Both the position numbers and the translations under genes were made by a program. Below the pieces are notes generated by a model. The model saw only the letters and a program-made list of their open reading frames with translations. It ran no database searches and was not told where the DNA came from. 64,000 nt of DNA, from contig OY970166.1 of the NCBI GenBank assembly GCA_963706595.1, positions 288,001-352,000 on the forward strand. The letters run 5' to 3'. Numbering within the stretch: the first letter of the stretch is position 1; each line of letters begins with the position of its first letter. This document shows, piece by piece, positions 1-64,000 of this stretch. Origin of the DNA: an uncultured cyanobacterium. GTDB taxonomy: Bacteria > Cyanobacteriota > Cyanobacteriia > Cyanobacteriales > Nostocaceae.

Positions 1-3000
1 ACTAAAACCCGGTTGAAATAGCAAGTCATAGACTTCCAGACGCGAAATTGATTTTGCTTGCTCGGCTGTCAGCATACCCAGCTGAACTGCTTTTGTCTTG
101 ATTCGTTCTGGGTCGATTCCAGCACCATCATCACCGACGGAAATCACCGTTTGGTTCCCTTGGTAGAAGGCACGAATCGTAATGTATCCTACGGGTGGTT
201 TACCAGCTGCTTTCCTGATATCTGGCGTTTCAATCCCGTGAGCGATCGCATTGTTGAGCATGTGAGTCAACGGATCGGTGAGATGATCTAAAATCATCTT
301 GTCAATCAAAGTATCTCCGCCTTCAATCACCAAATTGACTTGTTTACCATATTTGATCGCGTTGTCGCGCACTCCTCGCCGCAAGCGATCAATTGTTTGG
401 GAAAAAGGCACCATTCGCGCTCGTGTGAGTCCCTCTTGTAGCTGGGTTGTCACTTGGCGGAACTGTCGCGCTACTCTTTCGCTTTCTTCAGTTACAAAGT
501 CAATATCACTCGCCGACTCACGCACCCGCACAATAAATTCAATCATTTCTTGGGATAGCGTGTGAAAAGGAGTGAAGCGATCCATTTCTAACTCACTGAA
601 ACCCATATCTGTATGAGAATCATAATTGTTCGCGTTAGTTTCTTTAATTTCTTTAGGTTCTTTGGCTGTGCGACTGGCCAGAAGAGAAGCTTCTAATAGC
701 GATCGCTCATACAATTCCTGCATCCTGGCTCCTACATCTGACAGATGTTGTACCTGAACCAGCAAATTATCTAAAGATTGCCGCAGCCGTTCATGATCCT
801 GTTCTAAAGTGTTGCGATTAACCACCAACTCCCCAACTAAATTGCTCATATCGTCCAGCTGCTTCACTGGCACTTTCATTGTTTCTTCAAATCTAGCAGT
901 CAGACGATCTGAAGAACGGGAGATTTTGCTGATCAGCGATTTTGGTTTGACCGGTGGTGAGTGGGATATCGTTTGATCTGCTTCTGCAAGCAATTTCTCC
1001 AAATCGCTAAATTCATCATCCACATCTGCTGATGCAATGGAATTGCTGGCAATTTGGCGAGTGGTTAGTTCAAATTGTGGTGTGTAGGATGGCTGTTCAT
1101 TAGATACTGTTACTTCTTCATCGTCGCTAGGATTCAGCAAAGCTTCCAGAGAGGCAAAATCTTCTTCTGGCATTGAACTAGCAGGGGAACTGACTGTTGT
1201 TTCCTCTTCTAACAATGCTTCTAACTCAGAAAATTCATCTTGGAGATAAGTCTCATTTTCTGAAATAGCCTCTGTTGGGGAAGTTACTGATATTACCTCC
1301 TCTGCCGACAAAACAAAATTAGCATTTTCGCTTTGGGCTAATTCTTGGTTTGGTAACATTGAATCTGTGTTCCACAGATCATCTGATAAATCTGCTGTCT
1401 CCCCGAATATTTCCCCATCTTCTAGATGCAACTCGTTTGGACGATCATCTAGGGCTACTACTAAACTTTCGGCAATATCATTTACTAATAATTCTTCGGG
1501 ATTTACTGCTGGCTGCTCAGTTGCGGCGGCGAATAAATCATCAACTAAATCAGTGGCTGGCGTAATATCAACATCAACCGCCAACCCAGAGTTAATATCA
1601 ACATCTGCAAACTCTAATTCAGCTTCAAACTGTTGTAATTCTAAATCTTCTGGAGAAATTCTATCTAAACTTGTTTCTGAAGCGAATAAGTCGTCATCCT
1701 CAACCAAACTATCAGCATCATCAAGTTGAACATAAGTTAAATCTAATTCATCTGTCTGGGCTATTTCTAAGCCGATGACTTGCGGACTTTCAGCAAATAA
1801 GTCGTCATCCTCAACCAGATTATCAGCATCATCAAGTTGAACATAAGTTAAATCTAATTCATCTGTCTGGGCTATTTCTGAGCCGATGACTTGCGGACTT
1901 TCAGCGAATAAGTCGTCATCCTCAACCAGATTATCAGCATCATCAAGTTGAACATCAGTTAAATCTAATTCATCTGTCTGGGCTATTTCTAAGCCGATGA
2001 CTTGCGGACTTTCAGCAAATAAGTCGTCATCCTCAACCAGATTATCAGCATCATCAAGTTGAACATAAGTTAAATCTAATTCATCTGTCTGGGCTATTTC
2101 TGAGCCGATAACTTGCGGACTTTCAGCGAATAAGTCGTCATCCTCAACCAAACTATCAGCATCATCAAGTTGAACATCAGTTAAATCTAATTCATCTGTC
2201 TGGGCTATTTCTGAGCCGATAACTTGCGGACTTTCAGCGAATAAGTCGTCATCCTCAACCAGATTATCAGCATCATCAAGTTGAACATCAGTTAAATCTA
2301 ATTCATCTGTCTGGGTTATTTCTGAGCCGATAACTTGCGGACTTTCAGCGAATAAGTCGTCATCCTCAACCAAACTATCAGCATCATCAAGTTGAACATC
2401 AGTTAAATCTAATTCATCTGTCTGGGCTATTTCTGAGCCGATAACTTGCGGACTTTCAGCGAATAAGTCGTCATCCTCAACCAAACTATCAGCATCATCA
2501 AGTTGAACATCAGTTAAATCTAATTCATCTGTCTGGGCTATTTCTGAGCCGATAACTTGCGGACTTTCAGCGAGATTATCAAATAAACCAACTGCCAAAT
2601 CAGCAAATACTGGGGGAGAATCTACAGAAGCTGGCGGGGGCGGCTCTTTTGTAAATTCTGGGGTAATATCTAACGCCTCTGGCTCTTGAGAAAAGCCACC
2701 AATTTCCTGTAGAGTCAATTCCTCATCGTCATCATCAGTCGGAGATATGGAATTGAATGCTGCTAAATCTGCAAATAAATCATATCCATCAGCAGTATCT
2801 GATGGCAAGATTAAATCTTGCTCATAAAAGGTGAGATCATCATCTTCTATACTTGTTGAGATTGTGGGTATAAACTCTTCAATGTTGCCAAAAATATCAC
2901 CAGAAGCCGCCGCCAACAAACTCTCCTCTAAAGCTTTAGCCACATCCTGCTCAAGTAACGGCATAGTTTCCGCTGCTTCTGTTGTTGCTGTTTCTTGGTT

Positions 3001-4926
3001 CCAAAAGTCGTTTAAATTCTCTTCTGTCTGAGTAAATTCTATTTGTGTCGCAGGTGTGATATCAAATAAGTCACTAACTTCTGACTGATTGTTAGACAGT
3101 TGTTGATCATCATTAAAATCATCAAACAAACCATCTAAAGTTAAAGATTCTGGCTGGATGTTATTCGGTTTTGATTCTACATAATTATCTGGTAAAATCT
3201 CCTCTATATCTCCATTATCTGTTGCTGAGAACAAGTCATCAAAGCTGCTTTCTTGGTTAGAAGATATTTGTTTTGGTTGAGTTACTTCGCCTGTGGTTAG
3301 TAATTCCTGATCATCTATTGTTAGTGCTGATGAATCATCTATAAAATCATTTACCACAGAATCCTGTGCTTCGCTGGAAGTAGCCGCCAATATTGGTTGC
3401 TCTTGCTGGTCTTGATGCTCTGTTTCGGCAAAATTGCTGCCAAATAATATGTTTAAATCTTCTGTTTTAGTGAGACTGATTTGCTGTGCATTGTCGCTGT
3501 TGTCTGCATCAAAAGATAGAAAATCAGCTAAATCGTGATCAACATCTTCTGTATCGTTGTCACCAAAATCTATCCCTAATTCACTGGCGGCGCTAACGTC
3601 TAAAACTTCTTCTTGTTGCCAAGTTTCATCTAGTTCGGGAGTGTCACCTGCAAATAAGTCAGCTAGGGTATTTAACTCAGCTAATCCTACTTCAGGGCCA
3701 TTTTGTCCAAAATTACTCATATATGTGTCTTCTTCACTACCTAAGAAGAACATCTGAGTCCGAGCGGTTGTAGGAACAGGGTTTTCTGCTGCTACTGAAA
3801 TATCTTGACTTGGTTGAAGTTGCTCGGATAGTTCAGTGAGGCTACTTATGCTATCTGTTGACTGTAGAATAGTCGGCTGCTGACTGAGCAAATTATCTGG
3901 ACTCGAAAACAATTCCTCATCTGCTACAGATGCAGGCTGGTGAGCCAGCAAATCTTGAGACTGTAACAACTCAAGTTCTGGCAAGTTCAAGAGCGCTGCT
4001 AATTGCTGACTAGTTGCAATCTCGGTGTCTCTGTTTTGCAGAACCAATTCTTGGGCTTGTTTAATTTCGGTAATGATAATTTTGGCTAGGGTGAGATAGG
4101 AATTTTCTGGATTAGCGATCGCATTTGCTGCGGCTTGACATAATCTACACCAATGAGGCAAATTCCAAGTCTGGCCAAGTTGGACTAACTGCTGACAACA
4201 TCGCTGAAGATTTTGCCGAGATTCAGGTGTTGTCTTTTGCTTAAACAGTTGCAACATTTCCCGCAGTGCTTGTAACACCTGGGTTTGAAATTCATCCCAA
4301 TGGTCACGTACTGGGGCGGTTAAGAACGAATGTGCTTCTGAAGATACTACAGACAGGGGTAATTGTGTCGATGTCCTGGCGGTGTCTTCTTCCTCGTCAG
4401 GAATATCTCGGAGCAAGAATAAGTCAGTGAGTGTGCTAACTCTATCCTCCTGATGGGGTTCTATTTCTGTTGTGGTATTGTTATTGACTACTCCACTATT
4501 GTTTTGTTGTACTAGTAGTTCCAAATGTTCATATAGCCATTTAAACACCGGCTCAGTTTCTAGCATCAGAGTATTAGCAGCATCTTCTGACAGACCGAAT
4601 GGCCCACTCAAATGTTCTAATAGCACCTTGAGGGTATCAGATACACCGAGAAATAAAGATTCTAACTTTTGATCAACCTGAACCGGATGTTCTTTAAGAA
4701 CTTTAAAACAATCTTCCAGACGGTGAGAGGTGTGCTGAATACTATTCAGCCCCAACATAGCTGCGCTTCCTTTGATTGAATGAGCCGCCCGGAAAACTTC
4801 ATTGACCATTTCCGGGTCGTTCAGGGTCCTTTGAAGATTCATTAACCCCTGCTCAATCGTATTCAGATGGTCTCTGGCTTCTTCTATGAAATAACCTAAA
4901 ATCCGCTGTTGTTGTTCCGGCAGCAT
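1..4926 (-). CDS. hmpE: CheA-like hybrid histidine kinase, partial (3' end beyond left edge)
   Basis: Not in ORF track because it runs off the edge. ATG at 4926 gives MLPEQQQRILGYFIEEARDHL..FRAAHSIKGSAAMLG (Hpt); the same frame gives DLLFQPGFS (CheA ATPase) at the window start; frame spot-checked at several points; synteny with MCP/CheW/CheY/PatA/hmpF. Confidence 0.9.
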   Translation of the reverse strand, partial: MLPEQQQRILGYFIEEARDHLNTIEQGLMNLQRTLNDPEMVNEVFRAAHSIKGSAAMLGLNSIQHTSHRLEDCFKVLKEHPVQVDQKLESLFLGVSDTLKVLLEHLSGPFGLSEDAANTLMLETEPVFKWLYEHLELLVQQNNSGVVNNNTTTEIEPHQEDRVSTLTDLFLLRDIPDEEEDTARTSTQLPLSVVSSEAHSFLTAPVRDHWDEFQTQVLQALREMLQLFKQKTTPESRQNLQRCCQQLVQLGQTWNLPHWCRLCQAAANAIANPENSYLTLAKIIITEIKQAQELVLQNRDTEIATSQQLAALLNLPELELLQSQDLLAHQPASVADEELFSSPDNLLSQQPTILQSTDSISSLTELSEQLQPSQDISVAAENPVPTTARTQMFFLGSEEDTYMSNFGQNGPEVGLAELNTLADLFAGDTPELDETWQQEEVLDVSAASELGIDFGDNDTEDVDHDLADFLSFDADNSDNAQQISLTKTEDLNILFGSNFAETEHQDQQEQPILAATSSEAQDSVVNDFIDDSSALTIDDQELLTTGEVTQPKQISSNQESSFDDLFSATDNGDIEEILPDNYVESKPNNIQPESLTLDGLFDDFNDDQQLSNNQSEVSDLFDITPATQIEFTQTEENLNDFWNQETATTEAAETMPLLEQDVAKALEESLLAAASGDIFGNIEEFIPTISTSIEDDDLTFYEQDLILPSDTADGYDLFADLAAFNSISPTDDDDEELTLQEIGGFSQEPEALDITPEFTKEPPPPASVDSPPVFADLAVGLFDNLAESPQVIGSEIAQTDELDLTDVQLDDADSLVEDDDLFAESPQVIGSEIAQTDELDLTDVQLDDADSLVEDDDLFAESPQVIGSEITQTDELDLTDVQLDDADNLVEDDDLFAESPQVIGSEIAQTDELDLTDVQLDDADSLVEDDDLFAESPQVIGSEIAQTDELDLTYVQLDDADNLVEDDDLFAESPQVIGLEIAQTDELDLTDVQLDDADNLVEDDDLFAESPQVIGSEIAQTDELDLTYVQLDDADNLVEDDDLFAESPQVIGLEIAQTDELDLTYVQLDDADSLVEDDDLFASETSLDRISPEDLELQQFEAELEFADVDINSGLAVDVDITPATDLVDDLFAAATEQPAVNPEELLVNDIAESLVVALDDRPNELHLEDGEIFGETADLSDDLWNTDSMLPNQELAQSENANFVLSAEEVISVTSPTEAISENETYLQDEFSELEALLEEETTVSSPASSMPEEDFASLEALLNPSDDEEVTVSNEQPSYTPQFELTTRQIASNSIASADVDDEFSDLEKLLAEADQTISHSPPVKPKSLISKISRSSDRLTARFEETMKVPVKQLDDMSNLVGELVVNRNTLEQDHERLRQSLDNLLVQVQHLSDVGARMQELYERSLLEASLLASRTAKEPKEIKETNANNYDSHTDMGFSELEMDRFTPFHTLSQEMIEFIVRVRESASDIDFVTEESERVARQFRQVTTQLQEGLTRARMVPFSQTIDRLRRGVRDNAIKYGKQVNLVIEGGDTLIDKMILDHLTDPLTHMLNNAIAHGIETPDIRKAAGKPPVGYITIRAFYQGNQTVISVGDDGAGIDPERIKTKAVQLGMLTAEQAKSISRLEVYDLLFQPGFS
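242..249. repeat. HIP1 octamer GCGATCGC (one example of many across the window)
   Basis: Palindrome recurs throughout coding and non-coding DNA; cyanobacterial hallmark. Confidence 0.95.
1682..2569 (-). repeat. 8 x 111-bp in-frame tandem repeat (37 aa: AESPQVIGSEIAQTDELDLTDVQLDDADSLVEDDDLF) in hmpE linker
   Basis: Units start at 1682, 1793, 1904 ... 2459; near-identical. Confidence 0.97.
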
Positions 4927-4994
4927 AATAAAAGTTCTGAGTGCTGAGTTCTGAGTACTGAGTGGTCATCGACCAATGTCTAATGACTAATTAA

Positions 4995-7919
4995 TTACTT
5001 GGATTCGAGGGTTTCCACGCGGAAACGTTCTACGGAGGAGATCAAGTCACGGGAAACACCGACTAGAAGCTGTAGTGCGCCTGAAACGCGCTGGGCTTCC
5101 TGGGAAGTTTCTTGGGCTGTGAGTTCCACCGATTGCATAACGTGGGCGACGGCACGGGAAGTTTCTGTTTGTTCTACTGTGTCGCTGGTAATGGAGCGCA
5201 CTAGAGTATCAATACGATTCGCTACTTGAATGATATTTTCCAGCGATCGCTTGGCTTCTTCTGCCAATTTAGTACCTTTAATTACCTGTTGTGTACCTTC
5301 TTCCATTGCGGTCATAACTGAGCCGGTTTCGCTCTGGATTTGCATGACAATCTGTTCAATTTCCTTTAAGGATTTGGCAGATTTATCTGCTAGTTGACGG
5401 ACTTCATCTGCCACAATGGCAAACCCACGTCCGGCTTCACCAGCTCTTGCCGCCTCAATACTGGCGTTGAGTGCGAGTAAATTGGTACGAGAGGCAATCT
5501 GAGAAATTAAGGCCACAATTTTAGAAATTTCTTGAGAAGATTCCGCTAATCGCTTCACCTTGCGGGTAGTTTCCGCTACAGTTTCGCGAATTTCTAAAAT
5601 CCCTGCTACGGTATTTTCCACTGCTTCGCCACCTTTGAGTGCGATCGCACTGGCATCACCAGCCACAATTTCCGCTTCTCGTGCTGCTTCTGCTACCCGT
5701 TGAATCGAGTCAGTCATTACCTGTACCGAATTTAAAGTTATTCCTAACTCTTCTGCTTGTCGCAAAGCATCACTCGATAAGGCTCTGGCAAATGTTTCGG
5801 AATTAGTTGCACCTTGTGTTACCTCCTTTGCTGCCACTTTTACTTGTTGAACAATATCCCGGAGGTTTTGAATTGTCAGATTAAAGGCATCGGCAACGGC
5901 TCCTAGCACGTCTGCTGTCACTTCGGCTTGAACTGTCAAATCACCTCTAGCAGCGCCTTCTACATCGTCTAACAGGCGAATCACTTGGCGTTGCAGGTTT
6001 TCTTTAGCTTCTTCTTGTTCATCAGCTTTGCGTTGGGCATCGGATGTAGTTCTAAAAATTACCCGCGCCATTTCATTAAAGCCCGTAGACAAGCGCCCTA
6101 ATTCATCTTCGGAATACACCGTGGCTTGCACATTCAGATTACCTTGGCGGACTGCATCAAACTGAGCTTGCAGATCCTGGGTAGTGCGGCGAACTTGCTT
6201 GAGTGTCAGATTGCCCATAAAGGCTGCTGTACCGAAACCTGCAATACCCGCAGCCAGTGACATCGCCCAGCCTGTATTCCTGACTGATTCCCGTTGTTCA
6301 GGTGGCGAAAAGTTGGTAGTTGTGAAGCTAACTGTAGCTACAACTAAAGCGGAGAAAATGCCAACTGTGCCAGCAACAAACCAAGGTTTCACATCTAGAG
6401 AGGCATTCTCTAAAGGTGCTAGCCAACCTTGCTCAACGCTAACATTGGGTTCTAGCTTCGAGACATTTTTTTCAGTAAAAATCGGCACTGCTTCTTGTTC
6501 ACCATTACCTGAGCCGGTAATAGAAAACAGTTCATCGTCCCGTTCTTGAGGTTCTTGTTTAGGGTTAGATCCCGTGTTTTTACCTTGTAAGTTCCCACTA
6601 CTGTCTAATGAACCCGAAAGCATAGTCACATCATCAAAGCCAGAATTTGCTTCTGTTAAGTCAAATCCGGGAATTTTACCTAAATCATCAAATTCATCAA
6701 AGTTATCTAAAAACTCGATATTAGTCTGAGAATTTTCGCCCTTTAGTAAACTATTTGTATCTTCATCAGAGCCAAAAGCAGATTTAAAGGCCTCAAAATC
6801 AAAACTATCATCATCAAAGTTACTGATATCTACCGTACCATTACTAGCAATATGCTGGTCTCTTGGCGAGTAACTACCATTTAAACTTGAGGATGTTTCT
6901 TCATCTGCTATTTTTTCTAACCAATTATTAGAGTCTGATTGAGAAAAATCATCTGAAAAATTATGACTCAAATCATTGGTTTCGCGCGCATCCAGTTTGA
7001 GATTCTCCTGCCTCATCAGTAAAGTTTCGTCTTCCTGGCTATTTGTTTCGGGGTCAAATTTTTCCAAATTTGACTCTTTATCAGGGTCTTCAGTCGAAAT
7101 TTCCGGAGTAGTTTCCAAACTATTGCTCATGGAAAAATTAACTTCTGCAAAAGTTGTATCTTTTACATTTTCATCATAAATTAACGGATTTTCATGAGAG
7201 TATTCTGTGGCAGGATCTGCTAAATTACTACTATTTTCTGGCGCATCTACGCTTTCTACTGCAATCTCTTGTTGCCAGAAAACGGGTAAATCTAGTTCGA
7301 CTTGCTCATTTTCCCTATTGGCATGAGATTCTGTCCCGCTTTGATTTGGATTCAAAGCAAAAGGATCGGCGCTCAAAGATGCGCTTGAATCTGATGTTTG
7401 ATTGAATGAAATACTGTCCGAGGGCATCTCAAATGGATTGCTTGAGGATAGTTCTGGCACATCTATAGATGACTGAAGCTCTTCCAAGGCATCCAATTCC
7501 AAGCTGTTGCTATCCAAGTCAGCGAACATCCCCAAATCTTCTAATTCTGGGATATCAGACTTGAGATGATCAGAAATTTCTGTAATATTTATTGTCTCTA
7601 GCTGATGAATTGCTTCAGTACCAATGCCTGACTCTGATGCTTGTTGGTATTGATTGATACTTTCTAAGCCATTATTGGCAAAACCAACAATTTCTTGATC
7701 ATCAGACAGCTGTAAAACTTTTTCGTACTCTTGTTGTGCAACGTCGTACTGCTGCAAAACGTAGTAGATATGACCCCGTAACAAATGGCAATTAGCGTCA
7801 TCTGGTACGTTCTGCACCACTTCGTCAACTAAAGTGGCGGCAACTTCATACTTTTGTTGTGCATAGGCTGTACAAGCCTGATTATATGAATCTAGATAAT
7901 CGTTTAAACTAGCTGCCAT
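4995..7919 (-). CDS. hmpD: Methyl-accepting chemotaxis protein with N-terminal TPR, acidic linker, 2 TM, HAMP
   Basis: [30 protein letters not shown] signalling tip; start re-called to MAASL behind GGGAGG RBS. Confidence 0.92.
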
Positions 7920-7935
7920 TTGCTCCCTCCCAATT

Positions 7936-8466
7936 TCATCCTGCCCACCTCGCACTCCGCAAAATTGCCATTTGATCAAGCAGTCTTAACGCTCTTTTAT
8001 TACTACCATTTATTAACCACTCTCCACGTAAAAACGGAGTCATAGTATCTGGTAAATTAGTTGGTGGCATTAAATGCTGGATATCCAGCCAGTCCATACC
8101 ACCAATTTTTTCTACCGCTAAACCCACGATGGTGTCTTGCTCTTCAATCGCAATCACCGGAATTTCGGCTCTATCTGTGTTTAATGCGGTTACCTCACCC
8201 AGGAATTGTCCCAAGTCAGCCACCCAAATTACTCGACCTCGTAAATTTAGAGTACCCAAAAGTAAAGGAGAAGCATTAGGAATCGGGGTAATTCGATCTG
8301 GACTTAGTTCCATGACCTCTCGGATACCAGTGGCTGGTAGTGCAAATTCCTGATCTGAAGGAATATAAAACCGCAAATGTAATTCACCTTCAGGACTTTC
8401 TACTTGCAGTTCTGGCCGAAACTGATCTTGACCACTACCACTTAAAAAGTCCGGTTTGCTGACCAT
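7936..8466 (-). CDS. hmpC: CheW-like coupling protein
   Basis: [23 protein letters not shown]; start re-called to MVSKPDF. Confidence 0.92.
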
Positions 8467-8473
8467 ATCGTTT

Positions 8474-8839
8474 TCATCCTCGCAGCAGTTGTTTGACTGT
8501 TCCCACCAATTCGGTTGGTTGAAACGGTTTGGCGATGTAAGCATCCGCACCTTGCTTCATACCCCAGTAGCGATCAAATTCTTCACCTTTAGAAGAACAC
8601 ATCACCACAGGGACATTTTGGGTTTTCGGGTTGGATTTTAATCGACGACACAGTTCATAGCCGTTCATCCGGGGCATCACAATATCCAACACCACTAAAT
8701 CAGGAGGGGCAGTTTGAATCGCCTCCAATGCTTCTACTCCGTCATTGGCATGGGTAACTATTAAACCACTTGCTTTCAGGAGGTCTGTAATCATCTCCCG
8801 TTGTGCGATACTGTCTTCCACAATCAGAACTATACTCAT
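8474..8839 (-). CDS. hmpB: CheY-like response regulator (PilH type)
   Basis: Single REC domain: VEDS, DIVMP, KPF. Confidence 0.92.
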   Translation of the reverse strand: MSIVLIVEDSIAQREMITDLLKASGLIVTHANDGVEALEAIQTAPPDLVVLDIVMPRMNGYELCRRLKSNPKTQNVPVVMCSSKGEEFDRYWGMKQGADAYIAKPFQPTELVGTVKQLLRG

Positions 8840-9011
8840 AAATGCCTATCTACCTCTTGATGTAGACGTTCCTTGTTGGAACATTCCCTGATCCCCCGCA
8901 AATATTTAGTGTATAAATTAATTTTATTGTTTCACTAATGTATTAGATAGTAACTTGGTACTTGAGTCAGATGATTCTGTGATAACATCTTTTGCCTCAG
9001 ATTTTATGGAA

Positions 9012-10235
9012 TCAATAAGTATGACATTTTGTTGGTGTCCTTAGATAAGACTGTACGTTTATATATTTTTCTACGAGCATGAGTAACTCCGTATCCCCAA
9101 AGGGCTTGGTTAAATAATCCGTCGCTCCCACCATTGTTGCCCTGACTCGATCTATAAATTGGTCTTTACCAGTTAGCATGATAATCGGGATATTTTGAAA
9201 GGCGCTACTGTGCCGCAACATGGCACAAATCTCGTAACCATCCAATTTCGGCATGGCAATGTCACATAAGATTAAATCTGGCTGGAGTTGAAATATCAGA
9301 CTGATCGCCTCTAGGGGATTGGTCAAAGCGATCGCTTCATATCCCTGTTGTTTTAAAATATGCTCTACAGTCTCACAGATCGTTTTGGTATCATCAATAC
9401 ATATTACTCGCACTTTGTACTTGTCATCGACTCCTGAAGGTTCACTGTGTGACGAAAAATTATTCGTATTTGAATATACGAGTTGTAGCCAACCCTGTTG
9501 TACGTATGGGTATATAGCCTTGGCCACTGTCAAAATGTCTCGGTTAAGATGGCGAGCTAGTTGACGCAGGGTTGTCTTACCATCGGCCCAATGCTGGAGC
9601 TTATTTATGGTTGTGCCTGGAAGTGAAGATTGTAGTTGCACTAAATCAGCTAGGATTGGTAATTGTTCAGAAGACTGAATGTGTGGATAAAGCTGTTTCC
9701 ATATCGGTATTTGCTGTGTGGCTTTGTGTACTAAAGGGGCAACTTCTAAGCTGGTTAATTGCGGGGTAAGCGTCGCACCCTGCCGAAAAATAAAACTCCC
9801 CTGGTGTAAACTCAGCAGGTCAAATATTGTCTCATACACCAAGCTGTGGATAATACTATGCCCTACTTTGGGTTCGATGATATTCCGTTCTAACAATGCC
9901 CAGAGATAGCCATACTCTGGTGCATTCTGTGAACCTAGAGAGGCCAGATGCTGTTCATCAAGTCGCGTCTCGACACGGTAATGACGTAAGTAATCATCAA
10001 TCCGTGACAAATTAGTATCACCTTGTTGAGAGTAGATAATTTGACCGTTGAGGAAGAAGACGAACCAAAATTTTTTTTCACTGTTCGACGAATGGTGATG
10101 TCTGGCTGTCTCGTGATTTGTGAGTTTGTCGCTATTGTGAAAGCAGGCTTCCACCAAAAGTTGTCCAGTTCGCTGTCCTAACGAAATCAATTGCAGGATA
10201 CTGCGAATATCAATTTCAATTAAATTTCCCTGCAT
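9012..10235 (-). CDS. hmpA: PatA-family response regulator (PATAN + REC)
   Basis: MQGNLIEIDIRSILQLI N-terminus, C-terminal REC (DIAMP, KPF). Confidence 0.88.
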   Translation of the reverse strand: MQGNLIEIDIRSILQLISLGQRTGQLLVEACFHNSDKLTNHETARHHHSSNSEKKFWFVFFLNGQIIYSQQGDTNLSRIDDYLRHYRVETRLDEQHLASLGSQNAPEYGYLWALLERNIIEPKVGHSIIHSLVYETIFDLLSLHQGSFIFRQGATLTPQLTSLEVAPLVHKATQQIPIWKQLYPHIQSSEQLPILADLVQLQSSLPGTTINKLQHWADGKTTLRQLARHLNRDILTVAKAIYPYVQQGWLQLVYSNTNNFSSHSEPSGVDDKYKVRVICIDDTKTICETVEHILKQQGYEAIALTNPLEAISLIFQLQPDLILCDIAMPKLDGYEICAMLRHSSAFQNIPIIMLTGKDQFIDRVRATMVGATDYLTKPFGDTELLMLVEKYINVQSYLRTPTKCHTY

Positions 10236-10634
10236 TTAAGTTGAAGGCTCTCCTGATGATTCCATTCATATTTTCTGTTAGATTTGCTCATTAAGTTTCT
10301 ACTTTTTAGCCAATGAATCAGGTATTATTACATAAAATCTTATTTCCTTTAGAACCAGTCCCATGGAGAGAATACATTTAGATACAAAGTGTAAACTTTT
10401 GTAATCTTTTTTGTTAAACCTAGTGGTAACACGGAAGTCATCACCACTGACATCAGTACAAAATATAAGGGCATACCCAAATTGTTTCTACAAATATCAA
10501 GACATTTATTTTACGTCTAAAAATAGTTTTCTCTGTCTTTATTTCCGAAAGTTAGGTAAAATAAAGGCAATTAACAGTATTATCTCAGGTATATACCCTA
10601 AGACGGACATCAAGTACACAAGAGGACAAGCGGT

Positions 10635-12396
10635 GTGCTGTATTTAGCAGAAGTACAAAAACAGAAAGGCGGCTTACTCGGTGGTGGAGCTAAAACCGAA
10701 CTGAAACTGCTAGCGTGTCAGCGAACCGACCAGAATTGGAGTACTGTGTCGGAAGAAGCAATTAGCGCTGAGGACGCTAGTAAATTAAATGATGGCGCAC
10801 TAGGTACTAGTGGAAATGAATCCGAATCGTCAAGTGCAGAGGATTCAAGAGGCTGGAAGGCCATTGGTCAACATTTTGCAAAATTTTTCCCGTCAGTTGG
10901 AAAAATTTAAGCTCAAGGAAGATGAAATTGATCAGTGGAAAGAGTCACTAACGTTTCAGGCGCAGGAGATGAATCGCCGTGAAATGGATATGGAGGCTCG
11001 CTTAGAACATTTACAAGAAATGGAGTCAGAGTTTCAGCGTCTGGAGTCACAGCAACAAGAAGTTGAGACTAACCGCGAGCAGATTTCACAGTTACAGGCA
11101 GAAGTTGAACGTAACCGTCAGGAACTAGAAGGAGCTTGGGAACATTTGCGAGGCGAGCAACGCCGCCTAGAGGAGTTTCAAGCAGATTCCCTCCAGGGAA
11201 AGGTTGTAGATGCGGAGCAAAGTCGGGTGATGAGCGAGTTACTGGAGCGCTTGTCTAATAGAGTTGCATCCACGGAAACTGTTAGGGAACACCTAAATCT
11301 AGCTTTGCAACTAGTCGAAAGCCAGCAAGCTATTTTAAATCCACATTGGGAAAAACTAGAGCAGCAAAGAACTGTAGCGGCTCAACAGCAAGAACAAATT
11401 GATCAATTATCGCAAAGTTTAAGCGATCGCCAAAACGCATGGCAACAAGCACGCGATTTTTTGGAACAGCAAAAAGCTCAATTAAAAGTGAACACTGCAA
11501 CTCTTGCCAGCAAGCAATATTATGTTCAAATAATCCAGGAACAGTTACAACAACAGGATCTGTTACATCAACAAATTCGCTCTTTGGCCGCAACTTCTGG
11601 TGATGCTGGTCTGAGCCAGCAAGTTGATGTAGAAGCTTTGGAACGCATGTCTTTAGACGAACTCACAAAAGTCATCCAAGACTTGAATTATAAATTGGAA
11701 ATGGATTCTAGCTTTGTTCATGATCAGGAGCAAGAACTGACATACAAGCAGGAAACCATAGACCAACTGCAAAATCAGATTCAGGAAGCAGCCGAGAAAG
11801 ATCAAGTCAATTTGGAAACGGAACTGGCGGATGAAAAAGACCTATATCAGATGTTAAACGAAACTTTGGTAGGGCAACGCCGGAATTTGCTACAACGGCA
11901 GAAGTTGATTAAGCAACATGAAAATGTCCTTTTGCGACGACAAGGGCAGACTGTTACTCAGATTGAAGAAGGTAATCAAATAGATTTTGCGCCGATATTA
12001 TTACAGATGAAAACCCAGCGACAACAACAGTCGCAAGAACTACAAAAGTTGGAATATGACATCGAGCAGATACGCGCTGCTATTGAGATGGATCAAGGAA
12101 TGATTGACAATCAAACCCAAGAGCAAAATGAAAAGCAGCAAGAATCCCAGGAAATAGAAACAAATTTGCTATCGCTGCGACTAGCAACCTCTGAATGTTG
12201 GGGTCGTGTGAATCTTTATCAAGAGGCTTTACAACCCATTCAGGATTATCTCGACGGATTACGACATAAGCTGCAAGAAACTTCCGAGTCTTTGGCTCAA
12301 GTGGAAGAAACTGGTGAGCATCAACTCCAGACGATTAATGAAATGCGCCACACTCTCCAAAGTTTGGTGTCTCAGCCAGAGTTGTTAGCTTCTTAG
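10635..12396 (+). CDS. hmpF: Coiled-coil pilus motility protein HmpF, +1 frameshift near 10803
   Basis: MLYLAEVQKQKGG..LKLLACQR N-terminus (ORF 10635) joins ORF 10810-12396 if one G is removed from CTAGGTACTAGTG (DGALVLVEMN). Confidence 0.88.
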
Positions 12397-13416
12397 ACAG
12401 ATCCAATCGCCTTGGACTTGGGCGATCGCACCACCAGGAAATGGATCAGTTTGTGAACGGTTTGGTGCTATAATTAATGCCGTCAATTTTTCGATGTGTT
12501 CAAAACTCGGTGCGTCAGTTAGTATCTGTTGTAATATTTGCCTCATGACGCGACGTTGTAGCGCTAAAGGTGCTTTTTGTAATACCCGACGATTTAACCT
12601 CAATGCAGCCCAATTTACTTCGGTCTCAGCGATGAATCTTTCAGACTCAGACGCGATGAATCGCGTCTCTACAAGTTCTGTCGCTGTTTCCCTCAATTCT
12701 TGGGCGGCTTGCTCTAAATATTCCACTTCGGCTTGCAGTAGTTCTGCTGTTTGGGCTAAGGCGGATTCTACTTTGGGGTTGAAATTTGTTTGTAAATATG
12801 GGATTAACTCTTGGCGAATCCGGTTGCGGGCATATTTGACATCTTGATTGGTGGAATCTTCCCAAATTGGGAGATTAAATTCTTGACAAAATTGCTTTGT
12901 TTGTGGGCGAGTAATTTCTAAAAGCGGACGCACTAAAAAAATATCCGCAGTTAGTGGCCTTTGCCAAGTTAATGCTTGTAACCCATCAGCACCAGTACCA
13001 CGCATTAAGTTGTAAAGCAAAGTTTCAGCGCGATCGCTGGCTGTATGTCCTGTGACTATATACTGATAATTATTTACTTGAGCGATCGCACTCAAAGCTG
13101 CATACCGCCAATTACGTGCCGCCGCTTCACTATTTAAAGGTTGTGTTGCTGTTTCTAAATAAAAAGATACACCCCAACTTTGAGCTAATTTTTCCACATA
13201 ATCAGCATTAGCTTCAGAATCAGTACGCCAACGATGATCACAATGAGCGATACCTAAATCCCATTGCCATTTAGGTTGTAAATCTAACAGCAATTTAATT
13301 AAACACAAAGAATCTTGACCACCAGAAACAGCGACTAATAGCCTTTGCTGACGCTCAAATAAGTGGCGCGAGCGCATGGTACGATGTATTTTTGCGTGTA
13401 AGGCAGTCCATACCAT
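12385..13416 (-). CDS. tilS: tRNA(Ile)-lysidine synthetase
   Basis: AVSGGQDS PP-loop, EAAARNWRY, TGHTASDRAET, WEDSTN, ARNRIR. Confidence 0.96.
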   Translation of the reverse strand: MVWTALHAKIHRTMRSRHLFERQQRLLVAVSGGQDSLCLIKLLLDLQPKWQWDLGIAHCDHRWRTDSEANADYVEKLAQSWGVSFYLETATQPLNSEAAARNWRYAALSAIAQVNNYQYIVTGHTASDRAETLLYNLMRGTGADGLQALTWQRPLTADIFLVRPLLEITRPQTKQFCQEFNLPIWEDSTNQDVKYARNRIRQELIPYLQTNFNPKVESALAQTAELLQAEVEYLEQAAQELRETATELVETRFIASESERFIAETEVNWAALRLNRRVLQKAPLALQRRVMRQILQQILTDAPSFEHIEKLTALIIAPNRSQTDPFPGGAIAQVQGDWICLRS

Positions 13417-13459
13417 TTTTGTTAATTAACCGCATACAAAACCAGATATTTTTTATTAT

Positions 13460-13774
13460 CTATGATTGGCTTTGCATTTTTTCAAGTTGTTGATAAATTT
13501 CCTCCAAGGGAAATTCTGGCTCATCAGGACAAAATTCTAAAGAAAGTCTCACTTTTCCTTTCGTCCAGCCCTCGGCACTAAATTTTAAAACTTCACAATC
13601 TAATCCTTGGCTATACAAACTTTCTTCAGTTGTCCCTTCTGCTCCCAGATATTGTTTAATTGCTGAAATCAAATCATGAACTTTAAATGTGCCTGAAACA
13701 TCTAAATTATTAAAAATATCTGGTTCCACATACACAACTTCATCATGATTTAGTCGCTCAAATCCATTTTCCAT
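13460..13774 (-). CDS. KGK domain protein
   Basis: GLDCEVLK..GWTKGKVRLSLEFCPDEPE motif. Confidence 0.9.
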   Translation of the reverse strand: MENGFERLNHDEVVYVEPDIFNNLDVSGTFKVHDLISAIKQYLGAEGTTEESLYSQGLDCEVLKFSAEGWTKGKVRLSLEFCPDEPEFPLEEIYQQLEKMQSQS

Positions 13775-14184
13775 ATATATCTCCTCTCACTACGTCTATA
13801 GTTGCCATAGAGATAAAAGTTAAGCTCAAATAGAATAATAGTGAATTAGAATAGATGCTTGCTAATTAAATGTATTTTTCAACACATTCACGCTATAAAA
13901 TGTGGCGTTTCTCAGAGCTTAACTCACCCTAAATATGCAATGATTATATTTTATCCACATTCTTTGATTATGCAAATTATCCGTTAAATTAAAATTAACA
14001 ATAACTTATCAATAGTTAGGCATACCAAGGGCTAAAGATTATACACTTGCTCAATATGAATTGTATTTTATGTAAAAATTAGTATCATATTTTACGAAAT
14101 TTATAGAAAATATCTCAACTTAGCCCCCTTTCCTGGTAAATAGCAGATTTGGGGGTTAGGTGTTTGTAATTTTGTCCGGGTAAA

Positions 14185-14493
14185 CTAATTTTCAAATTGT
14201 TTAAGTTGCTGACGGATATCATCTAATCCAGATTCTGGTTCATCAGGACAAAATTCTAAAGAGAGTCGAATTTTTCCTGTTTGCCATTTCATAGCACCTA
14301 ATTTCAAAACTTCACAATTTAATCCACTACCATACAAAGGTGCTTCATTTGTGTTATCAGCTTCGACACATTCCATAAGAGCTTTCAGTAAATCACTGAC
14401 TTTAAAAGTTCGAGCAACGTCTAAATTATTAAAAGTATCTGGTTTTACCGAGACAACTTCATTATGATTGAGATGTTCAAATGTATTTCCCAT
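14185..14493 (-). CDS. KGK domain protein (paralog)
   Basis: GLNCEVLK..WQTGKIRLSLEFCPDEPE motif. Confidence 0.9.
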   Translation of the reverse strand: MGNTFEHLNHNEVVSVKPDTFNNLDVARTFKVSDLLKALMECVEADNTNEAPLYGSGLNCEVLKLGAMKWQTGKIRLSLEFCPDEPESGLDDIRQQLKQFEN

Positions 14494-14718
14494 ATATATT
14501 TATTTCCTGTAACTCAACTTATAATTCCCAAAAAATATTAATAAATTTACATTGATGTTTTCCCCTCCTGGCTTGCTCTACCGTGTACACACAAATAATT
14601 AAATGACTTCTAATCCTTGTGTGTCGTGTGTAGGGTGTGTTGTCGCGTAGCGCAACGCACCATCTTCAATTCTCTTGTTCCCCTCCTCGCTGGCGGGGAG
14701 GGGCTAGGGGTGGGGTGA

Positions 14719-15777
14719 TTAGAAAAACCAACCGTAAGAATGCAAACCTTTACCCAAAAGATTTACACCCAGATAGCAAACCCAAACGACAACAAAGCCA
14801 CTGGCGGCTAAAATTGCAGGGCGACGACCTTGCCAACCGCGAGTAATTCGGGCGTGGAGATAGGCTGCAAAAACTAACCAAGTAATTAACGCCCAGGTTT
14901 CTTTCGGGTCCCAACTCCAGTAAGAACCCCAAGCTTCATTCGCCCAAACTGCACCAGCAATAATGCCAATAGTAATCAGGGGAAATCCTAGTCCAATGAC
15001 GCGATAACTGATATTGTCGAGGGTTTCAGCTAGGCTCAGGCGCTGTGGAGAAAGTAGCTCTTCGGCAGTTACTACAGTGGGTAACTCAGTAGCTGTGACT
15101 AAATTTAAAACAGCAGTATTACCCTTACCATTGTTATTACTTTCAACGCGAGAAAAGCCATTATTTTCAAATGGGGGTGTGGCTGGTTGAGAAATTAGCT
15201 CCCCGGCTTTATGTAAGCGGTAGCCGTTACTGCGATAACCGCCAGTACCCACAGAACTGCCTTGGAGTTGGATGTTTTGACCACGAGTGACAATTAAAAA
15301 GGCGATCGCTAGTAATGATCCCACCATCAAAGCGGCGTAACTCAACATCATTACACTAACGTGCATCATCAGCCAATTAGACTTCAGCGCAGGTACTAAG
15401 GGTTCTGCTGATTGCATTTCTGATGGCAGAGTGAGAGCAGCAAAAGCAGTAATCCCCATTGCTACAGGCGCGGTAACAACTCCTACTAAACGGCTACGGC
15501 TAGTGTTCTCAGCAAACAGATGTACAGCCGTAATTCCCCAAACTAGGAAAAATAGAGATTCATAGAGATTACTCAGGGGAAAATAACCAGCTTCGATCCA
15601 TCGCGCCCCTAATAAGGTAGCTATGCACAAATTGGCGATCGCCATTCCCGCAGTTCCCAAAGTCCCCAGTGTCGGTAGATTGGGAAAAGCTGCCCCGCCC
15701 CAATACACCAACATTGTGAGAAATAATACAGCAAACGTGGCATTGTCCAGCCAGTTCTGGAGTTCAACCAGATTCAT
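14719..15777 (-). CDS. ccsA: Cytochrome c biogenesis protein CcsA (CcsB in some nomenclature)
   Basis: [21 protein letters not shown] motif; GKGLHSYG. Confidence 0.96.
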
Positions 15778-15878
15778 AAAGTGTTCTCCCCAGTCGATTC
15801 GTTAAAATACTGATTCTGACTGTTCTGATCCTATCCGTTTACAGACTCATAACACACAGTTTTTAGACTTTCTTTCTT

Positions 15879-15976
15879 GTAGAGACGCGATTTATCGCGT
15901 CTCTGATTTACCGCGTCTCATTAGGATTTATCGCGTCTCATTAGAATTTATCGCGTCTTAAATTTATCGCGTCTCA
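15879..15976 (+). repeat. GTAG-REP-like palindrome GTAGAGACGCGATTTATCGCGTCT followed by tandem half-units
   Basis: Same unit at 12649-12672, 21458-21481, 23483-23522. Confidence 0.85.
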
Positions 15977-17721
15977 GCACTCATATCTGAACTAGGAGAA
16001 ATGGCTGAAGTATCCTCTTTTTTCAGGACTATAAAAATGTCATAGCGAGTACTGCGATTATCGCTAACAGCAGATGTCACCCCAATTGAGCTTGTAGCAT
16101 CTAGAAAAATTTGTTGATTAGGAAATAAAGTATTAGAGTAAAGTTTTTCACAGCCACTTCCATATCCAAGAAAAATTGACCATTTGTCGGATTGGGTTCT
16201 GTGGGAACAGTTTGTTGAAATGGCGACGTATTAGCTAAAGTCTGATCAGGTTTAGGGACAATTTTATCTGTGATGGGAGCGCCCACGACCAAAAAAGCAA
16301 TATCATCATCTAACCAACCACGGCTGGCGGTTAAGGTGTCAAAAGGTGTAATCCAGTTAACAACCGGTTGACCTGCAACTGTACTTGGTTGAATCTGGAA
16401 CTGATATTGGGTTTTCATCACCTCATCCAGCTTTTTCAAAGATGCTTCAGCCGAATCACGTAGGCTTTGCCCGTTAGAAACATCCTTTGCTTGTACCATG
16501 AATAACAAACCTGCTCGGAAATCCTGAGAATCATCATCATTTGAGCTATTGGGAATTACAGACACAGAAAACTCACCCTGCATCCAACTGAGAAAATCTT
16601 TATCTAAATCCATCTCGGTGAGTGACTTGACACCACCTCGTAACTGTTCTGGTGAGATGGGCGAGAGAGGATTCTTTTGTGATGTTAAAACGTAATCTTC
16701 CCAAAACCGTTGTAAGTTTCCCCCAGAAAGCATCATTAAGGTTTCAGCTGGTACACGGTTTTGCATTGTCCCGGCTTTGTTTTCCACTTTCAGCACACGC
16801 TGACTATTGGGATTAAGCCAGGAAATGCCCTTGAAGCGGATTCCTTCCGGTTCCAAGGTCATAGAGCCTGCTAAACCTTGGTTATTTTGCAATTGAGCTA
16901 AAACCTGAGCAGGTAAAGCCCGATTGGGAGCCGCAGCAGCTATTTTGGCAGCTATGGGTACATTTAAATAAAACTGAGCAAAGGGGCGAGAACTGGAGAT
17001 TTTGGGAAAATTCTCCCCAAAGCCTCCGACTGTTGCCAGGGACGCTTTACCTTGATATGCATCAATTGCTTGTTCTGTGGCTTGGGGATGGTCAGTAATC
17101 ACTAAAAACCGTTCATCTAGTAATGCGGCTGAAAGCTTTTCCCCTGATTCACCATCAGTTTGTTTAATGGTGATTCCTTGATAAGTGCGCTCAATCCATT
17201 TACCTTGTTTGAGGGTTTTGGGTGCAGACAAAATGCTTTTAGCTGCTTCTAGGTTGTTAATGGGTAATACCATGACCATCGACTGTTGAGCGCTAGCAGC
17301 ATCTTTATCGTTGTCCACTGGTTTGAGTGCAGGTTGAGTCGGTGGGGATAAAATCGCTAAGGTGACTTCATCGCCTACCCAAGGAGCGATATCTTTCTCG
17401 AAGTTATAACCATTATTAGTCAGAAAGCGATCGCGCAACTGGACTAAATTTTTATTTATTTCGGCTTGGGTTTCTGTTGTTCCCAATTCTTGCAATTTTT
17501 GCCATTGTTTGGGATCTGTGGTTAAAGAAACCGTCAACAGCGCATCTTGAGGGATAATATTTACACCTACTGGCAAGCCTCTAGAAGATGTTTGCCTCTG
17601 AGTTAAAAACCAGTATGCCGCACTCCCCAGCACCAATCAATAATCCAGCAGCCAATAATGTCAGCAGCAGAGAGGGTTTCTTTGTTTTCTTTTTTATAAC
17701 AGACACAACAGGCAGAGCCAT
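15964..17721 (-). CDS. DUF3352 family protein, two apparent frameshifts (near 17627 and 16135)
   Basis: ORF 16101-17636 extends upstream to MALPVVSVIKKKTKK + TM and downstream to ..SIGVTSAVSDNRSTRYDIFIVLKK in shifted frames; DIAPWVGDEVTLA motif. Confidence 0.75.
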
Positions 17722-18051
17722 CTAAACCAATACCTCATCCTTTGTTAAATTGAGCAGACAAGTTTTCTGGGATAGTTACTTTACGAATAAATTCCTTCAA
17801 TATACATCCACGACTCCCAGCACTTTGAGAGTATAACTAACTTTAAAAACCTGCAAGCCATGACCGAAAGAGGCAGGGGAGCAGGGAGCAGGGAGCAAGG
17901 GGGAGTTAAGACGCAGGGGAGTGAGGAGCAGGGAGCAAGGGGGAGTAATAAATTACTTTAAACTTCCGGTTACTTAACAACCATTCCTCTTCTTTGACGA
18001 TGGTAGTTTTTGCACTCTACTGACACGATTTTTAGGTGTTGTTGTCTTTAA

Positions 18052-18696
18052 CTAAGACTCAGTAGCTTGATCTTTTCCATTAGCGGAAGTCAACTTTGTA
18101 GCACCCAAATATTTAGTTAAATAAGGCGAAAAAACTTCATATATTAAAGTTAAAGGCTTTCCATGATGCCAAAACAAGTAATGACGACCCCAAAAAGGTC
18201 CAGACACCTCAAAACCTGACTCTAGTGCATCTGAGTAGCCGTAATAAATTCCTTGAATATCCCGATATAACTCTGTACGAATACGAGCTAAACTCGCCCA
18301 AATTGGTAATGACCGATTTTGCAAAAATTCATCTACATGACTAGCTTCCCACCATGACGTGGCGTAACCTAATCGCTGTCCTGAAGCAGTACGTAACCAT
18401 ACCTGTCGCCGCAGTCGTGGCCCTGGTACAGCTTGAATTAAGTCGGGGGCATGATCTGAGTTCATGCCAATCAAAGACATATCAATTACATCTACTTCGG
18501 TTGGTTCACCCGTGAGTAATTGTAAATGCCTTGTGGGCGAGCCGTCACCTAAAAGTAACAATTGCCACGGTGGTGCTAGCTGTGAGTGAGGCAAACTTTT
18601 TTGGATAACTTCCTCCCCACCTTGCCAAATCGGAGCGAGGCGATGCCATGCTGTTGGCAATGTTGAATTGTTTGTGCCTGTAAAAGTTGCAGTCAA
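18052..18696 (-). CDS. Chorismate lyase-like protein (DUF98/Ycf21)
   Basis: WQLLLLGDGSPTRHL, RRQVWL, WGRHYLF..LTLIYEVFSP. Confidence 0.9.
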   Translation of the reverse strand: MTATFTGTNNSTLPTAWHRLAPIWQGGEEVIQKSLPHSQLAPPWQLLLLGDGSPTRHLQLLTGEPTEVDVIDMSLIGMNSDHAPDLIQAVPGPRLRRQVWLRTASGQRLGYATSWWEASHVDEFLQNRSLPIWASLARIRTELYRDIQGIYYGYSDALESGFEVSGPFWGRHYLFWHHGKPLTLIYEVFSPYLTKYLGATKLTSANGKDQATES

Positions 18697-18845
18697 TGTT
18701 CTTTACAAAAGTTCACCTATTTATATCAAAGCACAAAAATTTTGCTTTGATTAGCAAGTTGAAAAGTATAGAGATAACTTTTGACCCATAAATTGTAAAA
18801 GGACGCATCGCTGCGTCCTTTCCACTCAAAATAAGCACATAAAAA

Positions 18846-18926
18846 TGCGGATGGCGAGACTCGAACTCGCAAGGCAAAGCCACACGCACCTCAAGCGTGC
18901 GCGTATACCAATTCCGCCACATCCGC
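18846..18926 (-). tRNA. trnL: tRNA-Leu(GAG)
   Basis: GCGGATGTGGCGGAATTGGTATACGCG-CACGC TT GAG GT GCGTG-long variable arm-GCGAGTTCGAGTCTCGC-CATCCGCA. Confidence 0.97.
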
Positions 18927-19483
18927 GCTGATTGTCCAGAAATAAAGCATAGCACAAAAAAATAAAAATAGTGAGCAAATACTGAGATTTAGCAAAAAAT
19001 CCTAAAAATTTAAGTGGAAGTGCAAACAAATCCTTGAAATAAGGATATATTACCGACAAAAATCTAGTGGCTTTACAAGTCAAATGCAAACCACCCTCAA
19101 AAAAGCCTAATTCGGCAAACTGGCTCCAGACTAGCAGATGCAATATTGTTAATCTAGTTAAGATCCGTCATTGCCGGAGGCAGGGGAGCAGGGAGCAGGG
19201 GGCAGGGGAGAGACTAGGATAAAGCTTGTACTCCAACCCCAGATTAAGCATCCTAGAAGCGATGCACTGAGCAGTTCGGTAAGTGGACGGCGCTTGATAC
19301 CCCAGATCCCAGTCGCCTTCCCCCTGCTTCTTCGGTCAAGGCACCAAAGCCAAATCCTCTCTAAACTCTGCTCAGAATAAGGCTAGAAAAACTCCTGTGA
19401 TAATTTGAGATAAAGCGAAAGCATTGTGGCAAATGGGATGAGAGACAATAACTATCTACTGGTACTAATATCAAAGCTAAAAA

Positions 19484-20827
19484 ATGAAGTTTGACAAAAT
19501 ATTAATTGCCAATCGGGGAGAAATCGCCCTTCGCATTCTCCGAGCCTGTGAAGAAATGGGCATTGCGACCGTTGCGGTTCACTCCACCGTTGACCGGAAT
19601 GCTCTCCACGTCCAACTTGCCGATGAAGCCGTTTGCATTGGCGAGCCTGCTAGCAGTAAAAGTTATTTGAATATTCCTAATATTATTGCTGCTGCTTTAA
19701 CTCGTAACGCCACCGCCATTCATCCTGGTTATGGATTTTTATCAGAAAATGCCCGATTTGCCGAAATCTGTGCCGACCATCATATTGCCTTTATTGGTCC
19801 CACACCCGAAGCTATCCGGCTGATGGGGGATAAATCCACAGCCAAAGAAACGATGCAAAAAGCTTTGGTTCCCACAGTACCCGGTAGTGATGGCTTGGTA
19901 GAATCCGAACAAGAAGGATTATTAATCGCCAAGGATATGGATTATCCGGTGATGATTAAAGCCACAGCTGGCGGCGGCGGCAGGGGAATGCGTTTAGTGC
20001 GTTCTGAAAGCGAATTTGTGAAACTTTTCTTAGCAGCCCAAGGTGAAGCGGGAGCAGCCTTTGGCAATTCTGGCGTTTATGTAGAAAAATTTATTGAACG
20101 TCCCCGCCATATTGAATTTCAAATTTTGGCTGATAATTACGGTAACGTGATCCACTTGGGTGAACGGGACTGCTCAATTCAGCGCCGCAACCAAAAGTTA
20201 CTAGAAGAAGCACCTAGTCCGGCACTTGACCCAGAACTACGGGAGAAAATGGGACAAGCTGCTGTGAGAGCGGCTCAGTTTATTAACTTTACTGGGGCTG
20301 GGACAGTGGAGTTTCTGCTCGATATGTCTGGTAAGTTCTATTTTATGGAAATGAACACCAGGATTCAAGTTGAGCATCCGGTGACAGAGATGGTTACGGG
20401 AATAGATTTAGTTGTAGAACAAATCCGTATTGCCCAAGGGGAAAGACTGAAGATTACCCAGGATCAAGTAGTCTTGCGGGGTCATGCTATCGAATGCCGG
20501 ATTAATGCTGAAGACCCCGACCATGATTTTCGACCCGCACCAGGACGTATTAGTGGCTATCTTCCCCCTGGTGGACCTGGTGTCCGCATTGATTCCCATG
20601 TTTACACCGATTACCAAATCCCCCCTTATTATGATTCCCTGATTGGTAAATTAATTGTTTGGGGACCAGACCGCGCCACTGCAATTAACCGCATGAAACG
20701 CGCACTGCGAGAGTGTGCTATTACTGGACTTCCTACTACCATTGGATTTCACCAAAAAATTATGGAAAACCCCCAATTTTTAAAAGGTAATGTCTACACC
20801 AATTTTGTGCAGGAAATGAAACTTTAG
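19484..20827 (+). CDS. accC: Acetyl-CoA carboxylase biotin carboxylase subunit
   Basis: [38 protein letters not shown]. Confidence 0.98.
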
Positions 20828-21040
20828 GGAGTAAGGAGTGGGGAGTTACTTCGACTACGCTCAGTAACCGGGGGAGTGGGGAGTAGGGAGTGGGGAGTAG
20901 GGAGTGGGGAGTAGGAAGTGGGGAATGTGGGAATTGGGGAATGTGGGATATAAGCCCACCTCTTCCCCCCTGCACCCGTTCGGCTACGCTCACGGCAAGC
21001 CTGCACCCTGCTCCCCTGCACCCTGCTCCCCTGCTTCTTC
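20826..21040. repeat. STRR heptamer tract (GGGGAGT) plus composite GCAGGG element and nested small palindromic repeats
   Basis: Direct reading; between convergent accC and yggT. Confidence 0.85.
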
Positions 21041-21047
21041 CATTTCT

Positions 21048-21341
21048 CTAATTCAAACGACTGATCATGGTGAGTAGTCCTTGCTGACCAAGGAGAATTT
21101 CTCTGATCAGGCTGAAAATGCCCACCCAAATAATGGGGGTAATATCTACCCCTCCTATGGGTTGTACTAGCTTTCGCATCGGCACTAAAAAGGGTTCAGT
21201 CGGCCAAGCTATGAGGTTAAAGGGCAAACGATTCAGGTCTACTTGTGGATACCAAGTCAGAATTATGCGGAAAATAAACAAAAATATCATCAGTCCCAAC
21301 GCAGGGCCGAGAATCCAGACAGTCAGGTTAACACCAGTCAT
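21048..21341 (-). CDS. YggT/YlmG family membrane protein
   Basis: RIILTWYP..TEPFL.P.RKLVQPIGGVDITPII. Confidence 0.92.
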   Translation of the reverse strand: MTGVNLTVWILGPALGLMIFLFIFRIILTWYPQVDLNRLPFNLIAWPTEPFLVPMRKLVQPIGGVDITPIIWVGIFSLIREILLGQQGLLTMISRLN

Positions 21342-21550
21342 CGGTTTGAGCTACTATTTGTGAACTTAGAAAGAATTTAGGCGATCGCCAGCAAATTGGC
21401 AGCTTTTTTAAATCTTCTTTCTTTCATTTTAACCAATTGAACCAACCACACCTTCTTGTAGAGACGCGATTCATCGCGTCTTCTTATTGCATTTTTTGCG
21501 AGACACCATATTAGAATTATGATGAAGTGTGTAAAAAAAGGTTTAGAAAT

Positions 21551-21670
21551 ATGACCCCTTCATTAGCAAATTTTCTTTGGAGTCTACTCTGGGGTGGTTT
21601 GATTGTAGTCGTCCCCGCTACAGTTGGGCTGATTTTCATTAGCCAAAAAGATAAAATCCAGCGTTTATAA
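21551..21670 (+). CDS. psbX: Photosystem II protein X
   Basis: Manual translation (39 aa, below track cutoff): [39 protein letters not shown]. Confidence 0.96.
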
Positions 21671-21962
21671 TGCTTTTGAGAGTCCAAAGGACTCTCATTT
21701 CTCACCGATTGTCTGTCAGCTATTTTAGTTAAAACTGATTTAAAGTAGTTTATCTAATTGCACTAAATGCAGAAAGTCCTCCCACTGAGGACAAGGTATA
21801 CTTAGTTGACAGACATCGGCTTTTCTGCTGGCGGTGAATAGCTTGAGAAGCTCTCTTTACCAAAGGCTTTACAGCTTAAATATATTGTGCATATTGTCTC
21901 TGATTAGAGTAGTGATTTTAATTCTGACTCGCTAACATAGATTTGATATTTGGAAAAGAACA

Positions 21963-22871
21963 ATGGTAAATTTTGGGCTGAACTCAGCCAGCGTTCTGGC
22001 TCAAGTCAATTTTGGGACGAACTCAGCCAGTATTCTAGGAATTTTCCTGGCTGTGTCTGGGGCAGCACTGTATTTTCTCCGCACTGTGCGTCCAGAACTG
22101 TCACGAGATCAAGATATCTTTTTTGCAGCTGTGGGCTTACTCTGCGGCTTCATTCTCATTTTCCAAGGATGGCGTTTAGACCCGATTTTGCAATTTAATC
22201 AGCTGCTGTTAGTTGGTTCAACTGTGTTTTTTGCGGTTGAAAGTATTCGTTTGCGAGGTATCGCTACTCAACAAGCTAAACGTAATACTCCCATTGTGGA
22301 CGACGAGCGAGAGGTCAGCAGAAACTATTCTTACAATCGCAGGGGATATGAGGCTGAGGTAGAGGATGATCTAGAACCACTACCTTATGAAGAGGAAGAA
22401 CCACCTGTACGTCCTCGGATTCGAGGTAGTAGGGATACTCGTTCTTCTCGTGATGACTACTACGAGGAGCAACCCCCACGTCGTCCAGAACGCCGCAGTA
22501 GTAGGGAAAGACCAGAAACAGGAGCAACAAGCCGTCGTCCTAGTTCTAGCCGTCCTGTGAGCCGTAATCCTGAGAGTTTTGAGCAAGAAGATTGGAGTGC
22601 TTCTAGTAGACCAGTTGATGATTGGGAAAATCCAGAAGGGGAAGTGAGAAAATCTTCTCGTCGTAGCAGTAATAGACCACCACGCCCAGATACTCCAGAC
22701 CAGGATATCCCGCCCAGAACCAGAAAGCGCCGCCCACCGGCTGACTCAAGTTCTCGGAGACCGCGTGAGGATGATGATGCTATACCAACTGAATACGTAC
22801 CATATAACCCGATCGAAAAACCCAGTCAGGAGCCAGATAATTCGACTGACTTTGATGATGGTATGATTTAG
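21963..22871 (+). CDS. ycf66: Ycf66 family protein
   Basis: LYFLRTVRPELSRDQDIFF..GWRLDPILQF plus R/P/E-rich tail; follows psbX. Confidence 0.93.
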   Translation: MVNFGLNSASVLAQVNFGTNSASILGIFLAVSGAALYFLRTVRPELSRDQDIFFAAVGLLCGFILIFQGWRLDPILQFNQLLLVGSTVFFAVESIRLRGIATQQAKRNTPIVDDEREVSRNYSYNRRGYEAEVEDDLEPLPYEEEEPPVRPRIRGSRDTRSSRDDYYEEQPPRRPERRSSRERPETGATSRRPSSSRPVSRNPESFEQEDWSASSRPVDDWENPEGEVRKSSRRSSNRPPRPDTPDQDIPPRTRKRRPPADSSSRRPREDDDAIPTEYVPYNPIEKPSQEPDNSTDFDDGMI

Positions 22872-22918
22872 AACTTTTGGGTGAGAATTAGGTCTGAAGG
22901 CGATGGAAAACAATTGAG

Positions 22919-23470
22919 GTGAAAAGACTTACGCCTAGATGTTGGCTCCAAAAACCAATTCATTGGAGCCTGGTTTTTAGCTTTGCTAGTTTATTGTTAT
23001 CTTGTAGTTCTAACGAAATACCCATAGGGTCTATTTCTCTCAACAGTCGCTACACTGAAGAGCAACCAGCGTTAAGTGGAAATGGGCGCTTTTTAGCGTT
23101 TATATCGAATCGCAATGGTAGTCACCAATTGTTGATCTATGATTTGACAGAACAACGATTGGTTCGCACCCCAGGTTTAAATAGACCCCGAACAATTACT
23201 GAAAGTCCGAGTTTGAGTTATACGGGGCGTTATATTGCTTATCTTACAAGTGAGCAAGGTAGACCTGTGGTGGCACTTTATGATCGCGCTACGCAAAAGT
23301 CACAAATTATTACTCCTACTTATCGCGGTTGGGTGAGAAATCCGGGAATTAGCCCAGATGGACGTTTTGTTGTGTTTGAAACCGCTAGCCGTGGTCAGTG
23401 GGATATTGAAGTTTTAGACCGGGGACCGAATATTGAGTTAGATATTCCCAGTGGTGCAAGTGTCAATTAA
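22919..23470 (+). CDS. TolB-like (PD40 repeat) lipoprotein
   Basis: Lipobox LLLSC; PALSGNGRFLAFISNR and PGISPDGRFVVF repeats. Confidence 0.85.
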   Translation: MKRLTPRCWLQKPIHWSLVFSFASLLLSCSSNEIPIGSISLNSRYTEEQPALSGNGRFLAFISNRNGSHQLLIYDLTEQRLVRTPGLNRPRTITESPSLSYTGRYIAYLTSEQGRPVVALYDRATQKSQIITPTYRGWVRNPGISPDGRFVVFETASRGQWDIEVLDRGPNIELDIPSGASVN

Positions 23471-23634
23471 TTTTTTCGTTTTGTAGAGACGCGATTTATC
23501 GCTGCTGCGATTTATCGCGTCTGCTATTTAAGAGGCACTACACCATGCAAGCGATCGCCAAGAAATGGTATTAGTTATAAGCTGTTGGTCTTATGACCAT
23601 TGACTAATGACTAATGACTAATGACCATTGACTA

Positions 23635-24165
23635 ATGACTAATAAAACTATTTTTATACCTATATTTGTTGCGAGCTTGGCTTTATTAGGTGGTTGTGTT
23701 GGTTATCCTCGCCTAGCAAATTATCCTTTTGATCCTGGTGGTCGGAGTCTTAACAGTCCAGCTTCGGAACTAAACCCCCAAATTTCTGGAAGATATATTG
23801 TTTTTACAAGCGATCGCCGGGGTAGTCAAGATGTATATATGTTTGATACACTGACTCGCAGTTTGGTAGATTTACCCGGTTTAAATGCTTTAGATACCAT
23901 CGCCTCTCATCCTAGTGTGGCTGAAAATGGTCGCTATGTTGTTTTTGCGGCTAGTCGTCAGGGGCGATCTACTATTTTTCTCTATGACCGAGAAACCAGA
24001 CAATCCAGAAATTTAACGAATAATTTGCAAGCGGAAGTCCGCAACCCCACTATTAGCGCTGATGGTCGGAGGATTGCGTTTGAGTATAGTAACAATGGGC
24101 AATGGGATGTTTTAGTTTATGAACAATCTGGACAAAGGTTGAATATAGCTCAAGATCCGCGTTAG
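23635..24165 (+). CDS. TolB-like (PD40 repeat) lipoprotein
   Basis: Lipobox LLGGC; GRYIVFTSDR, PTISADGRRIAF. Confidence 0.85.
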   Translation: MTNKTIFIPIFVASLALLGGCVGYPRLANYPFDPGGRSLNSPASELNPQISGRYIVFTSDRRGSQDVYMFDTLTRSLVDLPGLNALDTIASHPSVAENGRYVVFAASRQGRSTIFLYDRETRQSRNLTNNLQAEVRNPTISADGRRIAFEYSNNGQWDVLVYEQSGQRLNIAQDPR

Positions 24166-24232
24166 AGCTTAGAGGCTATTACTCTTATTTCTTCTCCCCA
24201 CTCCCCACTCCCTACTCCCTACTCCCTACTCC

Positions 24233-25240
24233 CTACTCCCCACTCCCCACTTCTTGCTGTACAGATTCGATGAGCGATCGCACTTGTTGAGTACCTTGGG
24301 AAGGTTCAAAGGAGAGTGGGAACTTACCCCTAACGATCATCCGCAAACCCAGAGGTGCAAGACTGAGTAATCCTTTGAGGTCTTTAAAATAGTTACCCAC
24401 AACTTGGATACCAAATTGACGTTCATCGATCCAACCACCTTCTTTGACTAAATCTACTAATACTTTGCGGTGGCGAATTGAACGACTGTCTTTGGCCTCT
24501 TTGCGTTGGAGAATTTCTTGTTTAATTTTCGTGATTTGCTCTAATGGTGCTACTTCCATTGGACAAACTGAATCACAGTAAAAACAACGAGTACAACCCC
24601 ACACTCCTTTAGTTCCTTCGTTATAACTTTCTAAGCGATTTTCAGTTTCACTATCACGAGAGTCGGCGACCATGCGAAAGGCTTTAGCCAAAGCATGAGG
24701 GCCAACAAAATCTGGATTAACTTCACGAGCATTACATTCAGAGTAGCAAGCACCACACATAATACAATTGCCAGTCTGATCAAGACGCGATCGCTCCTGT
24801 GGTGTTTGTAAAAATTCCCTTTCTGGAACCTGTCGCGCTGCTGTACTGACATAGGGAGCAACTGCATCGAGATGATTCCAGAAACTACTCATGTCTACAA
24901 CCAAATCTTTAATCACGGGCATATTACCCAGAGGAGCTACTGTAATTTCCCGAATAGGGTTGGCGTTATTCTCCAAAGCATTAATTTGTGGTAATCTAGC
25001 TAGTTCACTACCCACATTTTCCTTACAAGCTAAAGCTGAACGCCCATTTATTCGCATAGCACAGCTACCACAAATTGTATTGCGACAATTTTTGCGGAAA
25101 GCGAGTGTTCCATCTTGTTCCCACTTAATTTGATTGAGGCAATCTAAGATTGTATTGCCAGAATCCACCTCTAAAAGGTAAGTTTGTACAACAGGAGAAG
25201 AATTTTGTTGCTGCCGAATGATCTTAAATATAACTTCCAT
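24233..25240 (-). CDS. sdhB: Succinate dehydrogenase iron-sulfur subunit
   Basis: CRNTICGSC, CIMCGACYSEC, CTRCFYCDSVCP; start re-called to MEVIF. Confidence 0.95.
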   Translation of the reverse strand: MEVIFKIIRQQQNSSPVVQTYLLEVDSGNTILDCLNQIKWEQDGTLAFRKNCRNTICGSCAMRINGRSALACKENVGSELARLPQINALENNANPIREITVAPLGNMPVIKDLVVDMSSFWNHLDAVAPYVSTAARQVPEREFLQTPQERSRLDQTGNCIMCGACYSECNAREVNPDFVGPHALAKAFRMVADSRDSETENRLESYNEGTKGVWGCTRCFYCDSVCPMEVAPLEQITKIKQEILQRKEAKDSRSIRHRKVLVDLVKEGGWIDERQFGIQVVGNYFKDLKGLLSLAPLGLRMIVRGKFPLSFEPSQGTQQVRSLIESVQQEVGSGE

Positions 25241-26634
25241 TATCACTAACCTAAATCTTAAAATTAGATCACCAGCCTCAGAAATCGTGAGTAAAGGCTG
25301 CTGGTTGCACAAATTGAGCTATACTCTTGTAGCCCTGCATTCCCAGCCAAGTGTTAATAGGCTGATGATCACAGAGCAACTGATTCTAGTTTAAGGATAA
25401 CCATTAAAATTTAATTTGAAGAAGTGCTACAAGTGATATTATTGTCAAGCTCCAAAACCAAAGTCAAATCAGCTAATGGTAGCTGGAGCGTTTAACTGAC
25501 TTGTTTGGCAGTACAACCGCAAGTAGGTTGAGCAGGAGAAAGACCTACGTTCATTTCCTCCATAGTCAAGATATCCAAAGGAAATACAGTAATGTTTCTC
25601 AATATATCTTGATGCTAAGAGCAATGGGAGCCATTGGTGGTAAAAATCCCTGTTCTAGTCGAAAAGGGGGAATTTTTTGTGGAGATAGAAGTGCTAAACC
25701 TGTTGATAAACATCTGGTGACAATCAAGCATTTGGAAAATATGGGAAAATTTATTCTTCCCAAAGACAGACGTATATAATGGTCGCCCGCTTTTTGTCTC
25801 ATGACCATAAACCAGCAGAACAAACCTCAGTTAGTTTTGTCTGTAGGAAATCCAGGAAATCTGGAATTTAACTCATTTGTCAAAACTGCTCGTCTAAATC
25901 TAGATTAATTTTTATAAAAGCCATGCTGCAATACTCACTAGGGCAATAAAGCATGAGGAAAATCTTTACCGCTTTTTGCCTCCCCAAGGTTAGATATTTA
26001 GATTAAAGTCTATCTGCAAGTTAAATTCAAAACTAAACAATTATTTTGCTATTATTAGTTCATGCTAGTATTTAATATAAAATTACGAAGTAACAAATCC
26101 AGTACCAATAGCTGCATAAGCATGGTTAATGCTGCTTTGTTAATTCGTAATGTGGAGACAAGAAAATTCATGTCTCTACAGGCAGGACAAAGGTGTATGT
26201 CCGGAAGAGCCTATTCAAATACTATGCTGTCCTGGGCTGGAGAGTTAGAGTAGGAAAAACCTAACAACTCAAGGGCAATAAAGGCCAGCACTGAAAGTTG
26301 AAAGCCTGCAATTTATTGGGTCTACGACTTATTTGTAGTAGAACTCAAACCCATTGTGAAGGTGGCTGAAATTTACACCGCTACAGTCACGTCAAAAGAG
26401 AAAATCAATTGATTTTCAATGGCGAGTAATGGTTAGAAGTGCCGTAAAATCACCTAAATTAATGTTGGTGGCCACCATGACCTCTAATTTGTTGCGGTTG
26501 ACCATAATATAGGCGCTTGTAACTCAACCTATCAGCAGGAATTTATCCCCCATAGTAGGGTCATGAGTAGTCAAATACTGGCATGAAACAACTTCGTTTA
26601 TCAGTTTGGAGAGAGTAAGGAAAATTTGAGCGTA

Positions 26635-27066
26635 ATGACTGAAACTGCAACCGCACCATTAACTGGAAAAGCATTGCTTGCTAAGGTAAAAGAACTTTCT
26701 AATTTACCTCGTAGAGAAAGAGCCAAGCAGTGCGGCTACTACACCGTTACTAAGAATAATCAAGTTCGCGTTAATCTCACAGATTTTTATGATGCTTTGC
26801 TATCGGCTAGAGGTATTCCCCTTAGTCCAGAGGCTCCTAAAGATGGTCGTGGAAGAGAACCGACATATCGAGTCAGCGTTCACCAAAACGGTCAAATTGT
26901 AATTGGTGCTACCTACACTAAGGCAATGAACTTAAAGCCAGGAGATGAGTTTGAAATCAGACTGGGATATAAGCATATTCACTTGATTCAACTTGGTGAA
27001 ACCGATAAAAAAGCCACCTCTGAAGATATCGACGCTGAAGAATCAGATGAAGATGTAGATGAATAA
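26635..27066 (+). CDS. Cyanobacterial AbrB-like transcriptional regulator (CalA type)
   Basis: LTGKALLAKVKEL..AKQCGY, GREPTYRVSVHQNGQIVIGATYT. Confidence 0.93.
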   Translation: MTETATAPLTGKALLAKVKELSNLPRRERAKQCGYYTVTKNNQVRVNLTDFYDALLSARGIPLSPEAPKDGRGREPTYRVSVHQNGQIVIGATYTKAMNLKPGDEFEIRLGYKHIHLIQLGETDKKATSEDIDAEESDEDVDE

Positions 27067-27240
27067 GAGTAAGTTTGCTGATGGTGAAGGCTTGATAACT
27101 CATTGCTAGCACTACAGCTAACAGCTAATTTTCTTGGCTGAAATTTTGTAAGATTGTAAAAATACGATTAGACCCCTTGCAGAAGTCACAGATTCTAGTA
27201 GAGTCTTGATTAATAAGCAAGCAGTCTATCGTGTTTTTTT

Positions 27241-28095
27241 ATGTCTATTTTGATAAATATAGTCAATACGTTACGAATATTTATAGAAAACGCATCAGTT
27301 CCGGTTGTCGTGATCACATTTTTTATTGGCTGGATAGGATGCTGGTTGCCAATAGCAGCAGTAATAGTAATTAACCTGAATTGGCAACCTACCAAACCTT
27401 TACAGCCAGAACAAAAATTACCCTTATTAGTGCCACTTTATCTATTAGCCCCCTTGCTTCTCTGGGGCTTTATTTGGCTATCCCATAAATCTTTCTCAGA
27501 TTACGGCTTTGTGGGTAATGTTTCCCTGCTGGGTTCTTTAGCACTTGGTTTTGGTTTGGGAGTATTCAGCCTAGCAATTATGTTTATCTGCCAATTTTGG
27601 CTAGGCTGGTGCTATTTGGAGAAGTCAAATATCAAGTTGATACCATCCATTCTGCCAACTATTTTATTGGTAGCGTTGTTAGTTGGGGGTATAGAAGAGT
27701 TAGTTTTTCGGGGTTTCTTATTGACTGAATTAGAGCGTGATTACCCAGTATGGTTAGCTGCGGCAATTTCTAGCTTAATTTTTGCCCTGCTGCATTTAGT
27801 CTGGGAGCAACGGGAAACTAAACCCCAAATCCCTGGATTGTGGCTGATGGGAATGATGCTGGTGTTGGCTAGGATTGCTGATGGTGGTAGTTTGGGTATG
27901 GCTTGGGGATTACACGCGGCTTTAGTGTGGGCGATCGCTACTGTAGATACAGCAGGATTGATTACTTATACTGGTAAAGCTGGGGAATGGTGGACTGGTA
28001 AAAACAAAAAACCCCTAGCTGGGGCGGCGGGAATTATTTGTGTGTTGGGAACTGGGTTAATTCTTTGGTTGCTTTCTAAGTATTTTTTAACTTAA
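27241..28095 (+). CDS. CPBP/CAAX family intramembrane metalloprotease
   Basis: EELVFRG, FALLH, AWGLH motifs. Confidence 0.92.
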   Translation: MSILINIVNTLRIFIENASVPVVVITFFIGWIGCWLPIAAVIVINLNWQPTKPLQPEQKLPLLVPLYLLAPLLLWGFIWLSHKSFSDYGFVGNVSLLGSLALGFGLGVFSLAIMFICQFWLGWCYLEKSNIKLIPSILPTILLVALLVGGIEELVFRGFLLTELERDYPVWLAAAISSLIFALLHLVWEQRETKPQIPGLWLMGMMLVLARIADGGSLGMAWGLHAALVWAIATVDTAGLITYTGKAGEWWTGKNKKPLAGAAGIICVLGTGLILWLLSKYFLT

Positions 28096-28287
28096 ATACC
28101 AGATATTTCCGGTTTGTAGCAAAATCAACATCAAAAAACCAAGCAAACTTTTTACTGGCATAGTATAAATAGTAAAAGCTTAATTAAGCAAGTTCACTAG
28201 CATAAGTAGAAAAAATGTAATAATTCTGGCTTGAACTTATGTAAAAATTAACTTAGTAAAAAATAAAGCCTGGGGTTAGTTGTCTAA

Positions 28288-28488
28288 ATGAACAACAATG
28301 AGCAAATCAAGATTTTGTTTCTGACAGCTGATCCTAGCGATGCGGCGCGATTACGCTTGGGACAAGAGTTGCGAGATATTCGTGAGAGGCTGCAACTAGC
28401 AAAAGAGCGAGATAGATTTGTTCTAGAATCCCGTGAGTCTGTACGTCCAGGGGATATCACTCCATTTTTCTGGACACGGGAAAAGTAA
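28288..28488 (+). pseudogene. Truncated N-terminal CHAT-domain fragment
   Basis: KILFLTADPSD..RLRLGQELRDI..VRPGDI then abrupt end before the catalytic His. Confidence 0.7.
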
Positions 28489-28654
28489 GTCAGAACAGTT
28501 GAAATACAGAGTTCACCCGCAGCTAATTTAAATCCTGGACAAAGGCGGCGATTAGTAAATCAGTTAAACAAAAGCCTTACAGCGTTCAATTAATAAGTTA
28601 CGAAATACCTATCGCAATATAGTTTCTGTTCATGAATGGCAAGCACTGGCAATA

Positions 28655-28837
28655 GTGCATCATTCTAAGCAGATAGAAAACCATCCAATATATCGGGGTC
28701 TATTATTTAAACTTTGTATTTTGGAATATTGCTATCTTGATAAAGAGGGAAGAAGTCAAGTTTGGTACGATATTCATCCCCTTATTAAAGAAATTAAACA
28801 ATTTCAGGCTGTTTTGAATCCATTATACCCGTTATAA
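28655..28837 (+). pseudogene. C-terminal fragment of a cyanobacterial P-loop ATPase
   Basis: LLFKLCILEY..WYDIHPLI resembles C-termini of such ATPases; no upstream body. Confidence 0.55.
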
Positions 28838-28988
28838 ATATGTAATTTACTTTCTGGTATGAATACTTGTTACCTAGAAATAAACACATTAAGACCAGGA
28901 CAGCGACAGGTAGATATAAAAACATTTTGAATATTTGTAAGTGCGATCGCGCCATTAAAGCCAACGCGATCGCTAAATCATCCATTCT

Positions 28989-29942
28989 TTAACTAATGAA
29001 ATGCAGATGGCTGATGACCGTACTAATCAGATTATGGGTGATAGGGAGGCTATCTATCACCATACCCAAACACAACAGCATCATGTAAGAGATGGAATAG
29101 AGAAACAACTCTCTAGCTACAATGCGATCCTCTGGGTTGTGTAACAAACGCCAAGATTTGTGAACAAATAATCCTCCCAGACTCACAGCGATCGCTCCAT
29201 AGACAAATCCACTGGCGTGCAAGGGATAAACTAGTAACACCGTAGCTGCGACTGTCACCAGTGTGTAATACCAAATCTGCTTGACGGTTGCTATATCACC
29301 CTCAACTACAGGTAACATGGGGATGCCAACTTTGGCGTAATCATCCCGAATCATCAGCGCTAACGCCCAGAAATGGGGAGGTGTCCAGAGAAAGACTATG
29401 GCAAAAATTAACCATGCTGCCCAGCTTAAAGTCCCTGTGACAGCAGCCCAACCCACTAACGCCGGAATTGCTCCTGCGGCTCCACCAATAACAATATTTT
29501 GAGTGCTGTGGCGTTTCAACCAGTGGGTGTAGATCAAAATATAGAAGACAATACCGGAGAATGCTAGACAAGCAGCTAGTAAATTTGCGAATACTGCTAG
29601 TAGTGTAAAAGACATCACAGCTAAAGCGATCGCAAAAATTAAGGCATCACGAGGCTGCACCTTACCCGAAGGGATTGGACGATGACGCGTCCGTTCCATA
29701 TCATAGTCAATATCCCGATCATAAATACAGTTAATTGTCTGGGCGCTAGCAGCAGCCAAAGTACCACCAGTAAGAGTTACTAGCAGTAACAATGGGTCTA
29801 CTTGTCCGTGTGCAGCAATCCACATACTTCCAGCCGTAGTAATCAACAGCAACGGAATAATCCGGGGCTTTGTGAGTTGATAGTAGCTTTGGATAACTTG
29901 GAGAAGTGTTTGGTGGTGGCGAGAGACATTAGTCTCAATCAT
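28989..29942 (-). CDS. ctaB: Protoheme IX farnesyltransferase (heme O synthase)
   Basis: [37 protein letters not shown]. Confidence 0.97.
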
Positions 29943-30345
29943 TTTGGCTCTTGTTCCTTATTTTTCAACAACTTTTATGCGGCGGCGGCTCATACTGAGT
30001 TGACATTAAAAATAGTTACTGAGACTAAGGGAGGATGAGGAAGATGAGGAGAATGGAGAAGATGAGGAAGATTTAGACTTCGGCGTAAGCGCAGTCGATA
30101 GCTTGCGTGATGTAACCATACTTTCCCTGATCTTCCCTTGCTCCCTCATATCCCCCGACTCAGACTGACTGGTGAAAGTCGAAACTTTTTTAGGGGCGCA
30201 CGCGGTTTTGGTTTTTATGGTTTTACCACTTCTAGACGTTCGGGTTTGTTGCTAGATTTGATGTCAAGTTCCTTTGACCACTAAATAACTCATAGCTAAT
30301 TGCCATTAGTCATCAGTAACCTAGAAAAAACAAACCTGAATTAAT

Positions 30346-31329
30346 TTAGGCATTCGATCCATTTGCTGGTGTACTGCTAACAGTTGCTGTTGAACCAACA
30401 GGGAAAGCGTTTATTTCACGGGTCATAGCCCAGTCACGCAGCGCTAGAACTGTAAAAGCGACTAAAGTACCCAGCAAAACTGCCCCGACAGTCTGGTGAG
30501 AAACTGTCAAAAGCTCGACTTGAAGATGTAACCGGAAGGTGGCAATTCCCAAAACTATTTGTAACAGCAATAACCCACCAGCCAGATTTGCCAGTCGCCG
30601 CAAAGTTGGATGCAGTGCTGGTGTCCGTCGGGAGATGAATACCACTGCCAAAGTAGCCACAGTTGGCGGTACTAAGCCAAAAATATGGCTATACATCACA
30701 TTACAAAGCTGAGAATCTCCAAAGCATTGGTGTAAAGCCCAACGAGACCCTACTAAAGCACCGAGTATACTTTGCAGGTAAACAAAAATCACGGCACTTA
30801 AACCCAACCAAGGTAACTTACCAACAGTACCAGTTCCTTGATAGGGTGTGAGGGCGATGCCGACAATCAGTAGGGTAGTGAAAAACAACAGCGCCGTTCC
30901 CAAATGGGCGGTAACAATATCAAACCGCAACAGTTGAGTGACGGTGAGTCCTCCCAAAATACCTTGGAAGACGATTAAAAACAGGGCAAATGTGGATGCC
31001 CAAGGTAGCCAAGTGGGTAAAAAACGCCGATGCCACCAGGATAAACCAGCTAAGGCGATCGCGCTTAAACCAATTAACCCGGCATCCAATCTGTGAAACC
31101 ACTCCAAGAAAACTTGAAGATTCATTTGCTTGGCTGGTACCAGTTCCCCGTAGCATAATGGCCAATCTGGGCAAGCCAGCCCAGCATTCATCACACGGGT
31201 GGCACTGCCTATGGCCATCAAAATCAAGGTGGCTATGCATATTTTCCACACCAAGCGACGAATTACTTCCTTGGGCTTTCGCTGCTCAGTTGCCGCTTCA
31301 TTTTGTTGTTCTAGGACAAATTCATTCAT
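30346..31329 (-). CDS. ctaA: Heme A synthase (COX15/CtaA)
   Basis: AGLACPDWPLCYG, EWFHRL. Confidence 0.96.
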   Translation of the reverse strand: MNEFVLEQQNEAATEQRKPKEVIRRLVWKICIATLILMAIGSATRVMNAGLACPDWPLCYGELVPAKQMNLQVFLEWFHRLDAGLIGLSAIALAGLSWWHRRFLPTWLPWASTFALFLIVFQGILGGLTVTQLLRFDIVTAHLGTALLFFTTLLIVGIALTPYQGTGTVGKLPWLGLSAVIFVYLQSILGALVGSRWALHQCFGDSQLCNVMYSHIFGLVPPTVATLAVVFISRRTPALHPTLRRLANLAGGLLLLQIVLGIATFRLHLQVELLTVSHQTVGAVLLGTLVAFTVLALRDWAMTREINAFPVGSTATVSSTPANGSNA

Positions 31330-31733
31330 GAACAGTACCTTCCACCCGTTCTTAGTGGTAGCTCTCTTAAAATTTTCAATTTTTAGTAACGACCCATCTA
31401 CACCCTAACGTATGAGCCAGAGTTTAAAAGATTGGCTTGCACTTATACTTTGGATCACTCCAGCTACTTTTAGCCGGAGCTTTAGGTATTTTTTAAGTTA
31501 TCAGCAATTGATAAATGAGAATTAATTTTGCTAACCTCAAATTTTTGGCAATTATTCTCCGCATTTATGTTGACTTTTGGCAGTATCCAATAAATCTCTT
31601 GTACCCAAAATTAGTAAACTAGCTGGAAAAATTAATAAAATCTTAAAACCATGAGACTCCAGATTTTATTACCTGCACTACCTTAGTAAGTGAGTAGCAT
31701 AGAGATAACGTAGTAAATTCATTTAAGTAAACC

Positions 31734-32828
31734 GTGAAGATTCCAAGTTCCATCTGGACACTACTAATTGGTGTCGTACTAACGCTATTAAGCCTTTGGT
31801 ACGGTCAAAATCACGGTCTGTTACCAGTAGCCGCCACAGACGAAGCCGTTCTAGTGGATGGTCTGTTTAACACGATGATGATCGTTTCCACAGGTATATT
31901 CTTACTTGTCGAAGGTATTTTGATTTACTCTGCAATTAAATATCGTCGGCGAGCAGGTGATAACGACGATGGGCCAGCAATTGAGGGCAACGTACCTTTA
32001 GAAATTCTCTGGACGGCGATCCCAGCAATTATCGTTCTCGGTATTTCTGTTTATAGCTTTGAAGTGTACAACGACATCGGCGGCTTTGATCCTCACTCTG
32101 TTCATGAAGCCCCGATGACTCAGGAATCCATGACAATGCCGGGATCTGCGATCGCCGCAACTTTAAGCGATACCCCTCCCAGCACAGGCTCCAACCTGAA
32201 TCAGGAAAAGTCTGATCAGGCAATGGAAGACCCAGCCACCGCAGCAGTCCGCAATGCTGACCAAATTCCCCAAAAACGCAATGCGCCTGGGGTGGGTAGT
32301 GTGGCTCCCACAATTGGGGGTAGTCCCGAAAGAGCAGGTTTACCACCAGAATTACGAGTTAATATCACTGGTTTACAATATGCGTGGATTTTCACCTATC
32401 CTGATACAGGCATAACTACAGGTGAGATGCACGTTCCCGTGGGTCGGGAAGTCCAAATTAACATGACCGCCAATGATGTTATCCATGCTTTTTGGGTTCC
32501 AGAATTCCGCTTGAAGCAAGATGCTATCCCCGGTAGACAAAGCGAAATTAGATTCACCCCCAGAATAGCTGGTACTTACGACCTGATTTGTGCTGAACTT
32601 TGTGGCCCTTACCACGGAGCGATGAGAAGCCAAATAGTGGTAGAAACCCAAGAAGCTTATGACGCTTGGATGACAGAACAATTAGTTGCTAGCGGCGAAA
32701 CACTAAATCAAGCCGTGGCTGTAAATTCTGCGGATTTATCCCCAGATGAATTTCTAACTCATTACACTAAGGACATGGGGATTAAACCAGAAATGCTACA
32801 TCATATGCACCAAATGAGTGTGGAGTAA
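31734..32828 (+). CDS. coxB: Cytochrome c oxidase subunit II
   Basis: DVIHAFWVP, CAELCGPYHGAM CuA site. Confidence 0.97.
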   Translation: MKIPSSIWTLLIGVVLTLLSLWYGQNHGLLPVAATDEAVLVDGLFNTMMIVSTGIFLLVEGILIYSAIKYRRRAGDNDDGPAIEGNVPLEILWTAIPAIIVLGISVYSFEVYNDIGGFDPHSVHEAPMTQESMTMPGSAIAATLSDTPPSTGSNLNQEKSDQAMEDPATAAVRNADQIPQKRNAPGVGSVAPTIGGSPERAGLPPELRVNITGLQYAWIFTYPDTGITTGEMHVPVGREVQINMTANDVIHAFWVPEFRLKQDAIPGRQSEIRFTPRIAGTYDLICAELCGPYHGAMRSQIVVETQEAYDAWMTEQLVASGETLNQAVAVNSADLSPDEFLTHYTKDMGIKPEMLHHMHQMSVE

Positions 32829-32865
32829 AAAGTGCTGCTAGCTGAGTTAGGGGTTAATCTCTGAC

Positions 32866-33045
32866 CGAAAAAATGGGATACAAGCCCCGTCTTTTTAAGA
32901 CGGCTTTCTGGTCAAATATGTATAGTCGCCATAGGGCATTGGGAGACTTTAAACGAACGTCGAGGGATGGTAAGACTATTTCGATAGCACAACCCAATGA
33001 AGCGTTAAGGAATCCTCTCTCCTTCAGGAAGAGGAGGTATGTCAC
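32866..33045 (+). mobile_element. Non-autonomous IS200/IS605-type mini-element (left end + TnpB-like omega/reRNA scaffold + right end), copy 1
   Basis: Near-identical second copy at 62079-62285; subterminal hairpins at both ends; preceded by TGAC; ends GTATGTCAC; no terminal inverted repeats or target duplication. Confidence 0.8.
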
Positions 33046-33171
33046 TACGCTGACAATACCAAGCAAAAAATTCATGGTCATTCAGTCCTGAGAAACAACT
33101 AGGGAACACCAAAAAATTAATTTCCCGAATGACTAATGACCAATGACTAATGACTAATGACTAATTAACTT

Positions 33172-34866
33172 ATGACACAAACTCAGTTAGAAAAAACTGC
33201 CAATATCCCGCCTCATATAGAAGAACCAGAAGAAAGACATTGGCTAGACTTCTTTGGTTTCAGCACCGATCACAAGGTAATTGGAATTCAATACCTAGTT
33301 ACTTCTTTTGTTTTCTACTGCATTGGCGGCGTAATGGCTGACTTGGTGCGAACAGAACTACGCACCCCGGAAGTAGATTTTGTTACCCCAGAAATTTATA
33401 ACAGTCTATTTACACTGCACGCCACAATCATGATTTTTTTGTGGATTGTGCCAGCCGGGGCTGGATTTGCTAATTATCTGATTCCCCTGATGATTGGGGC
33501 GAGAGATATGGCATTTCCGCGCTTGAATGCTGTGGCTTTTTGGATGATCCCCCCGGCTGGTGTGTTGCTCATCGCTAGTTTAGCTCTGGGTGATGCGCCT
33601 GATGCTGGTTGGACTTCCTACCCTCCTTTGAGCTTGGTAACAGGTCAAGTGGGTGAGGGCATTTGGATTATGAGTGTCCTGCTGTTGGGTACATCGTCGA
33701 TTTTGGGAGCGATTAACTTTCTAGTTACGATTCTCAAAATGCGTGTTCCTAGCATGGGCGTTCATCAAATGCCTTTGTTTTGCTGGTCGATGTTGGCAAC
33801 TTCGGCTTTAGTGTTGCTATCTACACCAGTTTTAGCAGGGGCGCTGATTCTGCTGGGCTTTGATTTGTTAGCAGGGACAACATTTTTTAACCCCACTGGC
33901 GGGGGTGATCCGGTGGTTTACCAGCATATGTTCTGGTTCTATTCTCATCCGGCGGTATATATCATGATTTTGCCGTTCTTTGGGGCAATTTCGGAAATTC
34001 TGCCAGTTCATGCCCGTAAGCCGATTTTTGGCTATAAGGCGATCGCCTATTCATCTCTAGCAATTAGTTTCTTAGGGCTAATCGTCTGGGCGCACCACAT
34101 GTTTACCAGTGGTGTCCCCGGTTGGTTACGAATGTTTTTTATGATCACCACCATGATCATTGCTGTACCCACTGGAATTAAAATTTTTGGTTGGTTAGCA
34201 ACTATCTGGGGTGGCAAAATCAGTCTGAATAGTCCGATGATCTTTGCGATGGGCTTTTTAAGTACCTTCGTAATTGGCGGGATCAGTGGTGTAATGTTAG
34301 CCGCAGTTCCCTTTGATATTCACGTTCATGATACATATTTTGTAGTCGCACACTTGCACTACGTCCTGTTTGGTGGTAGCGTCTTAGGAATTTTTGCTGC
34401 TATTTACCACTGGTTCCCGAAAATGACGGGACGGATGATGAACGAATTTTGGGGTAAAGTTCATGCTGTATTAACCATTGTTGGTCTGAATATGACCTTC
34501 TTACCCATGCACAAGCTAGGGCTGATGGGAATGAACCGCCGAATTGCCCAATATGACCCGAAATTCACCTCATTGAATGAAATCTGCACCTACGGATCAT
34601 ATCTTTTGGCGATTTCGACATTACCCTTTATCATCAATGCTGTTTGGAGTTGGTGGTATGGCGAAAAAGCTGGTGATAATCCTTGGCGGGGACTCACCCT
34701 AGAATGGATGACTACCTCACCACCAGCCATTGAGAATTTTGATCCACTCCCGGTATTAGCTACTGGCCCTTACGACTATGGCGTAAGTAACAAAGAAGTG
34801 GATATTCAGGAGGTTTTAAATATCGAACCTGGCGAACCATACCCAACTATTGAGTCTGGCGCTTAA
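33172..34866 (+). CDS. coxA: Cytochrome c oxidase subunit I
   Basis: STDHKVIG, WFYSHPAVY, WAHHMF, HDTYFVVAHLHY. Confidence 0.98.
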   Translation: MTQTQLEKTANIPPHIEEPEERHWLDFFGFSTDHKVIGIQYLVTSFVFYCIGGVMADLVRTELRTPEVDFVTPEIYNSLFTLHATIMIFLWIVPAGAGFANYLIPLMIGARDMAFPRLNAVAFWMIPPAGVLLIASLALGDAPDAGWTSYPPLSLVTGQVGEGIWIMSVLLLGTSSILGAINFLVTILKMRVPSMGVHQMPLFCWSMLATSALVLLSTPVLAGALILLGFDLLAGTTFFNPTGGGDPVVYQHMFWFYSHPAVYIMILPFFGAISEILPVHARKPIFGYKAIAYSSLAISFLGLIVWAHHMFTSGVPGWLRMFFMITTMIIAVPTGIKIFGWLATIWGGKISLNSPMIFAMGFLSTFVIGGISGVMLAAVPFDIHVHDTYFVVAHLHYVLFGGSVLGIFAAIYHWFPKMTGRMMNEFWGKVHAVLTIVGLNMTFLPMHKLGLMGMNRRIAQYDPKFTSLNEICTYGSYLLAISTLPFIINAVWSWWYGEKAGDNPWRGLTLEWMTTSPPAIENFDPLPVLATGPYDYGVSNKEVDIQEVLNIEPGEPYPTIESGA

Positions 34867-35048
34867 GAAGAAGCAGGGGAGCGGGGAGCAGGGAGCAGGG
34901 GGGAATAAGAGGCAGGGGGGCAGGGTGCAGGGTGCAGGGGGGAAGAGGTGGCCTTATACCCACAATCCCCAGTCCCCAGTCCCAGTCCCCAGTCCCAGTC
35001 CCCAGTCCTCAGTCCCCAATTCCCAATTCCCAATTCCCAATTCCAATT
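34866..35048. repeat. GCAGGG composite element and STRR heptamers (CCCCAGT, ATTCCCA) between coxA and coxC
   Basis: Direct reading. Confidence 0.85.
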
Positions 35049-35069
35049 ACAATACATTTTTAAAGATTC

Positions 35070-35690
35070 ATGCAAAGTCAAATAATTGACCCAGCGAAAA
35101 CTGAACTGAATCATCATGCTGCAACAGCAGATGCTCATCACGAAGCACATCCAGATCATCGTCTGTTTGGGCTAGTGGTATTTCTCATCGCTGAAGGAAT
35201 GCTTTTTTTGGGGATGTTCGGAGCTTATTTAGCTTTCCGTGCTACTTTACCTGCATGGCCTCCAGAAGGCACGCCGGAATTAGAACTATTGCTACCCGGA
35301 ATTAATACTATCAATCTGATTGCTAGTAGTTTTGTGATGCACAATGCTGATACCGCCATCAAAAAAAATGATGCCAAGGGTATGCAGATTTGGTTGACAA
35401 TTACAGCCTTAATGGGTGCTACTTTCTTGGTGGGTCAGGTTTATGAATATGCTCACCTGGAATTTGGTCTGACTACCAATTTGTTTGCTAGTTCATTTTA
35501 TGTGTTAACTGGCTTTCACGGTCTGCACGTTACTATCGGTGTTTTGGCCATTGTGGCTGTGTTGTGGCGATCGCGCGTTCCCGGTCACTACAGTAACGAA
35601 AAGCACTTCGGTATCGAAGCGGCGGAAATCTATTGGCACTTTGTTGACGTAATTTGGATTATTTTGTTCGGATTACTGTACTTACTGTGA
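35070..35690 (+). CDS. coxC: Cytochrome c oxidase subunit III
   Basis: FYVLTGFHGLHV, YWHFVDVIW. Confidence 0.97.
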   Translation: MQSQIIDPAKTELNHHAATADAHHEAHPDHRLFGLVVFLIAEGMLFLGMFGAYLAFRATLPAWPPEGTPELELLLPGINTINLIASSFVMHNADTAIKKNDAKGMQIWLTITALMGATFLVGQVYEYAHLEFGLTTNLFASSFYVLTGFHGLHVTIGVLAIVAVLWRSRVPGHYSNEKHFGIEAAEIYWHFVDVIWIILFGLLYLL

Positions 35691-35731
35691 GTATTAATTA
35701 TAAGTTATTCACTCCACGCGAATAACTCCCT

Positions 35732-35755
35732 AAGCTCCCATCCGGGGGCTTTTCT
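35732..35755 (+). terminator. Putative intrinsic terminator after coxC
   Basis: AAGCTCC/GGGGCTT stem with a G-U pair, followed by a T-run. Confidence 0.5.
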
Positions 35756-36053
35756 CATGGCTTTTAGTCTCAAGTCTAGCGTGAAAGCCTTACAAACACT
35801 AAGTAAACTGACATTTCATACTTCCGAGCAAAGACCTTTCTCTGTCATGTTGCAGAAATCGATCAAGTTGTATTAAGCTATGCGGGAGCTGATGTAGATG
35901 AAGTACATAAAGCTATTCATACATCAGTAATACTGGGTGTTCCATGTCATATCAACGGCTCATGCATCTTGGAAAAAGAATCCCACAAGCTTGATTTCTT
36001 GAAACCAGTTCCCTTGCGAAGGCAAGGTAAATAATTCCACGGAGGAAGTCTGT

Positions 36054-36575
36054 ATGTTAAAGCAACTTTTGAAAGGTAGCTCTGTTTTGGCTTTTTTGTT
36101 CGCAGGAAATCTTTCAGTTCTCGCCCAAGCTCCAGAATCAAAACCTCAAATTCAACCGTCTCAATTGCTACAGGGACAACTTCAACTATCTCAAGCACAA
36201 ACGACTGTGAGCCAGGAAGAATTGCAACAATTTGCCAGCGTTATCCCAACGTTGCAGGAAATTGGTCAAACATCTCAACAGAGGTCTGCACAACTTATTG
36301 AGCAATCAGGCCTGAGCGTAGAGCGATTTCAAGAGCTTTCCGAAGCACAGTCCCCTGGAGCTACACCATCTTCACCAGCAACTCCAGAGGAACAACAATC
36401 TTTTAATCAAGTAGCCCCTGAAATCCAGTCAATCCGAGAGGAAACACTGGCACAACAGCAGGAAGTCGTGCGGGCTGGGGGTTTAGAACCAAACCGCTTC
36501 GATGAGATATTGGTCGCCATTCAGCAAGACCCAGCTTTGCAACAGCAGATACAGCAGCTGATGCAGAACAATTAG
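36054..36575 (+). CDS. Secreted Q-rich protein, DUF4168-like
   Basis: Signal peptide; VSQEELQQFA, GLSVERFQEL, RFDEI..QQDPALQQQI. Confidence 0.8.
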   Translation: MLKQLLKGSSVLAFLFAGNLSVLAQAPESKPQIQPSQLLQGQLQLSQAQTTVSQEELQQFASVIPTLQEIGQTSQQRSAQLIEQSGLSVERFQELSEAQSPGATPSSPATPEEQQSFNQVAPEIQSIREETLAQQQEVVRAGGLEPNRFDEILVAIQQDPALQQQIQQLMQNN

Positions 36576-36594
36576 CGAAGTTTAGCTAAAAATT

Positions 36595-36667
36595 GTAGGT
36601 TGGGTTGACGTAACCAAACCCAACATCATTGGCAGCGTTGGGTTGCGCTACGCTTAACCCAACCTAC
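36595..36667. repeat. Inverted REP doublet (REPIN/BIME-like) GTAGGTTGGGTT...AACCCAACCTAC
   Basis: 12-bp terminal inverted repeat with internal palindromes. Confidence 0.85.
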
Positions 36668-36790
36668 TTGATATTTCGTTTATATACCGAGATTTTTCTG
36701 TATTTTAGGCATATTTCATTAAAATAAAGAATATCATAGTGAAGGTAACTATATTTACCAAGTAGCTCAAACTTAAAAAACGTAATACCC

Positions 36791-36823
36791 AGATCCCCGA
36801 CTTCTTTGAGAAGTCGGGGATCT
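36791..36823. repeat. REP hairpin AGATCCCCGACTTCT-nnn-AGAAGTCGGGGATCT (loop inverted relative to downstream copies)
   Basis: Perfect 15-bp stem; same element at 40867, 40968, 41069, 41739. Confidence 0.92.
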
Positions 36824-36873
36824 AAACCTCGTCTAGGTTGACCTACGTACTTAAATAGCGGTAGCTTTTAACT

Positions 36874-39800
36874 ATGCCTCTTACCTTCACTTTTACTCTC
36901 AGCCAAAACCAAACCTTTGAGCTGCGCTGTGACTACGGTACGCGCCGTCTCGATACTAATGAATTAGGTAGTCTGATTAATCTGTGTGAAGAAAGATACT
37001 ATTCTCAAGAAGAAGATGACACCGCACAGTTACGGAGTATCGGCTGTCAGTTGTATTCGTGGTTGGATGGTAAAGAAGGATGGTTACGCCAAGCTTTAAA
37101 TGCAGAAAATCACGGCACAATATATTTAGATTTAATTCAAACCAGTGAAGCTCAAGGTTTAAACCCCCAAACTCAAAAAGTGGCGTTGGGTTTAGCACAT
37201 TTGCCTTGGGAATTATTACACAACGGCACAGTATTTTTACATAAAGTTTTACCAGTCAGAGCAGTCCAGCAACAAAATAACCCAGTTATTTCCCAGCAAA
37301 ATCGCCCGTTGCGGCTGTTGTTTATGGCGACTTCACCAGAACACCCAGGAATTGCATCTCTACAATTTGAGCAGGAAGAAGCGAATATTCTCAAAGCCAC
37401 ACAAGAGCAGCCTTTGGCGTTGATTGTGGAGGAAAGCGGCTCGGTGGCTGAGTTGGGCAATTTAGTTCAGTCCTATCCCCCAGATTATTTTGATGTGTTC
37501 CATTTGACTGGGCATGGTGTTATTTATACAGTTAGGCAGTTTGGGGGCTATCTGCCGCCAGGTCGGAAAATTCACGATTATACTCCCTGCTTCATTACCG
37601 AGGATGAAGTGGGAGGTGTACAATTTACTACCGTTGATGATTTAGCGAAAGCCTTTCGGGGACGCTTTCCCCGTGTGGTGTTTCTCTCTGGCTGTCACAC
37701 TGGGCAACTTGCTAATAAAGGCACAGTTCCCTCAATGGCGCAGGCTTTGGTGAAAGCGGGTGTGGGTGTGGTTTTGGGCTGGGCGCGTCCGGTGTTTGAC
37801 AGGACAGGTATTATTGCTGCACAAGCGCTGTATCAAGCTTTGGCTACGGGGGCGACGGTGGAAGATGCGGTAAAAACGGCACAGCAGGAAATGATTACTC
37901 AGGAATGTTCCGACTGGCATTTATTGCGGATTTATCGGGATACTCGCCAGATTCAGGAGTTAGTCACACCACAGAATACGATAAAACGCGAAAGGCTGAG
38001 ATTTACACCACCTGAAAGTGAATTTCTCGATGAAAACAATATTGTCAAAGTTGCCAGTCAGGGGGAATTTTTCGGACGCAGAAGAGCTTTGCAGCGTGGG
38101 ATGTTGGCTTTGCGGGCAACTAGCGACCATATCGGCGTGTTTTTGGCGGGAATGGGCGGTTTGGGTAAAAGTTCTCTGGCGGCGCGGTTATGTACACGGG
38201 TGCAGTCGCAACGCCCCAATTTTCAGCGCGTGGTGTTGATTGGGCCTGTAAACGAGGTGGGTTTAATTAACAAGCTGGCGAGTAAGTATGAACGGTTTGC
38301 AGGTGTGCCGGCTTTGTTAAATCAGCCGGGAATTTCTTTTAAAGGGCGATTGCAAAACTTTTTTGAGGCCATAGAAGAGACACAGGATCAGCCTTTGTTG
38401 TTGGTTTTGGATGATTTTGAGCAAAATATCCCCCAAGGGAATATAGCAGATGGTAGTCTGCGGATGACTGCGGAAGCTTACGAGGTTTTAGCAGCTTTGT
38501 GTGCAGCTTTGGCTGAGAATCAAGCGGAAAGTCGGTTAATTGTTACCTGTCGCCATCTGAAGGAAGATACTCTTCCACCCCATCGCTTACATTTGGAAAG
38601 TTTGAATAAAATGGGTGAGGCGGATATTAATAAAATATTTTGGCAATTGGATCAGGATGTGAGGTTGCAAGTGAAAAAGCAGCGCCTCCTGACAATTGCT
38701 GATGGAAATCCGCGCTTGTTGAAGTGGCTGGTGGAAATTGTGCAGTTACCAGATTTGGCTACAGATGAGTTGCTGACAAAGTTGGAGGGTGTGCAACTCA
38801 AGTTTCGGGAAGATATTTTGGCGGAAGTTTTGTTAAATGCTTTGGAGGATGAGGAAAAAAAGTTTCTGGCTAGGTTGAGTGTGTTTCGTCTCCCGGTGAC
38901 GGAGGAAATAATTAAGAACCTCTCCCCAACCCCTCTCCTACGAGGAGAGGGGCTTCAAACTTCCACTTTAGGGGTTGGGGGGTTAGGTTTCCTGCCCAAA
39001 TTAATTAGTCTCAGTTTAGTGGAGTCAGCGACAACTTACGCCCAGCAAATTGCCGAATATCGGGTGACGACGATTTTAGAACCGTTGTTGGAATCGATAT
39101 TAACTGAGGAAGAATGGCAAACTACGCGCCAAGCTGCTACACGTAAAATTTATCAAACTTGGTGGGAAGCAACGGATAAGCGCTACACAGAAGAACAAGG
39201 GCGAGAAATTGTCAGATTGGCGGTGTTGGGACAGGAAAAAGAAATCGCCGTCACTTTGGGCGATAGCATTGCAATTCATTGGCTGGATAACAGCCGATAT
39301 GTGGAAGCACGGGAAATATGCCGAGAAATTCTGCAATTGGGTGAAGATTATCGAATTTTGGGGACTATCGCTAGTGCGGAACATACTTTGGGTTTTGTTA
39401 AGGAAGCGTTGACGCATTATGAACAAGCTTTAAAACTTTGCCCACTAGACGATTTAATAAAAAAAGCCGCCACGCTACACAATATGGCTCGATTAAAAGC
39501 TCAACAGGGAGATATCGCTGCTGCAAGCGTTCTGTTCCAGCAATCTTTAGATATCAATGAAAGCATCAACAATTTTAGAGATAGAGCTGCGACGCTACAA
39601 GAAATAGCTCATTTAAAAGCCCAACAGGAAGATTTACCAGATGCGATCGCACTTTTACGGCAATCTTTGGATATCTATGAAAGCATCAACTATGTCAAAG
39701 GCATAGCTACCACGCTACATAACATGGCTTATTTAAAAGACCAACAGGGGGATATATCTGGTGCAAGCGTTCTGTTCCAGCAATCTTTAGATATCTATGA

Positions 39801-40839
39801 AAGCATCAACGATGTCCGAGGTAAAGCCGCCACGCTACACCAAATGGCTCGATTACAAGCTCAACAGGGGGATATATCTGGTGCAAGCGTTCTGTTCCAG
39901 CAAACTTTGGATATTGAAGACAGCATCAACAATGTCCGAGGTAAAGCCGCCACCCTACACGAAATGGCTGTATTAAAAGCCCAACAGGGAGACATAGCCG
40001 GAGCGATCGCACTTTTCCAGCAAACTTTGGATATTGAAGACAGCATCAACAATGTCCGAGGTAAAGCCGCCACCCTACACGAAATGGCTGGATTAAAAGC
40101 CCAACAGGGAGACATAGCCGGAGCGATCGCACTTTTCCAGCAAACTTTGGATATTGAAGACAGCATCAACAATGTCCGAGGTAAAGCCACCACCCTACAC
40201 GCAATGGGGGGATTAAAAGCGCAACAGGGAGACATAGCCGGGGCGATCGCACTTTTCCAGCAATCTTTGGATATTGAAGACAGCATCAACGATGTCGGAG
40301 GTAAAGCCGTCACATTGGCAAATTTGGCTTATTGTGAAGGAGAAAGGGGAAATAAAACCAAGCAGTTAGAATTCTACCTGCTAGCAGCCCAACTACTCGG
40401 ACAAGTCCGCGCTTACGTATATTTACAGCAAGTTTTAAAGAATTTAGGCGTTACTGATGAAACGAAGGGAATCATCTACCTTGCTCAAGCTGTATGGCTG
40501 TGTATGCGAATTGAAGTACCTTTAATTAATATGATAAATACCCTTGAAGCTATGTACAATTGCATACCCCAAGGGGATGAAATGGAAGCTTTACTGGGTA
40601 CAGTTGCTGTGTATTTCTGCCAAATTCGCGGCACAGGACATCCCCAGTTAGAGGATTTACAACAGCGCAGTTTGAATATTTTATCCGGTTCTGCTGCTGC
40701 ACAGGGGATTGAAAACCAGAAAGCATCTGCTACTTGGTTTGTGCAGCAACGGTTGAATGACCCTGAATATTTTATACCGCAACTCAAGCAACGGTTAGAG
40801 GCGATTGTTGGGGATGAGTGGCTATTTGAGCGATTTTAA
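36874..40839 (+). CDS. CHAT (caspase-like) protease - STAND/NB-ARC-like ATPase - TPR protein
   Basis: LAHLPWELL, FHLTGHG (His), FLSGCHTG (Cys); Walker A GMGGLGKS, Walker B LLLVLDDFE, GNP motif; 40-aa TPR repeats. Confidence 0.92.
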   Translation: MPLTFTFTLSQNQTFELRCDYGTRRLDTNELGSLINLCEERYYSQEEDDTAQLRSIGCQLYSWLDGKEGWLRQALNAENHGTIYLDLIQTSEAQGLNPQTQKVALGLAHLPWELLHNGTVFLHKVLPVRAVQQQNNPVISQQNRPLRLLFMATSPEHPGIASLQFEQEEANILKATQEQPLALIVEESGSVAELGNLVQSYPPDYFDVFHLTGHGVIYTVRQFGGYLPPGRKIHDYTPCFITEDEVGGVQFTTVDDLAKAFRGRFPRVVFLSGCHTGQLANKGTVPSMAQALVKAGVGVVLGWARPVFDRTGIIAAQALYQALATGATVEDAVKTAQQEMITQECSDWHLLRIYRDTRQIQELVTPQNTIKRERLRFTPPESEFLDENNIVKVASQGEFFGRRRALQRGMLALRATSDHIGVFLAGMGGLGKSSLAARLCTRVQSQRPNFQRVVLIGPVNEVGLINKLASKYERFAGVPALLNQPGISFKGRLQNFFEAIEETQDQPLLLVLDDFEQNIPQGNIADGSLRMTAEAYEVLAALCAALAENQAESRLIVTCRHLKEDTLPPHRLHLESLNKMGEADINKIFWQLDQDVRLQVKKQRLLTIADGNPRLLKWLVEIVQLPDLATDELLTKLEGVQLKFREDILAEVLLNALEDEEKKFLARLSVFRLPVTEEIIKNLSPTPLLRGEGLQTSTLGVGGLGFLPKLISLSLVESATTYAQQIAEYRVTTILEPLLESILTEEEWQTTRQAATRKIYQTWWEATDKRYTEEQGREIVRLAVLGQEKEIAVTLGDSIAIHWLDNSRYVEAREICREILQLGEDYRILGTIASAEHTLGFVKEALTHYEQALKLCPLDDLIKKAATLHNMARLKAQQGDIAAASVLFQQSLDINESINNFRDRAATLQEIAHLKAQQEDLPDAIALLRQSLDIYESINYVKGIATTLHNMAYLKDQQGDISGASVLFQQSLDIYESINDVRGKAATLHQMARLQAQQGDISGASVLFQQTLDIEDSINNVRGKAATLHEMAVLKAQQGDIAGAIALFQQTLDIEDSINNVRGKAATLHEMAGLKAQQGDIAGAIALFQQTLDIEDSINNVRGKATTLHAMGGLKAQQGDIAGAIALFQQSLDIEDSINDVGGKAVTLANLAYCEGERGNKTKQLEFYLLAAQLLGQVRAYVYLQQVLKNLGVTDETKGIIYLAQAVWLCMRIEVPLINMINTLEAMYNCIPQGDEMEALLGTVAVYFCQIRGTGHPQLEDLQQRSLNILSGSAAAQGIENQKASATWFVQQRLNDPEYFIPQLKQRLEAIVGDEWLFERF
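39463..40310 (+). repeat. About 7 x 120-bp TPR-coding tandem repeats
   Basis: Equivalent codons at 39481, 39601, 39721, 39841, 39961, 40081, 40201. Confidence 0.93.
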
Positions 40840-41102
40840 GTTTTTTCTGTTCCCTAGCGAGGGTTCAGATCCCCGACTTCTCAAAGAAGTCGGGGATCTA
40901 AAGGGATATGGGAGCATGGAAGCTATTTGAGCGATTTTAAGCTGTTTCTGTTCCCTAGCGAGGGTTCAGATCCCCGACTTCTCAAAGAAGTCGGGGATCT
41001 AAAGGGATATGGGAGCATGGAAGCTATTTGAGCGATTTTAAGCTGTTTCTGTTCCCTAGCGAGGGTTCAGATCCCCGACTTCTCAAAGAAGTCGGGGATC
41101 TA
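40821..41102 (+). repeat. About 2.8 x 101-bp tandem repeat, each unit carrying the REP hairpin and the last codons of the CHAT-TPR gene
   Basis: Units start at 40821, 40922, 41023. Confidence 0.95.
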
Positions 41103-41110
41103 TGCTTAAG

Positions 41111-41683
41111 CTAATCATCTAGCAGTAGTGGCTGTAAGTCTCTGCTAATTTGTAAATTAGGATCTACTAAAAATTGCTGATATGCTGATTCTCCGTCAAT
41201 GTGCATCTTGATATATTGTGTATTGGGTAATTTTCCTGCTCTTAATCCTGCATATTCCAAATAACTGGAAAACTCCCATTCTTCTGGTTGCTTTACCAGT
41301 CCTGCTTTGACGGGATTGAGATGAATATAACGAGAGAGATTTATCAGATAATCAGTGTGTGAAATGTGGATACTTTGAAACCTTCCCTGAAACAAGACTC
41401 CAGAACGATTAAACCGTTTATTAATTGCTTTTGTATAGGCGAGTGAGAGAGATTTCATGGCATCAGAGAGGGTTTCATCTCTGAGATATACTAAAAAATG
41501 ATAATGATTGGGCATTAAACAGTAAGCAACGATATCTACTGCTTTAGTGATGAGATGTTCTTTTACTAACCTCAAAAAATAAATATAATTCTCACGCTCA
41601 AAGAAAATATTTTGCCGATTGTTCCCTCGATTGTAGACGTGATAAAAGTTTCCAGTATACAACGGAACTGCTCGTCGCGGCAT
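41111..41683 (-). mobile_element. REP-associated tyrosine (HUH/Y1) transposase, RAYT/TnpA(REP)
   Basis: YHVYNRGN, YCLMPNHYHFL (HUH), LFQGRF, YIHLNPVKAGLV, WEFSSY; REP hairpins on both sides. Confidence 0.92.
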
Positions 41684-41738
41684 AGGTGAGAATATAATGT
41701 GTTGCTTTTAGTATTCCCTAAAAAAGTGCGATTTATTC

Positions 41739-41771
41739 AGATCCCCGACTTCTCAAAGAAGTCGGGGATCT
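41739..41771. repeat. REP hairpin upstream of the RAYT gene
   Basis: Identical to the copy at 40867-40899. Confidence 0.92.
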
Positions 41772-41782
41772 AATCCTGTGAG

Positions 41783-42853
41783 CTATTTGCTGGTTGGTGG
41801 AATTCCCCAAATAGTCACTTTGCCGTCAAAACTACCACTGGCGAGGGTTTGACCATCTGGACTAAAGGCGATCGCACTTACCCAGTCTGAAGTCCCTAAT
41901 AGTGTATTTTGTAACTCCCCTGTAGTTAAATTCCACATTTTTACGCCATCTCTGCCGGCACTGGCTAGGGTTTGTCCATTGGGATTGATGGCGATCGCAT
42001 TCACCCAATTATTATGTCCTGTGAGAGTACGTACTGGCTCGTTAGAATTTTGACTCCAAATTTTAATAGTGCGATCGCGGCTAGCAGTGATCACATTTGA
42101 CCCGTCTGGCGTGAAAGCCAGAGTAGTCACTATCTGGGAATGTGCCGTAAATTCACGGATTAATTCCCCAGTCTTCAAGTTCCACAGCTTAACTACACCC
42201 TTGTTATCACCACTAGCTAAAGTCTGACCATCAGAACTCATTGCCAGTGTATATATAGAATTATCAAAGCGGACTAAAGTACTCAGTGGACGCTGTTGTA
42301 ACAAATCCCACGTCCGAATTCCATCTAAAGCACCACTGACTAGAACTCGACTATCGGGAGACACAGCCAAAGACATCACATTACTGCTATGTCCCACAAA
42401 AGAACGACGAAACCGATTATTTTTCAGATTCCAAAGATTAATTCTATTATCGCTGCTACAGCTAATTAAAGTTTGACCGTCTGGTGAAATTGCTAAAGAC
42501 TGCACCCCAGTTTTGTGTGCTTTCTTGATCTGCCCTGATCTTTGCCCTGTGACGGGATTCCACAATTGGATGATGCCATCATTATTACCACCACCACTGA
42601 CCAAAAGTTTGCTATTGGGACTAAAGGCTAAAGATTTAACGCTTCCTCTATGTCCTAAGAGGGTGTGAAGCAGTTGGGGGTTGGTAATCGCAGTTTTAAC
42701 TTGAGAGTTTGGTCTTAATTCCACAGCAGCGTGAACAGCCGGAATATTTGACCCTTGCCAGACAGTTATCGGCAGAGCGATCGCTGCCATAAATGCCATA
42801 ATAATATACGGGCGCAGTACACATTTGTTTCCAGGGCTTACCTCACTCCGCAC
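41783..42853 (-). CDS. WD40-repeat protein with N-terminal signal/TM segment
   Basis: Seven GH...SLAFSPDG..LASG..W repeats. Confidence 0.93.
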   Translation of the reverse strand: MRSEVSPGNKCVLRPYIIMAFMAAIALPITVWQGSNIPAVHAAVELRPNSQVKTAITNPQLLHTLLGHRGSVKSLAFSPNSKLLVSGGGNNDGIIQLWNPVTGQRSGQIKKAHKTGVQSLAISPDGQTLISCSSDNRINLWNLKNNRFRRSFVGHSSNVMSLAVSPDSRVLVSGALDGIRTWDLLQQRPLSTLVRFDNSIYTLAMSSDGQTLASGDNKGVVKLWNLKTGELIREFTAHSQIVTTLAFTPDGSNVITASRDRTIKIWSQNSNEPVRTLTGHNNWVNAIAINPNGQTLASAGRDGVKMWNLTTGELQNTLLGTSDWVSAIAFSPDGQTLASGSFDGKVTIWGIPPTSK

Positions 42854-42904
42854 TGTTTTGCCTCACTTTTTAGGATAGATTTCGTCTTCAGCACTGCGAA
42901 CTTC

Positions 42905-43198
42905 TCATCGGCGTGGTTTTTTCTTAGCAATAGTCAGAATTGGCAGAGTCGGACTAGATGATTGGGAAGGCAAATAATGTTGTACGACAGGCTGTTCTGG
43001 GAGGGTTTGCCGTTGCTGGATGCGCCACAACTTAAAAGCTAAACTTATCCCTGCTGTCCCCAACCCGACAGCAAATAATGACCAACTATCATTCAGTCCC
43101 CCAATCAGGGAATCTACCATGCCTACCGTCATCAAGACACTGATTATCGGGTCTCTTCTGTAGGCTGACTTTAAAAAACGAGGTAATACAGCATTCAT
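42905..43198 (-). CDS. Small membrane protein, hypothetical
   Basis: MNAVLPRFLKSAYRRDPI.. with two hydrophobic segments; start re-called. Confidence 0.75.
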   Translation of the reverse strand: MNAVLPRFLKSAYRRDPIISVLMTVGMVDSLIGGLNDSWSLFAVGLGTAGISLAFKLWRIQQRQTLPEQPVVQHYLPSQSSSPTLPILTIAKKKPRR

Positions 43199-43379
43199 CA
43201 CGGCTTGGTTTGTCCAGATTACCTTATGTTTGACACTCCCCCACTTTTTGACTGCGGTTTTTGCAAGGGAGTTCGCAATTAGTAGATATTGCTCTGTCAA
43301 AACCAGCTAGTTGTTCCAGCTGGTTCAAACACTTCTAATTACTAGCTTACAACTTCAAATTTTATGCTTATTAGCAGGA

Positions 43380-43550
43380 CTATTTCAGGCCTAGCCATGA
43401 TAGCACACCTTGATTAGTGAAATACTCGATCACCACCATCAGTAAAAAGCCAACCATTGCAGCTCTACCGTTTAAGCGTTCAGCATATTCATTAAAGCCA
43501 AATTTAGGATCTTCTAATTTGGGGGTAATTGTTGGTTGTGATTGTGTCAT
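43380..43550 (-). CDS. hli: High light-inducible protein (Hlip/SCP)
   Basis: FGFNEYAERLNGRAAMVGF chlorophyll-binding motif; start re-called to MTQSQP. Confidence 0.95.
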   Translation of the reverse strand: MTQSQPTITPKLEDPKFGFNEYAERLNGRAAMVGFLLMVVIEYFTNQGVLSWLGLK

Positions 43551-43964
43551 TTTCCTAGAACCTCTTTTTGGCAAACGGGAGTTAAAACAGTGAACAGGTA
43601 ACAATTATCAGGGTTTCAGATGGCATTGAGAACCAGACCAAAACCAACTTCTTTCACAAGTGAGAGAGTGTGACTTTCCATTTGATGATTGCTAACTGAT
43701 GGGGGAGATGGAGGTGCTTGAATGCCAGCATCTCTGAGAGAATCGGCTACAGCGTCCCAAAAAAATCCTACCAATACTATTTTAACAATTTGTAATGATT
43801 TTTTATATATTGTAGAAATACTGCGGCAATAGTCAAGGGTAGGAGTTTCATCGCTTGTGAGTGGGGTTGAAAAAACTAGGTTAGTAGTTAGTTATCCCTA
43901 ATACGGAAGTGCAAGCCGGATACTGGCAGGCTAAAGTTGAATAAAAAATCATTAGAGGCGGAAC

Positions 43965-45056
43965 ATGGAAATCGGCGTTCCTAGAGAGTCTAAGGATCAA
44001 GAATTTCGGGTAGGGTTGAGTCCTTCTAGTGTGCGAGTCCTGCGGGAAAATGGTCATGCCATTTTTGTTGAGACTCAAGCAGGTAGTGGCGCGGGATTTA
44101 CAGACGATGACTATCAAGAAGCTGGTGCTGAAATTGTTTCCACACCCGAAAAAACTTGGAATCGGGAGTTAGTTGTCAAAGTTAAAGAGCCTCTAATTAG
44201 TGAGTATAACTTTTTACAAAAAGGTCAAATATTATTTACTTATCTGCATTTAGCGGCTGATCGGAAATTGACCGAGCATTTAATTGATTGTGGCACTTGT
44301 GCAATCGCCTACGAAACCGTAGAACAACCCGGTGCTAACAAACTACCACTGCTGAGTCCCATGAGCATCATTGCAGGTAGGCTAGCAGTACAATTTGGAG
44401 CCAGATTTCTAGAACGCCAACAAGGTGGTAGAGGAGTTCTTTTAGGTGGTGTCCCCGGAGTCAAAGCCGGAAAAGTCGTAATTTTAGGCGGCGGCGTTGT
44501 TGGTACAGAAGCCGCTAAAATTGCCGTAGGTATGGGTGCGGCTGTGCAAATCTTAGATGTGAGCGTTGAGCGCTTATCTTACTTAGAAACCCTATTTGGT
44601 TCTAGAGTTGAATTGGTGTACAGTAACTCTGCTCACATCCAAGCCGCTATCACAGAAGCCGACTTACTGATTGGTGCAGTTTTAGTCCCAGGACGCAGAG
44701 CGCCCATATTAGTATCGCGTGAATTGGTCAAACAAATGCATCCCGGCTCAGTCATTGTAGATGTTGCAGTTGATCAAGGCGGTTGTGTGGAAACACTACA
44801 CGTCACATCACATACTAATCCTGTCTATGTTGAAGAAGGTGTAGTGCATTATGGTGTTCCTAATATGCCAGGTGCAGTACCTTGGACAGCAACACAAGCA
44901 CTAAATAACAGTACATTACCTTACGTTGTGCAGTTAGCCAATCTAGGCATTAAAGCATTAGATGTTAACCCAGCATTAGCTAAAGGCTTGAATGTCCAAA
45001 ATCATCGCTTAGTACATCCGGCTGTACAAGAGGTTTTCCCAGATTTAGTAAATTAA
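43965..45056 (+). CDS. ald: Alanine dehydrogenase
   Basis: MEIGVPRESKDQEFRVGL, VKVKEP, FTYLHLA, DVAVDQGGC, VPNMPGAVP. Confidence 0.97.
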   Translation: MEIGVPRESKDQEFRVGLSPSSVRVLRENGHAIFVETQAGSGAGFTDDDYQEAGAEIVSTPEKTWNRELVVKVKEPLISEYNFLQKGQILFTYLHLAADRKLTEHLIDCGTCAIAYETVEQPGANKLPLLSPMSIIAGRLAVQFGARFLERQQGGRGVLLGGVPGVKAGKVVILGGGVVGTEAAKIAVGMGAAVQILDVSVERLSYLETLFGSRVELVYSNSAHIQAAITEADLLIGAVLVPGRRAPILVSRELVKQMHPGSVIVDVAVDQGGCVETLHVTSHTNPVYVEEGVVHYGVPNMPGAVPWTATQALNNSTLPYVVQLANLGIKALDVNPALAKGLNVQNHRLVHPAVQEVFPDLVN

Positions 45057-45097
45057 TAATTTCGTGATTCCTTCAGACTGAAATCTGAAAACACATA

Positions 45098-45128
45098 AAA
45101 AAAGCCTGCTTATGCAGGCTCAATTTTT
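45098..45128. terminator. Putative bidirectional terminator between ald and vapC
   Basis: AGCCTGC-TTAT-GCAGGCT stem flanked by A- and T-runs. Confidence 0.6.
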
Positions 45129-45368
45129 TCTAGTTAATTAACCACAATTCATCTAATTTTAAGGTATAATTAATTGTCATAAAAAATAATTTTATCTTGA
45201 TAGCTAGTTAGTAGCATCGACTAACAAAAATGAAACCTGTATGTTCGCAAATACCAAAACAAATAGACAAAGACAATTTTATGGGTATAATTTTCCAATG
45301 CTTCGGAATATCACCCAACCACTCAACACCAGAATCTTTATACTTTTGATAACCCTGATACTTACCCA

Positions 45369-45788
45369 TTATTCCCCTTCCCAATCTTCTATTTTTAACC
45401 CCTCAACTCGGCTAAATTCTCTAACATTATGAGTCACTAATATCAAATCAGTTGCTAAAGCAATAGAAGCAATTTGGATGTCATTTGAGCCAATAGGAGT
45501 TCCAGCTTTTTCTAAATCAGCCCGAATTTTACCATAAATTTCAGCACAGTAATCATCAAATGATAGAGATACAAATTGCCTGACAAACATCTTTTGAACA
45601 GTTAGAGCTTTTTGAGGATTGTTACTACGCATAGACCCATAAAATAACTCAGCCTTGACTACAGAACAAACCGCAATTTTTTCAGGTTCTAGGTTATCAA
45701 GATGATTATTAATGCTCAGTGAACGACCCTTTAGATACATAATACAAACATTTGTATCTAGTAAATAAATTAAAGAAGTATTACTCAT
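45369..45788 (-). CDS. vapC: VapC family PIN-domain toxin
   Basis: YLLDTNVC, VKAELFYG, IGSNDIQIASIA, LVTHNVREF. Confidence 0.93.
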   Translation of the reverse strand: MSNTSLIYLLDTNVCIMYLKGRSLSINNHLDNLEPEKIAVCSVVKAELFYGSMRSNNPQKALTVQKMFVRQFVSLSFDDYCAEIYGKIRADLEKAGTPIGSNDIQIASIALATDLILVTHNVREFSRVEGLKIEDWEGE

Positions 45789-46098
45789 CAAAAACCCCAA
45801 TCAAATCATCGTCTATTTCAGGAGACATACCTAAATCATCCATTGCAAAATCAATATCAGCACAAGCACCATATAAATTTATTAACCCCCTAGAATGAAG
45901 TATATTTTTTTGTTTCAAAAATTCCCTGAGTTCAGCATCAGAAGCAAAATTTAGTAAATCCTTTAGTTCATCAAAATCAATTAACTGTTCTCGGAAAGCC
46001 TCTAAGACAATATTATTTAGGATTTTTTCTGGTAAATTACCCCATTTTCTTTGGATCTTTTCTGTCAATTTATCTGGTAAATCAATTGTTACTTGCAT
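45781..46098 (-). CDS. Putative antitoxin (UPF0175-like N-terminus) coupled to vapC
   Basis: Overlaps the vapC start; acidic C-terminus. Confidence 0.7.
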   Translation of the reverse strand: MQVTIDLPDKLTEKIQRKWGNLPEKILNNIVLEAFREQLIDFDELKDLLNFASDAELREFLKQKNILHSRGLINLYGACADIDFAMDDLGMSPEIDDDLIGVFDE

Positions 46099-46356
46099 AA
46101 TTTGAAAATCTCCTAACTCTATATTTATATATTAGTCCTTAGAGGATGTTTTAAAAGTCTTATTGTCGTATGATGTTTGTGATTTTCCTCTTCCTGTAAA
46201 TATACGGAAAAATTTCGGTAATTTTTCCAAGGCTCAAGACAAAAATAAACTTTTTCTTACATTTTGGCAACATTGCCGAAAAATCAATTATAAAGATTTT
46301 GTGTATCGACATTAGCCTTTATCCTCAAGATGATGGCTAACTCAAGGAGAACATTT

Positions 46357-47802
46357 GTGGAATTTTTATCCAATTCAGTGGTGTTATCACGGATGCAGTT
46401 TGCATTCACTGCACTATTTCACATGATATGGCCTGTCCTGACTACAGGGATGGGGATTTATCTAGTGATAGTTGAAGGAGTATGGCTAAAAACTCGTAAC
46501 CCTGATTACTACCTTCATGCTCGTTTTTGGTCAAAGTTTTACGTCCTCAATTTTGGGATTGGTGTAGCAACTGGTATCCCGATGGAATTTCAATTTGGTA
46601 CGAATTGGGGACCTTTCTCGGAAGCTGTAGGTAACTTTTTTGGTAGCGTTATCGGTTTTGAGGCTTCTTGGGCATTTATGCTAGAAGCAGCATTTTTAGG
46701 TATTATGTTATTCGGCTGGGAACGTGTTAATCCCGCCATTCATTATCTTTCAACAATTTTGGTAGCTTTTGGCGCGAACCTATCAACTCTCTGGATTTTG
46801 ACAGCAAATTCTTGGATGCAAACTCCTGCGGGTGGAGCAATGGTTGATGGTAAATTTGTTGTCAGTGATTACTTTCAGGCAATTTTAAATCCCTTCATGG
46901 TCAATAGTGTGCTGCATATGTTTTTTGCCACACTGGAAACTTCTTTATTTGTGATTGGTGGAATTAGTGCTTGGTATATTTTGAAGCAACGCCACCAAGC
47001 TTTTTTTACTCGGTCTTTAAAGATTGCTTTAGCAGCTGCGATCGCAGTCGCACCATTACAGATATATATTGGACACTTAAGCGGCGAACAAGTTTATCAC
47101 TATCAACCTACCAAACTCGCAGCAATGGAAGCCCAATGGGAATCTTCCCCAGCTGGACAACCTGCTGATTGGAGTTTGCTAGCTATACCCAACGAAAAAG
47201 CCCAAAAAAATGACTGGGAAATCACCGTTCCCAATGCGCTGGGCTACATTCTGGAATTTAAGCAAAACCTTTCGGAACCGTTACGCGGTTTAAAAGAGTG
47301 GAAACCAGAAGATCGTCCTCACATGGTGGGTTTAATTTATTACGCCTTCCGCACAATGATCGCCATTGGCTTTTTCTTAGCCGGCTTAATGCTGTTAAGT
47401 ACATTGCAATGGTTGCGCGGTAAGCTTTCAGCCGAAAATATTATACAGCAACGTTGGCTGATGCGAGCTTGGATCTTAGCCGCACCACTAGGATATCTAG
47501 CCATAGAATCAGGCTGGATTGTGCGCTGTGTAGGTAGACAACCCTGGACACTTTACGGACAAATCCGCACAGTTGATTCTGCTTCTAATGTACCTGCTAG
47601 CAATGTTTTAGTTTCACTCAGTAGCTTTGTCATAGTCTACAGTTTGTTATTTATTGCAGCTATATATTTCGGTAGTCGCATTATTCGTCAAGGGCCAAAT
47701 CTTGACTTACCAATCCCCGGAGTAGAAATTACTAAACCAGCAATAGAAACTTCCCCTGGAGAGTTTATACCCGATGAACGTCCTGTAGAAGCACAACAAT
47801 AA
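46357..47802 (+). CDS. cydA: Cytochrome bd quinol oxidase subunit I
   Basis: LSRMQFAFTALFH, GIPMEFQFGTNW, QPTKLAAME, GRQPW; GTG start behind AAGGAGA. Confidence 0.96.
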   Translation: MEFLSNSVVLSRMQFAFTALFHMIWPVLTTGMGIYLVIVEGVWLKTRNPDYYLHARFWSKFYVLNFGIGVATGIPMEFQFGTNWGPFSEAVGNFFGSVIGFEASWAFMLEAAFLGIMLFGWERVNPAIHYLSTILVAFGANLSTLWILTANSWMQTPAGGAMVDGKFVVSDYFQAILNPFMVNSVLHMFFATLETSLFVIGGISAWYILKQRHQAFFTRSLKIALAAAIAVAPLQIYIGHLSGEQVYHYQPTKLAAMEAQWESSPAGQPADWSLLAIPNEKAQKNDWEITVPNALGYILEFKQNLSEPLRGLKEWKPEDRPHMVGLIYYAFRTMIAIGFFLAGLMLLSTLQWLRGKLSAENIIQQRWLMRAWILAAPLGYLAIESGWIVRCVGRQPWTLYGQIRTVDSASNVPASNVLVSLSSFVIVYSLLFIAAIYFGSRIIRQGPNLDLPIPGVEITKPAIETSPGEFIPDERPVEAQQ

Positions 47803-47812
47803 GAAAATTCTC

Positions 47813-48110
47813 AACCTCACCCCAACCCTCTCCTTGGTAAGGAGAGGGAGCAGGAATATTTTTTGCGTGTTCATCTGTGGTTTTAAATATCTTGCAACAG
47901 ATGAATTGGGAAAAGTCTTAACCTCACCCCAACCCTCTCCTTAGTAAGGAGAGGGAGCAGGAATATTTTTTTGTGAGTTCATCTGTGGTTGTAAATATTT
48001 TGCAACAGATGAATTGGGAAAAGTCTCAACCTCACCCCAACCCTCTCCTTAGTAAGGAGAGGGAGCAGGAATATTTTTTTGTGAGTTCATCTGTGGTTGT
48101 AAATATTTTG
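47813..48110 (+). repeat. About 2.8 x 107-108-bp tandem repeat with hairpin CCCTCTCCTT-nGT-AAGGAGAGGG between cydA and cydB
   Basis: Units start at 47813, 47920, 48028. Confidence 0.93.
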
Positions 48111-48148
48111 AATCTGTATTTTGGTAAAAAATCTCAACAGGAAATTCT

Positions 48149-49162
48149 ATGGAGACACTTGAATATTTTCTTCCCCAAGTATGGTTTGTAATTTTGGCTC
48201 TGTTCCTCTTACTCTATGTAATGCTAGACGGATTTGATTTAGGGGTAGGGATATTATCTCTCACTTCTACTGATGAGGAACGCCGGGGAATTTTAATGAC
48301 CAGTTTGAGTAACATTTGGGATGCGAATGAAACATGGCTTGTTCTCTTAGGAGGCGGGCTTTTTGGTGCATTTCCCTTAGCTTATGGCACAATTTTTACT
48401 GCGTTATATATTCCCCTACTCACAATGGTGTTTGGGTTTATTTTTCGGGGTGTAGCCTTTGAATTTAGGGAGTTATCCAACCGCAAAATTTTCTGGAATT
48501 TCGCCTTTGGGGCGGGGAGTTTTACCGCCGCACTCGGTCAAGGTTTCGCTTTGGGTGCTGTACTCAAGGGTATTAAAGTTGATCAAGCCGGACACTTTAT
48601 TGGTACAACTTGGGATTGGCTGAGTATTCCCTCTGTGTTGGTGGCTTTAACTTTGATTCAAGGATACGTGTTGATTGGTTCCACTTATCTTATCTGGAAA
48701 ACTACGGGAGAATTACAAGCTACTCACTTTAAAACTGCTAAAATCGCAGCTTGGACAACTTTAATCGGTGCGGTTTTCATTACCGTTACCACACCAATCA
48801 TTTATGAAACTGCTAGATCCCGCTTATTTCAACAACCCCTAGTTTATATCTTTGCCGTCATTCCTGTGTTAGGAGTGCTGCTAATTTGGCAACTTCTCAG
48901 AAGTCTTAACCGCAGAGAAGAAAGAGCGCCTTTTGTGTGGACGATTCTTTTGTTTGTGCTGACTTTTCTAGGTTTAGGATTAATTGTTTTTCCGTATATT
49001 ATTCCTAATCAAATCACCATTTATCAAGCTGCTGCTGATCCGAGTTCGCTGGTAATCATGATTATTTTTATCGGCTTTCTGATTCCAGTGATGTTGTTTT
49101 ACAACCTTTACCAATACATTGTGTTTAGAGGTAAGGTGACTGGTGAGCAGTATGGGGAATAA
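48149..49162 (+). CDS. cydB: Cytochrome bd quinol oxidase subunit II
   Basis: LDGFDLGVG, WDANETWLV, RGVAFEFR. Confidence 0.96.
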   Translation: METLEYFLPQVWFVILALFLLLYVMLDGFDLGVGILSLTSTDEERRGILMTSLSNIWDANETWLVLLGGGLFGAFPLAYGTIFTALYIPLLTMVFGFIFRGVAFEFRELSNRKIFWNFAFGAGSFTAALGQGFALGAVLKGIKVDQAGHFIGTTWDWLSIPSVLVALTLIQGYVLIGSTYLIWKTTGELQATHFKTAKIAAWTTLIGAVFITVTTPIIYETARSRLFQQPLVYIFAVIPVLGVLLIWQLLRSLNRREERAPFVWTILLFVLTFLGLGLIVFPYIIPNQITIYQAAADPSSLVIMIIFIGFLIPVMLFYNLYQYIVFRGKVTGEQYGE

Positions 49163-49269
49163 TTGAGTTTTTGTTGGTAGTAAACATTTCTAGATCCCCC
49201 TAAATCCCCCTAAACCCCTTCGGGGATGCGCTTTCGGCGTAGAAAAAGGGGGATTTTAATCTATGTTCT

Positions 49270-49511
49270 TTTGGTGTCCCCTTGTGGGGAATTAGTTATA
49301 GGTAACAAGGTTCTATCTCACTTTGGAAGAATCAATCCGATAACGAAAACGCGTTTCCGTCCCCTTGCGGGGAATTGGTTATAGGTAATGACAATTCACC
49401 ACACGCCACGCTACATTTAATTCATGTTTCCGTCCCCTTGCGGGGAAGTGGTTATAGGTAACTTGCAGAGGCACAGCTTACTATCCAAGAACAGATTGCA
49501 CAGTTTCCATC
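49270..49511 (-). CRISPR. Orphan mini CRISPR array: 3 repeats (37 bp) plus a truncated 4th, spacers 46/36/40 bp
   Basis: Repeat (+) GTTTCCGTCCCCTTGCGGGGAATTGGTTATAGGTAAC at 49353 and 49426, degenerate at 49270, GTTTCCATC at 49503; unique spacers; no cas gene in window. Confidence 0.85.
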
Positions 49512-49789
49512 TACAGCTTGCTCTAGCTTGCAGCGACAAAATCAAAGCTAGCTTTACAATCCGTTACAATTTGCCCAGCTACCGCCCAATCTTGATTTAA
49601 CCGTGTTTTGTCTGCTGTGATTCCTAGCTGTGGGATAAATTGTGTGTACGTCGTAGCGTACCAAGGAGGGAAACCGAAAATTAAGGATAAAGTGACGGAA
49701 GGTAGCCAAGCGATCGCCTGACTTCCACACTACTCATCTACAATAGAAATAGAATTGTTGAGATTTGTATAGTTAGAGTTTAAGCTGTC

Positions 49790-50809
49790 ATGGCTCCTGC
49801 CGTTTTAATTGAAAAGCTACAAAAGAGCTACGGTAAAGTAGTCGCTGTCAAAGATGTCTCCTTTCAGGTAGAACAGGGAGAAATCTTTGGTTTACTCGGT
49901 CCTAACGGGGCTGGGAAAACTACGACTCTGCGTGCTTTATGTACTCTCACTACACCGGATGCTGGCAAAATTGAAGTATCTGGTATCTCCGTTATCGATA
50001 ACCCCAGAATCGCCCGCCAAAAACTGGGCTATGTAGCGCAAGAAGTCGCATTAGATAAGGTGCTGACTGGGAAAGAACTACTGCAATTGCAAGCCGCCCT
50101 TTATCATATCCCCCGTGCTGTAGCTAAACAGCGTATTGATATGGTACTAGATTTGCTCGGTTTACAGGAATACGCTAATAAAAAATCTGGAACCTACTCC
50201 GGCGGTTTACGCAAGCGTTTAGACTTAGCAGCTGGTTTACTCCACGCCCCAGATGTTTTGGTGTTGGATGAGCCTACTGTGGGGCTTGACATAGATAGCC
50301 GCTTTGTGGTATGGGAATTTCTGCGACAACTACGCGCCTCTGGGACAACAGTATTAATTACCAGCCATTATTTAGAAGAAATTGATGCCTTAGCGGATCG
50401 TGTGGCAATTATTGACCGTGGTGTGGTGATTGCGGCTGGTACACCTTCTCAATTAAAGGATAAAGTTGGAGGCGATCGCATCACTTTACGAATCCGCGAA
50501 TTTTCCCCCATTGAAGAAGCCGAAAAAGCCAAGCACCTCTTGCAAGATTTACCTTTTGTGCAAGAAATAATTATCAATAACGCTCAAGGTAATTCCCTCA
50601 ATTTAGTAGTCACACCCCAAAGTGATGCCCTCATTACCATCCAGCAATCCCTAAACACCGTCGGCTTACCCACCTTTGGCATTGCCCAATCTCGCCCCAG
50701 CCTCGATGACGTTTACCTCGCCGCCACCGGACGCACCTTACTGGATGCAGAACTCGCCGCAGTCAGCACCCGCGATCCCAAAGCCGAGAAAAAGCAAAAC
50801 ATGAGATAG
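49790..50809 (+). CDS. ABC-2/DrrA-family exporter ATP-binding protein
   Basis: GPNGAGKTT, YSGGLRKRL, LVLDEPT, TSHYLEE. Confidence 0.95.
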   Translation: MAPAVLIEKLQKSYGKVVAVKDVSFQVEQGEIFGLLGPNGAGKTTTLRALCTLTTPDAGKIEVSGISVIDNPRIARQKLGYVAQEVALDKVLTGKELLQLQAALYHIPRAVAKQRIDMVLDLLGLQEYANKKSGTYSGGLRKRLDLAAGLLHAPDVLVLDEPTVGLDIDSRFVVWEFLRQLRASGTTVLITSHYLEEIDALADRVAIIDRGVVIAAGTPSQLKDKVGGDRITLRIREFSPIEEAEKAKHLLQDLPFVQEIIINNAQGNSLNLVVTPQSDALITIQQSLNTVGLPTFGIAQSRPSLDDVYLAATGRTLLDAELAAVSTRDPKAEKKQNMR

Positions 50810-50911
50810 TCATTGGTCATTAGTCATTAGGAAGTTACCATCTTCTCCCCACACCTCCCACACTCCCCACTCCCTACTCCCTACTCCCTACTCCCTACTC
50901 CCTAAATTCCT

Positions 50912-51799
50912 ATGAGTGTTAGTCCTAAAGTGAAATGAATTGGCAGCAATTAGCATCACCAGAAGCTAGATGTGAATGCAGCCCCCAATTTTTTCGGTGA
51001 CTTAGTACAAGAGACGCTGGCTTTAACTCGTCGCTTGTTTATTCAATTACAACGCCGTCCCTCGACGTTAGTCGCCGGAATTATTCAGCCGGTAATGTGG
51101 TTAGTGCTATTTGGCGCTTTATTCCAAAATGCCCCCAAAGGTTTGTTTGGAACTAGTGGAAACTACGGTCAATTTTTAGCGGCTGGCGTAATTGTTTTTA
51201 CAGCCTTTGCCGGGGCGCTAAATGCCGGTTTACCTGTGATGTTTGACCGGGAATTCGGCTTTTTAAATCGTTTGCTGGTAGCACCTTTAGCATCGCGGTT
51301 TTCCATTGTCTTCGCTTCCGCCATCTTTATTATTAGCCAAAGTTTGTTGCAAGCAGCCGTGATTGTAGCAGCAGCAGCCTTTCTAGGGGCGGGGCTACCG
51401 GATGCAGCAGGTTTAGGTGCGATCGCCTTAATCGTCTTTTTACTGGCATTGGGTGTAACCGCCATTTCTCTTGGTTTGGCTTTTACCTTACCCGGTCATA
51501 TCGAATTAATTGCAGTCATCTTTGTTACCAACCTGCCCCTGCTGTTTGCAAGTACCGCCTTGGCTCCTTTATCCTTCATGCCTCAGTGGTTACAAGTTGT
51601 CGCTACCCTCAATCCTCTCAGCTTTGCCATTGAACCAATACGCTATCTTTATCTTCACAGCGATTGGGGACTAGATAGCGTAGTGATGACAGCGCCTTGG
51701 GGTAATGTTACCTTTGGTGGAGCGCTGCTGGTGTTGTTTGGCTTTGCCCTTGTCGCTTTATTGAGCATTCAACCCCGACTGCGGCGAACTCTGGCGTAA
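50912..51799 (+). CDS. ABC-2 permease; 5' end disturbed by apparent compensating indels
   Basis: FDREFGFLNRLLVAP, NPLSFAIEPIR; ATG 50912 is in frame with ORF 50972 but has a TGA at 50936. Confidence 0.88.
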
Positions 51800-51843
51800 G
51801 ATCACAACTGAATTCGTTACAGCAATTTAAGGGTTAAAACTCT

Positions 51844-52194
51844 ATGAAAAAACCATTTTTATCAGTTACTAAACTTTCAGCGATAACTGTCGCAGGAATT
51901 GGCTTCGCTTCCTTATTTATGGCTGAACCCAGTTTGGCTCAATTCAACTCAGTGGATCGTGGTACAAACCAGAATACTGATCCCTTTGCTGCCCCAAACT
52001 CAGGTGATTTAAATATGATGGATATGATTCATCGGGCAAATATGGGAAGTATCAACTGGAATGCTAATCAGCAACAAGAACAACTAGAATCAACCGCAGC
52101 CGACTTTAGAGCTAGGCAACAAAAAGCTTTTCAAGAACAGCAACAGTCAAATACAGAGTCACCCACAGAACCTCAAGAAACTCAATTGCCGTAA
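51844..52194 (+). CDS. Hypothetical secreted protein
   Basis: Signal peptide ending PSLAQ; MMDMIHRAN motif. Confidence 0.8.
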   Translation: MKKPFLSVTKLSAITVAGIGFASLFMAEPSLAQFNSVDRGTNQNTDPFAAPNSGDLNMMDMIHRANMGSINWNANQQQEQLESTAADFRARQQKAFQEQQQSNTESPTEPQETQLP

Positions 52195-52432
52195 ATTTTA
52201 TCTCAAAACCTCAACCCCGAAACCCATAAGAGTCGGAGTTGAAAAAGAGGCAAGGGAGCAGGCTTGCCCTGAGCGCAGTCGAAGGGGAGCAGGGAGCAGG
52301 GGGGAAAGTCCAGATGGGGACTCAGACCCATGTTCTGCTCCGCTTCACGGCAGGAGGAAGGGGTCATTTCCCCCTGCTAGAAAGCCCACTTACCCCTGCC
52401 TCTTCGTTGAGGTTAAATTTAAAATCTCAAAA

Positions 52433-52870
52433 CTACAGACCAAGTGCAGCTAAAACATCACTGGCATGAGTAGTAGTATTTACACTAGCGTCAACATGAA
52501 CGATTTTGCCGCTAGGGTCAATTACGTAAGTGACACGCTTGGCATAACCACCGCCATCGACATCATAAGCTTTGATTAAACTTTGGTTAGTGTCAGCTAG
52601 TAGTGGAAAGTTCAGATTATATTTTTGGGTGAACGCCTGATGAGAAGCTTCATCATCCGCGCTGACTCCCAACACGACTACATCTTTACCTAAATATTGA
52701 GGTTGGGCATCCCGAAAGCTACAAGCTTGTTTGGTGCAGCCTGGAGTGTCATCTTTGGGGTAAAAATACAAAACAACTGTTTTTCCAGCAAAACTAGATA
52801 ATGAAACGGTGTTGCCGTTAGTATCTTTGACGGTAAATGCAGGTGCATCTGTACCAACTGCTAGAGGCAT
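52433..52870 (-). CDS. bcp: Peroxiredoxin Q/BCP family
   Basis: VVLYFYPKDDTPGCTKQACSFRD. Confidence 0.95.
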   Translation of the reverse strand: MPLAVGTDAPAFTVKDTNGNTVSLSSFAGKTVVLYFYPKDDTPGCTKQACSFRDAQPQYLGKDVVVLGVSADDEASHQAFTQKYNLNFPLLADTNQSLIKAYDVDGGGYAKRVTYVIDPSGKIVHVDASVNTTTHASDVLAALGL

Positions 52871-52967
52871 AATGAACCTTTCCTGTTTTAAATCGTGACT
52901 TTGAAATTTTACAATAATTTACAATATTTAAGTGATTAACTAGAGAAAGTATTACTTGGGAGTGAGG

Positions 52968-53165
52968 AGAAGAAGCAGGGGAGCAGGGTGCAGGGTGCAG
53001 GGGGGAGAAGAGGCAGGGGAGCAGGGTGCAGGGTGCAGGGGGGAGAAGAGGCAGGGGAGCAGGGTGCAGGGTGCAGGGGGGAGAAGAAGCAGGGGAGCAG
53101 GGAGAAGGGTGCAGGGGGGAGAAGAGGGTAACTTCCCAATGACTAATGACTAATGACCAATAACT
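52968..53165. repeat. G-rich tandem repeat (about 38-bp unit GAAGA(A/G)GCAGGGGAGCAGGGTGCAGGGTGCAGGGGGGA, about 4 copies) plus TGACTAA heptamers
   Basis: Direct reading. Confidence 0.9.
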
Positions 53166-53166
53166 A

Positions 53167-53580
53167 ATGACAAAAATGCCTACTATTAATTTCCCAAAAC
53201 GGAAAACCTTTTTCTATACTCGTAGCACAGAAGAAAGGGCGAAGCGATCGCTCGTATGTTCTCCCTTCAATCTTGTTTTATTTGAAGCCATGCGTCAGCA
53301 GAGTGTAGCATTAGGTGCGATCGCCATGGAAAATGGTGTCAAGCATAGTTATACCAAACGCCCTTTGTCAGAATTGGCGTGCGATAATGATTTGGGCTGG
53401 CTGATTCAAGTCGGTGTTTTGCGGCGAGAAGTCGATGGTCAAGGAATTACCGATGGTTTTCGCCTAACTCCTTTAGGACATCAGTTGGTAGAAAAATTTC
53501 AGGGCGAAAATTGGCCTAGTCCTTCGTGGAGCGATCGCCTGTACAATGCACTAATTTACTGGTTTAGGCTACCTTTTTAA
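53167..53580 (+). CDS. Conserved cyanobacterial protein (Npun_F0494-like)
   Basis: WLIQVGVLRREVDGQGITDGFRLTPLG. Confidence 0.85.
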   Translation: MTKMPTINFPKRKTFFYTRSTEERAKRSLVCSPFNLVLFEAMRQQSVALGAIAMENGVKHSYTKRPLSELACDNDLGWLIQVGVLRREVDGQGITDGFRLTPLGHQLVEKFQGENWPSPSWSDRLYNALIYWFRLPF

Positions 53581-53704
53581 TGATGAATTACTATCGCCAA
53601 AGATCCGCTAACCCGCCGTAGCGTGCAGTGGTCTAATATTACTCTGGCTAGCCTGCGGTCGGCTAAATTACGAATTACGAATTACGAATTACGAATTATA
53701 AATT

Positions 53705-55181
53705 ATGAAAGCAATTATGGTAGTGGGAACAACATCCCACGCAGGGAAATCACTGATAAGTACAGCTATCTGTCGCATTTTATCGCGCCGTGGTTGGCGA
53801 GTGGCTCCCTTTAAAGGTCAAAATATGGCTTTGAATGCTTATGTCACTGCTAATGGGGGAGAAATTGGTTATGCTCAAGCAGTGCAAGCTTGGGCGGCTG
53901 GAGTGATTCCTTCGGTAGAAATGAACCCGATTTTACTCAAACCCCAAGGAGATATGACATCCCAAGTCATTATCAAAGGTAGAGCTGTAGGCAGAGTCAA
54001 AGCTTCTGATTATTACGAACAATACTTTGATATTGGTTGGCAGGCAATACAAGAATCTCTCAAACATTTATCCACAGAGTATGATTTGCTAGTTTGTGAA
54101 GGCGCAGGTAGTCCGGCGGAGATTAACCTCAAGCACCGCGACTTGACCAATATGCGGATAGCAAAATATTTGAATGCACCAACTATATTAGTAGTTGATA
54201 TTGACCGTGGTGGCGCTTTTGCCCATGTCGTCGGGACTCTAGAGTTACTAGAACCAGAAGAACGCGAATTAATTAAAGGTATAGTAATTAACAAATTCCG
54301 GGGACAGCGATCGCTCTTAGAACCGGGAATCAAATGGTTGGAAGAACGGATTGGTATCCCTGTTGTTGGTGTTATTCCTTATTTTCAAGAAGTATTTCCC
54401 GCAGAAGACTCTCTTGACTTGCTAGAACAGTAAGTCATCAAAAACCAATAGTGAACTCAATATCACCGTCATTCGCTTACCAAGAATTGCCAACTTTACT
54501 GATTTTGACCCCTTGGAATCAGAACCAACTGTCTCAGTCAAATATATTAGTCCCAAACAAGATTTAGGACATCCTGATGCCGTGATTATTCCAGGGTCAA
54601 AAACCACAATTAATGACTTGCTATTGATGCAAAAAACTGGGATGGCAGAAGCGATTCAAAATTATGCAGCTTCTGGTGGTACAGTCTTGGGTATTTGCGG
54701 TGGCTACCAAATGCTGGGGCAAATTATCGCTGATCCCGAAGGGGTAGAAGGACAAGCCGGGAGATTTCAGGGATTAAATCTCTTACCCATTAGAACCGTA
54801 ATTACCGGCCAAAAAATCGCCCGCCAGCGCCAAGTTAGCTCAAATTTTCCCCAGATGGGCTTACCAGTGAATGGGTTTGAAATCCACCAAGGGCGATCGC
54901 GTCTAGAACAACAAGAAAATACCCAAGCTTTCCAACCTTTATTTGATGATGCTAATTTAGGGTTAGTCGATAGCTGTCAATCTATTTGGGGTACATATCT
55001 CCACGGACTTTTTGATAACGGACCTTGGCGACGTGCTTGGTTAAATCGCTTACGTCAACAACGAGGCTTGAAATCTTTACCCACTGGTGTTGCTAACTAT
55101 CGGGAACAGCGAGAACAAATTTTAGACCACCTCGCCACAGAAGTTGAAACCCATTTAGACTTAAAGCCCTTTTTACCTTAG
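53705..55181 (+). CDS. cobQ: Cobyric acid synthase, +1 frameshift near 54429
   Basis: GTTSHAGKS, PFKGQNMALN, EGAGSPAEINL (ORF1); RIANFTDFDPL, GICGGYQMLG, GTYLHG (shifted frame). Confidence 0.93.
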
Positions 55182-55199
55182 TTAGATAGACTATTATTC

Positions 55200-55439
55200 A
55201 TGACTATTCGCGTCCGCTTTTTACCCGATGATGTTACTGTTGATGCCGAAGTGGGAGAACCCCTGTTAGATGTAGCAGAACGGGCTGGGGTGTTTATTCC
55301 CACCGGTTGTCTCATGGGTTCTTGTCACGCTTGCACAGTAGAACTGCAAAATGGAGATGTCATTCGCGCTTGTCTTTCATCAGTATCACCAGGGCGCGAA
55401 GAAATCACAATTAATTTGTATAGTGACCCAACTTGGTAA
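55200..55439 (+). CDS. Small 2Fe-2S ferredoxin-like protein
   Basis: PTGCLMGSCHAC..IRAC. Confidence 0.92.
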   Translation: MTIRVRFLPDDVTVDAEVGEPLLDVAERAGVFIPTGCLMGSCHACTVELQNGDVIRACLSSVSPGREEITINLYSDPTW

Positions 55440-55492
55440 TGTTTTAATATCTGTTTACGTTTGGATAAATATCTATCCAAATTATTAAAACA

Positions 55493-55705
55493 ATGGCCAA
55501 GAAAATTCGAGAACTTAAGCAAATGCTTCGCCAAGGTGGTTTTACAGAAATCCCAGGCAAAGGAAGTCATACTAACTGGGTGCATCCCTTATATACTGGA
55601 AAAATCACGATTTCAGGCAAAGACGGAGCCGATGCTAAACGCTACCAAGAGAAGGAAGTAAAACAAGCAATTGAGAAAGTCGAAGGGAAAAAACAAGATG
55701 AATAA
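55493..55705 (+). CDS. hicA: HicA family toxin
   Basis: ELKQML..GF..GKGSHTNWVHP. Confidence 0.9.
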   Translation: MAKKIRELKQMLRQGGFTEIPGKGSHTNWVHPLYTGKITISGKDGADAKRYQEKEVKQAIEKVEGKKQDE

Positions 55706-55916
55706 TCTCAAATACCAAATGGTTATTCAATGGTCAGAGTCAGATAATTGCTTTTTGGTAGCATTCCCAGATTTTCCCGGACAAGAATGGCGAACTCATG
55801 GGGAAACTTACCAAGAAGCAGTAGCCAACGGCATTGAAGCCTTAGAATCTCTGATTATTGCTTATGAAGCTACGGGCGATACACTACCAGAACCAACAGT
55901 GTGTAACGCCGCATAG
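55698..55916 (+). CDS. hicB: HicB family antitoxin
   Basis: IQWSESDNCFLVAFPDF..THGETYQEAVANG.EAL; overlaps the hicA stop. Confidence 0.9.
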   Translation: MNNLKYQMVIQWSESDNCFLVAFPDFPGQEWRTHGETYQEAVANGIEALESLIIAYEATGDTLPEPTVCNAA

Positions 55917-55949
55917 CTGCAAATTGCAAAAGGTAGTTAGATAACAGTC

Positions 55950-56396
55950 TTAACTATTAGACTTGACATTCAAAGCATATTCTTTGAACCTTTCTAAGTC
56001 AGCTTGAATAGTAGACTCTACTACCCGACCCAAAAACAAATTATCCATAATTTTGCCAATCAGCCCAGGAATAGCATAGGAAATAGTCATTTTAACAATG
56101 CTACTACCGTGGCGATCGTAAAAGCGAATTGCTCCCTGATTCGGCAAACCATCAACCGATTCCCATTGAATAATTTGCTGTTTGACAACTTTCAACATCC
56201 GGGATTTCCACTTAAATTCCAGACCATTAGTGCTGAGTTTCCATAAAGATATATCTGGATTCTCTGGCGAAATCTTCACCGAATCAATCCACTTCATCCA
56301 ACGGGGCATTTGCTCTAAATCAGACCACAGACCCCATACTAATTCTATGGGAGCTTCTACTTCAATCTGCACACTATGCTCTAACCACTCTGCCAT
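55950..56396 (-). CDS. SRPBCC/polyketide cyclase-like protein
   Basis: VWGLWSDLEQMPRWM, IQWESVDGLPNQGAIRF, DLERFK; downstream of zds. Confidence 0.9.
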   Translation of the reverse strand: MAEWLEHSVQIEVEAPIELVWGLWSDLEQMPRWMKWIDSVKISPENPDISLWKLSTNGLEFKWKSRMLKVVKQQIIQWESVDGLPNQGAIRFYDRHGSSIVKMTISYAIPGLIGKIMDNLFLGRVVESTIQADLERFKEYALNVKSNS

Positions 56397-56437
56397 TTTA
56401 TTTTCCTTTGCTTGGTGTGTGTGCCTAGTGCGGTTGG

Positions 56438-57901
56438 TTATTTCTTCACCCTTCGACTACGCTCAGGGTCAACGTTCTCTAAAATCACTTTTGCCGCACG
56501 TCGTCCAGATATAGTTGCTCCTTCCATGCTGTCGATGTAATCTTGCTGAGTATAACTACCTGCTAAAAAGAAATTATCCACTGGCGTTTTTTGGTCAGGG
56601 CGGAAAAGGTCCATCCCTGGCGCTTCCCGGTAGAGAGATTTCGCCAGTTTTACGACACTATACCAAGTCATGTTCAGTTCTCGCGATGAAGGGAACAGTT
56701 CATGAACTTGTTTAAGGACGTGTTGCGCGATCGCCTCATTACTTTGTTTAATAAAAGGATCTCCCGGTGTGAGTACCAGCTGTAACAACGATCCTTCGCC
56801 GGGGCGATAATAATCACTGGGACTAGCCAAAGCCAAATCAGCAAAACAAGAAAAATCAGCATCGGCGGTATAAAGCAAATTATCTATCCCCGCCGCATGA
56901 TTTAACTGTTTGCGTTGCGCTTCATCTTGCAGTTCCGTCACCCAGCCATCAAATCGCAGTTGTACTGTGGCGACTGGAACGGCATCCAATTTATAAATAT
57001 TGTCAAATTCTGACCATTTACGCCACTCTTGGGGTAATATGCGCTGAATCCCTGGGACATCACAAGCAAAGACGTAAGCATCAGCCGTAATAATTTCTGT
57101 GGTGTCACCTTGGGCAACTGCTATGCCAGTGACGTGAGTTTGTTCGCCTGATTCGGTGAATTGAATTTCCCGGACTTGGCGACGCGTATAAACTTGAGCG
57201 CCTCTAGCTTCTAAATATTTGAGAATAGGCTGGTGCAAATACTCATTCGGGGAACCCTCCAGCATTCGCATAATTGAGGCTTCAGTTTTACACGCAAAAA
57301 ACTGGAAGATTGTCAACATACAACGGGCAGAAATATGATCACAATCAATAAATCCCAAAGCATAAGCAATGGGATTCCACATTCGTTTAATGCTGCCTTC
57401 ACTACCGCCGTGACTGCGGAACCATTGGGCAAAACTAACGTTATCTAAGGTGCGGATAATTTTCATTGCCCCGTTGAAGTCTACTAACCCCCGAACTATG
57501 GGGCTAGTACCCAAGGCGATCGCATTTTGTAGTTTATCTTGTAATGACAGTTGAGAAGTTGTAAAAAATGCCTTTAATCCATTGAAAGGCGCACCGGTAA
57601 AGAAGCGAAAATCTAATGTCCCGGTGCGTCCTCCTTTATTAATAAAGGTGTGGGTATGTTCTTTCAGGCGTAAATTTGACAACGCCCCCACTTTTTCCAT
57701 TAACTCAAATAGCTGGTAGTAGCACCCAAAAAATACGTGCAACCCCATTTCAATATGGTTGCCATCATCATCCACCCAACTACTGACTTTACCACCAACA
57801 AATGGACGGGACTCAAAAATTTGGACTTCACAGCCAGCATCAGCCAAATCTACTGCGGTTGCTAGCCCAGCCAGTCCCGCACCCACTATTGCAACACGCA
57901 T
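56438..57901 (-). CDS. zds: Zeta-carotene desaturase (CrtQ)
   Basis: [46 protein letters not shown]. Confidence 0.96.
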
Positions 57902-58188
57902 TATTCCATCTTACCTTTTCAGTTTCTTTACAGATTGTAACTGGGTTAGCGTCGGAATTGGCTATTGATATCAAGTTCACTATTGCGTCAAGCCACAACA
58001 GCGTCATGCCATCTGGTGATAGGTTTACCTTTATTCATCCTGGGAATTTTGGCAACTCACTAGATAAACTTGTGCCAAAGCGTTTTTACTTGGAATACAA
58101 ACTTTAGTCAGTGAATATTGACTAAAGAAACATAACAAGTCTATTTTGCTGATCAATTGATCATCTACGAAGCAGTAAAACTAGATCC

Positions 58189-58359
58189 CTACTTGTTTGC
58201 TTCCTTACTGTCATCTGATACATTTAGCCCTCTAATTAGTTCGCGAATTACATCTGTAGCCGGTCTACCTGTTTGCTGACAATATTTTTCTAGTTTTTCT
58301 GCTTCCTGTGTTGCTAAATTAACAGTTATACGTTTTACGGCCCATTTTTTATTAGTCAT
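58189..58359 (-). CDS. CopG/ribbon-helix-helix small DNA-binding protein (56 aa)
   Basis: Manual translation: MTNKKWAVKRITVNLATQEAEKLEKYCQQTGRPATDVIRELIRGL.. Confidence 0.88.
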   Translation of the reverse strand: MTNKKWAVKRITVNLATQEAEKLEKYCQQTGRPATDVIRELIRGLNVSDDSKEANK

Positions 58360-58515
58360 TATCATGCAATCTGCTGTATGTTGACACCATCAAAAAGAAC
58401 AATTAACTCAAGATTAAGACGATAAGATTATCAGAGTTTGTGTCAAGAAACAAGCAATGCCATTAGCACTAAAAAAGTCATCTTTGTTAAATGTCTTGAT
58501 CATTGCCTAATGAAA

Positions 58516-58665
58516 TATAGTAATCCGATTTGATTTCTGTTCGCGTAGCGTGGCGTAGCCATATTTATTTGCGTAGGTGGGGAGTGGGGAGTGGCGAGTG
58601 GGGAGTGGGGAATAACCTTTTTGTGTTATGCCGAGATTGTTTAAAAATCACATAGGAGTCCTATA
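58516..58665. mobile_element. MITE (150 bp) with imperfect 21-bp terminal inverted repeats and TA termini, containing nested small repeats
   Basis: TATAGTAATCCGATTTGATTT vs reverse complement of right end TATAGGACTCCTATGTGATTT (17/21). Confidence 0.72.
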
Positions 58666-59684
58666 TAAGATTAGAATTAGCATGGTGACAGCAGAGATAT
58701 CTCAAACTCTGTGATCAACACACAAGGTCTTCATCAAAACCTGACTAAATAGTTCCACACGCTTATGTAATCCGTCATTAACAGGATACAAGGCAGCCCC
58801 AACTGATCACAACTACCGAATTACGTAAAGCCTGCTACATATTTCGGCTGAAAGCTAAAGCTCCGCTAACACTTAGTGTGCTGGAGGCATAAGCTCCTCG
58901 CTCTTCGGAGCTTTCCGCAGAAAAAGGAACATTATCAATTACAAATTACTGTAGCTATTATCCTGACGTTTTTGATAAATTCGCTGAGTGTTTTTTATTT
59001 TTAGCTGCGGATAATAGCTTGTTTAATCCCAGCATTCTGTCGCTTCATCATCTTAATTACATTGGATTGATTACCCATAATATTATCTTTCATACTTAAT
59101 CGTTACATAAACTTGATCAATTTCCTAAAACTTTATGCTTACCACAAGTGGAACAAGTGTAAATTTATGATCAAAGTCCTCCTTAAGTAGGACGAAGCTT
59201 TTTTGTGAATAAGTTCCCTTTTAAAAGAATGTTGGCTGTATTTTTTGTATGGTACGGCTATTATAACCATGAATTTTATACTTTCAATAAACTTTATCGC
59301 CAGATGATTAAAGTAAATTTTTAGGGTTTATAAAAAAAACATGAAGAAAAAGTATGATATCTAAATTTTTACTTAATTCTGTTGACTGATTATGCTCGGT
59401 AATTGCTAAAAAATCAGCCAAAACAACTTTTTGGTTGAGCATTCAACGGTTTTTACGCAACTTAATTTGCTGATAAATCAACCAAAAGATATAACAAGAT
59501 ACGTAGTTTATGAAATTATGATAAAGTAACAAATTATATATGCCCCAAGCTTTGGACGTATCTGGTTACAGCATCTAAAAATTAGCTGGGAATATGTACT
59601 CTAGTGATCATGAAAAACCACAGATAAATCACAAATAACCGCGATTGAGAGAAAATTTATTTTTATCTGTGGTGATGGCTGCAT

Positions 59685-61325
59685 TTAAAGTTGTGGCATG
59701 AGTTGGAGAGTGCCGAGACCTAAATCTTGAGGTGAAAGCGATCGCACTTCAAATAAAGCCATCATATCTCGCAATTGGGGATTACCACGGTACGCTCCTG
59801 TTAGTCCTTTGGCAATAATCAAACCACAGTAGCCCTTGGTATTTTTACAGCGCTGATTCCATTTTTTGCGGGCTTCTCGATGAGTCGGATCATCATCCGA
59901 AAATTCACCGAACAAGAACAACTCATCATCTTCAGTTTGCAACAAACCCAAATCGTAGCGATCGCCATCAAAAGGATCAGCACCTGGATTAAAACAAATT
60001 GCCTTGAGTCCGCCGGCTGCGGCAATATTTTCAATCACTGTTTTCGCCTTCGGTCGCGAGGTTTGAATTAAAATTACTGGTAATCCGTCACCAACTTTTG
60101 CTATTTCACCAGCTTGATGAGTTTGCACACTCTGACGCAAGGAATCTAGCATTTCCCAAGATATTACTCCCAAACTGAGAAACGCATCTTCTGGGATTAA
60201 GTCGTCTCGCAAGGAAGAAAAATCAGATGAGTCTTCCTCTCCCATTTCTAGCTCTTCGAGATCAAAACCTGCCATTTCCTCTAATTCTGCTGCTAAATCC
60301 GGCATAGTAGAGACAGTCACAGACAAAGGTTTAATTGATTCTGACTCTGATTTAGGAGGAGAAATGCGATAGCGACGGCTCAAATGAGGAAAAGTCTCAC
60401 TATCCAACTGGCTGTGGTAATCGCGGATAAAGCGGTTCAGACTCTCTAAAGCCACAAAGACTGCAAGTGCCTCTTCCTCATATAAAACAGAGCGCAAACC
60501 TTCTAAAGGGTGGATATTACCGAAACTTGGCTCAATCTCCGATATGGGCAGATCGGTTAAATCTTCATCTTCATCCATTTCATCCTCGTCCATTTCATCT
60601 TCACTTTCAAAAGTCAGAAACAGACAATCTTGTTTGAGAAAAGCTTCTTCTAAATTTCCTTGTAATTCATCGTCCTGTAAAACTGCTGCCCGAAACTGCT
60701 TCAGTGAATCTTCTGAGCGATAAAATAAAATCCCATACTCCATGCCTAGCATCCCCATTACCGAGGCGTAGAGTGTACCCACATCCCAATTGTTAATTTC
60801 TATTGATAAGATTTGCTGTTCTTCTAAAAATTCCCAAGGAGCAGTCTGCCAAAGAGCCAAGGCTTTATCATGCAAAGCTTGTGCATACTGGGGAGGTAAA
60901 TCGGGAACTTGGTTTTCCAAGATTTCCGTAAACCCCCGAAATAGTTCATCAATTAAGGGCAGTTCGGGAACGTAATCAATGGCAATATCCAAATCTTGCA
61001 GCACACCGCGCAGGTAAAACTGAATTTCCCGGTCTTTGACGACAATCTTTTGGGGTCTGGCGGGTTTACCAGGACTGTGGGGATGCTCCATTGCGCGCAT
61101 TAAGGTGCGAACAATTGCTTCTGGGCCTGTTTCAGGAGATACCACGTCCATGCTGCGGACAACCCCCTGTGAACCATCTACCCAAAGGATACATTCACCC
61201 TGGGAGTCCGAGTCTGTATCCTGGGTGGGTGATGATGACATTGGACGGCGATCGCCCTCCCATACAGAAGGAATTTGAGTTAATGTCTTCAACCGACGAC
61301 TGGTAGAGCGATTAAAACTTGTCAT
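59685..61325 (-). CDS. Conserved cyanobacterial hypothetical protein (DUF6930-like)
   Basis: 546-aa ORF; SVWEGDRR, APWEFL, SVMGMLGMEYG. Confidence 0.85.
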   Translation of the reverse strand: MTSFNRSTSRRLKTLTQIPSVWEGDRRPMSSSPTQDTDSDSQGECILWVDGSQGVVRSMDVVSPETGPEAIVRTLMRAMEHPHSPGKPARPQKIVVKDREIQFYLRGVLQDLDIAIDYVPELPLIDELFRGFTEILENQVPDLPPQYAQALHDKALALWQTAPWEFLEEQQILSIEINNWDVGTLYASVMGMLGMEYGILFYRSEDSLKQFRAAVLQDDELQGNLEEAFLKQDCLFLTFESEDEMDEDEMDEDEDLTDLPISEIEPSFGNIHPLEGLRSVLYEEEALAVFVALESLNRFIRDYHSQLDSETFPHLSRRYRISPPKSESESIKPLSVTVSTMPDLAAELEEMAGFDLEELEMGEEDSSDFSSLRDDLIPEDAFLSLGVISWEMLDSLRQSVQTHQAGEIAKVGDGLPVILIQTSRPKAKTVIENIAAAGGLKAICFNPGADPFDGDRYDLGLLQTEDDELFLFGEFSDDDPTHREARKKWNQRCKNTKGYCGLIIAKGLTGAYRGNPQLRDMMALFEVRSLSPQDLGLGTLQLMPQL

Positions 61326-61659
61326 AGAGTAGGTTAATCAAAAAGAAGCAATTTGGCAGTAAACTAGGAGGAATAACTAGCACAGATCGGCGTAAAATCT
61401 TCTTGGCTACACCTGAAGAGTGATTGCAACTGGTGCTTGCCACAAGGCTTAAACTCCAAAAATACCGAATCCCTAAATACACCGAATCTCTCAATTCTAG
61501 AATAAAAAGTCTTGGCTGCTTTTGACCAAGTATTTACAATTTGGCAACTAACGATCTCAATATCGCTAGAATTAAAACAAAAACTAAAGGGTGCAGCAAC
61601 GATAATCAAAAACCTCACCCAGACACCGGTTAGACCACTTAAGGAGTTGAAACAGCAAA

Positions 61660-62016
61660 ATGACACAAGTAACTCAGTCCCAAAAACGTGGAATTCAACT
61701 TAGCCAATCAGCTTTGCTCCAGGTAAAATCCTTGCAACAAAAGCAAGGTAACGAACTATGCTTACGAGTCGGAGTCCGTCAAGGTGGTTGTTCGGGAATG
61801 TCTTACATGATGGACTTTGAGGATACCAGCAAGATCACTCCCCAGGATGAAGTTTTCGATTACGATGGCTTCAAAATTGTTTGTGATGGCAAAAGCTTAT
61901 TATACCTCTATGGTTTAATGCTCGATTATAGCGATGCCATGATTGGCGGTGGTTTCCAATTCACTAACCCCAATGCTGCCCAAACCTGTGGTTGCGGCAA
62001 GTCCTTTGGAGTGTAA
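61660..62016 (+). CDS. iscA: Fe-S cluster assembly A-type carrier (HesB/IscA)
   Basis: [29 protein letters not shown]. Confidence 0.93.
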
Positions 62017-62078
62017 TATGATCAGTGGTCGGTTGTCAGTTGTGAATTACTCTTGATGACTGACTGCTAACTATTGAC

Positions 62079-62285
62079 CGAGAATAACGGGATACAAGCC
62101 CCGTCACTTCGACAAGCTCAGTACAAGCCTTTTAGGACGGCTTTCTGGTAAAATTGGAATATAGTCGCCATAGGGCATTGGGAGACTTTAAACGAACGTC
62201 GAGGGATGGTAAGACTATTTCGAGAGCATCGACCCAATGAAGCGTTAAGGAATCCTCTCTCCTTCAGGAAGAGGAGGTATGTCAA
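62079..62285 (+). mobile_element. Non-autonomous IS200/IS605-type mini-element, copy 2 (about 23-bp insertion in left-end hairpin)
   Basis: Matches 32866-33045; preceded by TTGAC; ends GTATGTCAA. Confidence 0.8.
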
Positions 62286-62309
62286 TATATAACTATTAAC
62301 TGATTTGCT

Positions 62310-62729
62310 ATGGCTCAAACAGTAGAATTCCTGTTTGATACAGGTTTGGAACGCTATAAAGCTGGCGAAGCCACCGAAACTTTGATACCTGTATTTAAAG
62401 AAGTGTGCGATCGCGCCCCCAAAACAAGTTCAGCTTGGATTTGTTTATCTTGGTTGTATTTACTAGAAGACAAACCCAACTTGGCTTACAAAGCGGCACA
62501 GAAGGCTGTAAAGTTAAATCCACAAGACCCACAAGCCAGAATTAATTTGGCTATGTCTATGTTGGAAACAGGTCAAAAAGGTTTGCGAGAACATATTGAA
62601 TTCGCCAAACAGTTAATTTTTGTCAACGAAGAATGGGAAAAAGACATAAAAGATAGCATTGCCGATGGTTTCAGCCGAAAACCAGATTGGCAGAGTTTGG
62701 CAAAAGTCAAAACCTGGCTATTTGAATAA
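62310..62729 (+). CDS. Small TPR protein
   Basis: AWICLSWLYLL..AAQKAVKLNPQDPQARINLA. Confidence 0.88.
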   Translation: MAQTVEFLFDTGLERYKAGEATETLIPVFKEVCDRAPKTSSAWICLSWLYLLEDKPNLAYKAAQKAVKLNPQDPQARINLAMSMLETGQKGLREHIEFAKQLIFVNEEWEKDIKDSIADGFSRKPDWQSLAKVKTWLFE

Positions 62730-62915
62730 CTAAACCCAGGAGTTAGGAGCTACTCCCTACTCCCCAGAAGAAGCAGGGGCGCACCGGAGCAGGGAGCAAG
62801 GGGGAGTAAGAAATTACTTTAAACTTCCGGTTACTTAACAACCGTTCCTCTTCTCCCCTGCTCCCTCCCCCTGCACCCGTTCCTCTTCTCCCCACTCCCC
62901 ACTCCCCACTCCCTG

Positions 62916-63158
62916 ATGAAAGAAAAATTATTAAACTGGCTAAACCTAGTTTTAGTGGCTGATGTATTTTTAGTTTTATTTGGCTTTATCTGGCTGGCGA
63001 TCGCGGCCATTGGCGATGCTGCGGGAGTAAACTTAGGTTTAGATTTATGGCATCAACTTTGGATGCCTGTGTTTAACCCCGCAATTGGCATCCTCATGGG
63101 TGGCGCTCTTCTTAGCGGTTTAGTCAGTTGGGTTTCTCGCAAATTCCAAGCTGAGTGA
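62916..63158 (+). CDS. Small membrane protein, hypothetical; stop codon supplied by the adjacent element end
   Basis: Two TM segments; LWMPVFNPAIGILMGGA. Confidence 0.82.
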   Translation: MKEKLLNWLNLVLVADVFLVLFGFIWLAIAAIGDAAGVNLGLDLWHQLWMPVFNPAIGILMGGALLSGLVSWVSRKFQAE

Positions 63159-63625
63159 CATACTCCTACACTGATGCAAGCATACAGTGTAGGCTTCTCA
63201 GCGACTCTTCTATGAAGACATTGACTGAGCTTTGTTTTAAGTCCACGAGAAGCCCCTCCGCAGACTATGCAATTTCTTACCTTGTACCCTACAAATTTTA
63301 CTGTCCTGGATGAGATGCTGGCTTATTCGCGCTATAGGACAAACCCGGAGGTGATCTGTATTAATCAAGATGTGCCTACTTGCTTCTATGCTGTGCAACG
63401 GAGTCGCTTACCAATAATCGTAATGCTATTGGACAGAGGCTTATCAGACACCAATATGGGTGAAGTCAACCAAATCGATTATACCAAATTTAAAATATTT
63501 TGCTCGTTTCCTCCGTGTCTCCCTTCCTCGCTGTCGCATTGGTCGGGAGACTGTCGTCAATTCACGCGCAATTCATCTCATCACTTCCGCTATCGTGTTA
63601 AGTGAGAGGCTTCTTGCTGTTTAAG
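63155..63625 (-). mobile_element. Second-family non-autonomous IS200/IS605-type element (471 bp), no intact transposase or TnpB
   Basis: Minus strand starts after TTTAG with a left hairpin (AGAAGCCTCTCACTT..AAGTGATGAGA) and ends AGAAGCCTACACTG..CAGTGTAGGAGTATGTCAC; removal restores GCT GAC TAA in the host gene. Confidence 0.78.
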
Positions 63626-63708
63626 CTAAAAGTTTGTAGTGAGGACTTTAGTCCTCTGTTCTTCTGTATTTAAAGCCACAGCTTCAGCACATAAATATCC
63701 GCAGAACT

Positions 63709-64000
63709 TCACCTAATAATTTGTGACAACGCTGGCAGTAAATCAGTGTATTCATACTTAAACCCGGCCTCTAAAGTCCGCTTAGGCATGACCTGTTGAC
63801 CTTCTAAAACTACCATCGCTCCATCTCCTAACAGCGCTTCCAGAGCAAACCCAGGAACAGGTAACCAAGAAGGACGCTGCATTACTTGTCCCAAAGTTTG
63901 GCTTAACTCTGCCATGGGGACAGGATGAGGGGCAGTAGCATTATATACGCCTTCCATTTTTGGGTTAGTTAAAGCCTGTAAAATTAAGTTTACTAAGTCA
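63709..64000 (-). CDS. TIGR01777-family epimerase-like protein, 3' part
   Basis: GVYNATAPHPV, RPSWLPVPGFALEALLGD..VVLEGQQVMP. Confidence 0.88.
   Translation of the reverse strand, partial: DLVNLILQALTNPKMEGVYNATAPHPVPMAELSQTLGQVMQRPSWLPVPGFALEALLGDGAMVVLEGQQVMPKRTLEAGFKYEYTDLLPALSQIIR

Follow-up and report, generated by a model that had tools for sequence, protein, structure and literature searches.

A gene-less IS605-family mini-element in a cyanobacterial cox operon, one of a multicopy family with a covarying, predicted TnpB omega-RNA scaffold

The interval between coxB and coxA in the 64,000-nucleotide stretch of cyanobacterial DNA analysed here (the window) contains a gene-less mini-element of the IS605 family (a PATE) that occupies 180 bp of the + strand, with limits set by an empty allele and by alignment of the copies in the genome. 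We are fairly confident that the best explanation of this element is a PATE with a complete TnpB omega-RNA scaffold, which would make use of TnpA and TnpB in trans. PATEs encoding omega-RNAs used in trans are an already known kind of element, and the cox locus is no discovery in itself. The original prediction, of a protein-less IS605-type element of 180 bp between coxB and coxA, was borne out, and the left and right hairpins, the ends in GTATGTCA(C/A) and the lack of a target duplication are as it described for two copies. The features are as follows.

31734..32828, + strand: coxB, cytochrome c oxidase subunit II (TIGR02866, above cutoff)
32862..32865, + strand: TGAC target motif (TAM), host DNA left of the element; kept in the empty allele TCTGAC/TACG (slash, junction) and present before all nine full genome copies
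32866..33045, + strand: the mini-element at the cox locus
32881..32884, + strand: left-end DNA guide CAAG, predicted to pair with TGAC (TAM/guide covariation)
32882..32906, + strand: left-end hairpin (TnpA site), near-identical to the left end of the IS605 element at G000:C1:449016
32909..32917, + strand: decayed extended -10 box TGgTCAAAT (family TGnTAnnnT; A to C at hexamer position 2 in the cox copy)
32925..33045, + strand: predicted TnpB omega-RNA scaffold, 121 nt (covariation; 142.8 bits with covariance model R1, whose training set includes this sequence)
32925-30/32942-47, 32956-33006 and 33013-33035, + strand: scaffold parts, namely the 5' stem, the long hairpin and the right-end hairpin (covariation)
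32935..32939, + strand: pseudoknot 5' strand GGCAU, pairing with AUGUC at 33039-33043 (alignment of 30 sequences)
33010..33013, + strand: right-end DNA guide GAAT, predicted to pair with TCAA (sequence and the IS608 rule)
33042..33045, + strand: terminal tetranucleotide TCAC (family norm TCAA)
33046..33061, + strand: flanking host DNA, predicted to supply a 16-nt guide that matches the empty site
33172..34866, + strand: coxA, cytochrome c oxidase subunit I (TIGR02891, above cutoff)
62079..62285, + strand: second copy, 207 bp; -10 box intact, end TCAA, left hairpin loop enlarged by a 23-nt repeat

The element begins 37 nt after the coxB stop and ends 126 nt before the coxA start, both genes being identified with NCBIfam models. 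No open reading frame of at least 80 aa overlaps the 180 bp; a transposase or tnpB gene is absent, and the element is too short for one. Sub-terminal palindromes related to those of IS605 are present, inverted terminal repeats are absent, and the right end is homologous to that of IS605.

A search of the 5.57-Mb genome with BLAST and the covariance model returned 10 copies, nine full and one without its left part, a copy number that the original prediction had proposed to check and had not noticed; the recurrence it did report, at 62079-62285, was confirmed, as was its expectation that relatives would carry empty alleles. G003 reads TCTGAC followed directly by TACGCTGAC, an exact, scarless empty site for the cox copy, and G009 reads TATTGAC followed by TATATAAC at the site of the second copy. 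The element was absent from the coxB-coxA interval of all 10 aligned relatives. TGAC precedes 9/9 full copies; TCAA ends all nine copies other than the cox copy, which ends in TCAC. Seven copies differ by at most two bases over the 121-nt right part, and a host reading frame that would otherwise be continuous is split by the copy at C1:3448392. The scarless empty sites, the split frame and the near-identity of copies therefore indicate recent mobility by IS200/IS605-like insertion: the element inserts 3' of TGAC without duplication and has moved recently. The host gene interrupted by that last copy (G000:C1:3448392-3448579) encodes what we take to be a class II aldolase/adducin-family protein.

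Several further observations concern insertion sites. In G005 (L004), the empty coxB-coxA site reads TGTCAC/TACC rather than TCTGAC/TACG and resembles the right junction of the cox copy, which may reflect either two substitutions or the scar of an imprecise loss. A repeat of about 23 nt lies in the left hairpin loop at window positions 62106-62128, in four other genome copies and in L149, L240, L076, L128, L142 and L143; the insertions are sometimes nested, and the core of the repeat has 11 matches in the genome. Two insertions (G000:C1:3728624-3728722 and C1:3115822-3115918), one mini-derived and one IS605-derived, consist of a right end without a left end, with TGAC joined directly to the scaffold just past the TTAA(A) linker; these are possibly products of one-ended transposition from a cryptic cut site. 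Tandem repeats containing TGAC, which may be insertion hot spots, are abundant in the 62017-62078 interval of the window, after an iscA-like gene, and the interval after the iscA-like gene in another genus (L203, G020) holds an independent, decayed mini. We rejected an ancient shared insertion at the iscA locus, where 1/29 other-genome loci is filled, by a different subtype with different flanks.

The same genome carries candidate helpers. Two full IS605 elements (C1:449016-450726 and 675527-677237), with divergent tnpA and tnpB genes, follow TGAC and have a left end almost identical to that of the minis, so that the search for a full-length tnpA/tnpB parent proposed earlier led to two intact elements, whose omega-RNA is related to that of the minis. 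Their TnpA scores above the IS200 transposase cutoff and their TnpB above the guided_TnpB cutoff, and the TnpB retains RuvC residues D195, E278 and D360 and zinc-finger cysteines, the roles of which we presume by analogy to ISDra2. We consider it very likely that TnpA from these two copies moves the mini as single-stranded DNA, in trans. With model R1, full minis scored 116-145 bits, the IS605 right ends 97-98 and an IS605-end fragment 65, while the remaining hits, including other TnpB ends, reached at most 46.5. The local IS605 scaffold differs from that of the mini in its 5' stem letters and falls in a separate clade, and because of this difference compatibility between the mini and the IS605 TnpB is an assumption.

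Under the IS608 rule, the target motif pairs with the left-end DNA guide. Among the matches listed, 62 distinct left ends could be parsed from 92 loci of gene-less relatives, and 59/62 fit this rule: TGAC occurred with CAAG in 43, TTAT with AAAA in 14 and TTAC with AAAG in 2, with 3 off-rule. Such TAM/guide covariation is likewise expected in the available part of PMC10055086. Five tnpB elements with the same left end (L106, L159, L166, L171, L177) carry, in place of tnpA, a short divergent open reading frame that looks like a putative small DNA-binding protein.

To place the element in a family, we searched GTDB genomes with an exact 23-nt pattern from the scaffold start and recovered at least 113 loci, 80 with 1.8-kb flanks and 33 with short flanks. 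Hosts among the matches listed span several orders and include Nostoc, Nodularia, Dolichospermum, Calothrix, Microcoleus, Chamaesiphon and Arthrospira, among others. With the mini and long classes set by the hairpin and not by the -10 box, the 113 matches listed comprise 67 minis, 25 long elements, 16 other or degenerate copies, 3 with tnpB directly upstream and 2 that are too short. The long elements (about 25/113 of the matches listed) are gene-less; between the -10 box of their left end and the omega scaffold lies an additional conserved module of 110-160 nt that is non-coding (L034, L038, L051, L053, L082, L103, L105, L115, L120, L122, L125, L126, L134, L028). This module, which we take to be T-loop-rich by resemblance, is the most unusual thing we saw; in the four loci tried, Rfam returned nothing for it at E<=1. 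A contig labelled Sphingobacterium (L097, L102), probably mis-binned, carries a cyanobacterial-type IS605 and a mini.

Relatives that bear tnpB and share the ends and scaffold, on which the original prediction depended, were found. A search of 121 genomes for TnpB gave 30 loci, 24 of them with a parsable scaffold of the same type and 3/24 with the mini's own 5' variant, and metagenomes supplied four further tnpB ends of this kind; tnpB genes terminate in the same scaffold in L075, L102, L135, L170, L172, L173 and L232-L235. Parents therefore exist, yet the mini's scaffold variant is mostly gene-less. The 107 ends parsed among the matches listed terminate in TCAA (100), TCAC (4), TCAG (2) or TTAA (1), and a right-end variant ending GGTATGTCAA was present in 47/64 minis versus 0/38 tnpB-bearing ends. 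A tree of the 121 columns was poorly resolved: minis do not form one supported clade, and 15 label changes are needed.

Same-genus genomes with a full-length TnpB of the clade held 2, 23, 5, 4 and 6 other scaffold hits versus 2, 3, 0, 3 and 1 in those without one, counts from which tnpB-adjacent hits were subtracted by coordinates and which come from kin that are not independent; TnpA would account for this trend equally well. A full-length TnpB of the mini's clade was not found in G002, G003, G007, G010, G019 or G028, where copies persist.

We assessed the fold on an alignment of 77 distinct scaffolds, comprising 75 of the 113 matches listed and the two window copies, once near-duplicates, insert-bearing copies and ends that could not be parsed had been removed. 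RNAalifold and mutual information concur on a 5' stem, a long three-part hairpin and a right-end hairpin. In the consensus structure, 95.2% of paired cells could pair (85.1% when shuffled, 28-47% when partners were slid), and 259 double changes were seen versus 67 in shuffles, including in helices outside the TnpA hairpin; these controls lean in the structure's favour because it was derived from the same alignment. The 5' part was tested on 30 sequences, 22 of them tnpB-bearing ends, because its first 23 nt are fixed by the search pattern. In that set, the 5' stem alternates between CC/GG, GC/GC and GG/CC, and the GGCAU/AUGUC pseudoknot is paired in 100% (n=30), with 3 double changes that affect one pair and occur in tnpB-bearing relatives only. 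The search for covariation among copies that had been suggested, with a covariance model, thus yielded covarying helices across the 121-nt scaffold, among them the predicted CTAT-TTCG-ATAG hairpin (helices 5-6). The two long-range pairings proposed at the same time did not survive: the letters of CATTGGG/CCCAATG and TTAAACG/CGTTAA exist but are unconserved, with 80.5% of cells paired versus 80.4% in shuffles and a single double change, and we rejected them as covarying at shuffle level. Folding of the element as a single sequence was no better than shuffles (z -1.35), and Rfam returned no match to the element at E<=5 and nothing meaningful for nine related loci at E<=1.

On a minimum spanning tree that joins 46 mini scaffolds, 34 double changes outside the TnpA hairpin keep their pairing, versus 1-3 with slid partners; between neighbours, internal helices are broken by 37 single changes and by 11 double ones. 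Since the sequence tree is poorly resolved, with its 15 label changes, part of this covariation could predate the loss of tnpB or come from recombination.

Among the matches listed, 44/46 distinct minis have a TAnnnT hexamer whose end lies 5-9 nt ahead of the first G of the scaffold (shuffle mean 12.7, max 22), and 33/46 have the TG extension, TGnTAnnnT (shuffle mean 1.1, max 7). The distance to the scaffold start is 7-9 nt in 41/44, and the surrounding letters vary. The box near the scaffold occurs in 1/27 tnpB-bearing ends and 1/21 long elements, in which the box lies further upstream. Its presence in the minis and near-absence from tnpB elements make the mini look like a dedicated omega-RNA cassette, which would rely on TnpA and TnpB in trans. 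In this genome, TGgTAAAAT is present in 8/8 other full copies, in contrast to TGgTCAAAT at the cox copy. A strict sigma-70 scan of 31300-33300 on the + strand found no promoter, the evidence for the -10 box being the family comparison, and none of four element motifs appeared in three supplementary files of a Nodularia genome-transcriptome paper (PMC3610870).

Taken together, we propose that the mini would be a non-autonomous IS605 derivative, made up of a left end, a promoter-like box and an omega-RNA scaffold doubling as the right end, that TnpA would mobilize in trans by peel-and-paste. Intact copies are likely to produce an RNA that starts at the 5' end of the scaffold and runs into the flanking DNA. 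We lean, by a smaller degree of belief, toward this RNA loading the IS605 TnpB in trans, so that TnpB would cut empty alleles consisting of TGAC plus the guide sequence and repair would copy the element back from a filled copy.

Alternatively, the minis could be inert deletion relics, moved by TnpA, with an RNA that is unmade or unused and a fold inherited from tnpB-bearing parents. The cox copy without a -10 box, the genomes in which the cognate TnpB was not found and the failure of the minis to form one supported clade are all compatible with this reading. A relic, however, would not be expected to hold its -10 box at a near-constant distance amid variable neighbouring letters, nor to accumulate compensatory changes between gene-less neighbours in helices that TnpA does not need, and the right-end variant private to minis suggests long evolution without tnpB. 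We therefore regard the relic as unlikely.

It is quite improbable, in our judgement, that the RNA binds TnpB but serves mainly as a competitor or decoy, diluting TnpB from the autonomous element, or fills a host role. Minis do outnumber the tnpB genes of the clade, by 10 to 2 here (G000) and by 23 to 2 in G004, and the guides have no target in the genome: 13 predicted guides gave 0 matches elsewhere, for which reason we also rejected guides aimed at other genome sites, and the cox-copy TGAC plus guide (16 nt, <=2 mismatches) had no other match in G000. Each guide is, however, the flank of its own insertion and matches the empty allele, and insertion sites are strain specific, with no conserved guide seen. 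A regulatory element of the cox operon (a leader RNA or an attenuator) retained because it benefits the host can be dismissed as highly improbable, since despite its sense orientation between coxB and coxA, a left hairpin (32882..32906) with a weak terminator-like score on the + strand and two mutations that would fix it in place, the interval lacks the element in 10/10 aligned relatives, the same sequence sits at nine unrelated loci and the two terminator-like hits equal the shuffle mean of 1.9.

Returning to the trans-acting PATE that we favor, the cox copy appears to be an exception within its family. Having lost the -10 box and reading TCAC instead of TCAA, it is probably locked and quiet, transcribed only by cox read-through. 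The original prediction had noticed neither the -10 box of the family nor these two mutations. The original prediction had the element co-transcribed in cox mRNA; this does not hold for the family, which normally has its own promoter-like box, and would apply only to the mutated cox copy. Its scaffold is itself intact and in sense with cox, and so would be part of any coxB-coxA transcript, although we doubt that this copy makes an active guide RNA, which it could do only if processed out of the cox mRNA. In the available part of PMC10055086, end-motif mutants excise solely via an alternative downstream motif; rescue of excision by a nearby TCAA was rejected here, as on the + strand the next one is reached within coxA, about 243 nt downstream. 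The TCAC junction is also unlikely to be self-targeted, given that single TAM changes abolish cleavage in the same source.

A more far-reaching idea, which we hold only tentatively, is that the minis are an old, self-standing omega-RNA gene lineage, in which promoter and scaffold evolved without tnpB across several orders and left ends were switched (TGAC, TTAT, TTAC) while one scaffold was kept. If true, the RNAs of such a lineage would load TnpBs from different TAM classes and account for most of the cell's TnpB guides, a dispersed guide repertoire (10-23 per genome versus 2 tnpB genes) built on a natural broad-compatibility scaffold. The family in any case offers a clean test case for whether gene-less PATEs keep an omega-RNA under selection to borrow TnpB: the promoter position is conserved, the fold covaries, a candidate TnpA/TnpB pair shares the genome, the empty sites are exact, and the cox copy, as a natural double mutant, can serve as a control. 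Because insertion needs only TGAC, unannotated minis add promoters and hairpins inside cyanobacterial operons.

An earlier test of stand-alone omega-RNAs in trans was reportedly carried out on IscB. The stand-alone omega-RNAs of OMEGA systems, in the accessible text of Altae-Tran et al. 2023 (PMC10691335), are like the minis mobilized, lack an effector or transposase, share genomes with effector loci and have a stated trans function; that paper cites an earlier one for the trans test. In the literature searched, as far as its text was available, borrowing of TnpB by PATEs is stated as an idea, and a test for TnpB was not found. A description of the cyanobacterial mini family was not found in the open-access literature searched; PATE also appears in a figure legend of bioRxiv 10.1101/2023.11.20.567912, and the accessible portion of a 2026 review (PMC13565253) held nothing further on PATEs.

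PATEs were defined in Haloquadratum walsbyi (Dyall-Smith et al. 2011, PMC3119063). As far as the consulted part of that paper goes, they resemble the minis in having near-terminal palindromes and no inverted terminal repeats, making no target duplication, being too short for a transposase and showing strain-specific insertions, and short repeats insert into their palindromes, a parallel to the repeat of about 23 nt in the left loop here; they differ in being archaeal and in having been described before omega-RNAs were known. The PATE-like element of Halanaerobium hydrogeniformans (PMC7290912, from the portion available) likewise fuses a left-end hairpin to the 3' end of tnpB and a whole right end, but it is a single 271-nt copy, whereas the cyanobacterial minis are a multicopy, phylum-wide lineage. 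According to the accessible sections of Meers et al. 2023 (PMC10055086), PATEs frequently carry an omega-RNA on which TnpB has to act in trans, and the PATE-like elements of Geobacillus stearothermophilus share with the minis the lack of protein genes, IS605 ends with TAM/guide covariation and an omega-RNA proposed for TnpB in trans. Unlike those elements, the minis belong with a cyanobacterial TnpB clade, use TGAC, TTAT and TTAC targets and keep one scaffold lineage over several orders; they also have a conserved extended -10 box at the predicted RNA start, and an analysis of PATE promoters was not found in those sections. Finally, although its sequence is unrelated to the mini scaffold, which has no Rfam match, the omega-RNA of ISDra2 TnpB, from the available part of Nakagawa et al. 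2023 (PMC10097598), is alike in its length of about 116-121 nt, its long internal stem and 3' hairpin, and a pseudoknot in which the 5' loop on stem 1 pairs with bases just before the guide.
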